Notes under the pieces: generated by a model
What the model was told of the DNA's origin: nothing
What the model saw: the letters and a program-made list of their open reading frames with translations, nothing else
Database searches by the model: none
Translations under genes and position numbers: made by a program
Part shown: positions 1-64,000 of the stretch, piece after piece
Layout: the number at the start of each line of letters is the position of its first letter
Position numbering within the stretch: position 1 is the stretch's first letter
NCBI GenBank assembly: GCA_025059805.1
Contig: JANXDG010000068.1
Span: 39,838 to 103,837, forward strand
DNA length: 64,000 nucleotides
Direction of reading: 5' to 3'
Source: Endomicrobiia bacterium
GTDB taxonomy: Bacteria > Elusimicrobiota > Endomicrobiia > DTEH01

Positions 1-599
1 CGTTAATTGTACGTAATTTTCAGTCAGTAATAGGTAAGGAAACAAAAAAACAAATACTGCAAATAGAAAAAAAGTTACCTAACTATCTAATTGCGTGTGT
101 TGGTGGTGGCTCTAACGCGATTGGTTTATTTTATCCATTTTTTTATGATAAAACTGTTGCTATGATAGGTGTGGAAGCTGGTGGTAAAGGTATTAACACA
201 TCTATGCATGCAGCATCGCTTACCAAAGGAAGAGTAGGAATATTACATGGAATGAAAACATATGTTTTAACAGAAAATAATGGACAGATACAGACTACAC
301 ATTCAATTTCAGCAGGTCTTGATTATCCAGCTGTGGGGCCTGAACATGCATATTATAAATCCATTGGTAGAGCTAAGTATGTAGTTGCAGATGATGACAC
401 TGCTGTCTTGGGTTTTGAAATACTATCTAAGCTTGAAGGTATAACACCTGCGCTAGAACCTGCCCATGCGATAGGTTGGTTAGTAAGAAATAAAAAAATG
501 TTTAACAGTACTGACATAGTGGTGGTTTGTCTTTCAGGTAGGGGTGACAAGGATATAAATATCATTCGTAACATTAGCCATAAAAGGTGCGAAACATAA
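1..599 (+). CDS. trpB: Tryptophan synthase beta chain, 3' fragment; the 5' end lies outside the window
   Basis: Frame 3 reads ...LIACVGGGSNAIGLFYPF...GGKGINTSMHAASL...VVVCLSGRGDKD, matching TrpB C-terminal motifs. Stop TAA at 597-599. Confidence 0.85.
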   Translation, partial: LIVRNFQSVIGKETKKQILQIEKKLPNYLIACVGGGSNAIGLFYPFFYDKTVAMIGVEAGGKGINTSMHAASLTKGRVGILHGMKTYVLTENNGQIQTTHSISAGLDYPAVGPEHAYYKSIGRAKYVVADDDTAVLGFEILSKLEGITPALEPAHAIGWLVRNKKMFNSTDIVVVCLSGRGDKDINIIRNISHKRCET

Positions 600-1919
600 G
601 TGAAACACATTATTAATCTTGAAAAATATTTTCATTCACTTGGTAAAAAAGAATATATTAAAAAAAATTATACTCTTGATGACATTAGACTTGCACTAAA
701 ATACCTATCAAATCCACAAAATCGTTTAAAAAATATAATCCACATTACTGGTACAAACGGTAAAGGTACTGTCGCTATTTATACATCTAAGATACTACAC
801 TCTTTGGGGTATAAAGTAGGTTTATTTATTTCACCACATATTTATGATGTTACTGAACGCATTCAGTTAAATAATAAACAAATAAATGAAAAAATTTTAA
901 TAGACTACTTAAGGAAAGTGTATGAAACTGTACCTAAACAAATTTTTAAGAGATTAACATATTTTGAACTCTTGACCTGTGTAATGTTTCTTTACTTTGC
1001 TGATAATCAGCCTGATTATACAGTGATGGAGGTTGGTTTAGGTGGTAAACTTGATGCTACGAATGTTGTTGATAATAGTATTGTATCTTGTATTACGAGT
1101 ATTTCGTTAGATCATACAGAAGTGCTTGGTAAAACAGAGTTTGATATTGTAAAAGACAAGTCAGCTATAATTAAACCAAATTCTATTTTTATCTGTGGTG
1201 AAGTAAAAAGCAAAATTAAAGAATTTTTATATAAATTATGTAAAAAACTTAACACGAAATTTGTTTACATACCAAAAGATGAAGTAAACTTTAGCTTTGT
1301 TCCGGAAAAATGGGGTACTTTATGTAAAATTTTTAGTTTTAATACTGAAGTAGAGTTTTCTATTCAAGGATGTTCCGTGATTCAACCGTATAATTTGTTA
1401 CTGTCGCTAAAAATCGTTGAAAACGCATTAGGTAATAATTATACTATTGTCACACAAAAATTAGATGATGTTGTAAACTCAATAAATAAAACTATCCTAC
1501 CTTGTAGGATGCAAAGGATAAAAATTGGTAGAATAGAAGCTATAATAGACGGTGCACATAATCCCGCAGCTGTTAGAAACTTTGTTTTGACAATGCAAAA
1601 ATTAAGTTTAAGAGATATTGTAATATGTATTACTCTTATGAAGGAAAAAGACTACAAAAAAATTTTTACCGAACTCTCATTGTTAAAAGATATAATTACT
1701 CAAGTTATTGTTTATAAATTGCCGACACCAAGGTGTCAAGATACTACAATCCTATATAATGAAGCGAAAAAACATTTTGGCAATAAAGTAGAAAAATTTG
1801 ATAATATCAAAATTATGTTGACATATTTATTAAAATTTAGTAAACAAACAAAAATTTTTTTCATCGGAAGTTTTTATTCATTGCTATTTCTTTCTTTAAG
1901 TTTTAAAAATTATGAATAA
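600..1919 (+). CDS. folC: Folylpolyglutamate synthase / dihydrofolate synthase (Mur ligase family)
   Basis: P-loop HITGTNGKGT, then FISPHI and DHTEVLG motifs typical of FolC. GTG start abuts the trpB stop. Confidence 0.8.
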   Translation: MKHIINLEKYFHSLGKKEYIKKNYTLDDIRLALKYLSNPQNRLKNIIHITGTNGKGTVAIYTSKILHSLGYKVGLFISPHIYDVTERIQLNNKQINEKILIDYLRKVYETVPKQIFKRLTYFELLTCVMFLYFADNQPDYTVMEVGLGGKLDATNVVDNSIVSCITSISLDHTEVLGKTEFDIVKDKSAIIKPNSIFICGEVKSKIKEFLYKLCKKLNTKFVYIPKDEVNFSFVPEKWGTLCKIFSFNTEVEFSIQGCSVIQPYNLLLSLKIVENALGNNYTIVTQKLDDVVNSINKTILPCRMQRIKIGRIEAIIDGAHNPAAVRNFVLTMQKLSLRDIVICITLMKEKDYKKIFTELSLLKDIITQVIVYKLPTPRCQDTTILYNEAKKHFGNKVEKFDNIKIMLTYLLKFSKQTKIFFIGSFYSLLFLSLSFKNYE

Positions 1920-2841
1920 TAAAGTTTATGATGTTATTATAATAGGGGGTGGACCAGCAGGTTATTCCGCAGGTATTTACACTGCACGTGCAATGCTTAA
2001 AACGTTAATTATAACATCGTTTATAATACCTACTCAAGTTGTACTTACAGATGTAATAGAAAACTATCCTGGTTTTCCAGAGGGGATAAACGGTTTTGAT
2101 TTTATTGAGAAATTGAAACAACAAGCAGAAAAGTTTGGGACGGAAATTTTAACTGGTGATGTCACAAAGATAGAAAAGTTTGACAATGGTTTTAAAATAT
2201 CACTTTCTTCATCAAACGACTTTTTTATTACAAATACAGTTATAATAGCAACTGGTCGTAAAAACAAAAAACTTGGTATAGAGGATGAAGAAAAATTTAT
2301 CGGCCGTGGGATATCATACTGTGCTGTATGTGACGGTGCTTTATATAAAAATAAAACAGTAGCAATTATAGGCGGAGGTAATACTGCGTTCACAGAAGCG
2401 ATTTTTCTCACTAAATATGTAAAAAAGTTGTATATTATACATAGAAGAGAACAGTTCCGTGCAATAAAAATTCTTCAACAACAATTATTAACTAAAGAAA
2501 ATGTTGAAACAATAACACCCTATGTTGTTGAAAAAATAATTGGTGAAAATAGTTTCAAAGGTATTATCTTGAAAAATGTGCTTGATAACACAAAAAAAGA
2601 ACTTTATTGTGATGGTATGTTTGTCTGTATTGGTTACAAGCCGAATACAGAATTTCTAACCGGCTTAGTTAAAATGGATGAAGAAGGATATATTATCACG
2701 GATGAGAAATTACAAACTTCAGTAGAAGGTATATATGCATGTGGTGATTGTCGTGAAGGTTCTGTGAAACAAATAGTTAACGCTTGTGCCGAAGGTGTCC
2801 ACGCAGCACTTTCAGTTATTTCATACATACAACCTTATTAG
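1912..2841 (+). CDS. trxB: Thioredoxin-disulfide reductase
   Basis: YDVIIIGGGPAGYSAGIYTARA FAD fold, redox-active CAVCDG, IENYPGFPEGI and GGGNTA NADPH motif. Overlaps the folC stop. Confidence 0.85.
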   Translation: MNNKVYDVIIIGGGPAGYSAGIYTARAMLKTLIITSFIIPTQVVLTDVIENYPGFPEGINGFDFIEKLKQQAEKFGTEILTGDVTKIEKFDNGFKISLSSSNDFFITNTVIIATGRKNKKLGIEDEEKFIGRGISYCAVCDGALYKNKTVAIIGGGNTAFTEAIFLTKYVKKLYIIHRREQFRAIKILQQQLLTKENVETITPYVVEKIIGENSFKGIILKNVLDNTKKELYCDGMFVCIGYKPNTEFLTGLVKMDEEGYIITDEKLQTSVEGIYACGDCREGSVKQIVNACAEGVHAALSVISYIQPY

Positions 2842-2858
2842 AAAGGAATAAAACTGCT

Positions 2859-3833
2859 ATGATATTTTTTGAAACAATGTCAATGGAAGCTAAGTTGATT
2901 ATAATTGGTAGTGTGTTTCTTATTTGGTATTTTCTTTTTAAGATATTAAAACCTAAACAGGCACTGCAAATTTCCAGGACAAAGTTTGTAATCCTTCATT
3001 CATTGTTGGGTTTTATTATTGGAGGATTAGTTGGTTTGGTAGTTAGTATGTTCAGAGGCGAAATTGAAACACAAACAGTTTATTTTTTGGTTACAGGGAT
3101 AATTTTTTTCTTTATATTTCTAATTTACGCTATGGTGATTAGAAATAATGTTATACCGAAAGTTTTAGATTCTGACTATGAGTGGGGTGAGACTGGTTGG
3201 TCAACATTATATATTGTAGCTGTAATAATGTATTGTTTTATCCAAGCGTTTAAAATTCCAACTGGAAGCATGAGAATGACATTACTTGAAGGTGACCATT
3301 TATTTGTTAACAAATTTATATATGGTATTAAGATTCCATTTACGGACAAAAGAATCTTTACCCTTAAGAAAATTAAAAGAAAAGATATTGTTGTTTTTTC
3401 CTGTCCACCAGTGGCACTTACTACCGAAGAACAAAGAAAGAAGATCCAGAAAGATTTTATTAAACGTTGTGTAGGTTTACCAGGGGATAAAATTGAAATC
3501 CGTGATAAAGTTTTGTATGTTAATGATGAACCTCAGATTGAACCATATGCTAAGTTTGAAGACGATAAGATTTACCAGACACAACAGTTTTATAAATCAC
3601 AGCATGAATATCAGCGTGCATGGGAACAAGGTAGGTTTACTGAATTACCACCATTTTTTATAAGAGACAATTTTGGTCCTGTAATAGTACCTCCGGGATG
3701 TTACTTTGTATTAGGAGATAACAGAGATAAATCTTTTGATTCACGTTTCTGGGGACCATTAGAAGAAAAATATATAAAAGGTGCCCCTTTAGTTGTATAT
3801 TGGCCACCGAAAAGAATAAGAATCCCTAAGTAA
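2859..3833 (+). CDS. lepB: Signal peptidase I with an N-terminal multi-TM extension
   Basis: IPTGSMRMTLLEGDHLFVNK (Ser box), RCVGLPGDKIEI, and FVLGDNRDKSFDSRFWGP (box E). Start ATG 2859 follows GAAAGGAA; the tracked ORF extends to 2784. Confidence 0.85.
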   Translation: MIFFETMSMEAKLIIIGSVFLIWYFLFKILKPKQALQISRTKFVILHSLLGFIIGGLVGLVVSMFRGEIETQTVYFLVTGIIFFFIFLIYAMVIRNNVIPKVLDSDYEWGETGWSTLYIVAVIMYCFIQAFKIPTGSMRMTLLEGDHLFVNKFIYGIKIPFTDKRIFTLKKIKRKDIVVFSCPPVALTTEEQRKKIQKDFIKRCVGLPGDKIEIRDKVLYVNDEPQIEPYAKFEDDKIYQTQQFYKSQHEYQRAWEQGRFTELPPFFIRDNFGPVIVPPGCYFVLGDNRDKSFDSRFWGPLEEKYIKGAPLVVYWPPKRIRIPK

Positions 3834-3841
3834 AAATAAAT

Positions 3842-4300
3842 ATGATTAATCCTATAACTTGGTTAATTGTAGCTATAATTTTCTTTATTATTGAACTATT
3901 AACACCTGGTATATTTCTATTCAGCTGTTTTACTATAGGCGCACTTGTAGCGATGGTTGTAAGTTTAGTAACAAAGTCATTATTGATACAATGTTTAGTT
4001 TTTGCAATTTGTTCAATTTTATCAATTTATTTTTTGAAACCTCTTTTAATGAAATTACTTACACCGTTGACAATAAAGACGAATGTGGATAGTATAATAG
4101 GCAAGAAAGGAATAGTTATTGAAAAGATAAACGGATGTAGATCAATGGGGATTATCAAAGTTGATAACGAACTTTGGCGTGCTGTAACAAATGGAGATAT
4201 TGTTATAGATGTAAACGAAGAAGTTATTATAGCGAAAGTTGAAGGTGCACATTTAGTTGTAGCTAAAGCAAAAGATTTAAATAATGGCAAGTTTTCGTAA
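3842..4300 (+). CDS. NfeD-like short membrane protein (OB-fold C-terminus)
   Basis: Two N-terminal TM helices, then a beta-rich C-terminus (GKKGIVIEKINGCRSMGIIKVDNELWRAV), typical of short NfeD/YuaF. Confidence 0.55.
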   Translation: MINPITWLIVAIIFFIIELLTPGIFLFSCFTIGALVAMVVSLVTKSLLIQCLVFAICSILSIYFLKPLLMKLLTPLTIKTNVDSIIGKKGIVIEKINGCRSMGIIKVDNELWRAVTNGDIVIDVNEEVIIAKVEGAHLVVAKAKDLNNGKFS

Positions 4301-5701
4301 AATACTTTCAGCAGCTTTCTTACCCATACCCATAGCTTCTATAATAGTACCTTCACCACCTACAATGTCACCACCAGCGTAAACGTTTTCAATTGATGTC
4401 TCCATAGTATCAGGATTAACTTCTACATCACCCCAGCGATTTACTTTTAATTCTTTTACAGTATCGGTCAAAGTTTGGTTTGCTTTAAGTCCTATGGCAA
4501 CAATTACCAGATCTGTAGGTACAAGAAATTCTGTTCCACTAACAGGTACTGGTTTCCTTCGGCCAGTTTCGTCAGGTTCACCTAAGGTACATTTGAGACA
4601 TTTTATAGCTTTTACTTTTCCTGTATCATTTCCTATGAATTCTACTGGTTGAACAAGAAAATTAAATTCTACACCTTCTTCTTTTGCATGTTCAATCTCA
4701 ACTCGTCTTGCAGGCATTTCTTCTTCAGTACGACGGTATAATACTGTAACTGTACCGTTGATTTTGTTTATTTTTTGTATTCTTAACGCGACACGTGCAG
4801 CGTCCATTGCTGTGTTACCACCACCAATCACAACAATGTTAGATGCTGTATTTACAGGCGTGTGATATTCAGGAAATTTGTCAGCACGCATTAGGTTTAC
4901 TCTTGTGAGATATTCATTAGCAGAATAAATATTTATTAAGTTTTCACCTTTAATATTAAGCCAAACTGGAGCACCGGCGCCTGTACCAATAAAGACAAAG
5001 TTATATTTTTTTCTTAATTCTTGGAAGGATATACTTCGTCCAACAATAACTCCAGTGTAAAATTCAACTCCATAGTTTTTTAGTAGGTTAATTTCATAAT
5101 ATAATACTTCCCTTGGCAACCTAAACGTTGGTATACCGTATGAAAGAACTCCACCTAAAGAATGTAATCCTTCGTAAATATCAACCTTAATACCATAGCG
5201 GCTTAGTTCACCAGCAACTGTTAAGCTTGCAGGTCCGGAACCGATACATGCAACTTTATAGGCATTTCTTTTTTGATGCTGAACATAATTTAAGATTTGT
5301 TTATTTGATATATGTTCTTTTGCATAATCACCGGCGAAACGTTCAAGTAATGGAATGTTAATTGCATTTTCTGACGCGAATGGCAATTTTTTTGGTGTGA
5401 ATACACACGTTTTTCTACACTGGTATTCAGCAGGACAGACACGGCCACATATTAAGGGAAATCTATTTTTCTCATATATGGTTTTATAGGCACCAAGGTA
5501 ATCCTTCTGTGTAAGCTGATATATAAACTTTTTTATGTCTATACCAACAGGACAGCCAGAAATACATGTTGGGTTTTTACACTGGATACATCGCAAGGCT
5601 TCTTCTAACATTTCTTCTTCAGTGTATCCAGTTACAACTTCGTCAAAGTTATGAACCCTTCCGTGTACAGGTAACTCCTTTGGCTTTACTATTTTTTTCA
5701 T
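4277..5701 (-). CDS. gltD: Glutamate synthase small-subunit family NAD(P)H oxidoreductase (GltD/SudA-like), FeS plus FAD/NAD binding
   Basis: N-terminal CIQCKNPTCISGCPVG and CPAEYQCRKTC cysteine clusters, then two Rossmann motifs (IGSGPASL; VVIGGGNTAMD) and GGDIVGG. Confidence 0.75.
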   Translation of the reverse strand: MKKIVKPKELPVHGRVHNFDEVVTGYTEEEMLEEALRCIQCKNPTCISGCPVGIDIKKFIYQLTQKDYLGAYKTIYEKNRFPLICGRVCPAEYQCRKTCVFTPKKLPFASENAINIPLLERFAGDYAKEHISNKQILNYVQHQKRNAYKVACIGSGPASLTVAGELSRYGIKVDIYEGLHSLGGVLSYGIPTFRLPREVLYYEINLLKNYGVEFYTGVIVGRSISFQELRKKYNFVFIGTGAGAPVWLNIKGENLINIYSANEYLTRVNLMRADKFPEYHTPVNTASNIVVIGGGNTAMDAARVALRIQKINKINGTVTVLYRRTEEEMPARRVEIEHAKEEGVEFNFLVQPVEFIGNDTGKVKAIKCLKCTLGEPDETGRRKPVPVSGTEFLVPTDLVIVAIGLKANQTLTDTVKELKVNRWGDVEVNPDTMETSIENVYAGGDIVGGEGTIIEAMGMGKKAAESILRKLAII

Positions 5702-5731
5702 CTACAAATGTAATTTTACAAAATAAACAGG

Positions 5732-5929
5732 TTATTTTTTTCTTCTATCGCCCATTCTGCGATCTGTGCCTGATCTACGTTCTATAGGTACTTCACTACT
5801 ACCAATAAGTTTACTCATCCATCTTCTGTCAGCTTTTCTACGTTCAGACTTTCTTCGTTCTTGTTGCTGTGATGTTTGTTGTTTCGGAACCAATTTATCC
5901 TTTATTTTTTTTATTATTTTTTTAACCAT
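5732..5929 (-). CDS. Small (65 aa) Arg/Lys-rich protein of unknown function
   Basis: Near-perfect SD TAAGGAGG 6 nt before the ATG. The product carries repeated RRxxxR(R) motifs (ERRKSERRKADRR...ERRSGTDRRMGDRRKK). It sits directly upstream of gltD on the same strand. Confidence 0.55.
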   Translation of the reverse strand: MVKKIIKKIKDKLVPKQQTSQQQERRKSERRKADRRWMSKLIGSSEVPIERRSGTDRRMGDRRKK

Positions 5930-6050
5930 TTTGGCCTCCTTATACTTATTATAATAAACTCTCTAATAATGAATTAAAATTTTTTTTTAGCTAAGTCAAT
6001 AATATTAAAAAATATACAAAATAGGATTCAAAATTTGTAATAAACAATAT

Positions 6051-8189
6051 ATGAAAACCTCACTTAAAACATTACCTACGGTTGGTAAAAAACGTGCAAT
6101 TTATTTAAACGAATTAGGTATTTATGACATTGAGGATATATTATACTACTTACCACGAGAAGTACAAGATAGAAGAGGTTTGTCAAAATTTTCAGTTACA
6201 CAACAGTTAACACCAGGACAAAAACTTACAGTCGCAGGTAAAGTAATTGTTACTGATGTTATTAATCTAAAAAATAATTTAGGTGTATTTAAAGCAGTAA
6301 TAGAAACTATAGACAAACCATCAAAAATTTTTACACTGTGTTGGTACAAAAAACTTAATCGCAAATACGATGTTTTCAGTACATTAAAGAAACAATTTGA
6401 ATCTACAGTTGGTAGTGACAAAGTTGTGATAGCTTACGGTAGAGTTTCAGATTACAAAGCAAGGTTTACTGAAGTAAATGTTGAAGATTATGAAATTTTA
6501 CCATCAACAGAAGAAAATACGATACATACGAATCGGTTAGTACCAGTATATACATTGAATGAACATTTATCTCAACAGTGGTATCGCGAGTTGGTATATT
6601 ATGTATTAAAAACATATAAAGTTGATGAATATTTACCTAAAAAAATATTAGAGAAAGAAAAATTGTTAAATATTAATTTTGCACTTGAGAATGCTCATTT
6701 CCCTCAAACATGGCAGTTGTTTAACGAAGCAAAAAAAAGGTTATTATTTGACAAATTTCTGTTTTTACAACTTGCTGTTCTTAAAGTAAAGAAAAAAATT
6801 ATTTCAAAACCAAAAGTTGGAAAATATACGGTTAAACGTTGTTTATTAACACCGTTTAAGGAACGGTTGAAAGGATTAATACCTAATTTTGATTTTACTC
6901 GATCTCAAAAACGAGTAATTAACGAGTTGTTTAGAGATATGTTATCACCACATGCAATGAACAGATTGTTAATTGGAGAGGTAGGAAGTGGGAAAACAAT
7001 CGTTGCTGTGAGTTGCGCATTATTAGCAGTAGAAAACGGCTACCAGGTAGCATTTATGGCACCTACGGAAATACTTGCTGAACAGCATTATTTTAATCTG
7101 ATGACTTATGTAAAAGGGTTACATAACGAAGTGACGAAACGCGAAGTTAAAATAGCACTTCTTATAGGTAAAATTTCAAAAAAACAGAAAGAAAAAATTT
7201 TGAAAGAAATTGCTGACGGTGAAATAGATATTGTTGTTGGCACCCATGCATTAATTGAAGGTAGGGTTAAATTCAAAAATTTATCGTTTGTCATAGTTGA
7301 TGAACAACATAGGTTTGGAGTTTTACAAAGAAAAAAACTTTATGAAAAATCTTTGTTGCCAGATGTTTTGATAATGACGGCTACACCTATACCGAGAAGT
7401 TTAGCAATGACTTTATATGGCGAACTTGATATATCAATAATTAATGAACTTCCGGTTGGAAGAAAACCAGTAACTACACTCTATTTCAACACTGAAAATT
7501 ACGATTATAGTCTTGTGCTTGAGAGATTAAGATATGGAGAGAAAGCATATATCGTGTATCCTATTATTGAAGAAACGAAATTTGAGCTTAAGACATTAGT
7601 TGATGAATATGATAAATTATCAAAAACTATTTTTAAAAACTTTTCTTGTGGATTACTACATGGTAAGTTGTCAAGTCAGGAAAAACAGTCAGTAATGCAA
7701 AAATTTAAATCAGGTGAATATCAAGTATTGTTTTGTACGACAGTAATTGAAGTTGGAATTGATGTCCCTGATGCTACTGTAATAGTTATAAACCATGCGG
7801 AACGTTATGGTTTAGCTCAGCTACATCAACTAAGAGGTCGTGTAGGACGAAGTGATAGACAATCATACTGTATTTTGTTAGGCAAACCCAACACTGAAGA
7901 AGCGCAACGCAGGATTGAGATTATGCTTAAAACAAATAATGGTTTTGAAATTGCAAATGAAGACTTATTACTCAGAGGTCCAGGTAATATATTTGGTACA
8001 TCACAACATGGCAAAACTGAATTTGATACTACTGAAGTTTTAAACTATACATATTTGTTGTTGACAGCAAAAGATTATGCAAAGAAAATTATCTTTAGTA
8101 AAGAATTTTCTGGTGAGAACTTAAATTTATTATTCAAAAAGGTATATTCAAAATATGCAAAAGATTTTGACTTAGCGCCAGTGGGATGA
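6051..8189 (+). CDS. recG: ATP-dependent DNA helicase RecG
   Basis: Wedge domain plus SF2 helicase motifs GEVGSGKT, MAPTEILAEQH, VIVDEQHRFG and QLRGRVGRS. Confidence 0.9.
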   Translation: MKTSLKTLPTVGKKRAIYLNELGIYDIEDILYYLPREVQDRRGLSKFSVTQQLTPGQKLTVAGKVIVTDVINLKNNLGVFKAVIETIDKPSKIFTLCWYKKLNRKYDVFSTLKKQFESTVGSDKVVIAYGRVSDYKARFTEVNVEDYEILPSTEENTIHTNRLVPVYTLNEHLSQQWYRELVYYVLKTYKVDEYLPKKILEKEKLLNINFALENAHFPQTWQLFNEAKKRLLFDKFLFLQLAVLKVKKKIISKPKVGKYTVKRCLLTPFKERLKGLIPNFDFTRSQKRVINELFRDMLSPHAMNRLLIGEVGSGKTIVAVSCALLAVENGYQVAFMAPTEILAEQHYFNLMTYVKGLHNEVTKREVKIALLIGKISKKQKEKILKEIADGEIDIVVGTHALIEGRVKFKNLSFVIVDEQHRFGVLQRKKLYEKSLLPDVLIMTATPIPRSLAMTLYGELDISIINELPVGRKPVTTLYFNTENYDYSLVLERLRYGEKAYIVYPIIEETKFELKTLVDEYDKLSKTIFKNFSCGLLHGKLSSQEKQSVMQKFKSGEYQVLFCTTVIEVGIDVPDATVIVINHAERYGLAQLHQLRGRVGRSDRQSYCILLGKPNTEEAQRRIEIMLKTNNGFEIANEDLLLRGPGNIFGTSQHGKTEFDTTEVLNYTYLLLTAKDYAKKIIFSKEFSGENLNLLFKKVYSKYAKDFDLAPVG

Positions 8190-8196
8190 TTGGTAT

Positions 8197-8976
8197 ATGA
8201 AACTCTTATTGTGTGATATTGGAAATACGTATAGTAAAATTCTTGTTATTAACAAAAGGACAAAATTCTTCATAACAAAAACTTCAAATTTTATATCTTT
8301 AGCAAAAAAATATAAAGGGTACAAATTTTTTGTTTCAAGTGTGGTCCCTGAAATTCTGCGTAAGTTAAAACGTCATCATATCTTTGTTAAAGTTGTAACA
8401 TATAAAGATTTGGAGACAAAGTTACCAATAAAATATGATACGAAAAATCTGGGTAGTGATAGAGTACTTTCTGCGTTTGTAGCGAAACGTATTTTTGGAA
8501 ATAACACTTTAGTAGTTTCTTGTGGTACAACGATTGTATTGGATTATATTAATAACAAAGGCGAGTATGTTGGAGGTGCAATTTTCCCTGGGATAGGGAT
8601 GCTTTTAAAAAGTTTATTTTTAGAAACTTCTAAGTTACCATTAATAGATAAACAACAAGTAATAACATCTCACAAGATATTAGTTGGCAAAAATACAGAA
8701 GAATGTATTGTCTCTGGCATTTTAAATTTTTGTATCTCTGGTATTAATTATTTTGTAAAAAATATAAAACCTAAGAACATAGTGGTTACAGGTGGTGATG
8801 CGTTGGTTTTTAAAAACAGGATACTTTATGATGCCAATATTTATTTTATCGACAATCTTGTAATTCTTTCATTACTTTTGCTTTCATTTGACTTAAAAAT
8901 GATAGAAAATGAAGATTTAGGAAAACTAGTAGAAAATTATTTTAATGAAGTACTTGACATTGAAAAAATAATTTAA
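8197..8976 (+). CDS. coaX: Type III pantothenate kinase
   Basis: MKLLLCDIGNTYSK N-terminus, GSDRVLSAF...VSCGTTIVLDYI, and GGAIFPG motifs of CoaX. Confidence 0.8.
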   Translation: MKLLLCDIGNTYSKILVINKRTKFFITKTSNFISLAKKYKGYKFFVSSVVPEILRKLKRHHIFVKVVTYKDLETKLPIKYDTKNLGSDRVLSAFVAKRIFGNNTLVVSCGTTIVLDYINNKGEYVGGAIFPGIGMLLKSLFLETSKLPLIDKQQVITSHKILVGKNTEECIVSGILNFCISGINYFVKNIKPKNIVVTGGDALVFKNRILYDANIYFIDNLVILSLLLLSFDLKMIENEDLGKLVENYFNEVLDIEKII

Positions 8977-9018
8977 TAAAAAATGTAACCTTAATTAAAC
9001 AAACGCATCTATTATATA

Positions 9019-9035
9019 AAGCCGGCTACCGGCTT
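9019..9035. promoter_or_regulatory. GC-rich perfect hairpin (7-bp stem AAGCCGG/CCGGCTT, 3-nt loop) between coaX and groES. It may be a coaX terminator or a regulatory palindrome; a TTGACT -35-like hexamer follows immediately.
   Basis: The inverted repeat is read directly from the sequence. No CIRCE (TTAGCACTC-N9-GAGTGCTAA) is present upstream of groES. Confidence 0.35.
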
Positions 9036-9099
9036 GACTTCCTTTTGCAAAAATATTCCTTAAAAACTAAAAAACTTACCAGACAGGAGGTGATATAAT

Positions 9100-9390
9100 A
9101 TGAAGGTTAAACCTTTAGGTGACAGAGTTTTAGTGAAACCGTTGGAAGAAAAAGAAGTTAAAAAAGGTAATATCATAATTCCTGATACAGCAAAGGAAAA
9201 ACCTCAACAAGGTGAAGTAATTGCTGTTGGTAAGGGCAAAGTAACTGAAGATGGTAAACTTATTCCTATGGAAGTTAAGACTGGTGATAAAGTACTGTAC
9301 GGTAAATATTCCGGGACAGAGATTAAGATTGATGGCCAAGAATATTTAATTCTTCATCAAGATGACATCCTTGGTATTATTGAAGAATAA
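9100..9390 (+). CDS. groES: Co-chaperonin GroES
   Basis: [13 protein letters not shown]...[18 protein letters not shown]. Strong SD GGAGGTG. Confidence 0.95.
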
Positions 9391-9420
9391 TAACTTTTTA
9401 AGAAAAGGAGGTGATACGCT

Positions 9421-11037
<1,617 letters not shown>

Positions 11038-11085
11038 TTTTTCACTATATTAGACAAAATACATACTTGTAGAGAGGATTGTGGT

Positions 11086-11127
11086 GGGTTAGGAGAGTGA
11101 ACTTGCTCTCCTAACCCTATTTTTTTT
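11086..11127 (+). terminator. Rho-independent terminator after groEL
   Basis: Perfect 12-bp stem GGGTTAGGAGAG/CTCTCCTAACCC with an 8-nt loop, followed by TATTTTTTTT. Confidence 0.85.
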
Positions 11128-11192
11128 AATGTCAATTATCATAAATTAGTTTAAACATTAATACAGTTTAAATTCTATTCTTGATCTTCAGT

Positions 11193-12215
11193 ATGGATTA
11201 TACATTAACTTTATTAATTTCATTTCTTATATCTGTTCTATTAACCCCTGTTTTTAGAAAGATAGCTTTAGTATTTAATATTCTTGATTATCCTGTCTCA
11301 GATATTAAAACACACAAAATTGCTACACCGTACCTAGGTGGTTTAGCTATTGCGTTTAGTTTCTTTTTAACATTGTTTCTTGTACGTCTGACAACACATT
11401 TCCCTACGGGAACTTTGAGGTCTTTACGTGGTATAATTTTTGGTAGTATTATAATTTTACTTCTTGGTTTAATTGACGATTTTAAATATAAAGGGATTCA
11501 TTATACTACAAAATTTATAGGAGAAGTTGTTGCAGCAATTATTCTTGTACAATATGGTATCAAAGTAAACTTCATTACACCTGAATGGTTCGCTTTATTA
11601 GTAACCTTTTTATGGATAATAGGTATTACTAATGCATTAAATCTTATAGATGTTATGGATGGTTTGTCTTCAGGAATAGGGATAATTTCTTCTTTAGGAC
11701 TTTTCTTAATTAGTAGATTTATAGAAGAAGAAATATATGTTGGTTATGCAAGTATAAGTTTAGCTGGTGCCTGTCTTGGATTTCTGCCTTATAATTTATC
11801 AAATAGGTATAAAATTTTCATGGGTGATACTGGAGCATTATTTTTAGGTTTTGTACTATCTGCTCTTACGCTTGGTGGTAGGTATTCAGTAAACAACCAG
11901 TTAGGTGTGTTGTCACCGTTGTACATTTTGTTTGTGCCAATATATGAAACAATTCTTATAAGTATGCTGAGGTTAAAACGAGGACAATCTCCGTTTATTG
12001 GTTCAAAGGATCATTTTTCACTGCGGTTGCTCACAATAGGTTTTGGTAAATCAAAAGTGCTGATAATAAGTTATATCATTAGCAGTTTAATTTGCTGTGC
12101 AGGGTTGATAATTGTTCTATCTAAGACTATCGCAATACCTGTGATATTAACATGTTTATTAACCTTATTTATAATTATTGCTACGAGATATCTTACAAAA
12201 GTTGAAATACAGTAG
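11193..12215 (+). CDS. Polyprenyl-phosphate N-acetylhexosamine-1-phosphate transferase (MraY/WecA family)
   Basis: Multi-TM protein with the family signatures LGLIDDFKYKG and NALNLIDVMDGLSSG. The tracked ORF begins at TTG 11181; ATG 11193 is more likely. Confidence 0.75.
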   Translation: MDYTLTLLISFLISVLLTPVFRKIALVFNILDYPVSDIKTHKIATPYLGGLAIAFSFFLTLFLVRLTTHFPTGTLRSLRGIIFGSIIILLLGLIDDFKYKGIHYTTKFIGEVVAAIILVQYGIKVNFITPEWFALLVTFLWIIGITNALNLIDVMDGLSSGIGIISSLGLFLISRFIEEEIYVGYASISLAGACLGFLPYNLSNRYKIFMGDTGALFLGFVLSALTLGGRYSVNNQLGVLSPLYILFVPIYETILISMLRLKRGQSPFIGSKDHFSLRLLTIGFGKSKVLIISYIISSLICCAGLIIVLSKTIAIPVILTCLLTLFIIIATRYLTKVEIQ

Positions 12216-12218
12216 AAG

Positions 12219-13538
12219 ATGAAGGTAGTAATCCTTGGTGGTGGATTAACAGGTCTGACATCTGCGTATGAACTTCAAAAAAAAGGTATTGATTATACCG
12301 TTATAGAAAAGGAACCTACTGTTGGCGGTTTATGTAGATCTGTTACTATTGGCGATTTCATTTTTGATTATACAGGTCATTTCTTACACTTTGATAAATC
12401 TTATAAACGTGCTAAAGAATTTGTTAGTCATATACTAAGTGGTAACATTATAAAATTAACACGTAATTCAAAAATTTATACAAAATATGCTCAAACAAGA
12501 GATAATTTAATACCATATCCCTTTCAGTTAAACATAAAGTATCTTAAACCTGCTATACGGAAAGAATGTCTCCAAGGTTTAGCTTGGTCTAACATTTTAA
12601 AGAGTAATAAAGTAAACAAAAATTTCAAACAATGGTTGATAGACAACTTCGGCGGAGGAATTACTAAATATTTTTTTGAACCATATAATAGAAAAATTTG
12701 GAATGTATCTTTAGACGAAATTTCTACAACATGGGTACAAAAATTTGTTCCACGTATTGATTTTGAAACTGTTTTTAACAATTTGATTTTTGGTACAGGT
12801 ACGGGCGAAAAATATGGATACAACTTTGAATTTTATTATCCAAAAAATCACGGAATACAGTCTTTAGTTAATGGTATATACAAACATTTAAATAATCACA
12901 AGGTTTTAACTTCTGCTGAAGTAGTTCGTGTAAACACAAAACGGAAACAGGTTTTATTTATACAAAATGATAAGATTCAATCCTTGAAGTATGATTATTT
13001 AATTTCAACAATACCATTACCAGAACTGCTTAAAGTTATTGATTTACATGGATTAAAAAAACATATAAATAATCTTAGATATGTAAGCGTAATATGTTTT
13101 AATATTGCTGTTAATAGACCTATAATGCCTGGTATCCACTGGATTTATTTTCCAGATACGGATATAATTTTTTACCGTATAGGATTTTATCATAATGTAT
13201 CCAAGAATTTAGTTAGACAAGGTTGTGGTTCAATATATGTTGAAGTTGCTGTGCAAGATATAAATAAAACCAATATAGATGCTCTCTTGAAAAAAGTAAA
13301 AAAACAACTTGTCAATATTAAGACTCTAAATTCTACGAAAGAAATTTTGTTCACTAACACTTTGTTGTTAACATATGCGTATGTTATATATGATCACTAT
13401 AGAGAAAAGTTTTTACCATATATATTACAAAAATTAAGAACACACAAAATTTATTCAATAGGTAGATATGGTGCATGGAAATATTCATATATGACTGAAA
13501 ATATTAAAGATGCTGTCGAAACTGTAGCGTTGATATGA
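12219..13538 (+). CDS. FAD-dependent oxidoreductase, UDP-galactopyranose-mutase-like (Glf / amine-oxidase superfamily)
   Basis: N-terminal VVILGGGLTGLTSAYEL...IEKEPTVGGLCRS dinucleotide fold. C-terminal GRYGAWKYSYM resembles the Glf GRLAEYKYYDM motif. Sits between a WecA-like transferase and a glycosyltransferase. Confidence 0.5.
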   Translation: MKVVILGGGLTGLTSAYELQKKGIDYTVIEKEPTVGGLCRSVTIGDFIFDYTGHFLHFDKSYKRAKEFVSHILSGNIIKLTRNSKIYTKYAQTRDNLIPYPFQLNIKYLKPAIRKECLQGLAWSNILKSNKVNKNFKQWLIDNFGGGITKYFFEPYNRKIWNVSLDEISTTWVQKFVPRIDFETVFNNLIFGTGTGEKYGYNFEFYYPKNHGIQSLVNGIYKHLNNHKVLTSAEVVRVNTKRKQVLFIQNDKIQSLKYDYLISTIPLPELLKVIDLHGLKKHINNLRYVSVICFNIAVNRPIMPGIHWIYFPDTDIIFYRIGFYHNVSKNLVRQGCGSIYVEVAVQDINKTNIDALLKKVKKQLVNIKTLNSTKEILFTNTLLLTYAYVIYDHYREKFLPYILQKLRTHKIYSIGRYGAWKYSYMTENIKDAVETVALI

Positions 13539-13580
13539 TATTAGAGTTATTAGTTGTTAGTAAAAGTTGGGAAGATAAGT

Positions 13581-14003
13581 ATGATATATTTTATACTTTT
13601 TTTAACAATTTTATTTTGGGGTATTTCTCCAATATTTGACAAACTTGGCGTTCGGCTTGTAGATCCGTTCACAGGAATTTTCTGGCGAAATTTAACGATA
13701 GCATTAGCATTTACTATTATCTACCTAATATATTCAAAAACTTACCGACCAATAAACACTAATTTTACTGGTATAATCTATTTTGTGATAAGTGGAATTT
13801 TTGCTGGAGTACTAGGAGTTTTGTTTTATTTTGTAGCTTTAAAAAAACTTGATGTTAGTATCGTTGTTCCTGTAGCTGCGACTTATCCTCTTGTTACTGC
13901 GATAGTTGCTGCTGTTTTTTTAAAAGAACAAATAACTTTTGTTAGAATTATCGGTATTATTCTAACAATAATAGGAATTTGTTTAATAACTGTACAAAGA
14001 TGA
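13581..14003 (+). CDS. Small 4-TM EamA/SMR-like membrane protein (ArnE/ArnF-like putative flippase subunit)
   Basis: About 140 aa and entirely hydrophobic helices (…VPVAATYPLVTAIVAAVFLKEQITF…IIGIILTIIGICLI). ATG 13581 follows a GGGAAG SD; the tracked ORF starts at TTG 13554. Confidence 0.5.
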   Translation: MIYFILFLTILFWGISPIFDKLGVRLVDPFTGIFWRNLTIALAFTIIYLIYSKTYRPINTNFTGIIYFVISGIFAGVLGVLFYFVALKKLDVSIVVPVAATYPLVTAIVAAVFLKEQITFVRIIGIILTIIGICLITVQR

Positions 14004-15205
14004 CACAAAGAATAAAAGTTTTACATATAATTACTAAGTTAGAACTTGGTGGTGCACAGCAAAATACGCTATATACCGTAGAACATCTTGACAAACAACA
14101 TTTTGATGTATATTTAGCGACAGGGAAAGGTGGCATACTTGATAATAAAGCAATAGAACTCGCAGCTAGGGGTAAAATTAAACTTTTTTTTGTTAGCGAC
14201 CTAGTACGTGAGATCAATCCATTTAAAGATTTCATATGTTTTATTGAGCTATTCTTATTAATTACAAGTATAAAACCAGATGTAGTACATACACATTCTT
14301 CTAAAGCAGGTATTTTAGGTCGTTGGGCAACAAAGTTTTATAATATCTTTATAGGTAACTTTTATCACAAAAAAATAAAAATTATACATACATTTCATGG
14401 GTTTGCTTTTAGCAAGTTTCATAATTTTTTTGTAAAAATTTTTTATATTGTGTTAGAGTTTTTTACTGGTATAATTACAGATATTTTAATATTTGTAGCA
14501 AAAGACAATATAAAAACAGCTAGGTTGTATAAGATAGGTTTTACGCGAAAATATATACTTATACGAAGTGGGATAAAAATTAAAGAATATTATTCTGTAA
14601 ATGACAATATAGAACTTAAACATAGTAAAAAAAGAGAATTTGGTATAGCAGATGATGTGAGAGTTATTACTACGATAGGAGCGTTTAAACCACAGAAAAA
14701 TTTGTCTGATTTTATTCATATGGTGAGAAAAGTATGCAATATTTTATCTGAACATAAATTACAATTTATAATTGTTGGCGATGGTGAGCAAAGAAGTAAA
14801 CTCGTTGTTTTAGCAAAAAAACTTAATGTGTTAAATAAAATAAAATTTTTATCTTGGTATTATGACATCAGAGGATTGTTCGCAATAACTGACATTTTTG
14901 TAATGACATCTTTGTGGGAAGGTTTGCCACGTGCTGCAGTTGAATCTTTAGTAAGTGGTGTGCCAGTAATAGCTTATGCAGTTGATGGTTTAAATGATAT
15001 TATCATTTCTGGTGTGAACGGTTTTCTTATTCCGCCGAAAGATTTGAACACTATGATTGAAAAAGTTGTCCTTTTACTTAAAAATGAAAGTTTATATAAG
15101 GAAATCAAAAAAAGAACAACACAAACTATTGACAATACATTTGATATTGATTATATGGTATTACAACAAGAAAATTTGTTAAAGTTAATTTGTGGAAGGA
15201 GATAG
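13999..15205 (+). CDS. Glycosyltransferase family 4 (GT-B, RfaG-like)
   Basis: [17 protein letters not shown]-terminus. C-terminal half has the GT4 E-x7-E region (…[26 protein letters not shown]). ATGA overlap with the upstream gene. Confidence 0.75.
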
Positions 15206-15206
15206 T

Positions 15207-16265
15207 ATGAATAAAAAATATAAGGTGACATTGATACCTGGTGATGGGACAGGTCCTGAACTGGTAAATATAGTAAAACATGTATTAGAATATACAGGAA
15301 TAGAAATAGAGTGGGAAGAAGTAGAAGCTGGCGAATCTGCATTGGAAAAATATGGTGATGTGTTACCACAAAATGTACTGGATTCTATAAGAAAAAATAA
15401 AGTTGCTTTGAAAGGTCCAATAACAACACCTGTTGGTACGGGATTTAGATCTGTAAATGTAGCTTTGAGACAAGAATTAAATCTTTATGCTTGTGTACGT
15501 CCATGTAAAATTTATCCCGGAGTGAAAACGAGATATGAAAATGTGGACCTTGTTGTGATAAGAGAAAATACTGAAGATCTTTACGCAGGTGTTGAATTTA
15601 AACCTTTTAGTGAAGAAGCAAAATATATCATACAGAAAAGTAACGGCAAAATTTTTGAAGACGCAGCTATATCGATAAAACCTATTTCCACAACAGCAAC
15701 TCGTCGTATTGCTGAATTTGCATTTAATTACGCAATAAAAAAAGGTAGAAAGAAGGTTACAGCTGTTACAAAAGCTAATATAATGAAGTATACGGACGGA
15801 TTATTTTTTGAAGTTTGCCGAGATGTAGCAAAAAATTTTCCTCAGATAGAATATGAGGAAAAACTTGTAGATAACATGTGTATGCAACTTGTTCAAAAAC
15901 CAGAACTTTATGATGTACTTTTATTACCTAATCTATATGGTGATATAATATCTGATTTATGTGCAGGTTTAGTGGGTGGGTTAGGTGTAGCACCTGGTGC
16001 AAACTATGGTGACGGTTGTGTGTTGTTTGAGGCGGTACATGGTTCAGCACCTAAGTATAAAGGGCTTAACAAAGTAAATCCCACAGCATTGTTGCTTTCA
16101 GCAACTATGATGCTTGAATATTTAGGAGAAACTGAAAAAGCTATAAAACTTGAGAGAGCAATTGCTGAGGTTATAAGAGAAGGAAAAGTTGTTACATATG
16201 ACCTTGGTGGTAATGCGAAAAATTATGAAATGGCAGAAGAAATAATTAAGAAATTGACCAAATGA
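15207..16265 (+). CDS. NAD-dependent isocitrate dehydrogenase-like (isocitrate/isopropylmalate dehydrogenase family)
   Basis: [50 protein letters not shown]. Confidence 0.8.
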
Positions 16266-16288
16266 AAAATGTAAGTAACTGTTGATAT

Positions 16289-17461
16289 ATGCAAGTTTTT
16301 GTTCTAAACTCTGGTTCTTCAAGTGTAAAATGTGCTGTTTTTCAACATGAGAAACGAATATTTTCAGGTTTTATAGAAAGAATAGGATTTAATGATGCAC
16401 GAGTTCAGTACAAAGATTTTGTTGGTAATATCCAAGAAGATTATATAGAAAGTGTACTAAATCATCATCAAGCATTATTAGTTATAGCAAATACGCTTAA
16501 AAAACTACAATTTAAAATTGAAGCTATAGGACACAGAATTGTCCATGGCGGAGAAAAATTTTCTAAACCGGTTATTGTTAATGAAGAAGTTAAAAAATAC
16601 ATCAGAGACTGTATTGTACTCGCTCCGCTACATAATCCGTATAACTTATTAGGTATAGAAATATGTGAACAATATTTTCCAGGGATTACAAATGTTGCAG
16701 TGTTTGATACAGCGTTTCATTCAACAATTCCGAAAGAATATGCTATTTATCCGTTACCTTATGAATACTATGTTAAATATAAGATAAGAAAATACGGTTT
16801 TCACGGAACATCACATCAGTATCTTATGTTGAAAGCATCAGAGTTGCTTAACAAATCGCCTGAAAATTTAAAAATTATAACATGTCATCTTGGCAACGGT
16901 GCAAGTATTACTGCAATAAAGAACGGTAAAAGTGTTGATACTTCTATGGGTTTTACGCCTACTGCAGGGTTGATGATGGGTACAAGATGTGGTGATGTTG
17001 ATCCATCAGCAATTATATATTTGCAACAGGTAGAAAACATTTCAGCAAGGGATATGGAGGTGGTGATAACAAAAAAAAGTGGACTATTAGGTGTGTCCGG
17101 GATAAGCGCTGACATGCGCGAGATAGTTTTTAATATTGATAAAAGTACAAGAGCAAAACTTGCATTTAAGATGTATTGTTATTATGTAAAAAAGTATATC
17201 GCTTCATATATAGGAATACTTAATGGTGTTGATTGCATTGTTTTTTCAGCTGGTGTAGGTGAGAATTCTCCTCGTGTAAGAGAGGAAATTTTAAAAAATA
17301 TGGAAAATCTTGGTATAATTATTGATAAAGAAAAAAATTTTTCAACAGTTGGTAAAGATGGTATAATCTCAGCTGATGAGTCTCAAGTTAAGGTCATGGT
17401 GCTTAGGACTGACGAAGAGTTAATGATAGCAAAGATAACCGCACAGTTAGCAAAAGTTTAA
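16289..17461 (+). CDS. ackA: Acetate kinase
   Basis: VLNSGSSSVK, HRIVHGG, VFDTAFH, CHLGNGAS. Confidence 0.9.
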   Translation: MQVFVLNSGSSSVKCAVFQHEKRIFSGFIERIGFNDARVQYKDFVGNIQEDYIESVLNHHQALLVIANTLKKLQFKIEAIGHRIVHGGEKFSKPVIVNEEVKKYIRDCIVLAPLHNPYNLLGIEICEQYFPGITNVAVFDTAFHSTIPKEYAIYPLPYEYYVKYKIRKYGFHGTSHQYLMLKASELLNKSPENLKIITCHLGNGASITAIKNGKSVDTSMGFTPTAGLMMGTRCGDVDPSAIIYLQQVENISARDMEVVITKKSGLLGVSGISADMREIVFNIDKSTRAKLAFKMYCYYVKKYIASYIGILNGVDCIVFSAGVGENSPRVREEILKNMENLGIIIDKEKNFSTVGKDGIISADESQVKVMVLRTDEELMIAKITAQLAKV

Positions 17462-17889
17462 TGAAAATATCAATTGATAGAATAAAAAAAGAAGGTGTTG
17501 TTGATTTAGAATATGAAGATGAACAGTTTCAAAAAAAAGGTTTAAGGGAATTTGCAGAACAACCTTTGAAGATAAAGGTTACTCTTAGGTTAGTTGGTTC
17601 TAACAATATTTCAGTAAAAGGTGATATTGATGGTGAATTTAGTTTAATCTGCGACCGTTGCTGTGAAGAATTTGTTCATCATAAACATCTGATAATAGAT
17701 GAAGTTTTTGAACTGGATAAAAAAGAATTATCCGAACGTATGGTTAATCTAGACCTAAAAATAAGAGATTATGTTTTAGAAAGTTTTCCAATAAAAATAC
17801 TATGTAAAGAAGACTGTAAAGGAATATGTTCAGGTTGTGGTGTTAATTTGAACACGCAAGAATGCAAATGTAGATTTAAGAATAAATAA
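17461..17889 (+). CDS. yceD: YceD/DUF177 family protein (precedes rpmF-plsX)
   Basis: Conserved position upstream of rpmF. C-terminal Cys cluster CKEDCKGICSGCGVNLN. Confidence 0.7.
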   Translation: MKISIDRIKKEGVVDLEYEDEQFQKKGLREFAEQPLKIKVTLRLVGSNNISVKGDIDGEFSLICDRCCEEFVHHKHLIIDEVFELDKKELSERMVNLDLKIRDYVLESFPIKILCKEDCKGICSGCGVNLNTQECKCRFKNK

Positions 17890-17914
17890 AAAACTTGAGC
17901 AGGAGGTAAATAAA

Positions 17915-18121
17915 ATGCCAAATCCAAAAAAACATCATACACATTCGCGAACACGTATGCGTAGAGGACAGTGGATATTATCAACTCCAAATTTAACTCG
18001 TTGTCCACAGTGTGGTACGTATAAATTGTCACATAGAATATGTCCTAATTGTGGTTATTACAAAGGTGAACTATGGGTTACAAAGAAGGAAAAGACAAAA
18101 GAAACAACTACGACAAAGTAA
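17915..18121 (+). CDS. rpmF: 50S ribosomal protein L32
   Basis: MPNPKKHHTHSRTRMRR...CPQCG...CPNCGYY. SD GGAGGT. Confidence 0.9.
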   Translation: MPNPKKHHTHSRTRMRRGQWILSTPNLTRCPQCGTYKLSHRICPNCGYYKGELWVTKKEKTKETTTTK

Positions 18122-18148
18122 AGAAAAATATAACTGTGGAGTTATTAT

Positions 18149-19162
18149 ATGAAAATTGCAGTTGACGGTATGGGTGGTGACCATAATATTCCGCACATAA
18201 ACATTGAAGGTGCAAATTTAGCGTTGCAAGAAGATAAGAATTTGGAGGTTGTCCTTGTTGGACCTGAGAAGTTACTTCTTGAAAACATTGACAAAACAAT
18301 ACATTTGAAAGATGTAAGAAAAAGAATAAAAGTTGTAAATGCAGATGAAATTGTTTATATGGATGAGCAGCCGTCTAAAGTTTTAAGGTCAAAACAAAAT
18401 TCTTCCATAGGTGTTGGTATACACTTACTGAAAAATGATATTGTTGACGCTTTTGTTTCTGCTGGAAATTCAGGTGCAGTGGTAGCTTTTTCATTAACAC
18501 AGATAGGAACAGTGAAAAATGTAGACAGGCCAGCAATAGCTGCTGTTTTACCGACAATTTCTACTCGTTGTGTAATACTTGATGTAGGAGCTAATGTTGA
18601 TTGTAAACCGCAACATCTTGTTGAATTTGCACTTATGGGTAAAATTTACTGTGAAAAACTGCTTAATTTAAATAATCCTAAAGTAGCACTGTTATCAATA
18701 GGTACAGAAGAGGGTAAGGGGAATACGCAATCCTTGTTAGCATATCAACTTTTGCTAGAACAAAAATCGTTAAATTTTATCGGTAATATAGAAGGAAAAG
18801 ACATACCATTTGGAGTTGCAGACGTTGTTGTAGTGGATGGTTTTGTAGGTAATATAGTATTGAAGTTCGGGGAAGGTATTGCTGAAGTCTTGCTAAAACT
18901 TATAAAGCAATCATTGAAAAAGCATCCATTTGCATGGTTCGCACTGCCATTCGTGTGGAATGCAATACGAGATTTGAGGAAAAAAGTAGATTTCACAGAA
19001 TATGGTGGAGCTCCATTGTTAGGACTGGAAAAAGTTTGTATAATCTCACATGGAAGATCTAATGCTAAAGCGATAAAAAATGCAATACTAACTGCAAAGC
19101 AAATGGTTGAGAAAAGAGTAAATTACATTATTTCAGAATCAATGAAGAGAATATATGAATAA
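18149..19162 (+). CDS. plsX: Phosphate acyltransferase PlsX
   Basis: MKIAVDGMGGDH...GFVGNIVLKF. Confidence 0.9.
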   Translation: MKIAVDGMGGDHNIPHINIEGANLALQEDKNLEVVLVGPEKLLLENIDKTIHLKDVRKRIKVVNADEIVYMDEQPSKVLRSKQNSSIGVGIHLLKNDIVDAFVSAGNSGAVVAFSLTQIGTVKNVDRPAIAAVLPTISTRCVILDVGANVDCKPQHLVEFALMGKIYCEKLLNLNNPKVALLSIGTEEGKGNTQSLLAYQLLLEQKSLNFIGNIEGKDIPFGVADVVVVDGFVGNIVLKFGEGIAEVLLKLIKQSLKKHPFAWFALPFVWNAIRDLRKKVDFTEYGGAPLLGLEKVCIISHGRSNAKAIKNAILTAKQMVEKRVNYIISESMKRIYE

Positions 19163-20144
19163 AAAGGTAAAGATTTTATCAACAGGCCATTATGTTCCAC
19201 CTAAAGTGTTAACAAATTTCGATTTAGAAAAAATGGTGGATACTTCAGACGAATGGATAACTACACGTACAGGTATAAAGGAACGAAGAATTGTTGAACC
19301 TAATATATCAAGTAGTGACATAGCTGCTGAAGCTGCAAGAAACTGTCTAAATAAAGTAAATATTGATATTAATGAAATAGACACAATAATTGTTGCCACC
19401 ATAACTCCTGATATGTTTTTTCCATCTACAGCATGTATTGTACACAAAAAATTAGGAGGTAAAAACGAGCCAGCAGCGTTTGATATATCAGCTGCATGTA
19501 GTGGATTTATATATGGTTTAACTTTGGCAGAAGGATTAATACGAAACGGGAAAAGTAAAAATCTTTTGCTAATTGCTGCTGATGTATTATCAAAATTTAC
19601 AAATTGGAAAGATAGAAATACTTGTGTGCTATTTGGTGACGGTGCTGGTGCTATGCTACTTTCAGCAACTGATGATGAAGAAGATGCAATCCTCTCTACT
19701 TATTTAGGTGCTGATGGAAATTATGATGAATTGCTATATATCCCAGCAGGTGGTTCTAAAATGCCAGCTACCATAGAAACTGTTGAGAAAAGTTTGCATA
19801 CAATCTTTATGAGTGGTAAGGAAGTGTTCAAAGTTGCAGTAACAAAAATGGTAGAAGCTGCTAATAAAGCTTGTGAACTTGCAGGAATTACAACTGGTCA
19901 GATAGATTTGTTAATTCCACATCAGGCAAACTTGCGTATAATAACAGCTGTTGGTGATAGATTAGGTATACCACAGGACAAAGTTTTTGTAAACGTGGAT
20001 AAGTATGGTAATATGTCTGCAGCAACCGTAATTGTAGGTTTGGATCAAGCTATATCTAATGGTAGAGTGAAGAAAGGATCAATTGTTGAACTTGTTGCTT
20101 TTGGTGGTGGATTTACATGGGGTGCTACGGTTATAAAATTATAA
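19155..20144 (+). CDS. fabH: 3-oxoacyl-ACP synthase III
   Basis: AACSGF active-site Cys, IPHQANLRI, NMSAATV...AFGGGFTWGA. Confidence 0.9.
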   Translation: MNKKVKILSTGHYVPPKVLTNFDLEKMVDTSDEWITTRTGIKERRIVEPNISSSDIAAEAARNCLNKVNIDINEIDTIIVATITPDMFFPSTACIVHKKLGGKNEPAAFDISAACSGFIYGLTLAEGLIRNGKSKNLLLIAADVLSKFTNWKDRNTCVLFGDGAGAMLLSATDDEEDAILSTYLGADGNYDELLYIPAGGSKMPATIETVEKSLHTIFMSGKEVFKVAVTKMVEAANKACELAGITTGQIDLLIPHQANLRIITAVGDRLGIPQDKVFVNVDKYGNMSAATVIVGLDQAISNGRVKKGSIVELVAFGGGFTWGATVIKL

Positions 20145-20177
20145 GATCATTATTAGCAGTATAAGGAGGGAATTAAT

Positions 20178-20546
20178 ATGTTAGTAGAGAGAAGGAGAGA
20201 AAAAAGAATAGAAGTATTTCTTCAAGGTAACTTAAAAATAGAAGGTTTTGAAGAACATCTACCTGTTTGGGTTAAAAATATCTCTTCGTATGGTATGAAA
20301 TTAGCATTTTATAGAATATTTTACTGTAGTAACTGTTCAAAATTAGATGACTTATTATACTTTAGATGTTCAGAAAGTGAAAATTGTAAACTATACAATT
20401 TAGAAAACATCGTTAAGTTTTTATCCAAAGGTGAAATAAAAATAAGCACTAAAAATGAGAATGTAAATAAATCATATCAACTTAAGTGGTTTAAAATCTT
20501 TCCTGAACTTAGCGCTATAGAATTCGGTGTAGAATTTTTAAATTAG
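20178..20546 (+). CDS. PilZ-domain protein (putative c-di-GMP receptor) inserted between fabH and fabD
   Basis: The RRxxxR motif (RRREKR, aa 5-10) and the (D/N)xSxxG motif (NISSYG, aa 33-38) sit 23 residues apart. Very strong SD TAAGGAGGG. A Cys-rich C-terminal half follows. Confidence 0.6.
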   Translation: MLVERRREKRIEVFLQGNLKIEGFEEHLPVWVKNISSYGMKLAFYRIFYCSNCSKLDDLLYFRCSESENCKLYNLENIVKFLSKGEIKISTKNENVNKSYQLKWFKIFPELSAIEFGVEFLN

Positions 20547-20556
20547 GAGTTGTCAT

Positions 20557-21510
20557 ATGAAAATAGCAATAATATTTCCAGGACAAGGAAGTCAAAGTGT
20601 AGGTATGGGTAAGGATTTTTATGACAATTATGAATTTATAAGGAAATATTATGACGAAGCTAAAGAGATAGTTGGATATGACATCAAAGAGAAAATTTTT
20701 GAAGGGCCACAGGAAATCCTTATGCAAACTGAATATACACAACCATGTATATTTCTAACTTCATACGTAATTTTTGAAGTTTTGAAAAAAGAGTGTAACA
20801 AAATTGTGGAAAATACAAAATTTGTTGCGGGTCACAGTTTAGGTGAATATACTGCGGTTTGTGTAAGTGGAGCATTGAATTTTCATGAAACGTTATCTAC
20901 AGTAACTGCAAGAGGAAAAATTATGTCTGAAGTTTCTAAGAAACGTCCTGGTGGGATGCTGGCAATTGTAGGAGATATGAGTAAACAAGAGATACAGGAT
21001 ATTTGTGATGAAATTAAAAAAATTGGATATATAGTTGAACCTGTAAATTTTAATACTCCACAACAAACAGTAGTAGCAGGTGAATTAGAAGGATTGAATA
21101 AATTACAAAATATGTTAACCGAAAAAAAAGTTAAAGTAATAAAACTTAACGTTTCTGGAGCGTTCCATTCATCCCTTATGAACGAAGCACAGCATCTTTT
21201 TGCAGAAATACTAGATAAATTAGAAATTAAAAATTCAATGATACCTATAGTCTTTAATTACGATGCTAAGCCTCATACGGACAGTGAAGAAATACGTACA
21301 AATCTTAAATTACAAATAAATCATCCTGTCCTATGGGTAGATACAATAAGATATATTGGAGAAAACGGGGTTGATACGTTTATAGAGTGTGGGCCAGGAA
21401 AAGTATTGGCTGGAATGATAAAAAAAATTTTACCCGAAGCAAAGATTTTTAATGTAGATACGATAAATAATTTTCAATCAACTATTGACAATTTAAGACA
21501 ATTTTTCTAA
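20557..21510 (+). CDS. fabD: Malonyl-CoA:ACP transacylase
   Basis: FPGQGSQSVGMG, GHSLGEY. Confidence 0.9.
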   Translation: MKIAIIFPGQGSQSVGMGKDFYDNYEFIRKYYDEAKEIVGYDIKEKIFEGPQEILMQTEYTQPCIFLTSYVIFEVLKKECNKIVENTKFVAGHSLGEYTAVCVSGALNFHETLSTVTARGKIMSEVSKKRPGGMLAIVGDMSKQEIQDICDEIKKIGYIVEPVNFNTPQQTVVAGELEGLNKLQNMLTEKKVKVIKLNVSGAFHSSLMNEAQHLFAEILDKLEIKNSMIPIVFNYDAKPHTDSEEIRTNLKLQINHPVLWVDTIRYIGENGVDTFIECGPGKVLAGMIKKILPEAKIFNVDTINNFQSTIDNLRQFF

Positions 21511-21571
21511 AAAGCAACCTGCTTAATTTAAGATGGAACCAAAAACTTTGACAGGAAAAATTTAGTAACAT

Positions 21572-22324
21572 ATGTGCGAAAAAAAATTGCTAAACAAAGT
21601 AGCGATAGTCACAGGAGCAGCACAAGGTATAGGTAAGAGTATTGTCAAGAAATTATCTTCAGAAGGGGCTAACTGTGTGATAGTTGATGTAGACATAGTT
21701 GCTGCTGAACAAACAGCAAAGGAGATTAATTCAGAATACGGTACGGAGACGATGATATTTAGAGTAGATGTTGTAAATTTTGAAGAAGTACAGAATTGTG
21801 TTGATGAAGTATTCAAAAAATTTGGTAAGATTGATATTCTTGTTAACAACGCTGGGATAACAAAAGATAACTTAGTTTTGAGAATGAGTGAAGAAGAGTG
21901 GGATAAAGTTATTGATGTTAATCTCAAAGGAAGTTTTAATTTTATAAAAGCTGTAGCAAAATACATGTTGAAACAAAGAAGTGGTAGGATTATAAATATT
22001 GCGTCGGTAGTAGGATTGATGGGTAACGCAGGACAGGCTAATTATTCTGCTTCTAAAGGTGGACTTATTGCACTTACAAAAACTCTTGCGAGAGAGTTTG
22101 CGTCAAGGAATATTCTTGTGAACGCTGTAGCACCTGGGTTTATTAAAACACGAATGACTGATGCTCTTTCAGAGGACCAGAAGAAAAAATTGATGGAGTT
22201 AATACCATTAAGTAGATTAGGAGAACCTGAGGATGTGGCAAATGTTGTATGGTTTCTCTGTATTGAGGAATCTAGTTATATCACAGGGCAGGTTATATCA
22301 GTAAACGGCGGTATGTATATGTAG
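21572..22324 (+). CDS. fabG: 3-oxoacyl-ACP reductase
   Basis: VTGAAQGIG, NNAG, the YSASK catalytic motif, and a C-terminal SVNGGMYM. Confidence 0.9.
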   Translation: MCEKKLLNKVAIVTGAAQGIGKSIVKKLSSEGANCVIVDVDIVAAEQTAKEINSEYGTETMIFRVDVVNFEEVQNCVDEVFKKFGKIDILVNNAGITKDNLVLRMSEEEWDKVIDVNLKGSFNFIKAVAKYMLKQRSGRIINIASVVGLMGNAGQANYSASKGGLIALTKTLAREFASRNILVNAVAPGFIKTRMTDALSEDQKKKLMELIPLSRLGEPEDVANVVWFLCIEESSYITGQVISVNGGMYM

Positions 22325-22363
22325 TAAAATTTTAAATCCCAATTAGATAGGAGGAGGTTAACT

Positions 22364-22612
22364 ATGACCGAAGATATTGCAGCAAAAGCTAAAGCAATAA
22401 TAGCAGAATCTTTAGGTGTTGATATTAACGAAGTAACAGACAACGCATCATTCGTAAATGATTTGGGTGCAGATTCTCTTGACACTGTAGAACTCGTTAT
22501 GGCGTTAGAAGAACAGTTTGGTATTGAAATACCTGACGAAGATGCAGAGAAAATACAAACTGTAGGTCAGGCAATAGAATATATAAAGAACAAGTTAGAA
22601 CAAAAACAATAA
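22364..22612 (+). CDS. acpP: Acyl carrier protein
   Basis: [18 protein letters not shown] phosphopantetheine site. SD GGAGGAGG. Confidence 0.95.
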
Positions 22613-22645
22613 TTTTCAAATAAAAAACTTACAGATAATATCATT

Positions 22646-23893
22646 ATGATTGGAAAGAAGCAAGTTGTCATAACTGGTATTGGATTAATTTCTCCGATAG
22701 GTATTGGTAAAGAGGAATTTACTCGGTCACTTAAGGAAGGTAGAAGTGGTGTTGATTTTATAACGTCTTTTGATACAAAAGAATTCCCTGTACATATTGC
22801 TGCGGAAGTTAAAAATTTTAACCCAGAAAACTATATTGAAAAGAAAAAATCACGTCGTATGGACAGGTTCTGTCAATTTGCTGTCGCAAGTGCAAAAATG
22901 GCAATAGAAGATGCAAAATTAGATCTGCAGAAAGAAGATTTATCACGTATAGGTGTGATTATAGCCTCAGGTATTGGTGGTATTGCAACAATAGAAGCTG
23001 AAATGAAAGTTTTATTTGATAAAGGTCCGGCCAGAGTAAGTCCGTTCCTTATACCTATGGAAATAATTAATATTGCTGCTGGCGAGATTGCTATACAATA
23101 TGGTTTTACTGGACCTAATTACGGAGTGACATCAGCCTGCGCTTCTTCAAATCATGCACTTGGAGATGCTTTGAGGTTACTTAGATATGGTGATGCTGAT
23201 GTTATAATTTGTGGTGGAAGTGAAGCTGCGATAACACCGCTTGGACTTGCAGGATTTTGCGCTGCAAGGGCTTTATCAACACGTAACGAAGAACCTAAGA
23301 AAGCATCACGTCCGTTTGATAAAAATCGTGACGGATTCGTTATGGGCGAAGGTGCAGCAGTTTTTGTTTTGGAAACACTTGAGCATGCGTTAGAACGTGG
23401 AGCTAAAATTTACGCTGAACTTGCAGGTTACGGTGCAACTGACGATGCGTATCACATCACAGCACCAAGAGAGGATGGAATAACACAGGCTTCTTGTATG
23501 AAATTAGCACTGGAGGACGCAGGTGTTAATGTTGAAGAAGTCAGTTATATAAACGCTCATGGTACTTCAACACCTTTGAATGATAAATATGAAACACTTG
23601 CAATTAAAAAAGTTTTTGGCGATTATGCTTATAAGATACCTATATCTTCAACAAAATCTATGACTGGACATTTGTTAGGTGCTGCAGGTGCTATAGAACT
23701 CGCAGCTATACTTATGTGTATGGAAAATAATTTCATACATCCCACAATAAATTATGAAACTCCAGATCCAGACTGTGATCTTGATTACGTTCCAAATGAA
23801 CCAAGGTATACAGAAATAAAAGTTGCTTTGTCTAATTCGTTTGGTTTTGGCGGACATAACGCTGCAATTGTAGTAAAAAAGATTCAGATTTGA
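22646..23893 (+). CDS. fabF: 3-oxoacyl-ACP synthase II
   Basis: SACASS active site, HGTSTPLND, TGHLLGAAG, GFGGHNA. Confidence 0.9.
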   Translation: MIGKKQVVITGIGLISPIGIGKEEFTRSLKEGRSGVDFITSFDTKEFPVHIAAEVKNFNPENYIEKKKSRRMDRFCQFAVASAKMAIEDAKLDLQKEDLSRIGVIIASGIGGIATIEAEMKVLFDKGPARVSPFLIPMEIINIAAGEIAIQYGFTGPNYGVTSACASSNHALGDALRLLRYGDADVIICGGSEAAITPLGLAGFCAARALSTRNEEPKKASRPFDKNRDGFVMGEGAAVFVLETLEHALERGAKIYAELAGYGATDDAYHITAPREDGITQASCMKLALEDAGVNVEEVSYINAHGTSTPLNDKYETLAIKKVFGDYAYKIPISSTKSMTGHLLGAAGAIELAAILMCMENNFIHPTINYETPDPDCDLDYVPNEPRYTEIKVALSNSFGFGGHNAAIVVKKIQI

Positions 23894-24580
23894 ATGACCA
23901 ACCTTGAAGAGATAGAAAAACTGCTAGGTATAAAATTTAACAATACTGAATTGTTGAGAATCGCACTTACTCATAAATCTTGGGCTGTAGAAAATAAAAT
24001 TTCTGATCATAACGAAAGGCTAGAATTTTTAGGTGATAGCGTACTTGCAGTTGTAGTGGCTGAGTATTTGTACAAAAAATTTCCATATAAAGATGAAGGT
24101 TCACTGTCAAAATTGAGGTCGGTACTGGTTTCAAAATCACAACTTGCAAAATGGGGCAAACAAATCGGTTTAGGAAGATTCGTTTTGATAAGTAAAGCTG
24201 AAGAAATTACAGGCGGAAGAAGAAAAGATAGTATAATTGCAGGTGTTTTCGAAGCTATACTTGGAGCTATATATCTTGACAAAGGTATTGAGGCGTGTAA
24301 AAAATTTTTGACTGAAAAATTTTTTATTTTACTTTCTGATGTTGAAATTCAAGATTACAAAAGTTTACTGCAAGAAATAGCACAGAAAAAATTTAAGACG
24401 TTACCAGAATATGTTATTGTCAAAGAGGTTGGTCCTGATCACGATAAAGAATTTGATTGTATAGTGAGGATTGGTGAAAGACTACTTGGCCATGGTAAAG
24501 GTAAAACAAAGAAACAGGCACAACAAAATGCAGCAAAAGAAGCAATTGAAGTTTTGAAAAAATTGAGTTTACATTCATAA
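23894..24580 (+). CDS. rnc: Ribonuclease III
   Basis: ERLEFLGDSVL signature plus a C-terminal dsRBD (GKGKTKKQAQQNAAKEA). Confidence 0.9.
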   Translation: MTNLEEIEKLLGIKFNNTELLRIALTHKSWAVENKISDHNERLEFLGDSVLAVVVAEYLYKKFPYKDEGSLSKLRSVLVSKSQLAKWGKQIGLGRFVLISKAEEITGGRRKDSIIAGVFEAILGAIYLDKGIEACKKFLTEKFFILLSDVEIQDYKSLLQEIAQKKFKTLPEYVIVKEVGPDHDKEFDCIVRIGERLLGHGKGKTKKQAQQNAAKEAIEVLKKLSLHS

Positions 24581-24633
24581 TTCATTTTTTTGGTCTATTC
24601 TATAAACTTAGTTCAGATATTCTTTATATTGTT

Positions 24634-24708
24634 GCCCCCATCGTCTAGCCAGGTCTAGGACACGGGTCTTTCAAGCCCGCAGCAGGGGTTCAAATCCCCT
24701 TGGGGGCA
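24634..24708 (+). tRNA. tRNA-Glu (anticodon TTC)
   Basis: Cloverleaf folded by hand: acceptor GCCCCCA/TGGGGGC, D arm with GG, anticodon loop CTTTCAA, T arm AGGGG-TTCAAAT-CCCCT. Close to E. coli tRNA-Glu. No encoded CCA. Confidence 0.85.
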
Positions 24709-24818
24709 AATTTTGTTTTAATTGTTCCCTTTCAAATTTCATTCCTAAAAATTAGAATTATATCTTTTCTAAACTTGTAATCCACTGCGAATTTTTATAA
24801 AAATACAAAAATTTTATT

Positions 24819-24894
24819 CGGGGTGTGGCTCAGGTGGATTCAGAGCGCATGGTTCGGGACCATGAGGTCGTGGGTTCAAGTCCCACCACCCCGA
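24819..24894 (+). tRNA. tRNA-Pro (anticodon CGG)
   Basis: Acceptor CGGGGTG/CACCCCG, D stem GCTC/GAGC, anticodon stem CATGG/CCATG with loop TTCGGGA, T arm GTGGG-TTCAAGT-CCCAC. Confidence 0.85.
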
Positions 24895-24947
24895 GATTAT
24901 AGTATTTTAATTACATCAAAAAATTTTACAATAACAAATAACAACAG

Positions 24948-26954
24948 ATGACTGAGAAAAAAACGGAATTAATATACGAAAAATCGTTAAAGTTACATAA
25001 GAAGTATAAAGGTAAGATTGCAGTTATACCGAAGTGTCCCGTAAGGAATCTTGCAGATTTTAACTACTGGTATACACCTGGTGTAGCTGCACCGTGTAAG
25101 AAAATAGTAGAAGATCTTCAAAAAGTATATGAATATACAAACAAATGGAATACAATAGCAGTAGTTTCTGATGGTAGTCGTGTTTTAGGATTGGGTAATA
25201 TAGGATCATATGCAGCTTTACCTGTGATGGAAGGTAAAGCGTTAATATTTAAACATCTTGGTGGTGTGGATGCTATACCTATAGTTGTTGCTACACAAGA
25301 TCCTGAAGAATTTATAAAAGTGGTGAAAAACATTTCACCTTCATTTGGCGGGATTAATCTTGAGGATATTGAACAACCCAAATGTTTCTATATCTTAGAC
25401 CGATTAAGGAAAGAATTAGATATTCCAGTATGGCACGATGATCAACAAGGTACTGCTACTGTTACTTTAGCAGGTTTGATAAATGCATTGAGAATTGTTG
25501 GTAAAAAAATAAACGAGGTTAAGATAGTACTGTTAGGTGCAGGTGCTGCAAATGTTTGTATTGCAAGGTTGTTGATGAAGGCAGGTGCTAATGCCGATAA
25601 TATGATTGTAGTTGACTCTAAGGGAATACTTAATCGTGACAGGGAAGATATATCGTCACAAAAAGAACTTTATATAGAAAAATGGGATTTATGTCTCACG
25701 ACTAATAAAGATAATGTTAAAGGTGGTATTCAAGAAGCACTTGTGGATGCAGATGTTTTAATTGCAGCGTCAAAACCAGGTCCTGGCGTGGTAAAAAAAG
25801 AATGGGTAGCTAAAATGAACAAAGACGGGATAGTTTTTGCAGAGGCAAATCCTATTCCTGAAATTATGCCTGATGAAGCAAAACAAGCTGGCGCACGTAT
25901 TGTTGCAACTGGTAGATCTGATTTCCCAAATCAAATTAATAATTCATTATGCTTTCCAGGAATGTTCCGTGGTGTATTAGATGTTCAAGCTAAAACAATA
26001 ACTGATGAGATGTGCATTTCTGCAGCAAATGCAATCGCAAACTATGCAAGGGAAAAAGGTATTCACGAGGAGTATATTGTTCCGACAATGGAAGAATGGG
26101 AAGTGTATCCTGAGGTAGCGGCAGCAGTTGGTATAACAGCGATAAAACAAAATGTTGCAGTTAAGAAATTTACTAAAGAAAAACTATATTCCATATCGAA
26201 AAGAATTATAAAAAAATCAGTTGATACCATGAAATTATTATTAAGGACACAAATGCTGAAAAGTTTTGTTTTAGCGTTTATATCTTTTGTATTAATAAAT
26301 AATGTGTTTTCTAAAACTATAGAGTTCGCAAAAAAAAGTTCTACTAAAGAAATCGTTAGGTATAAATATTTTACAGAATGTTGTAGTCTTATTGGTTCCT
26401 GTGGTAAAATCTATTCAATAAATTCTACAATTCTTAGCCGTAACAAAGTGTTAATCGGAATACATAGATTTGATATTTCAGTAACTTACGGTGTATTGAC
26501 AAACTCAGAAGTTGGCATAAAGTTCAATCTTGAAGAACAACGTGATATCAGTAAGTTCAGTAAGAATATAGATAAAATTTCACCATATGTAAAATATAAA
26601 ATAATTAGCTCGTTAAATAGGCAACCGATAGATTTGGCTGTAGGAATATATAGAACTAATATTTTACTTATTATAGAAAAAGCTATGCCAGAACTTTTAT
26701 CTACATCGTTCTTAGTAAATTTTTTCTTTTCTTTTTTTGATTCAGAGAAGTTTATGTACAGTTTTTCATTATCTAAATATACAAAGTGGACAGAATTTAT
26801 TGCAGACATAAATCCTGAAGAAGAAAAACTTTCGTTTGGTGCAAGGGTTCTGTTAACACCCGAAGTTAAACTTTCTCTTTTTATGACAGACATTATTAAT
26901 CTTAAAAATGTGTTGTTTTATAATTTTGTTTTTGGTATATCTGTAAGGGTTTAA
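24948..26954 (+). CDS. NAD(P)-dependent malic enzyme (about 1-425 aa) continuing in frame into a ~240-aa non-homologous extension. The extension begins with a signal-peptide-like segment.
   Basis: Malic enzyme motifs (YTPGVAAPC, GLGNIGSYAALPVMEGKALIFK, LLGAGAANVCIA). After about aa 425 the in-frame sequence MKLLLRTQMLKSFVLAFISFVLINNVFS looks like a Sec signal peptide. It is followed by a low-complexity beta-rich tail ending VFGISVRV. Confidence 0.7.
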   Translation: MTEKKTELIYEKSLKLHKKYKGKIAVIPKCPVRNLADFNYWYTPGVAAPCKKIVEDLQKVYEYTNKWNTIAVVSDGSRVLGLGNIGSYAALPVMEGKALIFKHLGGVDAIPIVVATQDPEEFIKVVKNISPSFGGINLEDIEQPKCFYILDRLRKELDIPVWHDDQQGTATVTLAGLINALRIVGKKINEVKIVLLGAGAANVCIARLLMKAGANADNMIVVDSKGILNRDREDISSQKELYIEKWDLCLTTNKDNVKGGIQEALVDADVLIAASKPGPGVVKKEWVAKMNKDGIVFAEANPIPEIMPDEAKQAGARIVATGRSDFPNQINNSLCFPGMFRGVLDVQAKTITDEMCISAANAIANYAREKGIHEEYIVPTMEEWEVYPEVAAAVGITAIKQNVAVKKFTKEKLYSISKRIIKKSVDTMKLLLRTQMLKSFVLAFISFVLINNVFSKTIEFAKKSSTKEIVRYKYFTECCSLIGSCGKIYSINSTILSRNKVLIGIHRFDISVTYGVLTNSEVGIKFNLEEQRDISKFSKNIDKISPYVKYKIISSLNRQPIDLAVGIYRTNILLIIEKAMPELLSTSFLVNFFFSFFDSEKFMYSFSLSKYTKWTEFIADINPEEEKLSFGARVLLTPEVKLSLFMTDIINLKNVLFYNFVFGISVRV

Positions 26955-26968
26955 ACTTTGTTTCAGCA

Positions 26969-27253
26969 ATGTCTGTAAATCGTGTATGTCTAAAAATACG
27001 TTTATTTGGCCTAGTGCAAGGAATAGGTTTTAGATGGTTTGTACAGAAAATTGCAAGGGAAGAAAATATTACTGGATATGTAAAAAATTTAAATGATGGC
27101 AGTGTAGAAATAGTAGCCGAAGCGCAGAGTAAACAATACATTGAAAATTTTATTCAAAGAGTTAAGACAGAACACGACTATGCTGTTATTCGGGATGTTG
27201 AAATTGTTGAACTGCCACCACAAAATTTTACTAGTTTCAAGATCAATTTTTGA
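26969..27253 (+). CDS. acyP: Acylphosphatase
   Basis: VQGIGFRWF and GYVKNLNDGSVEIVAEA motifs. Confidence 0.8.
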   Translation: MSVNRVCLKIRLFGLVQGIGFRWFVQKIAREENITGYVKNLNDGSVEIVAEAQSKQYIENFIQRVKTEHDYAVIRDVEIVELPPQNFTSFKINF

Positions 27254-27265
27254 TAATGTTTTGTT

Positions 27266-28108
27266 ATGATAGAAATACCAAATTTTGTCCAAGAAATTAT
27301 AAACTCTACAGAAACTCTCTCAGAGAAAAAGCTTCGTTCTTTACTTAAACTATATCGCAAAAAACGAGATGGCAAAATTAAAGAACAGATCATAAATGCA
27401 TACTTATGGCTTGTGGTAAAAATCGCAAAAAAGTTTTATAAAAAATATGTAGATACAAATTTAGAGTTTCAGGATTTTATAGAAGAAGGAATCATTGGTT
27501 TATTAAAAGCAATTAATAGGTATAAACCCAGAGGTGGCTCGTTATTTCGACTTTATGCTGAATACTGGATTAAACAATCTTTGCAGCTATATCTTAAAGA
27601 AAAACCTTTTACCATAGCTCAACTTCCGAGATCAAAACTTATGGATATAAAAAAATGGTATGAAGTATGGAACAAAATTTTACAGCGTACCGGTAAAATT
27701 CCATCATTAAAAGCTATGGCGAAAGAACTAAAAATGTCGTATCATAAAGTTCGTGAGTTATATCATCAGTTATGTATGTTGGAAACAACTGAGTCACTTA
27801 CAACACCTGTAGGTGAGGATGCTACCATTGAGGATTTTATTGAAGATAAATCTGCATCGCCAGAGGAAGTGTTATCTTCCGTTTCTATGAAGGAAGCTTT
27901 GGAAGATACACTTGGTAAGATTTTAACAAGGAAAGAAATAGTTGTTATCAAACACAGATATAAACAGTACAGTAAAAATAAAACAGATGGTAAAATGTCT
28001 TATAGAAAAATAGCAAGGATTTTGCATGTTTCTCCAGAATATGTAAGAAAGATTGAACAACGTGCATTACAAAAATTGGCACTTTATGTTAAAGATAAAC
28101 TTGTATAG
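27266..28108 (+). CDS. Sigma-70 family RNA polymerase sigma factor (short, 280 aa; regions 1.2-4, RpoD-like alternative sigma)
   Basis: Region 2: INAYLWLVVKIAKKFYKK...FQDFIEEGIIGLLKAINRYKP...LYAEYWIKQSL. Region 4 HTH: MSYRKIARILHVSPEYVRKIEQRALQKL. Confidence 0.75.
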   Translation: MIEIPNFVQEIINSTETLSEKKLRSLLKLYRKKRDGKIKEQIINAYLWLVVKIAKKFYKKYVDTNLEFQDFIEEGIIGLLKAINRYKPRGGSLFRLYAEYWIKQSLQLYLKEKPFTIAQLPRSKLMDIKKWYEVWNKILQRTGKIPSLKAMAKELKMSYHKVRELYHQLCMLETTESLTTPVGEDATIEDFIEDKSASPEEVLSSVSMKEALEDTLGKILTRKEIVVIKHRYKQYSKNKTDGKMSYRKIARILHVSPEYVRKIEQRALQKLALYVKDKLV

Positions 28109-28111
28109 CAT

Positions 28112-28633
28112 ATGAAGGTTGAAGATTTAAAAAAATTTATCCGTGATATTCCAAATTTCCCGAAAGAAGGAATTGTTTTTAAAGATATTACCCCTTTACT
28201 TAAGGATTCCATAGCTTTTCGTTTTACAATAGATAGAATATGCGAATATAATAGTAGAAAAACTATACAAAAAGTTGTCGCTATGGAAGCAAGAGGATTT
28301 ATCTTTGGTAGTGCTGTCGCGTATAAACTTGGTTGTGGTTTTGTACCTGTGAGAAAAAGAGGGAAATTGCCATACGAAACGATATCTTTAGAATATCAAC
28401 TTGAATACGGAACCGATGTTCTTGAAATACATAAGGATGGGATAGAAAAAAATGATAATGTTTTAATAGTTGATGATGTTGTAGCAACTGGTGGAACGGC
28501 AAAGGCTGTGGCAAATTTAGTTGAGAAATGTGGTGGTAAAGTTGCTGGTATGAGTTTTGTAATTGAATTAAGTTTTCTCACTCCACGAGTCAAACTTGAA
28601 GGTTATGATATATTTTCACTGTTAGTTTTTTAA
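28112..28633 (+). CDS. apt: Adenine phosphoribosyltransferase
   Basis: DIPNFPKEGIVFKDITPLL, VVAMEARGFIFG, VLIVDDVVATGGTAKA (PRPP motif). Confidence 0.9.
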   Translation: MKVEDLKKFIRDIPNFPKEGIVFKDITPLLKDSIAFRFTIDRICEYNSRKTIQKVVAMEARGFIFGSAVAYKLGCGFVPVRKRGKLPYETISLEYQLEYGTDVLEIHKDGIEKNDNVLIVDDVVATGGTAKAVANLVEKCGGKVAGMSFVIELSFLTPRVKLEGYDIFSLLVF

Positions 28634-28662
28634 TGAACTCAACAAAAGGGGGGGATAAACTT

Positions 28663-28938
28663 ATGAAATATGTAATGTTAGGAAAATATTCAGTAGAAGC
28701 AATAAGAAATATTTCAAAACAAAGGACAGAAGAAGTAAAAAAGATAATCAGCAATAACAAAGGCAGAGTTGAAGCGATGTATGTACTATTAGGTCCATAT
28801 GATTTAATTTTTATAGTAAACTTTCCTTCTGAGAAAGAAGCAATAAAGACATCTGTTGAATTAACAAAACTTACAGGGATAGGTTTCACTACAATGCCTA
28901 CTATTACAGTGGCAGAATTTGACCGTTTTGTAGGATAA
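28663..28938 (+). CDS. GYD-domain protein
   Basis: MKYVMLGKYSVEAI...GRVEAMYVLLGPYDLIFIV...TTMP matches the GYD family. SD AAGGGGGGG precedes ATG 28663; the tracked ORF starts at 28633. Confidence 0.6.
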   Translation: MKYVMLGKYSVEAIRNISKQRTEEVKKIISNNKGRVEAMYVLLGPYDLIFIVNFPSEKEAIKTSVELTKLTGIGFTTMPTITVAEFDRFVG

Positions 28939-28954
28939 TTTTTTAGTATTTTTT

Positions 28955-29026
28955 GTCCCCGTAGCTCAATGGATAGAGCGGTAGCCTCCTAAGCTACTGA
29001 TATGGGTTCGATTCCCATCGGGGACA
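28955..29026 (+). tRNA. tRNA-Arg (anticodon CCT)
   Basis: Acceptor GTCCCCG/CGGGGAC, D arm GCTC-AATGGATA-GAGC, anticodon stem GTAGC/GCTAC with loop CTCCTAA, T arm ATGGG-TTCGATT-CCCAT. Confidence 0.85.
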
Positions 29027-29048
29027 GATATCTTTGAGGGGGATTATT

Positions 29049-29690
29049 ATGAAAAAATATGATCAAAATATTTTCGTAAAGGAAATATTTAGTAAAATTT
29101 TTCAGTTCTACAATAAACATAAAAATTGGATAATAGGCATATCAGCAACGTTAGGTATAATAATAGCCACAACAATAATCTTTGTTATTCGGACAAGACA
29201 GACTAGAGAATATGTTCATCAACAGATTGCTTTGTCAGAAGGATATTTGTATAGACAGAATTATGTAGAAGCATATAAGATTTTAGACAATATTATCACG
29301 CACTATAAGAACACAAGATACGCAACTTACGCTATGTACTTAAAAGCTAATTCTTTGTTTGAAAACAAAGAATTTAATGTGGCAAAAGATCTATGTGTTC
29401 AAATTTTGAAAATAAGAAAACCAAAAACTATAATAACGCCTTCAATGTACCTTTTAGGACAGTGTTATTTAGCACTTGGGAACTATGAAGAAGCTATTAA
29501 AGTGTTTAATGAGATTATACAAAATTATGCTAATCACTTTTATTCAGCTAGAGTATACGAAAGTTTAGCAATTTGTTATGAACTAAAAGGTGACACAACA
29601 TCTGCGAAGTCAATCTATGAAAAAATGAATGTATTATATCCTGGAAGTTATTGGTCCCAACTTGCACAACAAAAAATTTCTAAGTTGTAA
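29049..29690 (+). CDS. Membrane-anchored TPR-repeat protein
   Basis: N-terminal TM (IIGISATLGIIIATTIIFVI) followed by TPR-like repeats (YVEAYKILDNIITHY; YEEAIKVFNEIIQNY). SD GAGGGGG. Confidence 0.55.
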   Translation: MKKYDQNIFVKEIFSKIFQFYNKHKNWIIGISATLGIIIATTIIFVIRTRQTREYVHQQIALSEGYLYRQNYVEAYKILDNIITHYKNTRYATYAMYLKANSLFENKEFNVAKDLCVQILKIRKPKTIITPSMYLLGQCYLALGNYEEAIKVFNEIIQNYANHFYSARVYESLAICYELKGDTTSAKSIYEKMNVLYPGSYWSQLAQQKISKL

Positions 29691-29704
29691 CATATTATAA
29701 TATT

Positions 29705-31030
29705 ATGAAAAAAATTACCGTTACAACTTTTTTTATTTTTATATCTTTTTGCCAGATAACCTATTCAATAACCAAAATGTTTTTGGATACAAATTATAAG
29801 ATGTCTTATATTGAATATGAAAATCTTGATTTTAATATTTCAACTTCAACTGATAATTTTAACAAAGTTTATTCTGTATTAACTGTAAGTCTAAAAACCT
29901 TTATTGACAATACTCAGTTTGAGATTGAAATGAATAGTTTAGGTGAAGCAGGTACGGAAAATTATCAAAATACTATCTCAACTACATATTCCTGGCAGGT
30001 GTACCGTCCATATCCAAATATTCAGTTTCAACCGTGGTTGTCACAATTCTATTTTAAATATAAATATGACTTTGTAGAAACATTTAAAATACCATATTTG
30101 AAATTGAATGTAGATGGAATACATACATATTTTGTCGCAGGAAGACAAAGGAAAGAATTTGTAGAAGGTTTAGTTGTAGGCGATAATAAAATAGGTTATG
30201 ATGGTCTTTCGTTTGGTTTAAGTTTTGGTAGATTTTTTTACATAGATGGGTTATTATCAAAATTAGTTTCAAAACAAGGATTTGTTGATAACAGATATTT
30301 TGACCTTTATTGTTTTTTGATAGGTAGTAAATTTTATGATGAATATAATTTTGGAATAAATACTGTAATAGAAAATGATAAAATGCTTCAAAGCGAAAAA
30401 ATTTTTTATGAGTTTTTTATTAAGCGTGCAACAGAAAAATATATGTATATATTGGAATACATTATGCAGCGTGGTAGCAAACAAAACAAAGATTATTCAG
30501 GTAGTTTATGGTATTTTAGAGGTGCAATTCAAGGCGAAAGTAGAAATTTTGGTAAATCTATGGCAGGTTTGGTATGGTTATTATCTTCGGGAGGTTCTGA
30601 ACATGGAAGATTCAATCCAACATGTACTAGAAGTTATGAATATATGGAACCATATGGGTATGGCGAATTTACACGAGCTAATGCTCGGGACATATTTTTT
30701 AATCTACCAGATGGTTATTCTGGAGTGTTCATATTAGGGCTTGATTTTAGCGTTAACCCGCTGTCAAAATTATATACTGGATTTGAATATTATTTATATT
30801 CTTCACCTGAAGCACCAGATGACAAACCTGACGCTTCTGCAACAGAAAGGACACTTGGTGCTAAAAAAGCTATAGGTCTTGAGTACGGAATTAGTGGGAG
30901 ATATGAAATATCAAAGGATGTTAGTGTAAATTTTTCCTATTCGATTTTTGACCCAACTGCTAATGCTTATCCTAAAAAACAACATGATATCGCAACAAAA
31001 TTTGTTTTGTCGTTAGTGAGTAAATTTTAA
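29705..31030 (+). CDS. Putative outer-membrane beta-barrel protein (hypothetical)
   Basis: Signal peptide MKKITVTTFFIFISFCQITYS. Aromatic-rich alternating pattern throughout, and a C-terminal ...LSLVSKF with a terminal Phe. Confidence 0.45.
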   Translation: MKKITVTTFFIFISFCQITYSITKMFLDTNYKMSYIEYENLDFNISTSTDNFNKVYSVLTVSLKTFIDNTQFEIEMNSLGEAGTENYQNTISTTYSWQVYRPYPNIQFQPWLSQFYFKYKYDFVETFKIPYLKLNVDGIHTYFVAGRQRKEFVEGLVVGDNKIGYDGLSFGLSFGRFFYIDGLLSKLVSKQGFVDNRYFDLYCFLIGSKFYDEYNFGINTVIENDKMLQSEKIFYEFFIKRATEKYMYILEYIMQRGSKQNKDYSGSLWYFRGAIQGESRNFGKSMAGLVWLLSSGGSEHGRFNPTCTRSYEYMEPYGYGEFTRANARDIFFNLPDGYSGVFILGLDFSVNPLSKLYTGFEYYLYSSPEAPDDKPDASATERTLGAKKAIGLEYGISGRYEISKDVSVNFSYSIFDPTANAYPKKQHDIATKFVLSLVSKF

Positions 31031-31034
31031 TTTT

Positions 31035-33227
31035 ATGAAGAAAAAACTTTATGTAGCTATACTTTATCATCAGCATCAACCACTTTATAAAGATCCTGTT
31101 ACAAACTATTATTATTTACCATGGGTAAGATTACACGCTATAAAAGATTATTATGACATGGCTGTTTGGGTAGAAGAAATACCTGGACTTAGACTGAATT
31201 TCAATTTTGTACCTTCGTTGTTAGTACAACTTGAGGATTACGCAAGTGGTGCTATGGATAAGCACCTTGAGCTTACTGTAAAAAATGCTAGTGAACTTAC
31301 CGAAGAAGATAAAATTTTTATTCTAAAAAACTTTTTTGACTGTAATTGGCCAACAATGTTGTACCCATACAAGAGGTACAAAGAGTTATTAAATCTAAGA
31401 GGAGTGAAGTTTGTTGATGACGCAGAATTATACAGAAAAACAAAATATTTTTCTTTACAAGATTGGTTAGACCTTCAAGTATGGTCAAATTTAGTTTGGT
31501 TTGACCCATATTGGAAAAAAGTTGATAAAGATATTCAAAAATTGTTTGAGAAAGGTGAACGTTTTACTGAAGAAGATAAGTATCTTCTGGTTAACAAACA
31601 AAGATGGATTTGTGGACAAATCGTAAAAAAATTAAAGCAGTTGCAAGATCAAGGTATGATAGAAATAACTTTTTCTGCATTTTATCATCCTATACTACCT
31701 CTTTTATGTGATCCATCTAAGGCAAAAATTTCTAATCCTTCTGTAGTACTGCCAAAACAAATATTTCAACTTATTGAAGATGCTGAAAAACAGATTTTTA
31801 TGGCGAAAGAGTACTATGAGAAAGTTTTTGGATGTAGCCCTAAAGGATTTTGGCCATCAGAAGGTTCTGTATCTGACGATGTGATATCTTTACTTCAGAA
31901 GTATGACATAAAATGGTTTGCTACTGATGAAGAAATATTAAAAAGATCAATTCATTCAGTAACCAAAAAATATCCTCAACGAGAAATTATATATCGTCAT
32001 TACAAAATACAATTGCAAAATTCAGTACCAGTTTATGCAATTTTCCGTGATCGCGAAATATCAGATAACATAGGTTTCGTTTATTATAGATGGAATTATA
32101 TTGATGCAGTGAAAGATATTGAAACAAAATTATCTAAAATATATGAAACAGTATATCAGAATCATAACGAAACTAATGATGCTATTGTATCAATCATACT
32201 TGACGGTGAAAACTGTTGGGAATTTTATCCTAATGACGGTACTGAATTTCTTTATGAATTATATAAGATGCTCACAAATAATGAACTTTTTGAAACCGTA
32301 TTGGTGAGTGATTTTATTGCAAAACATCCTGATACTGATACAATTGAAACGATATGGCCTGGTTCATGGATTAATGCAAATTATGATATTTGGATTGGCC
32401 ATCCAGAAGACAACTTAGCATGGGAATATGTATATAGATCAAGACAGTTCTTAATAAGTGAAATTTCACAGAAAAATGTTGATGAAAAAATAAAAGAACT
32501 TTGTTGGCAAGAAATTTATACTGCTGAAGGTTCTGACTGGTACTGGTGGTTTGGAGACGAACATTATTCTGCACACAGTAATATCTTTGATTTTTTATTT
32601 CGTCAACATCTGAAAAATATTTATTTGCTTCTTGGTTGTGAACCGCCTAGATATCTAGATCTTCCTATAAAGCACACAAAAAGAACTGAGTATATATTAC
32701 CTGCAGATTTTGTCACACCTAAAATTGATGGTAGAATATCAAATTATTTTGAGTGGTCATCTGCAGGTAAATATCTACCAATTTCTTCATCAATGCATCA
32801 ATCTAACTTAGTAGTAAATGCTATTTACTTTGGTTTTGACCTTGGAAATATATACATACGCATCGATTATAATAACAGCAATATAGTTGATGGTTTGTTA
32901 GCAAATATTATTTTTAGGAAGAAAACAGAACCTCAGAATGTGTATTATTTAAGTTTTCCTATCAAAATAGGTAATTCCAACTATAAATTTTTTTCTGGCG
33001 AATTTTCGCAGGAGCTTGAATACCTTGCGATAGATAAAATTATTGAAGTACAAATTCCATTTTGTGTGTTAAATACACTGCCTGGGCAAGAAATACAGTT
33101 TTTTATCACTATTGAGAAAATAATCAATACAGGAAAATTTGAAATTGAAAGGTATCCAGGAAGTCAAGATTTTTTTGAACTTGTACATCCAGATAAAAGT
33201 TATCAAAAAAAGTTCTGGACGCTATAA
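31035..33227 (+). CDS. Glycoside hydrolase family 57 protein (alpha-glucan-active; amylase / 4-alpha-glucanotransferase-like)
   Basis: N-terminal LYHQHQP...LPWVRLHAIKDYYDM hallmark of GH57. 730 aa with extra C-terminal domains. Confidence 0.75.
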   Translation: MKKKLYVAILYHQHQPLYKDPVTNYYYLPWVRLHAIKDYYDMAVWVEEIPGLRLNFNFVPSLLVQLEDYASGAMDKHLELTVKNASELTEEDKIFILKNFFDCNWPTMLYPYKRYKELLNLRGVKFVDDAELYRKTKYFSLQDWLDLQVWSNLVWFDPYWKKVDKDIQKLFEKGERFTEEDKYLLVNKQRWICGQIVKKLKQLQDQGMIEITFSAFYHPILPLLCDPSKAKISNPSVVLPKQIFQLIEDAEKQIFMAKEYYEKVFGCSPKGFWPSEGSVSDDVISLLQKYDIKWFATDEEILKRSIHSVTKKYPQREIIYRHYKIQLQNSVPVYAIFRDREISDNIGFVYYRWNYIDAVKDIETKLSKIYETVYQNHNETNDAIVSIILDGENCWEFYPNDGTEFLYELYKMLTNNELFETVLVSDFIAKHPDTDTIETIWPGSWINANYDIWIGHPEDNLAWEYVYRSRQFLISEISQKNVDEKIKELCWQEIYTAEGSDWYWWFGDEHYSAHSNIFDFLFRQHLKNIYLLLGCEPPRYLDLPIKHTKRTEYILPADFVTPKIDGRISNYFEWSSAGKYLPISSSMHQSNLVVNAIYFGFDLGNIYIRIDYNNSNIVDGLLANIIFRKKTEPQNVYYLSFPIKIGNSNYKFFSGEFSQELEYLAIDKIIEVQIPFCVLNTLPGQEIQFFITIEKIINTGKFEIERYPGSQDFFELVHPDKSYQKKFWTL

Positions 33228-33266
33228 ATAGTAAGAAATGAGTTTGTTAGAAAGGAGTAATTCTTT

Positions 33267-33779
33267 ATGAAAAAAAGAACCAAACGCAAAATAGAAGAAC
33301 CAGTTGTAACAGCAGTCACTTTTGATAAGAACCAGGTTAAGATGACAATTCTGGATGTACCGGATAGACCTGGTGTTGCGGGTAAAATCTTTGGTGCTTT
33401 AGCTAAGGAGAATATAAATATTGATATGATAATACAGTCTGCTGCACGAGGCCGCAAAAATGATATATCATTTACTATATCATACAACGATTTAAAGAAA
33501 GCAGTGGAAGTTTTAGAAGAAGTAAGTAAAGAACTGAATGCTGGTGGTGTTGTATATGAGGACAATATGGCTAAGGTGTCAATTATAGGCGTGGGTATGA
33601 AAAGTCACCCAGGTGTTGCTGCAAAAATGTTTGAAACACTAGGTAAAGAAAATATTAATATAGAAATGATTTCTACCTCGGAAATTAAAGTATCGTGTAT
33701 TATAAAAAAAGAACATCTTGAACTCGCAGTAAGATCCTTACACGAAGCGTTCAATCTAAGTAAAAAAGTAAGAATTTAA
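33267..33779 (+). CDS. Stand-alone tandem-ACT protein, homologous to the aspartokinase C-terminal regulatory (beta) region
   Basis: [43 protein letters not shown]...AVRSLHEAF is close to the Bacillus LysC C-terminus. It has its own SD (AAAGGAG) and ATG. No kinase domain lies upstream. Confidence 0.7.
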
Positions 33780-35878
33780 AAACCAGTATCTTCTAAGTCA
33801 ACCGTGGGCTCATATAAAACGCCATCTACATTTGAGTACTGCGTAGGTTCTGTGCCTTTAATAAATGACTCAATATATGTTTTCTTTGATGAACTTGTTG
33901 GTAATAAACCTGTTGTGGCATCGATTAATATATCAACAATATTTTCCGGCTTTTGAAAATCTTTGTTTTCTAATTTCGCTGTAGCAACTTTCATAAATTC
34001 CGTCCATATAGGACATGCAATTTTGCCTCCGGTAGAATCTTTCCCGAGAGATTTCTTAACATCAAATCCTATCCATACACCACAGATTATATCAGGTGTG
34101 TAACCAATAAACCAAGCATCAGTACAATCGTTAGTTGTGCCTGTCTTACCTGCACATATTTTCCCGAGATTACGTGCATAACTACCCGTACCGTTTCTTA
34201 TAACACCTTTAAGAAGGTTTGTAATAATAAATGCACTTTCCGGTGAGATTACAACGGTTTCTTTTTGTAAATACGATTTAAGAACATTACCAAATTTATC
34301 TCTTACTTCCAATATTCCGTATGGTTCTACTCTAACACCATTATTTGCAAAAGTATTAAAAGCACATACGAGTTCAAGCGGGATCACCTCAGAAGCACCA
34401 AGCGCTAAAGAATATGTATTTGTTAACGGTGTAGTTATACCTAATTTTCTTGCGTATTCAATAACACATGCAGGTCCTACATCCATTGTAAGTCTTATAG
34501 CACAAGAGTTAAGTGATAACTCTAAAGCACGTCGAAGTGTAACTTTGCCAAAATAGCGATTCTTATAATTCTCAGGGAGCCAGATCTTATTCTTCTCTAT
34601 GAGTTGAGGCAGTTTCACAACAAGATCTTGTTCACTAACAACACCAATATTTTTTAGTTTTGTATAATCCAACTCAGAATAACGAGTTGTTTTACCGACA
34701 AGTTCCCAGTCAATTCCATTGTTGAAAAATATTAAAGGTGTGTCTTCTATAATAGTAGCTGGTGTGTAACCATTTTCAATTGCTGCAAGAAAAACAATAG
34801 GTTTGAATGCGGAACCAGGCTGCCTACGTGCTTGTGTAACTCGGTTAAATTGTGTTTTTCTAAAATCTCTACCACCTACCATTGTAAGAATTTGACCAGT
34901 TTTAACATCTAAGCAGACCAGTGCTGCTTGGACAGGCTCTGAAGATTTTAAAACTTTATCTAACAAAGATAAATGTTGACTAATTAAATTCTCAGCACTG
35001 CGTTGTAAATTTAGATCTAGTGTGGTATGTATTGTTAAACCTGCTGTATATAGATATTCTGGTGTAAATTCAGATTCCAGTTCTTCTCTGATATATTCTA
35101 TAAAATATGGTGCAGTAGCAGAAGGTATCTTGTAAAACCCACATATGAGAGGTTCAGCGATAGCTTCTTCATACTCCTTCTCGGTAATATATTTTAACTG
35201 CAACATCCGTTTCAAAACGATGTTCCTTCGTTTAATTGCGCGATCATAATTTTTCAAAGGTGAATAATAAGCTGGTGAACGAATTAACCCTGCTAACATT
35301 GCAGATTCTGAAAGTGTAAGTTCGGTCACATTTTTAGAGAAATATATCATCGCAGCTTGTTGGACACCATACGCACCATGACCAAAGTAAACTTGATTTA
35401 GATACATCTCTAAAATTTCATCTTTAGAAAAGTTATGTTCTAAATTTAATGCCAATAACAGTTCTTTAATTTTACGTTTTATGCTACGTTTGTGTGTTAG
35501 AAAAGCAATTTTTGCAAGTTGTTGAGTTATAGTAGAACCGCCAACAACTATACGTCGTTTGGTTATATTATCAAGCAATGCTTTTAAGATTCTTTTTGGG
35601 TTTACACCCCAGTGATCGTAAAATGTATGATCTTCTATTGCTAAAACTGCAAACTTAGTATGCTGTGGTATATTATTGAGTTCAACCCAAGTGCGTTTCT
35701 GAGTAAAAAATTCTGTTATAAGCAATCCGTTACGATCAAGTATTTTAGTTGATAACGCAGGAGTAAAATTCTTTAATTCTTCACCGCTAGGAAGTTCTTT
35801 TATAAGAAATAATATGTAAGTCAAAAAAACAAAAACTACAAAGGACAATACAATCAATATTACATTATATTTTTTCAT
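33776..35878 (-). CDS. mrcA: Class A penicillin-binding protein (PBP1A, transglycosylase + transpeptidase)
   Basis: N-terminal TM, then GT51 motifs ([21 protein letters not shown]), then a transpeptidase domain (SAFKP, KTGTT). Confidence 0.85.
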
Positions 35879-35899
35879 TTTAAGCTAAAAAAATATTTA

Positions 35900-35927
35900 T
35901 TGAAAACGTTAATTAAAATTTTATATA
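35900..35927 (+). promoter_or_regulatory. Candidate sigma-70 promoter (TTGAAA, 16-17-nt spacer, TATATA) in the divergent region between mrcA and the GMPP/PMM gene
   Basis: The hexamers and spacing are read from the sequence. In AT-rich DNA such a match can arise by chance. Confidence 0.25.
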
Positions 35928-35972
35928 AAAAAATAGAAATTTTCAATGATACCAACAAAAGGAGAAAATACA

Positions 35973-38492
35973 ATGCAAGCAGTAATTATGGCAGGTGGTT
36001 TTGGTACAAGGTTACGTCCGCTTACAACCATAATACCTAAACCAATGGTTCCCGTAGCAAACAAACCTATGATGGAACATGTAGTGAGGTTGTTAAAAAA
36101 ACATAAAATCGAAGATCTTATCGTTTTGTTGTTTTATCAACACGATTATATTACACAATACTTTGGTAATGGTGAAAAGTTTGGAGTAAGAATAAAATAT
36201 CTATTACCTGAGGGTGACTATGGTACATGTGGTGCGGTAGGGTTTGCTAGAGAGTATGTAAAGGAAGAAGACTTTTTAGTGATTTCTGCCGATATAATAA
36301 CTGATTTTGATCTTACACAATTGATTGATTTTCATAAGAATAAAAATTCACTGGCAACCATAGCACTAACAAGTGTTGAAAACCCATTAAGTTATGGTAT
36401 TGTTATTTATGATGAGAACTATCGTATAAAAAAGTTTTTGGAGAAACCAACATGGAGTGAAGTTTTTTCGGATAAGGTTAATACTGGTATTTATATGTTA
36501 AATCGTAAAGTATTTGATTATATTCCAGAAAAAACATTTTATGATTTCTCGAAAGATTTGTTCCCAAAATTTTTAAAAGAAAACTTGCCATTATACGCAT
36601 GTGTGCTTGATGGATATTGGAAAGATGTAGGCACATTACAAGAATATAGATTCTGTCACTATGATGTGTTAGAGAAAAAAGTAGAAGTTTATATTGAAGG
36701 CAGGGTAATTAGATGTGGTAATAACGATATTACTGTTGGGGATAATACAACTATAGGTGAGAATTTTAGTTGTGATAAGTTTGTCATAATAGGAAAAAAT
36801 ACAAAAATAGGCGATAATGTAACAATAAATCGTTCCATAATAGGTGATAATTGTGTTATAGAAGATAACGCAGTTGTTTTTAGTAGTGTAATTATGAACA
36901 ATGTCTATGTGGGAAGAAACTGTTCTATTAAAGAAAGTGTGATAGGACATAAAACAAAATTAGGTAATAACGTAGTAGTTGAGGTAAATAATGTTATCGG
37001 TGAAGAATGTGAGTTACAAAATAATGCACATATAAAAGCAAATTTAAAAATCTGGCCTAGAAAAATCGTAGAGGAAGGAGCAACAGTTTCTACAAGTTTA
37101 ATATGGCAGGAAAAATGGTCAAGGATGCTGTTTGGTTCAACAGGTGTTACTGGCCTTCTTAATTCTGAAATTTCTCCAGAATTTGCTTGTAAGCTTGGTG
37201 CTGCCTTCGGTAGTTTACTAGGCAAAGGTAAAAATGTAATAACATCACGTGATGCACATAAAGCATCTCGTATGATAAAACGCAGCATGATTTCTGGTTT
37301 ATTATCAGCAGGGGTAAAAGTTGGAGATTTGCGTGCCGCACCAATACCAGTGGTAAGATACGAAGTGGCAAAAGATGATGTTGATGGTGGACTTCATGTC
37401 AGACTATCACCTAAAGATCCGAAAGTCATTGAAATAAGATTTTTTGATAAAGAAGGTAATGATATTTCAGTAGCTCAGGAAAAAAGTATAGAACAGTTAT
37501 TTTTAAGAGAAGATTTTCCACGGGCTGATCTTGAAGAAGTAGGTGAAATAGTTATACCACCACGTGCATATGAATACTATAGAGACGGATATCTAAAATC
37601 GTTAGACCTTGATCTTATAAGAAAAGCAAAATTGAAAGTTGTTATTGATTATTCATATTCAACAGCTGTTAACATATTCCCATCTATACTTGGGGAATTA
37701 GGTGTTGAAGTTGTATCTTTGAACGCGTTTGTTGATAGTTCAAAAATAGTACGTTCTGAAGAGAAATTAAAGTACGCTCTTGATCAGCTTGCAAATATAG
37801 TAACAACTTTAGATGCTGACGCAGGATTTATGCTAGATAATAGTGCAGAAAGAATTTTTATCGTTGATGATAAAGGTAAAATTTTGGATAACCAGTTATC
37901 TTCAATGATTGTCTTATTGTTAAGATTATCTAATTTAAAAGATGAAAGATGCAAAATAGCTGTTCCTGTCTATATGTCTAATGTTATAAATGAGGTTGTA
38001 AAAATCTCGCATAGAGAAGTTGAAGTGATTTGGAGTAAAACATTGCCAAGATATCTTAGAGAAATAGCAAGACAACCAGATGTTAAATTTGTTGCTGATG
38101 GAATAGGTGGATATATATTCCCAGAGTTCCAACCTGCATTTGATGGTATGTTCGCCATTGGTAAAATACTTGAACTTTTGGCTAAACAGGAGACAAAAAT
38201 TTCACGTATTAAACGAGAAATACCTGACTTTAATGTAATTCATACAAGAGTTCCATGTAGCTGGGAAAAGAAAGGATTTGTGATACGTAGACTTATTGAA
38301 GAACATAAGGAGTGCAGGATGGACTTGATAGATGGTGTTAAACTTTGGGTTAGTAATAAAGATTGGATTCTGTTTTTACCAGATCCAGACGAAGCGTTTA
38401 TTCATATATATATTGAGACACAGAAAGAAAAAGATTCTTACAAACTATTGTCAGAATTTTCTTCTATGCTTAATTCATGGATTAAAAGTTAG
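35973..38492 (+). CDS. Bifunctional sugar-phosphate nucleotidyltransferase (mannose-1-P guanylyltransferase-like, with a left-handed beta-helix) fused to phosphomannomutase/phosphoglucomutase
   Basis: N-terminal MAGGFGTRLRPLT...KPMVPV. Hexapeptide repeats follow. The C-terminal half carries PGM/PMM alpha/beta/alpha domains. SD AAAAGGAG before ATG 35973. Confidence 0.75.
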   Translation: MQAVIMAGGFGTRLRPLTTIIPKPMVPVANKPMMEHVVRLLKKHKIEDLIVLLFYQHDYITQYFGNGEKFGVRIKYLLPEGDYGTCGAVGFAREYVKEEDFLVISADIITDFDLTQLIDFHKNKNSLATIALTSVENPLSYGIVIYDENYRIKKFLEKPTWSEVFSDKVNTGIYMLNRKVFDYIPEKTFYDFSKDLFPKFLKENLPLYACVLDGYWKDVGTLQEYRFCHYDVLEKKVEVYIEGRVIRCGNNDITVGDNTTIGENFSCDKFVIIGKNTKIGDNVTINRSIIGDNCVIEDNAVVFSSVIMNNVYVGRNCSIKESVIGHKTKLGNNVVVEVNNVIGEECELQNNAHIKANLKIWPRKIVEEGATVSTSLIWQEKWSRMLFGSTGVTGLLNSEISPEFACKLGAAFGSLLGKGKNVITSRDAHKASRMIKRSMISGLLSAGVKVGDLRAAPIPVVRYEVAKDDVDGGLHVRLSPKDPKVIEIRFFDKEGNDISVAQEKSIEQLFLREDFPRADLEEVGEIVIPPRAYEYYRDGYLKSLDLDLIRKAKLKVVIDYSYSTAVNIFPSILGELGVEVVSLNAFVDSSKIVRSEEKLKYALDQLANIVTTLDADAGFMLDNSAERIFIVDDKGKILDNQLSSMIVLLLRLSNLKDERCKIAVPVYMSNVINEVVKISHREVEVIWSKTLPRYLREIARQPDVKFVADGIGGYIFPEFQPAFDGMFAIGKILELLAKQETKISRIKREIPDFNVIHTRVPCSWEKKGFVIRRLIEEHKECRMDLIDGVKLWVSNKDWILFLPDPDEAFIHIYIETQKEKDSYKLLSEFSSMLNSWIKS

Positions 38493-38494
38493 AA

Positions 38495-38806
38495 ATGAAA
38501 TACATTATTGTATTTGTAACAGTGCCAGCAAAGAATTATAAAAAAGTTGTTAACCACGTTTTGAATAAAAAACTTGTTGCTTGTGTTAATGTGATTAAAG
38601 ATATTCAATCTTTTTATTGGTGGGAAGAAAAAATTTGTTCAGATAAAGAAAGTTTGCTTATTATGAAAACTACATCAGATAAATTTAGTGTTCTGGTGGG
38701 AGAAATTAAAAAAGTTCATCCTTACAAAGTTCCTGAAATTATATCTTTAGATATATTTAAAGGCAATAAGGAATATCTCTCTTGGATTAATGAAGTATTA
38801 AAGTAA
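38495..38806 (+). CDS. cutA: Divalent-cation tolerance protein CutA
   Basis: MKYIIVFVTVP...KLVACVNV...SFYWWEEKI matches CutA1. Confidence 0.8.
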   Translation: MKYIIVFVTVPAKNYKKVVNHVLNKKLVACVNVIKDIQSFYWWEEKICSDKESLLIMKTTSDKFSVLVGEIKKVHPYKVPEIISLDIFKGNKEYLSWINEVLK

Positions 38807-38827
38807 CTTTTTAAGACAAGATGTTTT

Positions 38828-39349
38828 ATGAGTGTGCTTAAAATTTTAAAATATCCATCAAAATTATTAAAAGAGAAATCGTTGCCAGTAGAAAAGTTCA
38901 ACTCTGATTTAAAACATATTGTGAAAGACATGTTTGAGACAATGTATACTTTCAATGGTATTGGATTAGCTGCAAATCAAGTTGGCATAAACAAAAGAAT
39001 AATTGTAGTTGATTTACGAGCAACTGAGCAGAATCATAGAACTAGTTTTGTACCGATAGCATTAGTCAATCCTGAAATTTTAAATTATAGTAAGAAAAAA
39101 ATTGTTGCAGAGGAAGGATGTTTATCGTTCCCTGGATATTATGATAAGGTTTCACGTGCAGAAAGTATAGAAGTTGTTTTCTACGATATTACAGGTAAAA
39201 AGAATACAATTGTTGCAGATGGACTACTTGCTCGTGTTATTCAGCATGAGATAGATCATATCAACGGGATAAGATTTATCCAACGGATGTCAATCCCACG
39301 ACAGATAAAGTTTCATTTGTTGTATTTGACTGGTAAATATAAATTTTAA
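38828..39349 (+). CDS. def: Peptide deformylase
   Basis: GIGLAANQVG, EGCLSFPG, HEIDHINGI metal-binding motifs. Confidence 0.92.
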   Translation: MSVLKILKYPSKLLKEKSLPVEKFNSDLKHIVKDMFETMYTFNGIGLAANQVGINKRIIVVDLRATEQNHRTSFVPIALVNPEILNYSKKKIVAEEGCLSFPGYYDKVSRAESIEVVFYDITGKKNTIVADGLLARVIQHEIDHINGIRFIQRMSIPRQIKFHLLYLTGKYKF

Positions 39350-39358
39350 GAACACTAC

Positions 39359-40321
39359 ATGAACACTCTTTTCTGGGGAAGTTCACAGTTATCTATTCCT
39401 TTTTTATCTACACTGTTAAATAATAAGTTCATAAAGTTGTCCGCTGTAGTTACACTGTCTGATAAACCTCAAGGTAGAGGAATGAAAATCCTACCAACAC
39501 CAGTAAGACGTCTTGCACAAGAGCATGGTATTAAAACTATTATGTCTGATGTCATTGCAAGTGAGACATTTTATAAAAACATAGCGGAATTAGAACCCGA
39601 GTTAAGTGTAGTTGTATCATACGGTAAAATTATTCCGAACAAAATTATAAAGCTGCACAAAATAGGTATGATAAATATACATTTTTCATTGTTGCCAAAA
39701 TATCGTGGTGCTGCACCGATACAATGGGCACTAATTAATGGTGAAAGTAAAACCGGAGTTACTATCTTCTGGATAGATGAAGGACTTGATACTGGTGATA
39801 TATTTGTTCAGAAAGAAACAAAAATCACTATTGATGATAACTATTTCACACTTTCTGAAAGATTGATCAAGTTAGGAACAAACGCACTAGAAGATGTTGT
39901 AAGACAAATTCTAGATGGAAAAATCATAAGAATATCACAAAAAGGTGAAGCATCATACGCTCCGTTAATTAATAAGCAAATAGCAAAAATTGACTGGGAC
40001 AAACCTGCAATTTCTATCCATAATTTAGTAAGAGCGTTGGTTCAGTGGCCGAAAGCTTATAGCATATTATCGGTAAAAAATAAAGGTAGTATCAAAGTTA
40101 AGATTTTACAAACACAGATTGACACTGAAACTGTTGGTAATTTGGGTACTAATTTAGTACCAGGTACGGTTGTTAAAATATCAAATCATTATATATCTGT
40201 ACTATGTGGTGAAAACTCTTTTATAAAAATTCTAAAGTTGCAACCAGAAAACAAGAATGTGTTAGATGCTCAACAATTTATATGTGGCTACAAAGTACAA
40301 CAATACGATAAGTTTTCGTAA
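39359..40321 (+). CDS. fmt: Methionyl-tRNA formyltransferase
   Basis: NIHFSLLPKYRGAAPIQWALING...GVTIFWIDEGLDTGDI. Confidence 0.9.
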   Translation: MNTLFWGSSQLSIPFLSTLLNNKFIKLSAVVTLSDKPQGRGMKILPTPVRRLAQEHGIKTIMSDVIASETFYKNIAELEPELSVVVSYGKIIPNKIIKLHKIGMINIHFSLLPKYRGAAPIQWALINGESKTGVTIFWIDEGLDTGDIFVQKETKITIDDNYFTLSERLIKLGTNALEDVVRQILDGKIIRISQKGEASYAPLINKQIAKIDWDKPAISIHNLVRALVQWPKAYSILSVKNKGSIKVKILQTQIDTETVGNLGTNLVPGTVVKISNHYISVLCGENSFIKILKLQPENKNVLDAQQFICGYKVQQYDKFS

Positions 40322-40323
40322 GA

Positions 40324-40854
40324 ATGAAATCTATAAAGAGTTGGTTGTTTTATAAATTACTATTTCCATCTTCTCTCTTGATGTCGAGTATTTTGCCAAA
40401 AAAGTTTTCTTTACAACTACTTAAGTGGATTCTAGAACAGAATAACAAAATAGTGTTAAGCAGAAATAATAGAAATATTAAAACCATACTTATACTTCTA
40501 CCAAGGTGTTTACAGTACTTTAGCTGTGAATTTAACTTAGTATCATCAATTGAAAATTGCCGTAGATGTGGTAAATGCAAGATAAAAGACATTGTTGAGT
40601 TTAAAGAAAAATATAAACTTGAAAATATAAAAGTTGCACCTGGTGGTAGATTAGCAAAATTTTTTGTAGAACAGGCTCGTCCTGATATTGTCATAGCAGT
40701 TGCCTGTGAATTAGAACTTATAATCGGCATAAAAGAAATTTTTCCAATTAGAACTTTAGCTGTATCTAATATAGTAGTTAACAAACCTTGCGTAAATACT
40801 GATGTTGAGATTAGAAAAATAGAAGAGTTTATAAATTTACTAGTTAAAAGGTAA
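40324..40854 (+). CDS. Hypothetical Cys-containing protein (DUF116-like), tightly packed between fmt and hemW
   Basis: CRRCGKC motif and VIAVACELEL. A 3-nt gap to each neighbour argues for the + strand. The fully overlapping - strand ORF 40350-40883 is rejected. Confidence 0.5.
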   Translation: MKSIKSWLFYKLLFPSSLLMSSILPKKFSLQLLKWILEQNNKIVLSRNNRNIKTILILLPRCLQYFSCEFNLVSSIENCRRCGKCKIKDIVEFKEKYKLENIKVAPGGRLAKFFVEQARPDIVIAVACELELIIGIKEIFPIRTLAVSNIVVNKPCVNTDVEIRKIEEFINLLVKR

Positions 40855-40856
40855 AA

Positions 40857-41963
40857 ATGACAGAAACTGGGTTGTATGTTCATATACCTTTCTGCAAATC
40901 TAAATGTTACTATTGTGATTTTTATTCTTTAAAATACAAGAAAGAACTAGCTGATGAGTATCTAGCCGCAATGGAAAAAGAAATAATAGAATTAGAAAAT
41001 AAATACGGTATACTTAACTCACAAGTTTGTACGTTATACATAGGAGGTGGTAGCCCTTCAACACTTTCTGAAAAACAATTCGAAAATTTGTTTAATTTAT
41101 TGTTGCACTATTTTAATCTACAATCTTTAAAAGAGATATCCGTAGAAGTGAATCCGGAAAGTATTACAGAAACGAAAATTAGTATTGTGAAGAGTATGAT
41201 GGAACAATTTCCAAATGTAAAACTAAGGATTAGTGTAGGTGTACAGAGTTTTAATGAAAAAATTTTAAAAAATCTAGGCAGGATTCATACGAAAGATGAT
41301 ATATATAATACGGTAGATATTCTTACCAGATCCGGAATACGTAATTACAATTTTGATTTAATCTTTGGATGTCCAGGTCAAACAACAAGAGATTTATTAT
41401 CTGATATAGAACAAGCACTATTGTTGAAACCTACACATATCTCATATTATGCCTTAACAGTAGAACATAATACAAAGTTGGCGAAGATGAACTTTGTACC
41501 AGATGACAATCTCCAAGCTGAAATGTATAACAAAATTGTAAATATACTTACATTTAATGGATATAATCAATATGAAATTTCAAACTTTGCTTTGCAAGGT
41601 TACGAGTGTTTGCACAATTTGAACTACTGGTTTCACGGCAACTATATTGGTTTAGGTCCTTCATCTGTATCATTTTTTTGCCCTTTGAGAATCAAAAATA
41701 CTACCTCGTTGACGGAATACCTTAAAGCAAAGTTTAGATACAGTAGAGAATACTTAGATAGCAAAAAAATTTTGTCAGAAAAAATAATACTTGCACTAAG
41801 AACAAGTTATGGTATAGATACAAATATACTTAAAAGAAAAAGTAACTCAAGAATTCTTAAAAAGATGCTTTCACAAAGGTTGCTTATAAAACAGAATAAT
41901 AAATTAAGAATCGCTCCAAAATATTTATTTCTTTCAAATTTTATTATTAAAGACTTAATTTAA
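40857..41963 (+). CDS. hemW: Radical SAM heme chaperone HemW (HemN-like)
   Basis: LYVHIPFCKSKCYYCDF radical-SAM cluster, GGGSPS, HISYYAL. Confidence 0.85.
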   Translation: MTETGLYVHIPFCKSKCYYCDFYSLKYKKELADEYLAAMEKEIIELENKYGILNSQVCTLYIGGGSPSTLSEKQFENLFNLLLHYFNLQSLKEISVEVNPESITETKISIVKSMMEQFPNVKLRISVGVQSFNEKILKNLGRIHTKDDIYNTVDILTRSGIRNYNFDLIFGCPGQTTRDLLSDIEQALLLKPTHISYYALTVEHNTKLAKMNFVPDDNLQAEMYNKIVNILTFNGYNQYEISNFALQGYECLHNLNYWFHGNYIGLGPSSVSFFCPLRIKNTTSLTEYLKAKFRYSREYLDSKKILSEKIILALRTSYGIDTNILKRKSNSRILKKMLSQRLLIKQNNKLRIAPKYLFLSNFIIKDLI

Positions 41964-42014
41964 ATTTACTAATCGTTGAAAATTTATTGTTAAATTTTGT
42001 ATAAATTTAAGAAT

Positions 42015-43349
42015 ATGCAGAAAAAAATTCTATCCTTTATCATTTCTTGTATTTTTTTAATAGGTATACAATTTATTTATACTGTTACTGTTACCGAAGA
42101 AAAAATTACTTTGGAACGTTCTATTCGTGAACGTGTTGAAGAATTAGTTGAAAAGATTATAGGAAGTAAAAACTTTGTTGTACTTGTTACGGTTGAGATA
42201 AAAACTCCTGAACAAACACCAAGTGGTAATACCGATGTAAGTAGACCTGTTTACCCAGGTATGTATCTGCGTGAAGAAGAATATTTACCTGGCGTTACTT
42301 ATTCATACCTTCCAGTAACAAATCCAGCAACAAATCTGCCAATGCAAGTAGCAATAGATAAAATTATTATTAACATAGCTATGGATAGTGAAGTACCAGA
42401 TGAGTTAATAAACAGAGTTAAAACAGAATTGCCAATATTGTTAGGTCTTAACCTTATGCGAGGAGATTCCGTCAATATTAATAAAATTAAATTTCAAACT
42501 ATACCAACCTGGAGAGTAATATTGGAACAAATGTTACCACATCTTTATATACCATTATTGATTATAATTGTTGCTTTATTTCTCTTTGGACCTGTAACAC
42601 ATTTTTTCAAGACAGTAGTTCAATCTGTACAATTGAGGATTGATGCGGATGCAAGATTACGTAGTACTGAAAAGACAGTAGTAACTAGCCAAGGACAGAC
42701 CGGATTACTACCTGGTACTGAATTTACATTGCCGGAACCTTCGCCTGTTGCTGCATTGGGTATGCCAGGTTCAGCCGAACTTAAGAAAGAAGAAAAAATC
42801 TTACGTAAGCATTTCAGTTTTATCAACAAAGATAATTTGAAAAGTTTATGGTATCTAATTAAAGACGAAGAACCGTCAGTAATAGCTCTTATAATGAGTT
42901 ATCTTCCACCAGACCTTGTAGCCGAACTAATGACAATGTTGGATATGAAAACTCAAGCAAAGGTTGCTTTAGAACTTGTTTCCATGAAAATGCCCGAACC
43001 AGAAAAAGTTCAGGAAATTGAAAATTATATAAAATCAAGGATTGACTATTGTATTGGTGGTGAAGATTACTTTTTATCACTTCTTGACCGTGCAGATAAG
43101 GAGGTGCAAGAAGATATCTTACATATGTTATCATTACAAAATCCTGCACTGGCAGATAAGATACGAGGAAAAATATTTTTATTTGAAGATATTTTATTTC
43201 TTGATAAAACGACATTACAAAAAATTATTCGCGAGGCACAACGGCGTGGTGTCTCTTTAGCTTTAGCTCTAAAAGGTGCCTCTGATGAGATAAAGAATAA
43301 AATTATGGATTGTCTGACAGAAGGTGGTCGTGCAATGTTGGCAGAATAA
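42015..43349 (+). CDS. Membrane protein fusing a FliF/YscJ-type ring-building periplasmic domain to FliG middle and C domains. The FliG C-domain is cut short by an in-frame TAA at 43347.
   Basis: TM1 ILSFIISCIFLIGIQFIY. Periplasmic LERSIRERVEELVEKIIGSKNFVVLVTVEIK and ELPILLGLNLMRGDSVNINKIKF resemble FliF ring-building motifs. TM2 LYIPLLIIIVALFLFGPV. Cytoplasmic VIALIMSYLPPDLVAELMTMLD is FliG-middle-like. KIFLFEDILFLDKTTLQKIIREAQRRGVSLALALKGASDEIKNKI is FliG-C-like. The tracked ORF starts at TTG 41997. Confidence 0.7.
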   Translation: MQKKILSFIISCIFLIGIQFIYTVTVTEEKITLERSIRERVEELVEKIIGSKNFVVLVTVEIKTPEQTPSGNTDVSRPVYPGMYLREEEYLPGVTYSYLPVTNPATNLPMQVAIDKIIINIAMDSEVPDELINRVKTELPILLGLNLMRGDSVNINKIKFQTIPTWRVILEQMLPHLYIPLLIIIVALFLFGPVTHFFKTVVQSVQLRIDADARLRSTEKTVVTSQGQTGLLPGTEFTLPEPSPVAALGMPGSAELKKEEKILRKHFSFINKDNLKSLWYLIKDEEPSVIALIMSYLPPDLVAELMTMLDMKTQAKVALELVSMKMPEPEKVQEIENYIKSRIDYCIGGEDYFLSLLDRADKEVQEDILHMLSLQNPALADKIRGKIFLFEDILFLDKTTLQKIIREAQRRGVSLALALKGASDEIKNKIMDCLTEGGRAMLAE

Positions 43350-43535
43350 ATAGATTTACTTGGAGATGTCGGAGAGAAAGCTATTAGGGAAGAACAAAAG
43401 AAGATAGTTGCTGTTGTGCGTAATTTAGTTAACGCAGGTGAAATTAGTATAGACAAAACAAAATTTATAAAAGAACAAATTGAAAAACAAAAGAGTGTTA
43501 CAATAGAACCTGAAGTTGTGGAAGAAAAAAGGTAG
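43350..43535 (+). pseudogene. In-frame continuation of the FliG-like C-domain after the TAA at 43347-43349 (IDLLGDVGEKAIREEQKKIVAVVRNLVNAGEISI...)
   Basis: Same frame as the upstream ORF. Aligns with the FliG C-terminal helices (...EAMGPVRLKDVEEAQQKIINIVRRLAEAGEIVI). No ATG or SD of its own. The next stop is TAG 43533-43535. Confidence 0.55.
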
Positions 43536-43567
43536 TGTTTCTTAGTAAAGGAGGGATTTGAACCGTT

Positions 43568-44335
43568 ATGGATCTAATGACGGTGGTTGGTTTACTTTTA
43601 GGTATTGGTGCTGTATATTATACGTTGCAAGCTGGTGGTTTGTTGAATATGATATATAACTTCCCTTCATTAGTTCTTGTACTAGGTGGAACAATAGCTT
43701 CTACCTTTTTAACCTATCCATACAGAATATTAAAACGCGTCCCTGCGGCAATGATGTTAGCATTATTCCCACAAAAAAGATGGACAGCTGAAAAGTATAT
43801 AAATTTGTTAGTTGACTTAGCTGAGAAAGCAAAACGTAACGGTCTCGACGCTTTGCAGGAAGAATTGCCAAAAATAAAAGATCACTTTTTAGTCGACGGA
43901 TTACAAATGGTGCTAGACGGATTAAATCCAGAAATTGTAAGAGAAAATTTGATTAAAGAAATTACTTTTATAAGACGACGACATCAGCAGGTACATGCTG
44001 TCTTTCGCAGTATGGGTGCTTATGCACCAGTGTTTGGTCTTCTTGGTACGCTAATAGGAGTCGTAGGTGTCTTAAAAAATTTGACAAATCCAGAAGCGAT
44101 AGGCTCGTCAATGGCAGTTGCCGTCATTACAACTTTTTATGGTATTTTTGGTACGAACTTTGTCTTTCTGCCAATTGCAAATAAACTCGCAGCATATACT
44201 GAAGAAGAATTATTACTTAAAGAAGTATCAATTGAAGGTATATTAGCAATACAAGCCGGAGAGATACCTTCTGTAGTAAGTAGAAGGTTGCAAGCGTTTT
44301 TAGCTCATAAAATGAGACAACGTAAAACAAAATAA
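43568..44335 (+). CDS. motA: MotA/PomA-family stator proton-channel protein
   Basis: 4-TM topology with conserved ...AYAPVFGLLGTLIGVVGVL and AVAVITTFYGIFGTNFVFLPIANKL. SD AAGGAGGG. Confidence 0.8.
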   Translation: MDLMTVVGLLLGIGAVYYTLQAGGLLNMIYNFPSLVLVLGGTIASTFLTYPYRILKRVPAAMMLALFPQKRWTAEKYINLLVDLAEKAKRNGLDALQEELPKIKDHFLVDGLQMVLDGLNPEIVRENLIKEITFIRRRHQQVHAVFRSMGAYAPVFGLLGTLIGVVGVLKNLTNPEAIGSSMAVAVITTFYGIFGTNFVFLPIANKLAAYTEEELLLKEVSIEGILAIQAGEIPSVVSRRLQAFLAHKMRQRKTK

Positions 44336-44353
44336 TCTTTTTAATATATCGCT

Positions 44354-45031
44354 ATGAGTTTGGAAGAAAAAGAAGATCAAGATATTGAAGAAGAAGCAGA
44401 AGAAAAAGTAGAAGTTACAGAAAGCGAAGAGATTAAACAAGGATTAAATATTTGGAGAACGGTATATTCCGATATGTCTACCAATCTTACATTATTTTTC
44501 CTAATTCTTTTTGCATTTACTAGATTAAGTGCTTCAAAAAGAGAAGAACTTTTACAAGCATTGTCTCGGCTGGGTCAGAAAGTAGAAGTTGCACAGGAAG
44601 AAATTGTAAAACAAGAAACTGATGAATTAACACGAAAACTTGAAAAAGTTGCTACTGTGGAGATTAAAGAAGAGGAGATTGTAATTAATCTCCCGTCACC
44701 AGTATTGTTTGATTTAGGCAAGGCGGAACTTAAAGAGCAAGCCAAAAATATTCTAAGTGAAATTGCGAGTAGTTTAAGGTCAATATCAGGTGACGTTGTA
44801 ATTGAAGGACATACTGACAATTTGCCTATATTTGGAGGCAAGTACAGATCTAACTGGGAACTTTCGGCAGCACGTGCATTTTCTGTGAGAGATTATCTTA
44901 TTAAAGAAGGTATTTCTGAAAAAAGAATTTCGTGTGTAGGGTATGGCGAATATAAACCTGTAGCAGCAAATGATACCGAGGAGAACCGTGCAAAAAATCG
45001 TAGGATTGAGATAAAAGTGGTGAGGAAATGA
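44354..45031 (+). CDS. motB: MotB-like stator subunit 1 (single TM + OmpA-like peptidoglycan-binding domain)
   Basis: WRTVYSDMSTNLTLFFLILFAF resembles the MotB [20 protein letters not shown] segment. C-terminal VVIEGHTDNLPI...NWELSAARAFSVRDYL...NRRIEIKV is an OmpA/MotB domain. Confidence 0.8.
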   Translation: MSLEEKEDQDIEEEAEEKVEVTESEEIKQGLNIWRTVYSDMSTNLTLFFLILFAFTRLSASKREELLQALSRLGQKVEVAQEEIVKQETDELTRKLEKVATVEIKEEEIVINLPSPVLFDLGKAELKEQAKNILSEIASSLRSISGDVVIEGHTDNLPIFGGKYRSNWELSAARAFSVRDYLIKEGISEKRISCVGYGEYKPVAANDTEENRAKNRRIEIKVVRK

Positions 45032-45035
45032 ATCA

Positions 45036-45746
45036 ATGGTAAATAAGAAAAAAATTTCTACAGCCGAACAAGATAGTTATCAAATTGATACAGAAAGTTG
45101 GGTTACTCCATATGGTAACTTAATGACTTTTCTTATGATACTTTTCTTTTTGTTATATGCATATACTTTCTTTCTTAATGATATTGATTATGAACGATTG
45201 ATGAATAGAGTTCAAGCACAACTTGCTTCTCTTGATCTAAAATCGAGTATGGAACTAAAAAAAAGAGAAAAAGAAACCGAATTTGCAAGAAAGCTTAGTG
45301 AATATGTGAAAACAAAAGGGCTTTCTGGAGCAGCTGAAATCAATATCTCAGCTCAGAAAATAAGGATTATGTTTACTGAACGCGCCGTGTTGTTTGCTTC
45401 AGGTAGTGCAGAACTTGATAGTAATGCAATTAATGTCCTAAATGATTTAGCAGATTTAATTAAAATATTACCTGAGACTAACCGTATCATTATTGAAGGT
45501 CACACAGATAATGTACCTATAAGGACTAAAGAATTTGCTAATAATATGGAGCTTTCAATTGCAAGAGCAATTTCAGTATTAAATTATTTTACGAAAAAAA
45601 AGAACTTACCTCCTGAGAGGTTTGCAATTGCTGGTTATGGTGAATTTCGTCCTGTGGACATGTCTACGGATATTACTAAGGCTAATGATACTGAAGAAAA
45701 ACGTGCAAGAAATAGACGTATAGAAATTATAATTTCGCGTACTTAG
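45036..45746 (+). CDS. MotB-like stator subunit 2 (paralog)
   Basis: WVTPYGNLMTFLMILFFLLYAY TM/plug segment. IIIEGHTDNVPI...NMELSIARAISVLNYF...NRRIEIII OmpA/MotB domain. SD GAGGAA. Confidence 0.8.
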   Translation: MVNKKKISTAEQDSYQIDTESWVTPYGNLMTFLMILFFLLYAYTFFLNDIDYERLMNRVQAQLASLDLKSSMELKKREKETEFARKLSEYVKTKGLSGAAEINISAQKIRIMFTERAVLFASGSAELDSNAINVLNDLADLIKILPETNRIIIEGHTDNVPIRTKEFANNMELSIARAISVLNYFTKKKNLPPERFAIAGYGEFRPVDMSTDITKANDTEEKRARNRRIEIIISRT

Positions 45747-45775
45747 TTTTATATCACTCCCCGGAATAACAGTCA

Positions 45776-47227
45776 ATGACGATCAGAAATAAACTTGCAT
45801 CATTATTCTTTGTTTTGCTAGGATTGATTTTTATATTAGTAATTTGTCTGATCACTACTTTATATCTGCAACGTCAATATTTCCTGTATTATGTTGACAT
45901 ACAAAAGAGCCTTACTTTACTTGAAAGCATTATCCAAAATGTTAGTTTTCAGAGATTATATTTTGATTATTACATCTTATTTAATGATGAAAAAGATAAA
46001 GAAAACTTTACAGCCATAAGCGATAGAATCAAAAACCTGTATGATGAGTATAAGAAAAGCAATGAAGGGAAAAATTTATTTCTAAAATATCAAGCTATGA
46101 CTGAAGTTGCTAATAGAGTTTTTGATGAATCTAAGCGAGAGAGAAAGGTTAGTATTGCAATGACAGAATTTTTGCCAAAATACGAAATTGTACTTACAGA
46201 GTTAGAAAATCAACGACAAAAACATAATGAAGAAAAGATGAAATTAGAACGAACTGTTACCTTACTGACGATAGTAAGTTGGGTGATTTCAATAGCAGTT
46301 ATTTTGGTTGCATGTTTTATAATTGTTACTTTTGGAGTACGAATTTATCGTTCCTTAACAAGATCCCTGAGAGTAATTATAGATTTTGCGCATACGTTAT
46401 CTCGTGGTGAATACAGAAATATCTTTTACTCTACAGATGATGAATTTGCTGAAGTAATATCTGTGTTTAATTATATGGTTCAAAATTTAAAAACTTTGCA
46501 AGCACAAATCATACAAATGGATAGATTATCAAACATTGGTCAACTTGCAGGCGGTATCGCTCATGAACTTAACAATCCACTTGTAGGAGTATTAGGTCAG
46601 GCACAGATTTTACTTGAAAAATTGCCTGCGGATTCGCCATTGCGTGAACATGTAGAAAAAATTGAGAGAGCAGCACGAAGATGTAAAGAAAATGTAAGTA
46701 AACTGTTACAGTTTTCACGACAGAAAGAGTACGAATATACAGAAGTGGACATGAATGAGCTTATAAAGAACGTATTGTTTATAGCTGACAGCGAGTTGAA
46801 GGCGCATGATATACAAGTGATAACGATGTTTTCTAACGATCTTCCAATGCTAAGTTTATCGATTCCACATATGCAACAAGCATTATTAAACATTGTTAAT
46901 AATGCTATCCAAGCAATGAGTGAGAACACCAACAAAAGAATTTTATATATAAAAACATATACGGTAACATCTGAGGAAAACAATAAATTGTCTAAATATA
47001 TAGCGGTAGAATTTCAGGATACCGGTTGTGGAATTGAAAAACAGAATCTTACTTCAGTGTTTGAACCGTTCTTTACGACTAAGGACAGAAACAAATTTGC
47101 TGGGATGGGATTAGCTATCACAAAGGATATTATATTACATCACAAGGGTAAGATTAGTGTTTTCTCTGAAGGTATAAATAAAGGAGCGAAATTTGCAATA
47201 TATCTACCTTGTCATGAAGATAAATAA
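45776..47227 (+). CDS. Sensor histidine kinase (2 TM, HAMP, HisKA, HATPase_c); no cognate response regulator adjacent
   Basis: IAHELNNPLVGVLGQAQ (H-box), N-box NNAIQAM, G-boxes DTGCGI and GMGLAITKDII. Confidence 0.85.
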   Translation: MTIRNKLASLFFVLLGLIFILVICLITTLYLQRQYFLYYVDIQKSLTLLESIIQNVSFQRLYFDYYILFNDEKDKENFTAISDRIKNLYDEYKKSNEGKNLFLKYQAMTEVANRVFDESKRERKVSIAMTEFLPKYEIVLTELENQRQKHNEEKMKLERTVTLLTIVSWVISIAVILVACFIIVTFGVRIYRSLTRSLRVIIDFAHTLSRGEYRNIFYSTDDEFAEVISVFNYMVQNLKTLQAQIIQMDRLSNIGQLAGGIAHELNNPLVGVLGQAQILLEKLPADSPLREHVEKIERAARRCKENVSKLLQFSRQKEYEYTEVDMNELIKNVLFIADSELKAHDIQVITMFSNDLPMLSLSIPHMQQALLNIVNNAIQAMSENTNKRILYIKTYTVTSEENNKLSKYIAVEFQDTGCGIEKQNLTSVFEPFFTTKDRNKFAGMGLAITKDIILHHKGKISVFSEGINKGAKFAIYLPCHEDK

Positions 47228-48734
47228 GGTTAAAAAAGTTTTAGTTCTAATTTGTCTTTTATTGAATTTCGTTGTGATATCGAGTAGTAAAACCGATATA
47301 AAGTTTATCACAGCTGTTCAAGTCATTGTAAATGCTCAAAAAATAATTGAGTTACCAGTTTATAAAATAGATAAAACAGAAGAAAAATACATTAGCATAA
47401 AGGATCTTGCAAAGATTTTTTCCGCAACACTTACCTATTACCATGTAGGCAAGTATGTGAGCTTTAACTGTAGAGGGGAACGAATATATTTTTTTTATAA
47501 TAAGAATTTTTTTATTCATTCTAAACAAAGAATTCAGCTTTCAGCCAATGTGCTAAATGTTCATAATAGAACATTTGTTCCTATTACAATATTAAACAAT
47601 ACTACATTTACTAATATATTAAACGCTACGGTTGAATTTAGACAAAATGAAAACTTGGTGATGGTGAATTGGATAGATACAGTGGTTGTTAGTTATTACA
47701 TTAATAACAACGATGTTATAAGGATAGAAATAAGATACCTGAAGAATACTCAATATGATTATAATTTAGATGATAGAAAAATTACACTAACCTTTTTTAA
47801 TAACAAAGTTTCACCTAAAGAATATAGAATTGAACATAGCATAATATCAAAAATAAAATTATATCCTGAAAACGGAAATGTTAGGACAGAAATCTTACTA
47901 AATAATAGTTTTGTACAAATTAAAAAGGAAGAATTCAAAGATAGAATTGTTTTATTTATAGAAGAACAAAGTAGGTTAGCTGAACAGAGAAAAGTTTACA
48001 AGGATAAAGAAGTTACCAATACGGCTCAGAATTTAAGTTTAAAGAGCAATAATAAGAAACCATTAGTGGTGATAGATCCTGGTCATGGTGGGGAAGATCC
48101 AGGTGCGATTGGAAAATATGGTACTAAGGAAAAACATATAAATTTGGCAATTGCAAAAATAATCAAGGAGGAACTGCTTAGCGAAGATTACAAGGTATTA
48201 CTAACTCGTGAAGATGACATATCATTAGCTCTTGTTGAGCGTACAAAGTTTGCAAACGATAACAACGCCGATTTATTTATATCTATACACTGTAATGCCT
48301 CTAAGAAACAAACGAACACTGACCATGGAGTTGAAGTTTACTTTCTTTCAGAAAAAGCTTCGGATGAAGATGCCGTAGCAACCGAGAAACTTGAAAATGA
48401 AGTTGTTTTAAAGTATGAGAGACCAACTGAAGAATTAAATAAATTACAGAAAATATTATGGTCTATGATAGTTACAGACTATATTAACGAATCGTCTAGG
48501 TTGTGTAGTTACATTGGTACAGAAATTACAGCGCGTACAAAACAGCAATATCGTGGTGTGAAACAAGCAGGATTTTATGTTTTACGTGGGGCTCAAATGC
48601 CAGCGGTATTAGTTGAAGTTGGCTTTATCTCAAACCCTGATGAAGAGTTAAAATTGAACAGTTTAGATTTTCAGAGATTAGTCGCTAATGGTATCGCGGC
48701 AGGGATAAAGAAATATTATGAAAACAATAAATAA
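47214..48734 (+). CDS. amiC: N-acetylmuramoyl-L-alanine amidase (Amidase_3) with a long N-terminal region resembling a copper-amine-oxidase N-terminal-type domain
   Basis: C-terminal VVIDPGHGGEDPGAIG...LFISIHCNAS...GFYVLRGAQMPAVLVEVGFISNP. ATG 47214 overlaps the HK stop by 14 nt. Confidence 0.8.
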   Translation: MKINKVKKVLVLICLLLNFVVISSSKTDIKFITAVQVIVNAQKIIELPVYKIDKTEEKYISIKDLAKIFSATLTYYHVGKYVSFNCRGERIYFFYNKNFFIHSKQRIQLSANVLNVHNRTFVPITILNNTTFTNILNATVEFRQNENLVMVNWIDTVVVSYYINNNDVIRIEIRYLKNTQYDYNLDDRKITLTFFNNKVSPKEYRIEHSIISKIKLYPENGNVRTEILLNNSFVQIKKEEFKDRIVLFIEEQSRLAEQRKVYKDKEVTNTAQNLSLKSNNKKPLVVIDPGHGGEDPGAIGKYGTKEKHINLAIAKIIKEELLSEDYKVLLTREDDISLALVERTKFANDNNADLFISIHCNASKKQTNTDHGVEVYFLSEKASDEDAVATEKLENEVVLKYERPTEELNKLQKILWSMIVTDYINESSRLCSYIGTEITARTKQQYRGVKQAGFYVLRGAQMPAVLVEVGFISNPDEELKLNSLDFQRLVANGIAAGIKKYYENNK

Positions 48735-49578
48735 TCAACCGATTGGGATTTTTGATTCTGGTGTCGGTGGATTAACGGTCCTCAAAGAGATTCACAAGTT
48801 ACTTCCAAATGAAAGTATTATATATTTAGGTGATACAGCTAGAGTCCCATACGGTAATAAGTCGAAAGATACAATTATTCGGTATTCTATAGAAAATACA
48901 AAATTTCTTCTAAAACACAAAATAAAACTTTTAGTAGTAGCATGTAATACTTCTTCATCGTATGCAATTAATGTATTACAAAAGTTATTTCGTGGTTTAC
49001 ATATAATAGGTGTAGTAATACCTGGAGCAAAAGCTGCAGTAGAAAAGACTAAGAATAATAGAGTGGGTATTATCGGCACAAAAGCTACAATTAGAAGTAA
49101 CGCATATACCAAAGCGATCAAAAAACTTAATAAAAATGTAGAGGTGATTTCGCAAGCAACACCGCTATTTGTACCGTTGATAGAAGAAGGATGGGTAGAT
49201 AAGGTTTATTCTATAGATAGACATTCGGATTATTATCGCAGGGTTAGCCACGAAAATATCCTTAGACAACTTGCAGCTGAATATCTGACACCACTGAAAA
49301 AAGCAAATGTGGACGTATTAGTTTTGGGTTGTACTCATTATCCAGCGATTAAATCAGTAATACAGGATATAATGGGTAGAGATGTTTGCATAATAGATTC
49401 TTCAGAAGAAACCGCTAAAACAGTAAAAGAAGTTTTGCAAAAACAAAGTTTGTTGAATGCTAATAAAAAATCACATTTGAAGTTTTATGTAACAGATGAT
49501 GTTGTGAGTTTTAAGGCTATAGGTTCGTTACTGCTTGGTAAGAAGATTAAAGATGTTAAAAAAGTAAATATTTATTAA
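48718..49578 (+). CDS. murI: Glutamate racemase
   Basis: IGIFDSGVGGLTVLKEI, YLGDTARVPYG, VLGCTHYP. Confidence 0.9.
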   Translation: MKTINNQPIGIFDSGVGGLTVLKEIHKLLPNESIIYLGDTARVPYGNKSKDTIIRYSIENTKFLLKHKIKLLVVACNTSSSYAINVLQKLFRGLHIIGVVIPGAKAAVEKTKNNRVGIIGTKATIRSNAYTKAIKKLNKNVEVISQATPLFVPLIEEGWVDKVYSIDRHSDYYRRVSHENILRQLAAEYLTPLKKANVDVLVLGCTHYPAIKSVIQDIMGRDVCIIDSSEETAKTVKEVLQKQSLLNANKKSHLKFYVTDDVVSFKAIGSLLLGKKIKDVKKVNIY

Positions 49579-49609
49579 GTTTTAATTCTGGAATAAATAT
49601 ATAAGTTAT

Positions 49610-49978
49610 ATGTATGAGATATATGTAGAAACAAATTTTTCAGCTGCCCATTGGTTAAAAAATTATAGAGGTAAATGCGAGAAACTACATGGTCACAATT
49701 GGAAAGTTGGCGTTTCTGTATGGCGAAGTGGACTAAATAGTCAAGACATGGTGATTGATTTTGTTGAGCTTAAAAATATTTTAAACAAAGTAATATCAAA
49801 ACTTGATCATAAATGTATAAATTCATTACCATATTTTAGGAAAAAACAAACTACGGCTGAAAATATTGCACAATTTATTCATCTTAATCTAACCAAGCTG
49901 CTTCAAAAATACAAGCTGGAAAAAATCAAAGTAATAGTCTGGGAAACACCAATACAGTATGCAAGTTATGAAAGATAA
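49610..49978 (+). CDS. queD: 6-carboxy-5,6,7,8-tetrahydropterin synthase
   Basis: FSAAHWL...CEKLHGHNW motif. Confidence 0.85.
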   Translation: MYEIYVETNFSAAHWLKNYRGKCEKLHGHNWKVGVSVWRSGLNSQDMVIDFVELKNILNKVISKLDHKCINSLPYFRKKQTTAENIAQFIHLNLTKLLQKYKLEKIKVIVWETPIQYASYER

Positions 49979-50630
49979 AAAATGTATAGTTTTACTTTCA
50001 GGCGGTCTTGATTCTACTACAACTTTATACTATGCAGTTAAAAATGGTTATAAACCAATATGTTTAATTTTCGATTATGGACAACGACATAAGAAAGAGA
50101 TAAATTCTGCAATTAAAATAGCAAATTTGTTAGGTTTAAAATATTTTGTTGTAAAAATTTCTTTACCATGGAAAGGTAGTTCTCTTCTTGATAAAAAAAT
50201 GAGAATTCCAAGGTATGTAAGAAAAAGGCAAATACCATCAACCTATGTTCCCGCAAGAAATATAATTTTTTTAAGTATCGCTACTTCATTGGCTGAGGTA
50301 TATAAAGTTCAATATATTTTCTATGGTGCAAATCAAGTTGATTTTTCTGGATATCCCGATTGTAGAAAAGAGTTTATAAAAAGTTTTGAAAAAATGATTA
50401 ATAAGGGTACAAAAGTCGGTGTCAAAGGTGGTAAAGTTACAGTTGTTGCACCGTTGATTAATATGACTAAAAGTGAAATTGTGAAACTTGCAGTAAAACT
50501 TGGTGTACCTTTAGAATACACCTGGAGTTGCTATAGAGGTGGTAGGAAACCGTGTGGAATTTGTCCTACATGTAAACTTCGTTATAAAGGATTTAAGGAA
50601 GCTGGGATAAACGATCCTTTGTTAGTATGA
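49968..50630 (+). CDS. queC: 7-cyano-7-deazaguanine synthase
   Basis: CIVLLSGGLDSTT PP-loop. C-terminal Zn cluster CGICPTCKLR. Confidence 0.9.
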   Translation: MKDKKCIVLLSGGLDSTTTLYYAVKNGYKPICLIFDYGQRHKKEINSAIKIANLLGLKYFVVKISLPWKGSSLLDKKMRIPRYVRKRQIPSTYVPARNIIFLSIATSLAEVYKVQYIFYGANQVDFSGYPDCRKEFIKSFEKMINKGTKVGVKGGKVTVVAPLINMTKSEIVKLAVKLGVPLEYTWSCYRGGRKPCGICPTCKLRYKGFKEAGINDPLLV

Positions 50631-51334
50631 TAAATGTTAGAGAAATTTTCTTTTCATACCAAGCTGAAGGTAAATATATCGGCTCACCAACGGTGTTCAT
50701 ACGTTTTTCTGGGTGTAATCTTCGGTGTATTTACTGTGACACGAAGTCTGCAATTAAGGTAAGAAAAAAAGATAAAACCACAATCAAAGAAATAATATCA
50801 AAAATTCAAAAATTAGTAGATAAGTACAGACCTATGTTTATTTCTTTAACTGGTGGAGAACCACTTTTGCAACGAGAATTACCTGAGTTGTTGAAAGAAC
50901 TAACAAAGAATAAAACTTACAAAATTTATTTAGAAACTAACGCTTCCATCCCAGAAAGATTTAAGTCAGTTATAAACTTAGTTGATGTTTGCGCTGTTAA
51001 TATAAAGTTACCAAAAGATGATAGGTTAGGTAAAAATGTAATACAAAATTCTCTTAAAGTAATTTCCTTATGCAAAAAATATCATAAAGACTTTATAGTT
51101 AAACTAGTTGTTACTGGAAATATTTATGACAAACAAGATATGGATTTGATAAAGAAAATCACTAAAATGATTAAATTGAACGAAATAATCCTACAGCCTG
51201 AAACTTATTCGCTAAAAAAAGGTAATAAGAATGTGTTTATTAATATTTGTAATATATTCAATGTACTTTATAGATTTATACCTAGGATACATATAATTCC
51301 TCAATTACATAAGTTTATATGGCGAATTAAATAA
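50627..51334 (+). CDS. queE: 7-carboxy-7-deazaguanine synthase (radical SAM)
   Basis: GCNLRCIYCDT cluster. ATGA overlap with queC. Confidence 0.85.
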   Translation: MINVREIFFSYQAEGKYIGSPTVFIRFSGCNLRCIYCDTKSAIKVRKKDKTTIKEIISKIQKLVDKYRPMFISLTGGEPLLQRELPELLKELTKNKTYKIYLETNASIPERFKSVINLVDVCAVNIKLPKDDRLGKNVIQNSLKVISLCKKYHKDFIVKLVVTGNIYDKQDMDLIKKITKMIKLNEIILQPETYSLKKGNKNVFINICNIFNVLYRFIPRIHIIPQLHKFIWRIK

Positions 51335-51337
51335 GAT

Positions 51338-52207
51338 ATGAAAACACAAAAACTTATAGTATTAATGACAGATTTTGGTAACGATTTTTATGTTGGCCAG
51401 ATGAAGGGTGTCATCAGGTCTATAAATCCAAAAGTAGAGATAATTGATCTGTGCCACAATATTTTACCACAGAATATAATACAGGCAGCCGTGATACTTC
51501 ATTCTTCATATAGATTTTTCCCATCAGGGACAATTTTTATATGTGTAGTGGATCCAGGTGTTGGAACTAAGAGGGAAATATTGGTAGTAAAAACAAATGG
51601 ATATCTTTTCATAGTACCAAATAATGGAATAATTACAAAAATTGTTGAAACGGAATCTCATTGTAAAATTTATAAAGTGTATAATTCAGATTATTTTCTT
51701 AAGGATGTGAGTAATACTTTTCATGGAAGGGATATATTTTCTCCAGTAGCAGCATATCTTTCCAAAGGAGTAAGAATCTTATCTCTATGTAAACTTTTCC
51801 ATAAAGACAAATTACAGATTTTATCTGAACTAAAACCTGAGTTAATAAAATTAGAAGGAAAGAAATTGTTTGTAGGTAGGTATATTTTTCATGATAGTTT
51901 TGGGAATATTGTTACAAATCTTAGTTCTGAATTAGTTGACAAAACCAAAATTACAGATTATAGTTTAGCAATAAAGTATGATAACAAAATAGTATTTAAT
52001 TTAAAATTTAAAACTTGTTATTCAGATGTAAATCCTGGTGAGTTTCTTGTTTATTTAAATTCTTTTGGATATGTAGAGGTAGCTGTGAATAAGGGTAGCG
52101 CGTATAAAACTCTAGGAGATAAATTTCGTTATCTTAATAAACTACAGTTTGAACTATCCTATGAGCCAAATATTAAAGGTAAGAACTACAAAACAATTCA
52201 AAAATAG
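51338..52207 (+). CDS. SAM hydroxide adenosyltransferase / SAM hydrolase (DUF62; fluorinase/chlorinase fold)
   Basis: LMTDFGNDFYVGQMKGVI and VVDPGVGT match the DUF62 N-domain. Confidence 0.7.
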   Translation: MKTQKLIVLMTDFGNDFYVGQMKGVIRSINPKVEIIDLCHNILPQNIIQAAVILHSSYRFFPSGTIFICVVDPGVGTKREILVVKTNGYLFIVPNNGIITKIVETESHCKIYKVYNSDYFLKDVSNTFHGRDIFSPVAAYLSKGVRILSLCKLFHKDKLQILSELKPELIKLEGKKLFVGRYIFHDSFGNIVTNLSSELVDKTKITDYSLAIKYDNKIVFNLKFKTCYSDVNPGEFLVYLNSFGYVEVAVNKGSAYKTLGDKFRYLNKLQFELSYEPNIKGKNYKTIQK

Positions 52208-53348
52208 AATTCAATATGGTTATCTTTGGTTATTTTCTAATGAGATTGATAAAAAAGATTTACCTAAAGAAATTGCGTGTGTTGAAGTGTACGATTCTAA
52301 AGATAATTTTCTATGCACGGGAGTTTATAATCCTTACTCGTTAATTTCTTTGCGAGTAATAAGTAGGAACAAGGAAGAAAGTTTTAATAAATATTTTTTT
52401 AAAAGAAAAATTATTGAATCTCTCAATCGTAGAATTCAGTATGGGTTTGACGAAAGGTATTGTAGAATTATATACGGGGAAAGTGATTTCCTTCCAGGCG
52501 TAGTAATTGATCGTTATGATAATATCATTGCGATACAATTCTTTTCCTATGCAATGGAACTCTTTATGAATGTAATTATAGATTCAGTCGTAGAGATTTT
52601 TTCTCCAGATACTATAGTAATAAGGAATGATATTCATCAACGTAGATTAGAACATGCACCTGAGTATAAAAAAATTGTTTATTCAAAAAATAGTAACAAA
52701 AATAATATTACAACTATAATTGAACATTTAGGAGCAAAATTTTTAGTTGATGTTTATAATGGTCAAAAGACAGGCTTTTACTACGACCAATTAGATAATC
52801 GGAAATATATTGCATCCTTAGTTAGAAACAAAAGTGTATTGGATCTTTGTTGCTATACTGGAGGATTTAGTATAATTTCATCACTAAATGGAGCAAGTAA
52901 TATTACAGGTGTAGATTCATCATCTACGGCTATCCATCTTGCTAAAGAAAATGCCAAGCTAAACAAAACAAAAGTTGAATTTATAGAAGCTGATGTAGAA
53001 GATTTCGTTAGCAACAGTAAAAAGAAGTATGACTTAATTATTTTTGATCCACCTTCGTATGCAAGAACTAACCAAGATGTCAAAAATGCTGAAAAAAAAT
53101 ATTACTCAATGTGTAACAAAATAATAAAATTACTTAATTCAGAAGGAATATTTGCTTTTTCTGTATGTTCAAGATTTATCAGCCAGCAAAAAATAGAACA
53201 AATAATACAATCTTGTTTGTTGAAAAACAAGCTAAAAGGTTTTATATTATACAGAGGAATACAATCCTTAGATCATCCAGTATATCTACCAATGAAACAG
53301 GAAACTGAATATTTAAAATTTATAGTAGTTCAAGTTTATAAAAGTTAA
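52161..53348 (+). CDS. rlmI: Class I SAM-dependent rRNA (cytosine-C5) methyltransferase, RlmI-like (PUA + MTase)
   Basis: VLDLCCYTGGFSI (SAM site) and LIIFDPPSYAR. The tracked ORF starts at TTG 52149; ATG 52161 is more likely. Confidence 0.65.
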   Translation: MSQILKVRTTKQFKNRIQYGYLWLFSNEIDKKDLPKEIACVEVYDSKDNFLCTGVYNPYSLISLRVISRNKEESFNKYFFKRKIIESLNRRIQYGFDERYCRIIYGESDFLPGVVIDRYDNIIAIQFFSYAMELFMNVIIDSVVEIFSPDTIVIRNDIHQRRLEHAPEYKKIVYSKNSNKNNITTIIEHLGAKFLVDVYNGQKTGFYYDQLDNRKYIASLVRNKSVLDLCCYTGGFSIISSLNGASNITGVDSSSTAIHLAKENAKLNKTKVEFIEADVEDFVSNSKKKYDLIIFDPPSYARTNQDVKNAEKKYYSMCNKIIKLLNSEGIFAFSVCSRFISQQKIEQIIQSCLLKNKLKGFILYRGIQSLDHPVYLPMKQETEYLKFIVVQVYKS

Positions 53349-53360
53349 GAAGGTCTTACT

Positions 53361-53768
53361 ATGAAAGATCTAAATGGACTTTACCATAAAATAAAATCTC
53401 TGAAACCAAAGTTTGACAAAATATCACCAGAACTGTTAATAGCTGTTAAATACGATTATCCTAATAATAAAATAATAATAGAAACTGAAACACAAGAGTT
53501 TACTTGTGTCTGTCCATGGAGTGGTTTACCAGACTATGGGATATTAAGAATTAAGTATGTGCCAAAAAATTTGTGTGTTGAATTGAAATCACTTAAATAC
53601 TATATTCAAAGCTATCGCAATGTTGGGATTATGCATGAAAATGCATTAAACAAAATATTTGATGATTTGTGGAATTTACTAAAGCCAAGATGGTTGTATG
53701 TAGAGATAGAATTTTTTACTCGTGGCGGGATCACTACTATAGTTAAAAGAGAAAAAGGAGTAAAGTAG
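53361..53768 (+). CDS. queF: NADPH-dependent 7-cyano-7-deazaguanine reductase (unimodular type)
   Basis: FTCVCPWSGLPDYG with the catalytic Cys. 135 aa. Confidence 0.85.
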   Translation: MKDLNGLYHKIKSLKPKFDKISPELLIAVKYDYPNNKIIIETETQEFTCVCPWSGLPDYGILRIKYVPKNLCVELKSLKYYIQSYRNVGIMHENALNKIFDDLWNLLKPRWLYVEIEFFTRGGITTIVKREKGVK

Positions 53769-53770
53769 TA

Positions 53771-55165
53771 ATGTTAGACGTTTTTAGCAGAGTTAAACGT
53801 ATCCATCTTGTAGGGATTGGTGGTAGTGGTATGAGCGGTATTGCTGAAGTTTTACTCAATCTAGGATATAATGTTTCTGGTTCAGATGTTAAGGATAGTG
53901 ATGTTATACGGAGATTAAAAAAATTAGGTGCAAAAATTGTTATCGGACATAAGAATGAAAATGTGAAAGATGTGGATGTTGTAGTGTTTTCCTCTGCAAT
54001 AAAACCAACGAATCCAGAATTGTTAGCTGCAAGGAAACTCAAAATTCCTGTTATCCCAAGGATTGAAATGTTAGCAGAAATAGCTAGGATGAAATATACA
54101 ATAAGTGTTTGTGGAACACATGGTAAAACTACAACTACTTCAATGTTAGGACTTTTATTAGATTGTTGTGGCTATGATCCGACAATCGTAGTTGGGGGTA
54201 AATTTAAAAACATAGGTTCCTCTGCAAAACTTGGCAAAGGGAAGTTTATAGTTATAGAATCCGATGAAAGTGACGGTTCGTTCCTACGCTTATCTCCGTA
54301 CAGTGTAATATGCACAAATATAGACAATGACCATTTGGATAATTATAAGTCAATGAATATGTTAAAGGAAGCATTCTTAAGACATTTTAACTCAGTACCA
54401 TTTTATGGTTTTAATATACTGTATGGTGATGATATAAATATAAAATCAATATTACAAAAAGTTAAAAGAAAGTTTTATACATATGGCATAGAAGAAAGTA
54501 ATACTTTTTATGCTAAGAATATAATTGTTAACCCACAAAGTGTCGAATACGATATATACAGCAATGGTAGTTATATAGGTAAAATAAAACTCCGGATTAC
54601 AGGAATTCATAACGTATTAAATGCATTAGCTGTTGTATCTTTTGGATTACTTTCAGAGATAAGCTTTAAAGAAATAAAATCTGCGTTAAGTTCATTTTTA
54701 GGCGTAGACCGCAGGTTAGAATACAAGGGTACAATAGTTAGTAATGGTAAAAAAATTGATATATATGACGATTACGGTCATCATCCAACAGAAATATATT
54801 TTACCTTGGAAGCATTAAGAGTAAAAGCTGCTAACAGAAAATTAGTTGTTATATTTCAACCACACAGATATACGCGAACAAAATTATTGTACAAGGAATT
54901 TCCAAAAGCATTTTCTAAGTTAGACAAAATTTTTCTTACTGAAATTTATCCAGCTAGCGAGAAACCTATACCTGGTGTGTCCTCCAAACTTATTTATGAC
55001 GAGCTTAAAAGTAAGAAGTTTGATGTTGAGATGTTTAGTAAATCAAGATTATTAAAATACATTAAAAATTTGCAGAACGACTGTGTAGTTTTAACATTAG
55101 GTGCAGGTGATGTTTATAAACTAGCAGAATGGTTAATAGATAAGTATGGAACAGGAAATTGTTGA
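53771..55165 (+). CDS. murC: UDP-N-acetylmuramate--L-alanine ligase
   Basis: IHLVGIGGSGMSGIA, GTHGKTTTTSM, DDYGHHPTEI. Confidence 0.92.
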   Translation: MLDVFSRVKRIHLVGIGGSGMSGIAEVLLNLGYNVSGSDVKDSDVIRRLKKLGAKIVIGHKNENVKDVDVVVFSSAIKPTNPELLAARKLKIPVIPRIEMLAEIARMKYTISVCGTHGKTTTTSMLGLLLDCCGYDPTIVVGGKFKNIGSSAKLGKGKFIVIESDESDGSFLRLSPYSVICTNIDNDHLDNYKSMNMLKEAFLRHFNSVPFYGFNILYGDDINIKSILQKVKRKFYTYGIEESNTFYAKNIIVNPQSVEYDIYSNGSYIGKIKLRITGIHNVLNALAVVSFGLLSEISFKEIKSALSSFLGVDRRLEYKGTIVSNGKKIDIYDDYGHHPTEIYFTLEALRVKAANRKLVVIFQPHRYTRTKLLYKEFPKAFSKLDKIFLTEIYPASEKPIPGVSSKLIYDELKSKKFDVEMFSKSRLLKYIKNLQNDCVVLTLGAGDVYKLAEWLIDKYGTGNC

Positions 55166-56072
55166 ACAAATTAAAAATCATAATCTTATCTTTAAATTAG
55201 ATGAACCGTTAAGTAAATATACAACACTGAAAATTGGTGGGCCAGCGAGATACCTTGTTTTTGTAAGAAATATAAATGAGTTAATAAAAATTTTGCAGAT
55301 AGCAAAATGGTATAATCAAAAAATATTAATCATAGGTGCGGGTTCAAACTTGCTTATCTCTGATGAAGGTTTTGACGGTATTGTAATAAAATTAAAAAAT
55401 GAACTTTGCAAGATAGATCTAAAATCACAAGAACTTATAGCATACGGTGGTGCAATGTTGCCTATGGTTATAAAGACAGCAGTAGATGCGGGACTTTCTG
55501 GACTTGAAGAGTTGTTTGGTATACCTGGGACTGTAGGTGGAGCTGTCATAATGAATGCAGGGACTAAAATTGCTTGTATATCTGACAATCTTGAATATAT
55601 AGAAGTAATAAAAACAGATGAACCAGAGGATGGTTTAATCAGGTTAAATAAGAATGAAATTAATTTTGATTATAGAACAAGTGGATTAGAAGAAAACTAT
55701 GTAATAGTCAAAGTGGTGTTTAGATTAAAATCTTCTAACAGTGAAATGTTAAAAGCAAGAATTAATGAAGTTTTACTTGAACGAATAAAAACTCAGCCAT
55801 TGGGTACTTTTAATGCTGGATGTATATTTAAAAATCCTAAACATAGCTTTTTTACCTCGGCAAAGTTGATAGAAGAATGTGGATTAAAAGGTTATCGTGT
55901 AGGTGATGCTTATGTATCAGATAAACATGCAAATTTTATAATTAACCGACAAAATGCTACGGCTAAAGATTTCGTAGAAATTATGACACATATTATTAAG
56001 GTTGTTAAAGAAAAATTCAATGTTGAACTTGAACCAGAGATTAAACTAATAGGCTTAAAATTAGATATTTAA
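55146..56072 (+). CDS. murB: UDP-N-acetylenolpyruvoylglucosamine reductase
   Basis: FAD-binding IGAGSNLLISDEGFDG, then GCIFKNP. Confidence 0.88.
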   Translation: MEQEIVEQIKNHNLIFKLDEPLSKYTTLKIGGPARYLVFVRNINELIKILQIAKWYNQKILIIGAGSNLLISDEGFDGIVIKLKNELCKIDLKSQELIAYGGAMLPMVIKTAVDAGLSGLEELFGIPGTVGGAVIMNAGTKIACISDNLEYIEVIKTDEPEDGLIRLNKNEINFDYRTSGLEENYVIVKVVFRLKSSNSEMLKARINEVLLERIKTQPLGTFNAGCIFKNPKHSFFTSAKLIEECGLKGYRVGDAYVSDKHANFIINRQNATAKDFVEIMTHIIKVVKEKFNVELEPEIKLIGLKLDI

Positions 56073-56086
56073 ATATGATTCAATAA

Positions 56087-57016
56087 ATGAGAAAGATAAA
56101 AATAGCAGTATTGTATGGTGGATTTTCATCAGAACGGAATATCAGTCTTAAGACAGGACGTGCTGTATTTGAAAATCTTAAAAAATGGAAAGATTTTGAT
56201 GTAAAACTTGTTGACCTTAAAAAAGAATATTGTTTGGAACAAGTTTTGTCACTAAAAAAACAAAGAATAGACCTTGTGTTCATAGCATTACACGGAAAAT
56301 TTGGTGAAGATGGTAAATTACAAACTCTACTTGATACTTTAGGTATTAAATACACAGGTGCTGATTCTACATCATCAATGATTGCAATGAATAAACACCT
56401 AACTAAAATACTTCTTAAGGGAAATGGAATACCCACTCCTGAGTGGGAGAATATAAATTCAATTGAGGAGATTGAACATATTAAATTAAAACCTCCTATA
56501 GTTGTCAAACCTTCAGATGAAGGTTCAACTATAGGTGTATCTGTTGTCAGAAATAAAAATGAATTAGCATTCGCTGTGAGAAAAGCTTTGAGATATAGTA
56601 CCACAGTGATTATTGAAAAATTTATCAATGGAAAAGAAATTACAGTACCAATACTTGATAGTGAAATACTTCCAATGATTGAGATAGTCCCAAGGCTTAG
56701 TGAGTATTATGATTTCAAATCTAAATATAGTAAAGGTGGATCTCAACATATCATCCCACCACAAGTTGATAGAAAGATGATAAGCAAAATAGCTGACATC
56801 GCGAGAAAAGCAGCTAGAGTCATAGGTTGTGAAATACTTTGCAGAATTGATTTAATTCTTGATAAAGATAGAAATACACCTTATGTCTTAGAGGTAAATA
56901 CTATACCTGGAATGACACCTACTTCTCTTTTACCAGAAGCGGCAAGTTATTGCGGAATTACTTTTCCAGAATTGGTTAGAAAAATTGTTTTTTCCTCATT
57001 GAAAAAGTATGAGTAA
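56087..57016 (+). CDS. ddl: D-alanine--D-alanine ligase
   Basis: KIAVLYGGFSSERNISL, ALHGKFGEDG, LEVNTIPGMT. Confidence 0.9.
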   Translation: MRKIKIAVLYGGFSSERNISLKTGRAVFENLKKWKDFDVKLVDLKKEYCLEQVLSLKKQRIDLVFIALHGKFGEDGKLQTLLDTLGIKYTGADSTSSMIAMNKHLTKILLKGNGIPTPEWENINSIEEIEHIKLKPPIVVKPSDEGSTIGVSVVRNKNELAFAVRKALRYSTTVIIEKFINGKEITVPILDSEILPMIEIVPRLSEYYDFKSKYSKGGSQHIIPPQVDRKMISKIADIARKAARVIGCEILCRIDLILDKDRNTPYVLEVNTIPGMTPTSLLPEAASYCGITFPELVRKIVFSSLKKYE

Positions 57017-57779
57017 ATATCGTAGTTATAAAATATCGTTGAGAAGAAAAAAAAGTAGTAAAGTTTTAAGAATTGGAAGAATTATTGTTCTCCTAGCAGT
57101 AATAGTTTTAGCTGGCAAATATTTTAAATTAGTAACGATGAAAATTAAAGATATCTTTTCTATTAAAGAGGTTATCATATTAAAAAATAATACGACAGTT
57201 CCAGATGATGTATTACTGAATAATTTTTCTACACCAATGACGGTTTTAACTTATACTAAAACATTGAGTAATATTAAAAAAATATATCCCGAGATAAAAC
57301 AGCTTAAAGTCTTAGGTATACCTTTTCAAAAGCTAAAGTTAGAAGTTATATCTGAAATTCCAATATATTACACTAAGGTAAAAGAACAAACAAAATTTTT
57401 CTCAAAAACCATAGGATGGTACAGTGTGTACGATGTAAGTCTTGTTTCACTTAAAAATTTGATCGAGTTAGAAAATAGAATAGAGGACAAAAATATTTTA
57501 TTCTTAACAGATAAAATAGTTAGAAAAATTTGTTGTAGTAAATTAAAGGGTGAAATTATTAAAATAATTGTTGGGGAAAATGGTGAGTGGAACTTGATTA
57601 TAAGAAAAGAAGATGGACAGTCACAATTGTTAGTAGATGAGAATATAATAGATATTGATGAAGAAGATCTTCATTTTATCATTTCGCATATGAACAGGTT
57701 TGCTGGTAAAATCTATGCAAGGTTAATTACCGAAGGTAGAATATATGTTGAAGAAAACGAACAAAAGTTGTATAATTAA
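57009..57779 (+). CDS. ftsQ: Cell division protein FtsQ/DivIB-like
   Basis: Basic N-terminus plus one TM (IIVLLAVIVLAG), then a POTRA-like region. Sits between ddl and ftsA. Confidence 0.6.
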   Translation: MSKYRSYKISLRRKKSSKVLRIGRIIVLLAVIVLAGKYFKLVTMKIKDIFSIKEVIILKNNTTVPDDVLLNNFSTPMTVLTYTKTLSNIKKIYPEIKQLKVLGIPFQKLKLEVISEIPIYYTKVKEQTKFFSKTIGWYSVYDVSLVSLKNLIELENRIEDKNILFLTDKIVRKICCSKLKGEIIKIIVGENGEWNLIIRKEDGQSQLLVDENIIDIDEEDLHFIISHMNRFAGKIYARLITEGRIYVEENEQKLYN

Positions 57780-57802
57780 TCATAATCAATGAGGGAACAG
57801 CA

Positions 57803-59092
57803 ATGGCAAAAGAAGAAATATACTGTGGGTTAGATATAGGTTCAGGTCGTGTAACTGGTATATTGTCTAAATATAATGTAGAACACGAGTTGATAGAAGT
57901 TATAGCTGGATGTCAGCTTACTGACAGGGAAGCACTGTCAGCCGGTGTAATAAAGGATATTAATAAAAGTGCACGACTTATTAATGATGTTATCACTTCG
58001 TTGGAAGATATGGCAAAAGTTGAGAAAACAAAATTAATTGTTGGTGTGCGTGGGATTTTTGTTAGTACTTATGATACAACGGCACAAATACCAATAACTT
58101 CAACGGATAGAACAATTACTGCTGAAGATCAGGAAAAAGTTAACGATCATGCTGTTAAAAATTTACGGCTTTCAAATGATCGTATAATGATGGCGTTAAT
58201 ACCACAGGAGTATATAATAGATGGTCAACCCGGAATAAGTAATCCTGTGAACATGGAAGGAAGTATGCTGGAAGTGAAAGCACATGCCGTAGTAGCTTAT
58301 TCAAGTTTCTTAAGAAACATAGAACGTACATTTTCCGAGGCTAATTGTTTACCTGACAGTATACATTATGGGTTGATACCTGTTGGTCAACTTATTACTG
58401 AACCAGAAGAACGAAGGTTAGGTTGTGTTGTAATAGATTTTAGTGGACAGTCAATAGGTGTCATTGCGTATAATGATGGTTGTATAAGATTTAGTAAAGA
58501 ATTTAATTGTAAAGATATAGATCTTGGTGCTGACCTTGTTACAAGGGAAATTGCAGCTTATTATAAAACATCATGGAATATTGCTGAAAATGTAAAACAT
58601 ATGTTTGGAGTTGCACAACCTTCGTCAGTGAAAAAGGATGAACAAATTGAATTTAGGACAAGAGATGGCAAAACGAGGGTTACAAGTAAAAAAGAACTTG
58701 CCAGAATCATAGCTGAAGTTATAGAATCTATTTTTTTAGATCGTATCTTTCCAGAATTGAGGAAAATACAATGGATTGATCTAGCGTTACAATATGGTGA
58801 TGTAGTATTAACTGGCGGTGGTGCAAATTTATGTGGTATAACAGATGCCCTACGCGAGTTATTTAAAAGTGAGTATACAGAAGTCGAAGGAAGTATAGAC
58901 GTACGTCCTGGTAATATAGGCAGTGAATGCGGTATCATAGGTGATGAAGATATAATTTCAAACTTCTCTTATTCTACGGCGATAAGTTTAGTAAAATACG
59001 AAATTGAAAATCAGCAAAAACCGTTTAGAGGTAGGTCACAAGATAAAGGATTAAAAAAATTTTTCAAAAAAATATGGAGCATATTTGAGTAA
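57803..59092 (+). CDS. ftsA: Cell division protein FtsA
   Basis: YCGLDIGSGRV, actin-fold motifs, VLTGGGANLCGI. Confidence 0.9.
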   Translation: MAKEEIYCGLDIGSGRVTGILSKYNVEHELIEVIAGCQLTDREALSAGVIKDINKSARLINDVITSLEDMAKVEKTKLIVGVRGIFVSTYDTTAQIPITSTDRTITAEDQEKVNDHAVKNLRLSNDRIMMALIPQEYIIDGQPGISNPVNMEGSMLEVKAHAVVAYSSFLRNIERTFSEANCLPDSIHYGLIPVGQLITEPEERRLGCVVIDFSGQSIGVIAYNDGCIRFSKEFNCKDIDLGADLVTREIAAYYKTSWNIAENVKHMFGVAQPSSVKKDEQIEFRTRDGKTRVTSKKELARIIAEVIESIFLDRIFPELRKIQWIDLALQYGDVVLTGGGANLCGITDALRELFKSEYTEVEGSIDVRPGNIGSECGIIGDEDIISNFSYSTAISLVKYEIENQQKPFRGRSQDKGLKKFFKKIWSIFE

Positions 59093-59098
59093 CTATCT

Positions 59099-60187
59099 AT
59101 GTCTACAGAAGTATTGACAAAAAAGTACCCAATAAGAATAAAAATAATAGGTGTAGGTGGAGCAGGAGGTAATGCTGTTAATAGGATGGTTTCTACAGAA
59201 CTTATTGAAACCTCCGAAGTAGAGATTATAAGTATAAATACTGATTTACAAGCACTTAGAAATTCTAAGGCTCCAATAGTTATCCAAATAGGTCCTAAAA
59301 CAACAAAAGGACAGGGTTCCGGTGGAAATCCTGCTGTTGGTAAACAAGCAGCAGAGGAGTCAATAGAAACCATTCGTGATCTTATCACAAACACTGATAT
59401 GTTATTTTTGACCTGTGGGATGGGAAAAGGTACTGGTACAGGTGCAACTCCTGTAGTAGCAAGACTTGCAAGAGAGATGGATATACTAACAGTTGCTGTT
59501 GTAACAAAACCGTTTAAGTTTGAAGGACCAAAGATAATGGAAAATGCAGAAAATGGTATCTCTGAACTAAAGAAATATGTTGATGCGTTTTTAGTGATAC
59601 CCAATGATAAATTTATCGAACTATATCCAAACCTAAGTTTTACAGATGTGTTATATCGTCTCGCAGATGATGTATTGTTTAAAGCAGTTTTTAGCATGTT
59701 AAACGTAATAAGACGTCCAGGATTTGTAAATGTAGATTTTGCTGATGCGAGGAATGTTTTAAAAGGTGCTGGAGAGATAATTATGTCTTACGGTGTAGAA
59801 AAATCCGAAACTGAAGGAGCGTTAAAAAAAGCAATTAAAAGTGCAATTAATAACCCTTTCCTAAATGTAAACATTCGTGGTGCAAAGAAGTTTTTGGTAA
59901 ACTTTTCAGGGAAAAATATCTTATCAGCTGACGTATCAGCTGCTGGTGAATACTTACGACAATTTTTAGACAATAAAGATGCGTTGTTATTTCTGGGATA
60001 TGTTACTTCTGAAGAATTTGAAGATAAAGTTGAAGTAACTATTATTGCTAGCGGATTTCAAATTGTTTCAGATAAGGGTAAAACACGAAAGTATATAAAG
60101 CCTACCAGTGATATTGAAAGTTCTACCATAACAACTGAAATTGAACCAAAATTTTATAGAACAGGAAGATTACGTGTCTTAAAATGA
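59099..60187 (+). CDS. ftsZ: Cell division GTPase FtsZ
   Basis: IIGVGGAGGNAVNRM, GGGTGTGATPVVA (tubulin signature). Confidence 0.95.
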   Translation: MSTEVLTKKYPIRIKIIGVGGAGGNAVNRMVSTELIETSEVEIISINTDLQALRNSKAPIVIQIGPKTTKGQGSGGNPAVGKQAAEESIETIRDLITNTDMLFLTCGMGKGTGTGATPVVARLAREMDILTVAVVTKPFKFEGPKIMENAENGISELKKYVDAFLVIPNDKFIELYPNLSFTDVLYRLADDVLFKAVFSMLNVIRRPGFVNVDFADARNVLKGAGEIIMSYGVEKSETEGALKKAIKSAINNPFLNVNIRGAKKFLVNFSGKNILSADVSAAGEYLRQFLDNKDALLFLGYVTSEEFEDKVEVTIIASGFQIVSDKGKTRKYIKPTSDIESSTITTEIEPKFYRTGRLRVLK

Positions 60188-61299
60188 CGCAATCAACGGA
60201 TAAAATTACAACAATAATTAAAAAATTTTTACAAGCCAAGGCAAGCGATCTCCATATAAGGACTGGCTGTAAACCTTATATTCGTATTTGTGGTAAGTTA
60301 GACGTAATGGGAGAAGAATCAGAATTAAATGAAACAGAAGTTCAAAATTTTGTTTATAGTCTTTTAACACCACAACAGCGAGAAAAATTTGAAAAAGACA
60401 AGGAATGTGATATAGGATACAATTTTCAGAATTTGGCAAGATTAAGGATGAATATTTTCTATCAACGTGGTGTAATAAACATAGCAATAAGGAATATACC
60501 ATTAGAAGTTCCGTCAAAGGAAGAATTGGCATTACCTGAAGTTATATATCGCTTAGCAGAAAATGTAAGAGGTTTAGTTTTGGTGACAGGTCCAGCTGGT
60601 TCTGGTAAATCTACGACTTTGGCAAGTATGATTGATTATATAAATTCCACAAGAGCAGCACATATTGTTACAATAGAGGATCCTATTGAATTTATACATA
60701 AGGATAAAAAATCAATAATATCACAAAGGGAAGTTCCTTATGATACAGCATCTTTTATTTCAGCACTGAGGCATGTTGTGAGGCAAAATCCGGATGTCAT
60801 ACTTATAGGTGAAATGCGTGATTTAGAAACTATGCAGGCAGCACTTACTGCTGCACAACTTGGACATTTTGTACTTTCAACAGTTCATACTGTGGATACC
60901 GTACAAACGATTTCAAGGATTATAGATATGTTTCCTATGCATCAACAAAATCAAGTTAGACTACAGTTAGCAGATACTTTAAGAGGAATAATTGCGCAAA
61001 GGTTGCTGCCTAGGAAAGATGGCGGGGGATTAATACCAGCACTTGAGATTTTAGTTGTCACACCCGCTGTAAGAAAATGTATAGAAGAAAAAAATTTAGG
61101 TGACATTACGAATTTGATTAAACAGGGTAAACACTATGGTATGCAGACTTTTAATCAGTCATTATTAGATTTGTATAAAAGTGGGAAAATAAAACTGGAA
61201 GATGCACTTTATGCCGCAACAAGTCCTGAGGATTTGATGCTTGCGATTAAAGGCATACAGACATCTAGCGAGCCTTCACAGATTTTCGAAAGGTTTTAA
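60184..61299 (+). CDS. pilT: Type IV pilus retraction ATPase PilT
   Basis: Walker A LVTGPAGSGKST, TIEDPIEF, the His box, and PilT-specific AIRNIP. ATGA overlap with ftsZ. Confidence 0.85.
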   Translation: MTQSTDKITTIIKKFLQAKASDLHIRTGCKPYIRICGKLDVMGEESELNETEVQNFVYSLLTPQQREKFEKDKECDIGYNFQNLARLRMNIFYQRGVINIAIRNIPLEVPSKEELALPEVIYRLAENVRGLVLVTGPAGSGKSTTLASMIDYINSTRAAHIVTIEDPIEFIHKDKKSIISQREVPYDTASFISALRHVVRQNPDVILIGEMRDLETMQAALTAAQLGHFVLSTVHTVDTVQTISRIIDMFPMHQQNQVRLQLADTLRGIIAQRLLPRKDGGGLIPALEILVVTPAVRKCIEEKNLGDITNLIKQGKHYGMQTFNQSLLDLYKSGKIKLEDALYAATSPEDLMLAIKGIQTSSEPSQIFERF

Positions 61300-61316
61300 A
61301 AATCTAATCCTACCAG

Positions 61317-62072
61317 ATGTATATAATTAATTCTTCAAACTTAATACAATATCAGGTTAAAAATTTTTTACTTTTTACTACGACGAGAAAATTCTTTTCT
61401 TTTACCTCTGTCTTTACAAATAATCCTATTTCATCAATTTCCAGAGAAAAAACACAATGTTTGGTAGAATTTTTGCTTAAGTCAAAATCAAAAATAAATC
61501 TTAAAGACAAAATATTACTGCTTTGTGAACAAGTGCACGGAAATAATGTAGTTATGGTAAGTGAAAATACAATGTCAGAAAACTACCAAATAGTGAAAAT
61601 GAAAGATTCCCAACTAAATGAGTTAATTGAGTTAAAATACAGAGTGTTACTTGGAACAGATGGTGTCCTTGCTACACATAAAGAGTATTTAATTATAATA
61701 TTTACAGCGGATTGTGTACCTCTTTTTGTATATTGTGAAAAGCAAGGACTTTTTGGACTTATCCACATTGGAAGAAAGGGTCTTGAAAGTGGTATTATTA
61801 ATAATTTGATAAATACAATAATAAAACAAAAGTTTGACCCTAAAAATATAAAGTTTATACTTGGACCTCATATTTGCTCTAACTGCTACTATGTTAATAA
61901 TTCTAAGTATTATCTGTCTGAGTCTATAGTTAAAGATTTAATCGAAGCAGGTTTTTCAATAAACAATATTTATGTGTCTGACCTATGTACCTACCATCAT
62001 ACGGATATGTTTTTTTCTTACCGTAGAGATAAAAGCCCTTATCGCTTGGTCTCCGCAATAACTCCACTTTAA
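61317..62072 (+). CDS. pgeF: YfiH/PgeF (DUF152) purine-nucleoside-phosphorylase / laccase-domain protein
   Basis: QVHGNNVVMV, FTADCVPLFVY and GLIHIGRKGL conserved His/Cys/His residues. Typical location after ftsZ. Confidence 0.7.
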   Translation: MYIINSSNLIQYQVKNFLLFTTTRKFFSFTSVFTNNPISSISREKTQCLVEFLLKSKSKINLKDKILLLCEQVHGNNVVMVSENTMSENYQIVKMKDSQLNELIELKYRVLLGTDGVLATHKEYLIIIFTADCVPLFVYCEKQGLFGLIHIGRKGLESGIINNLINTIIKQKFDPKNIKFILGPHICSNCYYVNNSKYYLSESIVKDLIEAGFSINNIYVSDLCTYHHTDMFFSYRRDKSPYRLVSAITPL

Positions 62073-62078
62073 ATCCTT

Positions 62079-62097
62079 GTTAAAGTATTACTTTAAC
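62079..62097. repeat. Perfect 9-bp palindrome GTTAAAGTA-t-TACTTTAAC, 7 nt after the pgeF stop, in a 214-bp AT-rich convergent intergenic region
   Basis: Read directly from the sequence. Possible bidirectional terminator or protein-binding site. Confidence 0.3.
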
Positions 62098-62286
62098 TTA
62101 TACAAAATTATCAATACAACAATATTAAAGTAAAATCTTAAAATTATAAAAAATATACGAATATTCATATTATTTCAAAATAAAAAGATAGTAATAATTT
62201 TATTTAATAAATTAACATAATATAGGTTATAGGAAGTTGTTGTGTTGATTGTGAAAATTTTGTTATAAATTTAAAATAGTTGGCTT

Positions 62287-63018
62287 TTAATTATTTTTTT
62301 CTAAACTACAAATACCTATTTTTGAAGCAAAGTTAAGAAGTTGAGGTAATGTTGGTTGTGTAGAGATTACTGGAAGGTATAATGATGAATAAACAAGTGG
62401 CATTTTGATAAGAAGGCCAATTAGCCGAGATTGAACAGAAGTTTTTCCTATAGTGAAGATACTTAAATTGGTAAATATATTTCTTTTAAAACTATTTAAT
62501 TTTCTTAACATATTAAAGTATTGGTTTAAATTTTGTCGCCTGACAACAATTTTTATAATAGGTTTATAGTGTGTATGAAATGTTTTATTTTTAATCTTAT
62601 TAAATACTTGTATCAGTTTTTTCTCTGAGATAGTTTTATTAAAATGGCAAGAAATTATAAGTTTTTTATGATAGTTGTTTGTAAGTTTTGCAATATGAGG
62701 AAAAATTTTTGAAAAAAATTCTATATCTACAAAGTTTACATATTTATGATTTTCTTTTAGTAAATTAGTAATAATATTTTTTCTTTGATTTTCGCTTATT
62801 TTAGTTTTTCCCCCTTCTGCTTTTGACCTAAAAGTCAGAATTATTTTTGTTGATGGGGACAATGATTTTAATTTTGTTATAATCTTATTTATTTTAGAAA
62901 GTTCAGGATATAGAAAATCAGCCCTGATTTCAACTGCATAAATATAATTTTTGTATTTTTTAAAAATGTCTAACTCTTTATTAAGGTTTTGACCTGTCAA
63001 TACAGCAACTAATTTCAT
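62287..63018 (-). CDS. aroD: Type I 3-dehydroquinate dehydratase
   Basis: KLVAVLTG..., IILTFRSKAEGG, SCHFNKT match AroD type I. The likely start is the Met of MKLVAVL at 63018; the tracked ORF extends to 63060. Confidence 0.7.
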   Translation of the reverse strand: MKLVAVLTGQNLNKELDIFKKYKNYIYAVEIRADFLYPELSKINKIITKLKSLSPSTKIILTFRSKAEGGKTKISENQRKNIITNLLKENHKYVNFVDIEFFSKIFPHIAKLTNNYHKKLIISCHFNKTISEKKLIQVFNKIKNKTFHTHYKPIIKIVVRRQNLNQYFNMLRKLNSFKRNIFTNLSIFTIGKTSVQSRLIGLLIKMPLVYSSLYLPVISTQPTLPQLLNFASKIGICSLEKNN

Positions 63019-63569
63019 ATATTTAATAAATTTTTTGTTCTGCTGTAGATACAACCACAATAGTTTTGTCTATAAAGTTTATAATTTTTAGCGAATTGTA
63101 TTGTTTTGTTGAACCCGTTTTGTTTCTTGAAATCAATTTTTAAAAATTTATTTTTGTTAATTCTTTCTCCAATTAAAAAGATAGTATGTGAATTTTTATG
63201 AGGACTTATAGTTAATGTAGTAGTGAAAAACTCATAACCAAGTTTTTCTGCTAAAATTGAGGTTTCTTTCAGACGTAGTTCATAACAGATTTCGCATCTT
63301 TTTCCTCCCTCAGGTTCTAATGAATAACTTCCGCATTGTGAAAACCAAATATCTTGTTCATATTTACTTTCTAGTAGAGAAATCTTGAATATATTGGCTA
63401 CTTTTTCCACAATTTTTTTTCTTTTATAATACTCTTCTTCTGGGTATATATTTGGATTATAGAAAAATCCTGTCACATTATACCCAAGCAATTTAAATCG
63501 ATTGATACATTCCGCCGCACATATCCCACAACAGATATGTAAAAGTACTGAAATTTTTTTCTCATTCAT
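63015..63569 (-). CDS. queH: Epoxyqueuosine reductase QueH (DUF208)
   Basis: N-terminal LLHICCGICA, central EICYELR, and the C-terminal YRQNYCGCIYS cysteine motif characteristic of QueH. Confidence 0.75.
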   Translation of the reverse strand: MNEKKISVLLHICCGICAAECINRFKLLGYNVTGFFYNPNIYPEEEYYKRKKIVEKVANIFKISLLESKYEQDIWFSQCGSYSLEPEGGKRCEICYELRLKETSILAEKLGYEFFTTTLTISPHKNSHTIFLIGERINKNKFLKIDFKKQNGFNKTIQFAKNYKLYRQNYCGCIYSRTKNLLNI

Positions 63570-64000
63570 ATACTTTTTTTGTAATTCTTTCTATTTCTTT
63601 TTTGTGAAATTCTGCCATCTTGGGTTGATTTAAGTATGTGTATAACTTAAGAAGATCTATATGGGTATAAATAAAGTCAGGATCTATTTTTAAAGCTTCT
63701 TTGTATTCTTGTATAGCTTTTTCAAATTGACTTAATGAAACATAAATTCTTGCCAAGTTATGACGTGGTTGTGGAAAGGTATTATCTAAAGAGATAGCTT
63801 TTTTATAATGCAAGATAGCTTTATCTATTTCACCCATTTCAGCAGCTGCCATTGCAAAATTGTTGTTTGCAGCTACAGAGTTTGGATTATATTTTAGAAT
63901 ATGCTGAAAAAATGAATATGAATCTTTCCATACAAAATTTTGTTTATAAGTAAGAAAGCTAAAAATTATTAAGATAGGAATTAGTAAGTATTTAGTCCAG
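63562..64000 (-). CDS. Membrane-anchored TPR-repeat protein, 5' partial (N-terminus beyond the window end)
   Basis: TPR repeats (AILHYKKAISLDNTFPQPRHNLARIYVSLSQFEKAIQEYKEALKIDP). The reading frame stays open upstream through a TM segment (LLIPILIIFSFL) to position 64000. Confidence 0.6.
   Translation of the reverse strand, partial: WTKYLLIPILIIFSFLTYKQNFVWKDSYSFFQHILKYNPNSVAANNNFAMAAAEMGEIDKAILHYKKAISLDNTFPQPRHNLARIYVSLSQFEKAIQEYKEALKIDPDFIYTHIDLLKLYTYLNQPKMAEFHKKEIERITKKVYE

Follow-up and report, generated by a model that had tools for sequence, protein, structure and literature searches.

The Agl-Glt gliding machinery of Myxococcus spans the envelope and brings together a surface adhesin, barrels of the outer membrane and TPR proteins, PorLM and GldLM energise type IX secretion (T9SS), and spirochetes, Pseudomonas and Shewanella carry multiple FliG or stator sets. 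Natural and engineered fusions of the flagellar ring protein FliF to the rotor protein FliG have also been described. The non-flagellated Chlamydiaceae encode a natural single chain of ~330 aa in which a shortened FliF, with two hydrophobic segments and a reduced periplasmic region (RBM2 and a second RBM-like region, lacking the SpoIIIAG-like RBM3), is joined to a FliG-like cytoplasmic domain comprising FliG_M only; it lacks a MotAB partner and has been considered in the context of the injectisome (Bergeron 2016, PMC4768692). In Salmonella and Vibrio, engineered FliF-FliG fusions, which are laboratory versions of the full-length proteins inside a complete flagellum, form rings as a 1:1 chain and support rotation (PDB 8z4d/8z4g; Francis 1992, Thomas 2001, cited in PMC4768692), so the covalent architecture is mechanically viable.

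We analysed a 64-kb stretch of DNA (the window) from an Endomicrobia (Elusimicrobiota) MAG, which carries a five-gene locus at 42015-47227 on the + strand. Five tightly packed ORFs in the same direction (41997/42015-47227) encode, in order, a FliF-FliG fusion protein, MotA, two MotB paralogs and a HAMP histidine kinase. The fusion product (P0001) corresponds to the NCBI MAG protein NZ928_06825 from Endomicrobia bacterium. Upstream of the ATG, the frame of its gene also contains a TTG (41997). Our analysis partly confirmed the locus as first described. In agreement with the original prediction, a scan that covered practically every ORF from 120 aa upwards found no further flagellar gene in the 64-kb window, and none appeared in the annotated or compared parts of related loci, each of ~20 kb. 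Elsewhere the window contains the predicted dcw genes (murC/murB/ddl/ftsA/ftsZ) and the gene of a PilT-like ATPase, whereas the PilZ domain was not found among the scanned ORFs. Published surveys find flagellar gene sets to be rare or absent in Elusimicrobiota: two report no flagellar machinery in Endomicrobia/Elusimicrobia genomes (PMC11257099, PMC7031533), and a third, a preprint, gives complete sets for a few Elusimicrobiota genomes and mentions orphan fliG/motAB (bioRxiv 10.1101/2022.07.08.499144).

That one gene naturally joins a FliF ring-building domain to the M and C domains of FliG was borne out. ORF 1 exceeds the Pfam cut-offs for FliG_M (E 1.7e-15) and FliG_C (E 1.1e-15), and its periplasmic part is an RBM3-like domain with the topology helix-strand-insertion-strand-helix-strand, the conserved insertion being ~49 aa long (YPG..EEEYLPGxTYSYxP). 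Pfam YscJ_FliF (RBM1/2) has no match in the fusion, whose ring-building part consists of RBM3 and the collar-like insertion only. An AF2 model of the monomeric periplasmic domain was of moderate confidence (pLDDT 68.8), with the insertion below 55. FliG_N is likewise absent from the protein, and the EHPQR FliM-binding motif is lost, with R160 replaced by E/Q/N/S/T. The fusion is without these three interfaces (RBM1/2, FliG_N, EHPQR) that tie FliF and FliG to the rest of the flagellum. In FliG_C, the Gly-Gly hinge and the FxFE(D) motif are kept, as are K264 and, at D288, a Glu that does not vary. The torque-helix charges follow the canonical pattern only in part: R281 has its counterpart two residues away, Gln stands at D289, and R297 has no equivalent. 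The FliG C domain is recognisable as claimed, but ORF 1 ends within the MotA-contacting helix. Two TM helices had been placed around the periplasmic domain; judged by eye, the N-terminal one resembles, in several homologs, a signal peptide that can be cleaved (..VFA/A.., ..SYS/L.., the slash marking the apparent cleavage site) more than a second TM. The single chain, the shortened FliF and the FliG-like cytoplasmic domain recall the Chlamydiaceae fusion; unlike it, the protein here has only RBM3 and collar, both FliG_M and FliG_C, and an operon shared with stators.

Table 1. Positions of the features of the rotor-stator locus, in window coordinates.
Feature	Position	Strand	Remarks
FliF(RBM3)-FliG(M,C) fusion gene, portion ahead of premature stop	42015..43346	+	444 codons from ATG 42015
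N-terminal hydrophobic segment of fusion: signal peptide or TM1	42027..42077	+	sequence and homolog alignment
Periplasmic FliF-RBM3-like ring-building domain	42078..42530	+	
TM helix of fusion, invariant FLFGP motif	42540..42608	+	homolog alignment; hydrophobic stretch HLYIPLLIIIVALFLFGPVTHFF read from sequence
FliG middle domain	42843..43043	+	EHPQ degenerate (E-x-P-x), R160 equivalent lost
FliG C-terminal domain, first part	43128..43346	+	profile positions 3-73 of 108
In-frame TAA replacing homologs' CAA (Gln)	43347..43349	+	E. coli FliG D289 position, torque helix
Rest of FliG_C and C-terminal tail (61 codons + stop), untranslated unless read through	43350..43535	+	
MotA, flagellar-type (PomA/MotP-like) stator A subunit	43568..44335	+	MotA_ExbB E 5e-25
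MotB1: TM with conserved Asp (YSDM; Asp32), plug, OmpA-like peptidoglycan anchor	44354..45031	+	
MotB2: Asn at ion-binding position (PYGNLMT), plug, OmpA-like anchor	45036..45746	+	
Membrane sensor histidine kinase: 2 TM, weak HAMP, HisKA, HATPase_c	45776..47227	+	

The gene next to the fusion gene indeed encodes MotA, which, beyond its family match, aligns over its full length with solved flagellar MotA/PomA structures (E 1e-47 to 1e-42). It retains E150, P173, T209 and P222, shows a K-R pair in the place of R90, and has Gln as the E98 equivalent with an acidic residue nearby. In relatives MotA is 88-95% identical, against 63-71% for the fusion protein and 49-58% for neighbouring housekeeping genes, and its identity across the clade exceeds that of every neighbouring gene; because of this gap, strong purifying selection is indicated. 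Each MotB has the predicted TM/plug segment and OmpA-like anchor, with MotB_plug and OmpA above cut-off in both. A conserved TM aspartate in both paralogs had been left as a question: MotB1 keeps it everywhere, whereas the window's MotB2 has Asn, and both paralogs keep Asp in L014, L018 and L027. In E. coli, the MotB substitution D32N reportedly abolishes function.

The locus therefore shares with the flagellar motor core (FliF MS-ring, FliG, MotA5MotB2/PomAB) an RBM3-type domain, FliG M and C with Gly-Gly hinge and FxFE, a PomA/MotP-like MotA with P173, P222, T209 and a charged cytoplasmic loop, and MotB with Asp, plug and OmpA-like anchor. Unlike that core, it has FliF and FliG in one polypeptide lacking RBM1/RBM2, FliG_N and the EHPQR FliM site, no genes for export apparatus, rod, hook, filament or FliM/N near the locus, one MotA with two MotB paralogs of which one has Asn for Asp, and a host phylum reported as non-flagellated. 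A single MotA-like subunit with two MotB/TolR-like paralogs is also the arrangement of AglRQS in Agl-Glt, which differs in being of the TolQR/ExbBD type, without plug, OmpA domain, large torque interface or a FliG or FliF partner. AglRS is classed with non-flagellar transporters (PMC12505986).

The fusion architecture is widespread in Elusimicrobiota, with 384 clusters at 50% identity, and the named family members belong to this phylum with one exception; among 92 sampled members, FliG_C occurs in 85 and RBM1/2 (PF01514) in only 2. The gene order, whose conservation in relatives was in question, recurs as fusion-motA-motB(-motB) in 8/12 independent loci, and the claimed direct pairing of rotor and flagellar-type stator is kept down to ~40% identity and beyond. 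In L002/L015, L003, L005 and L028, motAB lies apart from the fusion gene. Most loci with the conserved order have a barrel-TPR gene directly upstream of the fusion gene (the family is present in 10/12), preceded by the gene of a giant protein in 8/12. The window clade has this giant and barrel-TPR pair ~370 kb away on the same 1.1-Mb contig, unlinked from the motor locus. Judged from this synteny, the conserved cluster extends beyond the window locus, which is one half of it; the locus is compact in having five co-directional packed ORFs, but not a self-contained minimal unit.

The barrel-TPR partner is a PorV-like outer-membrane barrel of 14 strands joined to a TPR domain in the periplasm; its model (pLDDT 83.5) shows the 14 strands followed by TPR helices. 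Its best fold matches are T9SS PorV chains (E 2e-10, 3e-9), then FadL, and a PDB profile search (PorV, E 3e-6) and NCBIfam PorV_fam (E 4e-12) agree. The giant partners, of 2,300-16,900 aa (one of 16,931 aa), carry a T9SS-type C-terminal domain (CTD).

Because motor genes in relatives adjoin genes for a giant surface protein and an outer-membrane anchor, the locus suggests an undescribed rotary machine made of flagellar-type parts. Our preferred reading, to which we give an even chance, is a rotor-stator motor that does without a flagellum and is coupled to a module of outer membrane and giant protein; the locus would represent its inner-membrane half. The periplasmic RBM3/collar-like domain would oligomerise the fusion into a ring, like FliF in the S-ring, and the FliG_M-FliG_C domains, being part of the same chain, would form a ring on the cytoplasmic side. 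The MotA5MotB2 units, fixed to peptidoglycan by the OmpA-like anchors of both MotBs, would be powered by ions passing the aspartate of MotB1, and their push on the torque helix of FliG_C would make the ring rotate. Export gate, rod, hook and switch complex would give way to the PorV-like barrel-TPR protein, whose TPR domain may contact the ring, and to the giant CTD protein. The motor would most likely move or tension this outer-membrane/adhesin module, in gliding-like motility or adhesin handling, under control of the histidine kinase, joined in other lineages by a CheY-like regulator. The original suggestion of a minimal, possibly flagellum-independent, rotary or force-transducing machine agrees with the missing flagellum-specific interfaces and the conserved stator, but not with the barrel-TPR and giant partners or the truncated rotor of this copy. 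We count against the preferred reading the only partly canonical torque helix, the Gln at E98 of MotA, the Asn of MotB2, the stop codon in the window and the unlinked modules in some lineages. The moderate AF2 confidence of the periplasmic domain (pLDDT 68.8) is counted likewise.

The same module might instead energise T9SS-like secretion or attachment of CTD-bearing proteins rather than move an adhesin, which we consider unlikely. As in Bacteroidetes gliding and type IX secretion (GldLM/PorLM, PorV, SprB-type giants), a PorV-like barrel, a T9SS-CTD giant and an ion-driven inner-membrane motor are encoded together; the giant scores 26.0 bits with the T9SS type A sorting-domain model TIGR04183, above its cut-off of 23, and L028 has several pairs of CTD cargo and PorV-like barrel genes near the fusion gene. 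The motor here, however, is MotAB with a FliF-FliG ring, not GldL5M2, and the barrel, unlike Bacteroidetes PorV, carries a C-terminal TPR domain. No homologs of SprA/Sov, PorK/N or PorL/M occur within ~20 kb of the loci examined, and the cluster is bound to one specific, collinearly conserved giant (32-44% identity across ~2,000 aa), not to many cargoes. To our knowledge, T9SS occurs only in the Fibrobacteres-Chlorobi-Bacteroidetes group, outside which Elusimicrobiota fall.

A non-rotating assembly, in which a static ring scaffold is combined with MotAB as peptidoglycan-anchored PMF-sensing clamps or regulators (of envelope integrity, division or type IV pili), appears improbable. The Asn at the MotB2 ion-binding site in the window clade, the incomplete set of torque-helix charges and the setting of the window-clade locus among cell-wall genes (amidase_3, murI, then dcw genes), near the PilT-like ATPase, would fit it. 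This neighbourhood is, however, peculiar to the clade of the window and missing at distant loci, the MotB1 Asp is universal, with L014, L018 and L027 retaining it in both paralogs, and the extremely conserved MotA keeps all ion-conduction and rotation residues.

An independent Logan assembly shares the premature stop in the rotor gene. This stop costs FliG_C its last helix as well as half of the torque helix, so the motor in this strain is probably disabled unless the stop is read through. The stop and the reported lack of flagella in the phylum could point to a decaying, functionless remnant of an ancestral flagellum, which we regard as very improbable: the site is a sense codon (Gln; Glu in one) in 23/23 aligned homologs, all intact, and the 61 conserved codons behind the stop (43350-43532) show no extra divergence, identity to P0002 being 80% in the tail and 79% in the head. 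Hundreds of 50%-identity clusters moreover retain the architecture, which has gained new conserved partners, and MotA is more conserved than any neighbouring gene. That the locus supplies an accessory FliG/FliF paralog and extra stators to a canonical flagellum encoded elsewhere is extremely improbable, since the flagellar (PomA/MotP-like) stator type and the complete sets of the one preprint stand against the lack of flagellar genes in the window and compared loci (~20 kb each), the three missing flagellar interfaces, the surveys of Endomicrobia/Elusimicrobia (PMC11257099, PMC7031533) and conserved neighbours that encode an outer-membrane barrel and a giant protein.

The kinase had been described as an orphan HAMP histidine kinase. 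HisKA and HATPase_c exceed their cut-offs and HAMP stays below (21.7 vs 25 bits); no receiver domain occurs anywhere in the 64-kb window, which fits an orphan, but distant loci do have a CheY-like partner. Kinase homologs adjoin the cluster in L001, L007, L008, L011 and L012, and in L013, L015 and L018 they lie at its opposite end, together with a CheY-like single-domain regulator.

The locus brings together, in five consecutive genes, a fusion of a FliF ring-building domain to FliG, a MotA, two MotB paralogs (MotB1 and MotB2) and a membrane histidine kinase (see the table), after which the next gene encodes an amidase_3 cell-wall hydrolase. The fusion protein is identical to an annotated NCBI protein from an 'Endomicrobia bacterium' MAG. 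Rotor and stator are made of flagellar-motor parts. The original prediction had made both halves of the fusion depend on HMM support: Pfam gave it for FliG_M and FliG_C and detected neither YscJ_FliF nor YscJ_FliF_C on the window protein, so that assigning the periplasmic domain to RBM3, one of the ring-building domains of FliF, needed a family profile, a structure model and an exhaustive search.

Coordinates of the five-gene cluster, related loci and other features of the window
Feature	Location	Strand	Remarks
Five ORFs, one direction	41997-47227	+	Spacing 4-30 nt except one 219-nt gap
ORF 1, fusion gene before the stop	ATG 42015 to 43346	+	Pfam FliG_M E 1.7e-15, FliG_C E 1.1e-15
ORF 2, MotA	43568-44335	+	Full-length model and PDB matches
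ORF 3, MotB1	44354-45031	+	MotB_plug and OmpA above cut-off
ORF 4, MotB2	45036-45746	+	MotB_plug and OmpA above cut-off
ORF 5, membrane histidine kinase	45776-47227	+	
Single-domain CheY-like response regulator in related loci	L013:615-992, L015:1178-1555, L018:987-1352		After the kinase at the cluster start
Upstream gene of L026 (contig_13895 of ERZ25039471)	L026:1-8090		16,931 aa
Pairs of CTD-bearing cargo and PorV-like barrel, and Roadblock/LC7 gene	L028:1-5327 and 15798-16145		Near the fusion gene
ORF without Pfam or NCBIfam match	20178-20546		122 aa
Sigma-70-family factor	27266-28108		280 aa
ORF without Pfam or NCBIfam match	29705-31030		441 aa
ORF without Pfam or NCBIfam match	57003-57779		258 aa
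PilT-like T2SSE ATPase gene	60160-61299		Immediately downstream of ftsA-ftsZ

The periplasmic region of the fusion protein is only ~150 aa long. Against the PDB, a profile of the domain built from 15 family members matched FliF chains only, with a best E of 0.007 and nearly the whole domain covered. The AF2 model (pLDDT 68.8) runs helix, strand, 49-aa insertion, strand, helix, strand, the collar-like insertion being modeled at low confidence, and a Foldseek search with this model returned FliF RBM3/S-ring structures as its best 17 matches, followed by PrgK. PF08345 was found in 71 of 92 more distant family members, and together with the PDB profile and Foldseek results it bears out the predicted FliF-type domain, namely the RBM3 with beta-collar insertion (S-ring) of canonical FliF. 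The fliF equivalog TIGR00206 stays below its cut-off on the window protein (E 0.014, 14.3 bits, cut-off 129.75). RBM1 and RBM2 (Pfam YscJ_FliF, PF01514), the part of FliF in which the export gate sits, have no match on the window protein and appear in just two of the 92 sampled family members, among which FliG_C is present in 85 and FliG_M in 82. When the periplasmic domain served as query for an exhaustive HMM search, 384 clusters at 50% identity were recovered, 53 of them at E <= 1e-10; nearly all matches place the domain at residues ~25-190 of proteins of 450-700 aa, and a few have the position and size of canonical FliF, at residues ~240-420 of 530-560-aa proteins with E ~1e-9.

As predicted, the FliG middle and C domains are recognizable: both Pfam domains score above cut-off, and the M/IFxFE motif and the Gly-Gly hinge are present, GG and FxF(E/Q)D varying little or not at all across the family. 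The fliG equivalog TIGR00207 aligns to residues 270-441 at 95.1 bits, far below its cut-off of 226.7. When the family was aligned with E. coli and Thermotoga FliG, it began just ahead of FliG_M, at about residue 100 of E. coli FliG, and therefore has no FliG_N, the domain that binds the FliF C-terminus; the sole FliG_N match (E 0.0012) lies below cut-off and overlaps FliG_M. The FliM-binding EHPQR motif of FliG_M is degenerate, EHPQ reading E-x-P-x and R160 being replaced by E, Q, N, S or T across the family. Of five charged residues conserved in the torque-helix region of canonical FliG (E. coli K264, R281, D288, D289 and R297), the family keeps K264, and an invariant Glu stands at the D288 position. 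The R281 position is Gly with an Arg or Lys two residues later, D289 is Gln, and R297 is Gly, Thr, Ser, Pro or Ala. Every interface to the rest of the flagellum has been lost.

The flagellar-type stator, by comparison of relatives, is intact and strongly constrained: MotA is 88-95% identical among them, against 63-71% for the fusion protein and 49-58% for flanking housekeeping genes. MotA aligns over its full length with the MotP, MotA and PomA models (E 1e-63 to 1e-57, every score below the equivalog cut-off) and with solved flagellar MotA/PomA structures (E 1e-47 to 1e-42). It has the four TM helices, the large cytoplasmic torque interface and P173, P222 and T209, and also keeps E150. Of the charged residues with which E. 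coli MotA faces FliG, R90 corresponds to Lys followed by Arg or Lys, and E98 to Gln, an acidic residue coming one or two places after it. A180 of E. coli MotA is matched by a Thr, and the charge pattern of the cytoplasmic loop, K-R...Q-E-E, is PomA-like. The stator resembles PomA/MotP more closely than E. coli MotA. The ion-binding Asp is conserved among characterized MotB, PomB, ExbD and TolR proteins. Checking both paralogs for this TM residue, as had been suggested, divided them: MotB1 carries the Asp (E. coli D32), the plug and the OmpA-like peptidoglycan-binding domain at every locus, and the window's MotB2 has plug and OmpA domain with Asn in place of Asp (PYGNLMT). This Asn is found in the window clade and in two further loci (L013 and L017); in L014, L018 and L027 MotB2 has Asp, and the distant L026 has a single MotB, with Asp. 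MotB2 may pair with MotB1 as a one-site heterodimer, or make a non-conducting stator.

The gene order has persisted in relatives, as the original prediction had proposed to check: fusion, motA, motB1 and motB2 follow one another in L001, L007-L013, L017, L018 and L027, while L026 has one motB and L014 carries its stator genes on the opposite strand. All-against-all comparison of the loci revealed that in most lineages two more conserved genes immediately precede the fusion gene, first that of a giant protein and then that of a 'TPR' protein of 515-650 aa. The conserved cluster links rotor and stator with a giant CTD-bearing protein and a barrel-TPR protein of the outer membrane. In the window clade these two genes lie away from the locus, with no homolog of either inside the window; the pair is kept ~370 kb off on the same 1.1-Mb contig, and also in another MAG. 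The barrel-TPR model (pLDDT 83.5) comprises a signal peptide, a 14-strand beta-barrel and then the TPR domain, and its best fold matches are T9SS translocon PorV chains (E 2e-10 and 3e-9; TM 0.61 relative to the target), followed by FadL. PorV is likewise the only non-TPR match of its sequence profile in the PDB (E 3e-6). NCBIfam PorV_fam aligns over the full length at E 4e-12 (46.4 bits, cut-off 90), and Pfam PorV reaches 26.9 bits against a cut-off of 27. The C-terminal TPR domain is an addition that T9SS PorV does not have. The giant protein (~2,200-2,400 aa; orthologs collinear at 32-44% identity) combines DUF2341, fn3 and BNR-type propeller repeats with an Ig-like domain at its C-terminus. 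For the window-clade ortholog, from L022, the model of the T9SS type A sorting domain, TIGR04183 Por_Secre_tail, scores this domain at 26.0 bits, above its threshold of 23, at residues 2302-2379 of 2393; other orthologs give weak FlgD_ig/CHU_C matches. The far larger upstream gene product of L026 is homologous to the ~2,300-aa giant proteins in its C-terminal part. Another related locus, L028, has several pairs of CTD-bearing cargo and PorV-like barrel together with a Roadblock/LC7 (MglB-like) gene, and its fusion gene itself has a C-terminal TPR extension.

One reading of these PorV and Por_Secre_tail matches is that the module energizes T9SS-like secretion, which we consider unlikely. In our own reading, offered tentatively, fusion proteins would oligomerize in an S-ring-like manner with the FliG ring attached, MotA5B2 units would rotate this ring, and its periplasmic face would work on the giant protein's barrel by way of the TPR domain. 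A bolder version, somewhat less likely than not, sees here a previously undescribed envelope-spanning rotary machine widespread in the Elusimicrobiota: a T3SS-less FliF(RBM3)-FliG ring, driven by MotAB, with its collar bound to the TPR domain of a PorV-like barrel that holds a giant surface protein of 2,300 to ~17,000 aa. Such a machine would add a third type of motor for gliding or for driving adhesins, made from flagellar parts. It would be either a reduced flagellar motor put to radically new use or a present-day counterpart of a rotor-stator stage before the flagellum. The chance that the system as a whole represents a new kind of machine is in our view substantial. As far as we know, a FliG/FliF rotor is lacking from all of the non-flagellar MotAB relatives (Ton, Tol, Agl, Gld/Por, Zorya).

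Among published systems the FliF-FliG fusion of the Chlamydiaceae comes closest, set apart by its published description: it joins a short RBM2-containing FliF to FliG_M only and has no stator, whereas the present fusion has RBM3 with both FliG_M and FliG_C (PMC4768692). Engineered Salmonella and Vibrio FliF-FliG fusions demonstrate that a single-chain design can rotate (PMC4768692). Beyond these two kinds of fusion, the literature that we found on the system amounts to one brief mention of orphan fliG/motAB genes in Elusimicrobiota; our search returned no account of the fusion architecture, of the Asn MotB paralog or of any connection with a PorV-like barrel and a giant protein. A survey of MotAB evolution, in which flagellar stators fall in one clade ('FIT'), mentions neither Elusimicrobia nor a FliG-paired non-flagellar system (PMC12505986).

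If the rotary-machine reading is true, the torque core of MS-ring element, FliG and MotAB can exist and be selected with no secretion apparatus, rod, hook or filament attached and can serve another output, which bears on the long-standing question in flagellar origins of whether rotor and stator can be separated from the export machinery. For the Elusimicrobiota, which are regarded as non-motile, it would be a candidate system for surface motility or adhesin handling, and it would offer their 'enigmatic' orphan fliG/motAB genes a candidate role (preprint 10.1101/2022.07.08.499144). With one polypeptide, a 1:1 FliF:FliG ratio and no switch complex, it would also be a tractable minimal rotor suited to structural and single-molecule work, and the Asn MotB paralog in a one-MotA/two-MotB arrangement a natural experiment on stator mechanism.

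The kinase adjoins the cluster in the close clade and had been described as lacking a response regulator, which is true of the window, where none was found. It does not extend to three relatives (L013, L015 and L018), in which a 40%-identical kinase and a CheY-like regulator of 121-125 aa stand at the opposite end of the cluster. This regulator is a candidate direct regulator of rotor or stator. That the fusion assembly is itself a static scaffold or regulator seems to us quite improbable.

The 219-nt gap behind ORF 1 is coding frame and not intergenic, interrupted by an in-frame TAA at 43347-43349, behind which 61 codons supply the remainder of FliG_C (IDLLGDVGEKAIREEQKKIVAVVRNLVNAGEISID...). 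The stop aligns with E. coli FliG D289, inside the torque helix. All 23 aligned homologs read through this position, 22 with Gln and one with Glu, and the change is CAA to TAA. An assembly artefact is unlikely, as the independent Logan assembly of run SRR15826899 has the same TAA, with 2 mismatches to the window over 7,335 nt. An alternative genetic code is excluded because TAA is the main ordinary stop of the window (42 TAA, 12 TGA and 9 TAG among long ORFs). Re-initiation is implausible, the first in-frame start-type codon being a GTG 22 codons on that would give a peptide of only 39 aa. Compared with the closest homolog, the codons after the stop have diverged no more than those before it (80% vs 79% identity), so the event is recent. 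In the window strain the torque helix would lose one half and the final helix would be missing, which, with the C-terminal FliG truncations in E. coli reportedly described by Lloyd et al. in 1996, predicts assembly without torque. A decaying relic, very unlikely in our view, would fit the nonsense codon of the window but does not fit the family.

A scan of essentially all ORFs of 120 aa or more across the 64 kb turned up no other flagellar gene, which upholds the claim to this effect, and the annotated or compared parts of related loci hold no genes for export apparatus, rod, hook, filament or FliM/N. Flagellar genes are absent in Elusimicrobia (PMC7031533), an absence in the phylum also noted in PMC11257099, and a full set occurs in only a few Elusimicrobiota genomes, while non-flagellated ones still have motAB and fliG homologs (10.1101/2022.07.08.499144). 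Judged from the window and the related loci, an accessory part of a canonical flagellum is highly improbable, contradicted by the missing interfaces and by this literature. All 12 genome loci found belong to Elusimicrobiota or are short contigs in MAGs under other names, and the named family members are Elusimicrobiota plus one Saganbacteria MAG. Elusimicrobiota-type loci in MAGs of other phyla, namely L010 (Thermodesulfovibrio, a 3.7-kb contig), L017 (Ignavibacteria) and the protein P0230 (Saganbacteria), probably reflect binning error and not horizontal transfer.

Elsewhere in the window, a sigma-70-family factor encoded 14 kb upstream of the locus was considered as a FliA-type factor and rejected, its best models being RpoD/RpoS-like and FliA_WhiG scoring 86 bits against a cut-off of 189.6. 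A promoter and terminator scan of 40.5-49 kb was uninformative, with 29 promoter-like sites against 38.8 expected. A PilZ protein had also been reported for the window and was not recovered among the ORFs scanned. Of the three ORFs without a match, the one of 258 aa lies between ddl and ftsA, where ftsQ is expected. Nearly all genes of the window are on the + strand, GC skew is positive except in two 2-kb bins and cumulative skew climbs to 5.4, which fits a single replichore whose genes strongly favor one strand.

Follow-up and report, generated by a model that had tools for sequence, protein, structure and literature searches.

An in-frame TAA within the FliG_C domain of a natural FliF-FliG fusion gene of Endomicrobia, probably a very recent nonsense mutation

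The sequence analysed here (hereafter the window) is a 64-kb stretch of a metagenome-assembled genome of an uncultured member of the Endomicrobia, in which a FliG-like gene lies directly upstream of motA-motB-motB. The open reading frame of this gene (42015..43346, + strand, 444 codons) begins where the NCBI gene model does, orthologues start at the equivalent ATG, and the product is identical to MCS7152070.1 and MDW8055414.1. It encodes a FliF(RBM3)-FliG fusion, now truncated, that would have been 506 aa at its ancestral length. Between an N-terminal signal-anchor helix and a second transmembrane helix, TM2 (residues 167-192; 42513-42590), sits a periplasmic alpha/beta domain resembling FliF RBM3 of the S-ring (residues ~50-160; 42162..42494). 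This resemblance was seen both in a Foldseek search with the AF2 model of the orthologue P0002, whose N-terminal domain matches the FliF RBM3 structures 8z5v, 8z4g and 6sd1 (E 3e-5 to 1e-3), and in matches to PF08345 (YscJ_FliF_C) in relatives. The FliG middle domain follows (residues 277-343; 42843..43043), as identified by Pfam (PF14841, E 1.6e-15) and by alignment to the T. maritima FliG structure 1LKV. The last feature before the end of the reading frame is the first two thirds of FliG_C (residues 372-444; 43128..43346), with the larger part of the torque helix (residues 436-448), delimited by Pfam, the 1LKV alignment and AF2.

The reading frame ends in CLTEGGRAMLAE* at a TAA (43347..43349) lying inside the FliG_C domain, where the local reading is GCA GAA TAA ATA GAT. 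Beyond it, the same frame remains open for 61 sense codons (IDLLGDVGEKAIREEQKKIVAVVRNLVNAGEISIDK...; 43350..43532). These would have completed the torque helix and supplied the last core helix of FliG_C (residues 454-473), followed by a conserved tail helix (residues 482-495). The frame then closes with the ancestral stop, a TAG (43533..43535) situated 32 nt upstream of the motA ATG; this spacing (26-32 nt in orthologues) and the gene order are shared with relatives. The motA gene (43568..44335, + strand) is intact and encodes a flagellar-type stator A subunit. The two motB paralogues that come next on the same strand each encode a plug and an OmpA domain, the first (44354..45031) having the channel Asp (VYSDMSTNL) and the second (45036..45746) an Asn in its place (PYGNLMT). 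All of these genes belong to a conserved synteny block, cutA-def-fmt-DUF116-hemW-fliG-like-motA-motB-motB-HK-amidase-murI. No other flagellar genes were found in the window or in the syntenic loci, and flagellar machinery is reported to be absent from the phylum (PMC11257099).

The two sides of the TAA are halves of a single domain. Residues 372-444 cover positions 3-73 of the 108 positions of the Pfam FliG_C profile, and the 61-aa piece encoded after the stop matches positions 76-108 when searched alone (E 1.5e-4), thus placing the TAA at profile positions 74-75. The first-pass annotation had described an in-frame TAA at this point followed by 61 codons up to the TAG, and this arrangement is borne out by the sequence and by the domain matches on both sides. 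A run of 61 stop-free codons has a probability of 0.004 given the base composition, on the + strand just 1.7% of inter-stop runs reach this length, and the piece shares 80% identity with the C-terminal end of the nearest orthologue; the open frame after the stop therefore exceeds what chance would produce. In all, the truncation removes the last 62 aa of the protein (the Gln445 column and the 61 codons). Separate expression of the downstream piece seems unlikely: as the first-pass annotation had noted, it has no ATG or Shine-Dalgarno sequence of its own, and its only in-frame candidate starts are GTG 43416 and GTG 43518, neither with a Shine-Dalgarno sequence upstream. A 39-aa ORF proposed by the gene caller in this region has no family match. 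In the NCBI annotation the gene appears as an ordinary 444-aa hypothetical protein and not as a pseudogene.

To place the stop in its family context, the orthologous site was compared across Endomicrobia and other Elusimicrobiota. The 22 orthologues aligned (40-79% identity) are about 500 aa long (477-583 aa) and all continue through the site, which is an invariant Gln column (22/22) with a stop in none of them (0/22). An earlier suggestion that the stop sits at a conserved acidic residue holds in one sense, since the TAA falls opposite the second of the acidic residues in the torque helix of canonical FliG (T. maritima ...LKDELEY...), but not within its own family, where that position is Gln. 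In E. coli, this second acidic residue contacts MotA R90 (PMC12505986). Among the 13 loci for which the codon was read, the Gln is encoded by CAG in 11 and by CAA in two, and CAA is separated from TAA by a single C>T step; in the window as a whole, Gln is more often encoded by CAA (397) than by CAG (171). More distant family members lead to the same picture, FliG_C being complete to profile positions 104-108 of 108 in 10/10 of those sampled. The first-pass annotation had considered that orthologues might all end here, with the downstream segment unconserved, and this is clearly contradicted.

A stop codon in an invariant Gln column could in principle mean that TAA is read as Gln in this organism, and the coincidence of the stop with that column does favour such a reassignment. 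The rest of the window speaks against it. TAA ends 41/61 of the ORFs, several of which then have tandem stops, and groES and groEL both terminate in TAA, in agreement with the first-pass annotation, which had listed TAA as a normal stop elsewhere in the window. Around 40 genes with full-length Pfam or NCBIfam domain matches end at their own TAA, TAG or TGA without any other in-frame TAA, and none of the three tRNAs of the window has the anticodon UUA. Adjacent ORF pairs in the same frame were also considered as possible split genes (the ftsA/next-ORF pair, 57803/59099, was left out of this check). The pairs trpB-end/folC, glycosyltransferase/amine oxidase, fabF/rnc and sigma factor/phosphoribosyltransferase are unrelated genes, as are radical SAM/SAM hydroxide adenosyltransferase, methyltransferase/queF and cutA/def/fmt. 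With this stop census, the tandem stops, the termini of groES and groEL and no other split gene in 64 kb, reassignment is effectively refuted.

The stop is reproduced in every assembly version recovered. Two NCBI accessions from two MAG submissions (MCS7152070.1 and MDW8055414.1) contain the same 444-aa product, as does a Logan contig assembled from run SRR15826899. At positions 39507, 40379, 46804 and 47195 the versions disagree with the window and among themselves, yet the TAA is in all of them. An assembler artefact is therefore unlikely, given that three assemblies share the stop yet disagree at four other sites, and the sequencing or assembly error put forward in the first-pass annotation is weakened, with the reservation that the three may derive from one sample or read set and their agreement may not be independent. 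Substitution errors, moreover, seldom survive short-read consensus.

Searches for a full-length allele or for further copies of the species point the same way. No full-length allele at >=90% identity was recovered from a collection of 5.8 billion clusters. The same look-up did retrieve a full-length twin, P0161, for another truncated model, P0016, and is thus able to detect such twins. Scanning JGI metagenome contigs for an exact pattern in which the mutated base was N gave 0 matches, exact-match queries with the FliG-like protein and with MotA returned the same two records only, and a scan of GTDB species representatives gave nothing nearer than 71% identity. Such a narrow record could also be taken in favour of an artefact or a minority variant, in which most or all cells carry CAA and the TAA is a low-coverage consensus or base-calling error or a minor haplotype: within the collections searched, the species is known from a single run or sample. 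Three further observations would fit that explanation. The four discordant sites among the three assemblies fall within 8.3 kb, which implies heterogeneity in the population or in the read set; low coverage (cov 4.5-6.6) is given in the titles of related MAG contigs from similar projects; and in another MAG of the same family this gene probably contains a homopolymer error. A consensus error shared at low coverage, or a minority/majority polymorphism, would be indistinguishable from assemblies alone. With assemblies from different pipelines agreeing on the TAA while disagreeing elsewhere, and with no full-length allele of the species recovered in these collections, we regard an error or minor haplotype as unlikely, and infer that the TAA is present in cells and not only in reads.

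If the stop is real, the state of the codons behind it bears on its age. Compared with the nearest relative, the segment 43350-43532 has no indels and no further stops (0 of each), its pN (0.109) is close to that of the part before the stop (0.121) and low against a saturated pS (0.74), and the lineage-specific changes it has accumulated affect 3/61 residues, all conservatively. Dating by dN/dS gave no age, synonymous sites being saturated relative to the nearest relative (pS 0.66-0.75), and lineage-specific amino acid counts and substitution quality were used instead. Over the whole gene, lineage-specific substitutions have a mean BLOSUM62 score of +0.93, vs +1.0 in the sister lineage and -0.26 for random mutation (P<5e-5). 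Substitutions as conservative as those of the sister lineage, and so far from random, rule out neutral decay of the gene as a whole. They are more numerous than in the sister (43 vs 20, p=0.005), and this excess, made up of conservative changes lying mostly in the N-terminal part, could be a hint of earlier relaxation. Neither the relaxed selection nor the secondary lesions expected of an old pseudogene were seen. From these patterns of substitution, selection appears to have acted on the gene until recently, and the absence of decay in the orphaned codons (no indel, no second stop, low pN relative to pS) suggests that the lesion, if real, would be very recent.

The first-pass annotation had left four options side by side: a sequencing or assembly error, a very recent nonsense mutation, programmed readthrough, and a strain-variable truncation. 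The Gln codons of the orthologues (CAA or CAG), the single C>T step and the undecayed tail favour the second. We consider it likely, with a probability of roughly three in four, that the TAA is a real and very recent nonsense mutation, and that the result is a loss-of-function allele in an Endomicrobia population. According to this explanation, a C>T transition at 43347 would have turned the CAA of the family-invariant Gln445 into TAA, translation would stop 62 residues early, and FliG_C would presumably no longer be able to fold or to engage the MotA stator, with motA-motB-motB still intact downstream. The allele may be a newborn pseudogene, or it may be the majority variant in the population sampled. 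The TAA thus has the look of an ordinary loss-of-function mutation of very recent origin rather than of a recoding signal.

Intact, in-frame and undecayed codons after a stop are equally what continued translation by readthrough would predict. The UAA could be decoded at a useful rate, for instance by a near-cognate tRNA-Gln restoring the ancestral protein, so that the stop would act as an attenuator of expression; decoding of UAA by near-cognate tRNA-Gln is known in principle. Both release factors recognise UAA, which is also the least leaky of the stops. No recoding signal was detected around it: shuffled sequences fold as well as the 120 nt surrounding and following the stop (z = +1.12; 176/200 shuffles at least as good), the tRNAs of the window (Glu-UUC, Pro-CGG and Arg-CCU only) include no suppressor, and the TAA-A context is common among the ordinary terminators of the window. 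As none of the 22 orthologues has a stop at this site, programmed readthrough, which the first-pass annotation had proposed, finds little in its favour and seems very unlikely. More doubtful still is a selected expression valve, in which the TAA would yield mostly uncoupled 444-aa ring subunits along with a trickle of full-length, coupling-competent ones, tuning a non-flagellar FliF/FliG-MotAB rotary machine. Such a valve would fit the undecayed state of the 61 codons; the unconserved stop, the UAA codon and the missing RNA signal count against it.

What the shortened protein could still do is best judged from the AF2 model of P0002, which has the same residue numbering. Retained in the 444-aa product are the membrane-anchored FliF-RBM3-like ring domain, the transmembrane helices and FliG_M. 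The torque helix is mostly kept but lacks its last three residues, and the final FliG_C core helix and the conserved tail helix are lost. Both lost helices (454-473 and 482-495) are confidently modelled, with pLDDT >90 for residues 400-480. So much of the protein remains, and the stator genes downstream are so intact and highly conserved, that a stable and useful 444-aa form might be imagined, for example a ring uncoupled from the stator and kept by selection as a strain-level variant. No family member, however, ends at or near this site, all close orthologues and the distant members sampled keep the full domain, helix 454-473 belongs to its conserved core, and the orphaned codons are still conserved, which would be unexpected had they long been dispensable. 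A truncation maintained for its function is thus distinctly improbable, and the strain-variable truncation modulating the stator interface, as the first-pass annotation had worded it, is left without support. Literature searches on FliG truncation phenotypes, and on the accessions of the run and the assemblies, yielded nothing usable. The loss of a core helix, the structure of canonical FliG and the universal completeness of FliG_C in the family make it most likely that the truncation inactivates the protein.

The mutation itself matters little: it adds one to the young nonsense alleles found in metagenome-assembled genomes, and the record should be re-annotated, with a disrupted gene in place of the 444-aa hypothetical protein. 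As a natural knockout it has modest value: at least one wild Endomicrobia population has, as its assembled consensus, a broken FliF-FliG gene next to an intact motA (its product 96% identical to that of the sister species) and two intact motB genes, and this combination suggests that cells can, under some conditions, do without the rotor-like protein. Of more interest than the mutation, which is ordinary, is the gene family. In a phylum that has no flagella, a FliF(RBM3)-FliG fusion is conserved alongside motA and two motB genes, the second of them without the channel Asp, and this gene set deserves a study of its own.

In comparison with other nonsense pseudogenes and segregating loss-of-function alleles of bacteria, the case is familiar in that a single step has created a stop at a conserved sense codon of an essential domain, among neighbouring genes that are intact. 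It differs in being exceptionally young, without secondary lesions or relaxed downstream codons, and in being known from MAG and metagenome assemblies only, so that it may not be fixed.

A reading of motAB as part of a Zorya (ZorAB) anti-phage system was rejected: there is only generic homology of MotB to ZorB, PADLOC gave no match for MotA or the FliG-like protein, the locus lies in conserved housekeeping synteny, and a ZorA-type A subunit with ZorC/D partners was not found.

The protein shares several features with canonical FliG. FliG_M and FliG_C are both present (Pfam E ~1e-15 each), phmmer matches 1LKV over both domains (E 2e-36), the modelled FliG_C superposes on 1QC7 and on 8UCS_H of the FliG_C-MotAB complex 8UCS (TM 0.91, rmsd 1.7-1.9 A), and the gene is directly upstream of flagellar-type motA and motB. 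Unlike canonical FliG, the protein is a fusion without FliG_N, the part of FliG that binds the C-terminus of FliF (a sub-threshold overlapping match reaches 19.8 bits against a cut-off of 25), having a FliF-RBM3-like domain and transmembrane helices instead, and it scores 95.1 bits against TIGR00207, below the cut-off of 226.7. The charges of the torque helix are partly kept, the equivalents of E. coli R281, D288, D289 and R297 being G, E, Q and G in a hand mapping via the T. maritima alignment.

Orphan fliG/motAB homologues without structural flagellar genes have been reported from free-living Elusimicrobiota (bioRxiv 10.1101/2022.07.08.499144), and those loci are of the same kind as the one examined here. 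The FliF-RBM3 fusion, the tandem MotB pair and the truncated allele found here are not described in the portions of that study consulted. A further parallel is with engineered FliF-FliG fusions made for solving MS-ring structures, such as those of Vibrio (8Z4D/8Z4G), in which a FliF ring-building domain is likewise followed by FliG in one polypeptide. Those are laboratory constructs that join full-length FliF and full-length FliG (945 aa), whereas the fusion described here is natural, has an ancestral length of 506 aa, and combines an RBM3-like domain alone with a FliG devoid of FliG_N.

The TAA at 43347-43349 (...GCA GAA TAA ATA GAT...) closes an ORF of 444 codons that opens at an orthologue-supported ATG (42015), and the same frame then runs on through 61 sense codons to a TAG at 43533-43535. 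Pfam places FliG_M at residues 277-343 and positions 3-73 of the 108-position FliG_C profile at residues 372-444, before the stop; the 61-residue piece after it matches FliG_C positions 76-108 by itself (E 1.5e-4), so that the stop falls exactly inside the FliG_C domain. Sequence and Pfam thus bear out the first-pass annotation, which had read this TAA as interrupting FliG_C with the frame open to the TAG. The downstream piece had also been described as lacking an ATG or Shine-Dalgarno sequence of its own, and the only candidate in-frame starts after the stop are indeed GTG 43416 and GTG 43518, neither with a Shine-Dalgarno sequence. The open stretch is no chance effect: base composition gives 61 stop-free codons a probability of 0.004, and inter-stop runs as long as this make up 1.7% of all those on the + strand.

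Among 5.8 billion protein clusters, 31 family members were found in Endomicrobia and other Elusimicrobiota, in addition to canonical FliG proteins. All of the 22 full-length proteins that were aligned (40-79% identical, 477-583 aa) read through the stop position, so orthologues ending there, which the first-pass annotation had allowed for, were not found. Selection for a shorter, functional protein finds no comparative support either, as no family member ends near the stop and the full domain is kept in all. The column is occupied in the alignment by an invariant Gln (Gln445), within the invariant motif LTEG[GA]RAML[A]EQ[IM]DLLG. Its codon is CAG in 11 loci and CAA in the other 2 sequenced at DNA level, and CAA is the preferred Gln codon of the window (397 vs 171 CAG), which places TAA a single C>T transition from a likely ancestral CAA.

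The gene order cutA-def-fmt-DUF116-hemW-fliG-like-motA-motB-motB-histidine kinase-amidase-murI is shared with relatives, in which 26-32 nt separate the fliG-like stop from motA; the distance from TAG to ATG in the window is 32 nt. The DUF116 gene of this block (40324-40854) has no NCBIfam match; an antisense ORF of 177 aa covers its whole length, and in a genome of 32% G+C this ORF is probably spurious. On a 3758 bp contig labelled Thermodesulfovibrio sp. isolate SKYB4 (JANXBR010000109.1) lies a FliF-FliG fusion gene of the Endomicrobia type, which shares 69% identity with the window gene and closely resembles that of the Endomicrobia MAG SKYB53; this contig is probably mis-binned.

Reassignment of TAA is excluded for practical purposes. 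As the first-pass annotation had pointed out for groES and groEL, TAA is a normal terminator here, ending 41 of the 61 window ORFs, often with a second stop next to it, and no other split gene was found in the 64 kb, about 40 genes giving full-length family matches when checked. The window encodes three tRNAs (Glu-UUC, Pro-CGG and Arg-CCU). A 256-aa ORF between ddl and ftsA (57009-57779) has no Pfam match at E<=1e-6 and by its position may be a divergent FtsQ. Programmed readthrough, by which the full domain would still be made, shows none of the features expected of it: no aligned orthologue shares the stop, the codon is UAA, and folding of the 120 nt that surround and follow it is poorer than in shuffled controls (z = +1.12).

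The only serious rival is an artefact or polymorphism at the level of the reads. The 444-aa product is identical to NCBI MCS7152070.1 (locus tag NZ928_06825, in a MAG recorded as Endomicrobia bacterium) and to MDW8055414.1 (GCA_033581535.1, contig JAVQTB010000003.1), and the gene with its TAA also lies on a Logan project contig assembled from run SRR15826899 (SRR15826899_6444). Within the 8.3 kb compared, mismatches to the window stand at 46804 and 47195 for the GenBank contig and at 39507, 40379 and 47195 for the Logan contig, which indicates strain microdiversity or differing consensus calls within the same population. Since three non-identical assemblies all carry the TAA (3/3), an assembler-specific artefact is unlikely; one sample may nevertheless underlie all three. 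Further copies of the species were sought by exact protein look-ups, which gave nothing new, and by a JGI metagenome scan, which gave no match; none of the GTDB representatives is closer than 71% identity. A second, independent C-terminal disruption occurs in the family, in the protein of the Endomicrobiia MAG DT_Bin_9 (P0016), where the loss of 1 nt from an A7 run (cagAAAAAAtt, 5360-5375 of locus L006) shifts the frame about 18 codons past the Gln445 equivalent and affects the last helix. This deletion probably reflects a homopolymer error or a polymorphism; a full-length twin from a Logan assembly (P0161) is identical up to the frameshift. The pair serves as a control for the search for intact twins: the collection that holds P0161 contains no full-length twin of the window gene.

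Saturation of synonymous sites in the comparison with the nearest relative (L017; pS 0.66-0.74) leaves dN/dS unable to date the event. The 61 post-stop codons have neither an indel nor a second stop, and their pN (0.109) is not above that of the pre-stop part overall (0.121; 0.085 for its FliG portion). Judged against six outgroups, only 3 of the 61 residues have changed specifically in the window lineage (E>D, K>R and I/L>V). By our own calculation, even with all three events taken as post-stop and neutral, the 95% upper limit over 147 non-synonymous sites is about 0.05 substitutions per site, only a small part of what separates the gene from its nearest relative. In a three-taxon relative-rate test of the fliG-like gene (42015-43532, compared with L017 and L019), 43 substitutions are window-specific and 20 sister-specific (p = 0.005), the excess lying in the N-terminal part (29 vs 10), and the same test on ten flanking genes is symmetric. 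Gene-wide neutral decay is ruled out as the source of this excess: the window's substitutions are conservative, with a mean BLOSUM62 score (+0.93) that matches the sister's (+1.0) and far exceeds what non-synonymous mutation at random would give in this gene (-0.26, P < 5e-5). Purifying selection acted on the gene until very recently.

Against T. maritima FliG, the stop aligns within the torque helix, at its second acidic residue (...LKDELEY...). The first-pass annotation had put a conserved acidic residue at this point, which holds for the T. maritima alignment but not for the orthologues, whose column is the invariant Gln. Carrying the torque-helix residues over to E. coli numbering, we take D288/D289 to be the counterpart of the stop. 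E. coli D288/D289 contacts MotA R90 (PMC12505986). The product loses the last three residues of the torque helix, the final FliG_C core helix and a tail helix that the family conserves, and the truncated FliG_C would be unable to fold or to engage the stator. We put at roughly three in four the probability that a C>T change at a CAA Gln codon produced a real, single-step and very young nonsense mutation, which most probably leaves one Endomicrobia population without a working copy of its orphan FliF-FliG rotor-like protein. Such an event is ordinary in kind; the gene family that was hit and the natural knockout are the parts worth remembering.

The neighbouring motA is intact: its product is a full-length A subunit of the flagellar type, matching solved MotA structures at E 1e-47, and is 96% identical to that of the sister species. 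Both motB paralogues keep the plug and OmpA domains. The channel Asp of MotB is universally conserved; the first paralogue (44354-45031) keeps it (VYSDMSTNL), and the second (45036-45746) has Asn at this position (PYGNLMT). The same pattern is seen in L017, L019, L002, L004, L007 and L009, and the more distant L016 has Asp in the second paralogue (PYADFMT). The pairing suggests heteromeric B subunits or a non-conducting regulatory paralogue. Across Endomicrobia, motA and two motB paralogues always come next after the fusion gene, amid conserved housekeeping genes (42015-45746 in the window, 4476-8185 in L017, 6001-9700 in L019), and together the set may form a minimal non-flagellar rotor-stator machine. 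A reading of the motAB genes as a Zorya defence system was rejected.

The closest full-length orthologue has the residue numbering of the window gene, and its AlphaFold2 model (mean pLDDT 75; >90 at residues 400-480) begins with a signal-anchor helix. Next come an alpha/beta domain placed in the periplasm (about residues 50-160), a TM helix (167-192) and a disordered linker, and then FliG_M and FliG_C, in which helices span 436-448, 454-473 and 482-495. In Foldseek searches the C-terminal half matches the FliG structure 1LKV (E 1e-12), FliG_C matches 1QC7 and the MotAB-bound 8UCS_H (TM 0.91), and the periplasmic domain matches the RBM3/S-ring domain of FliF (8Z5V, 8Z4G and 6SD1, E 3e-5 to 1e-3); the matches of both halves make the protein a natural FliF(RBM3)-TM-FliG(M,C) fusion. 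The family of the N-terminal module is small (79 clusters at 50% identity among 1.84 billion representatives), and all ten distant members sampled have FliG_M and a complete FliG_C, to profile positions 104-108, some with added TPR repeats. Flagellar machinery is reported to be absent from every genome of the phylum (PMC11257099), and a preprint describes orphan fliG and motAB homologues as common in free-living Elusimicrobiota, their role being unclear there (bioRxiv 10.1101/2022.07.08.499144). The window protein is not an equivalog of flagellar FliG: it is without the FliG_N domain, and its TIGR00207 score of 95 bits falls short of the 226.7 cut-off.
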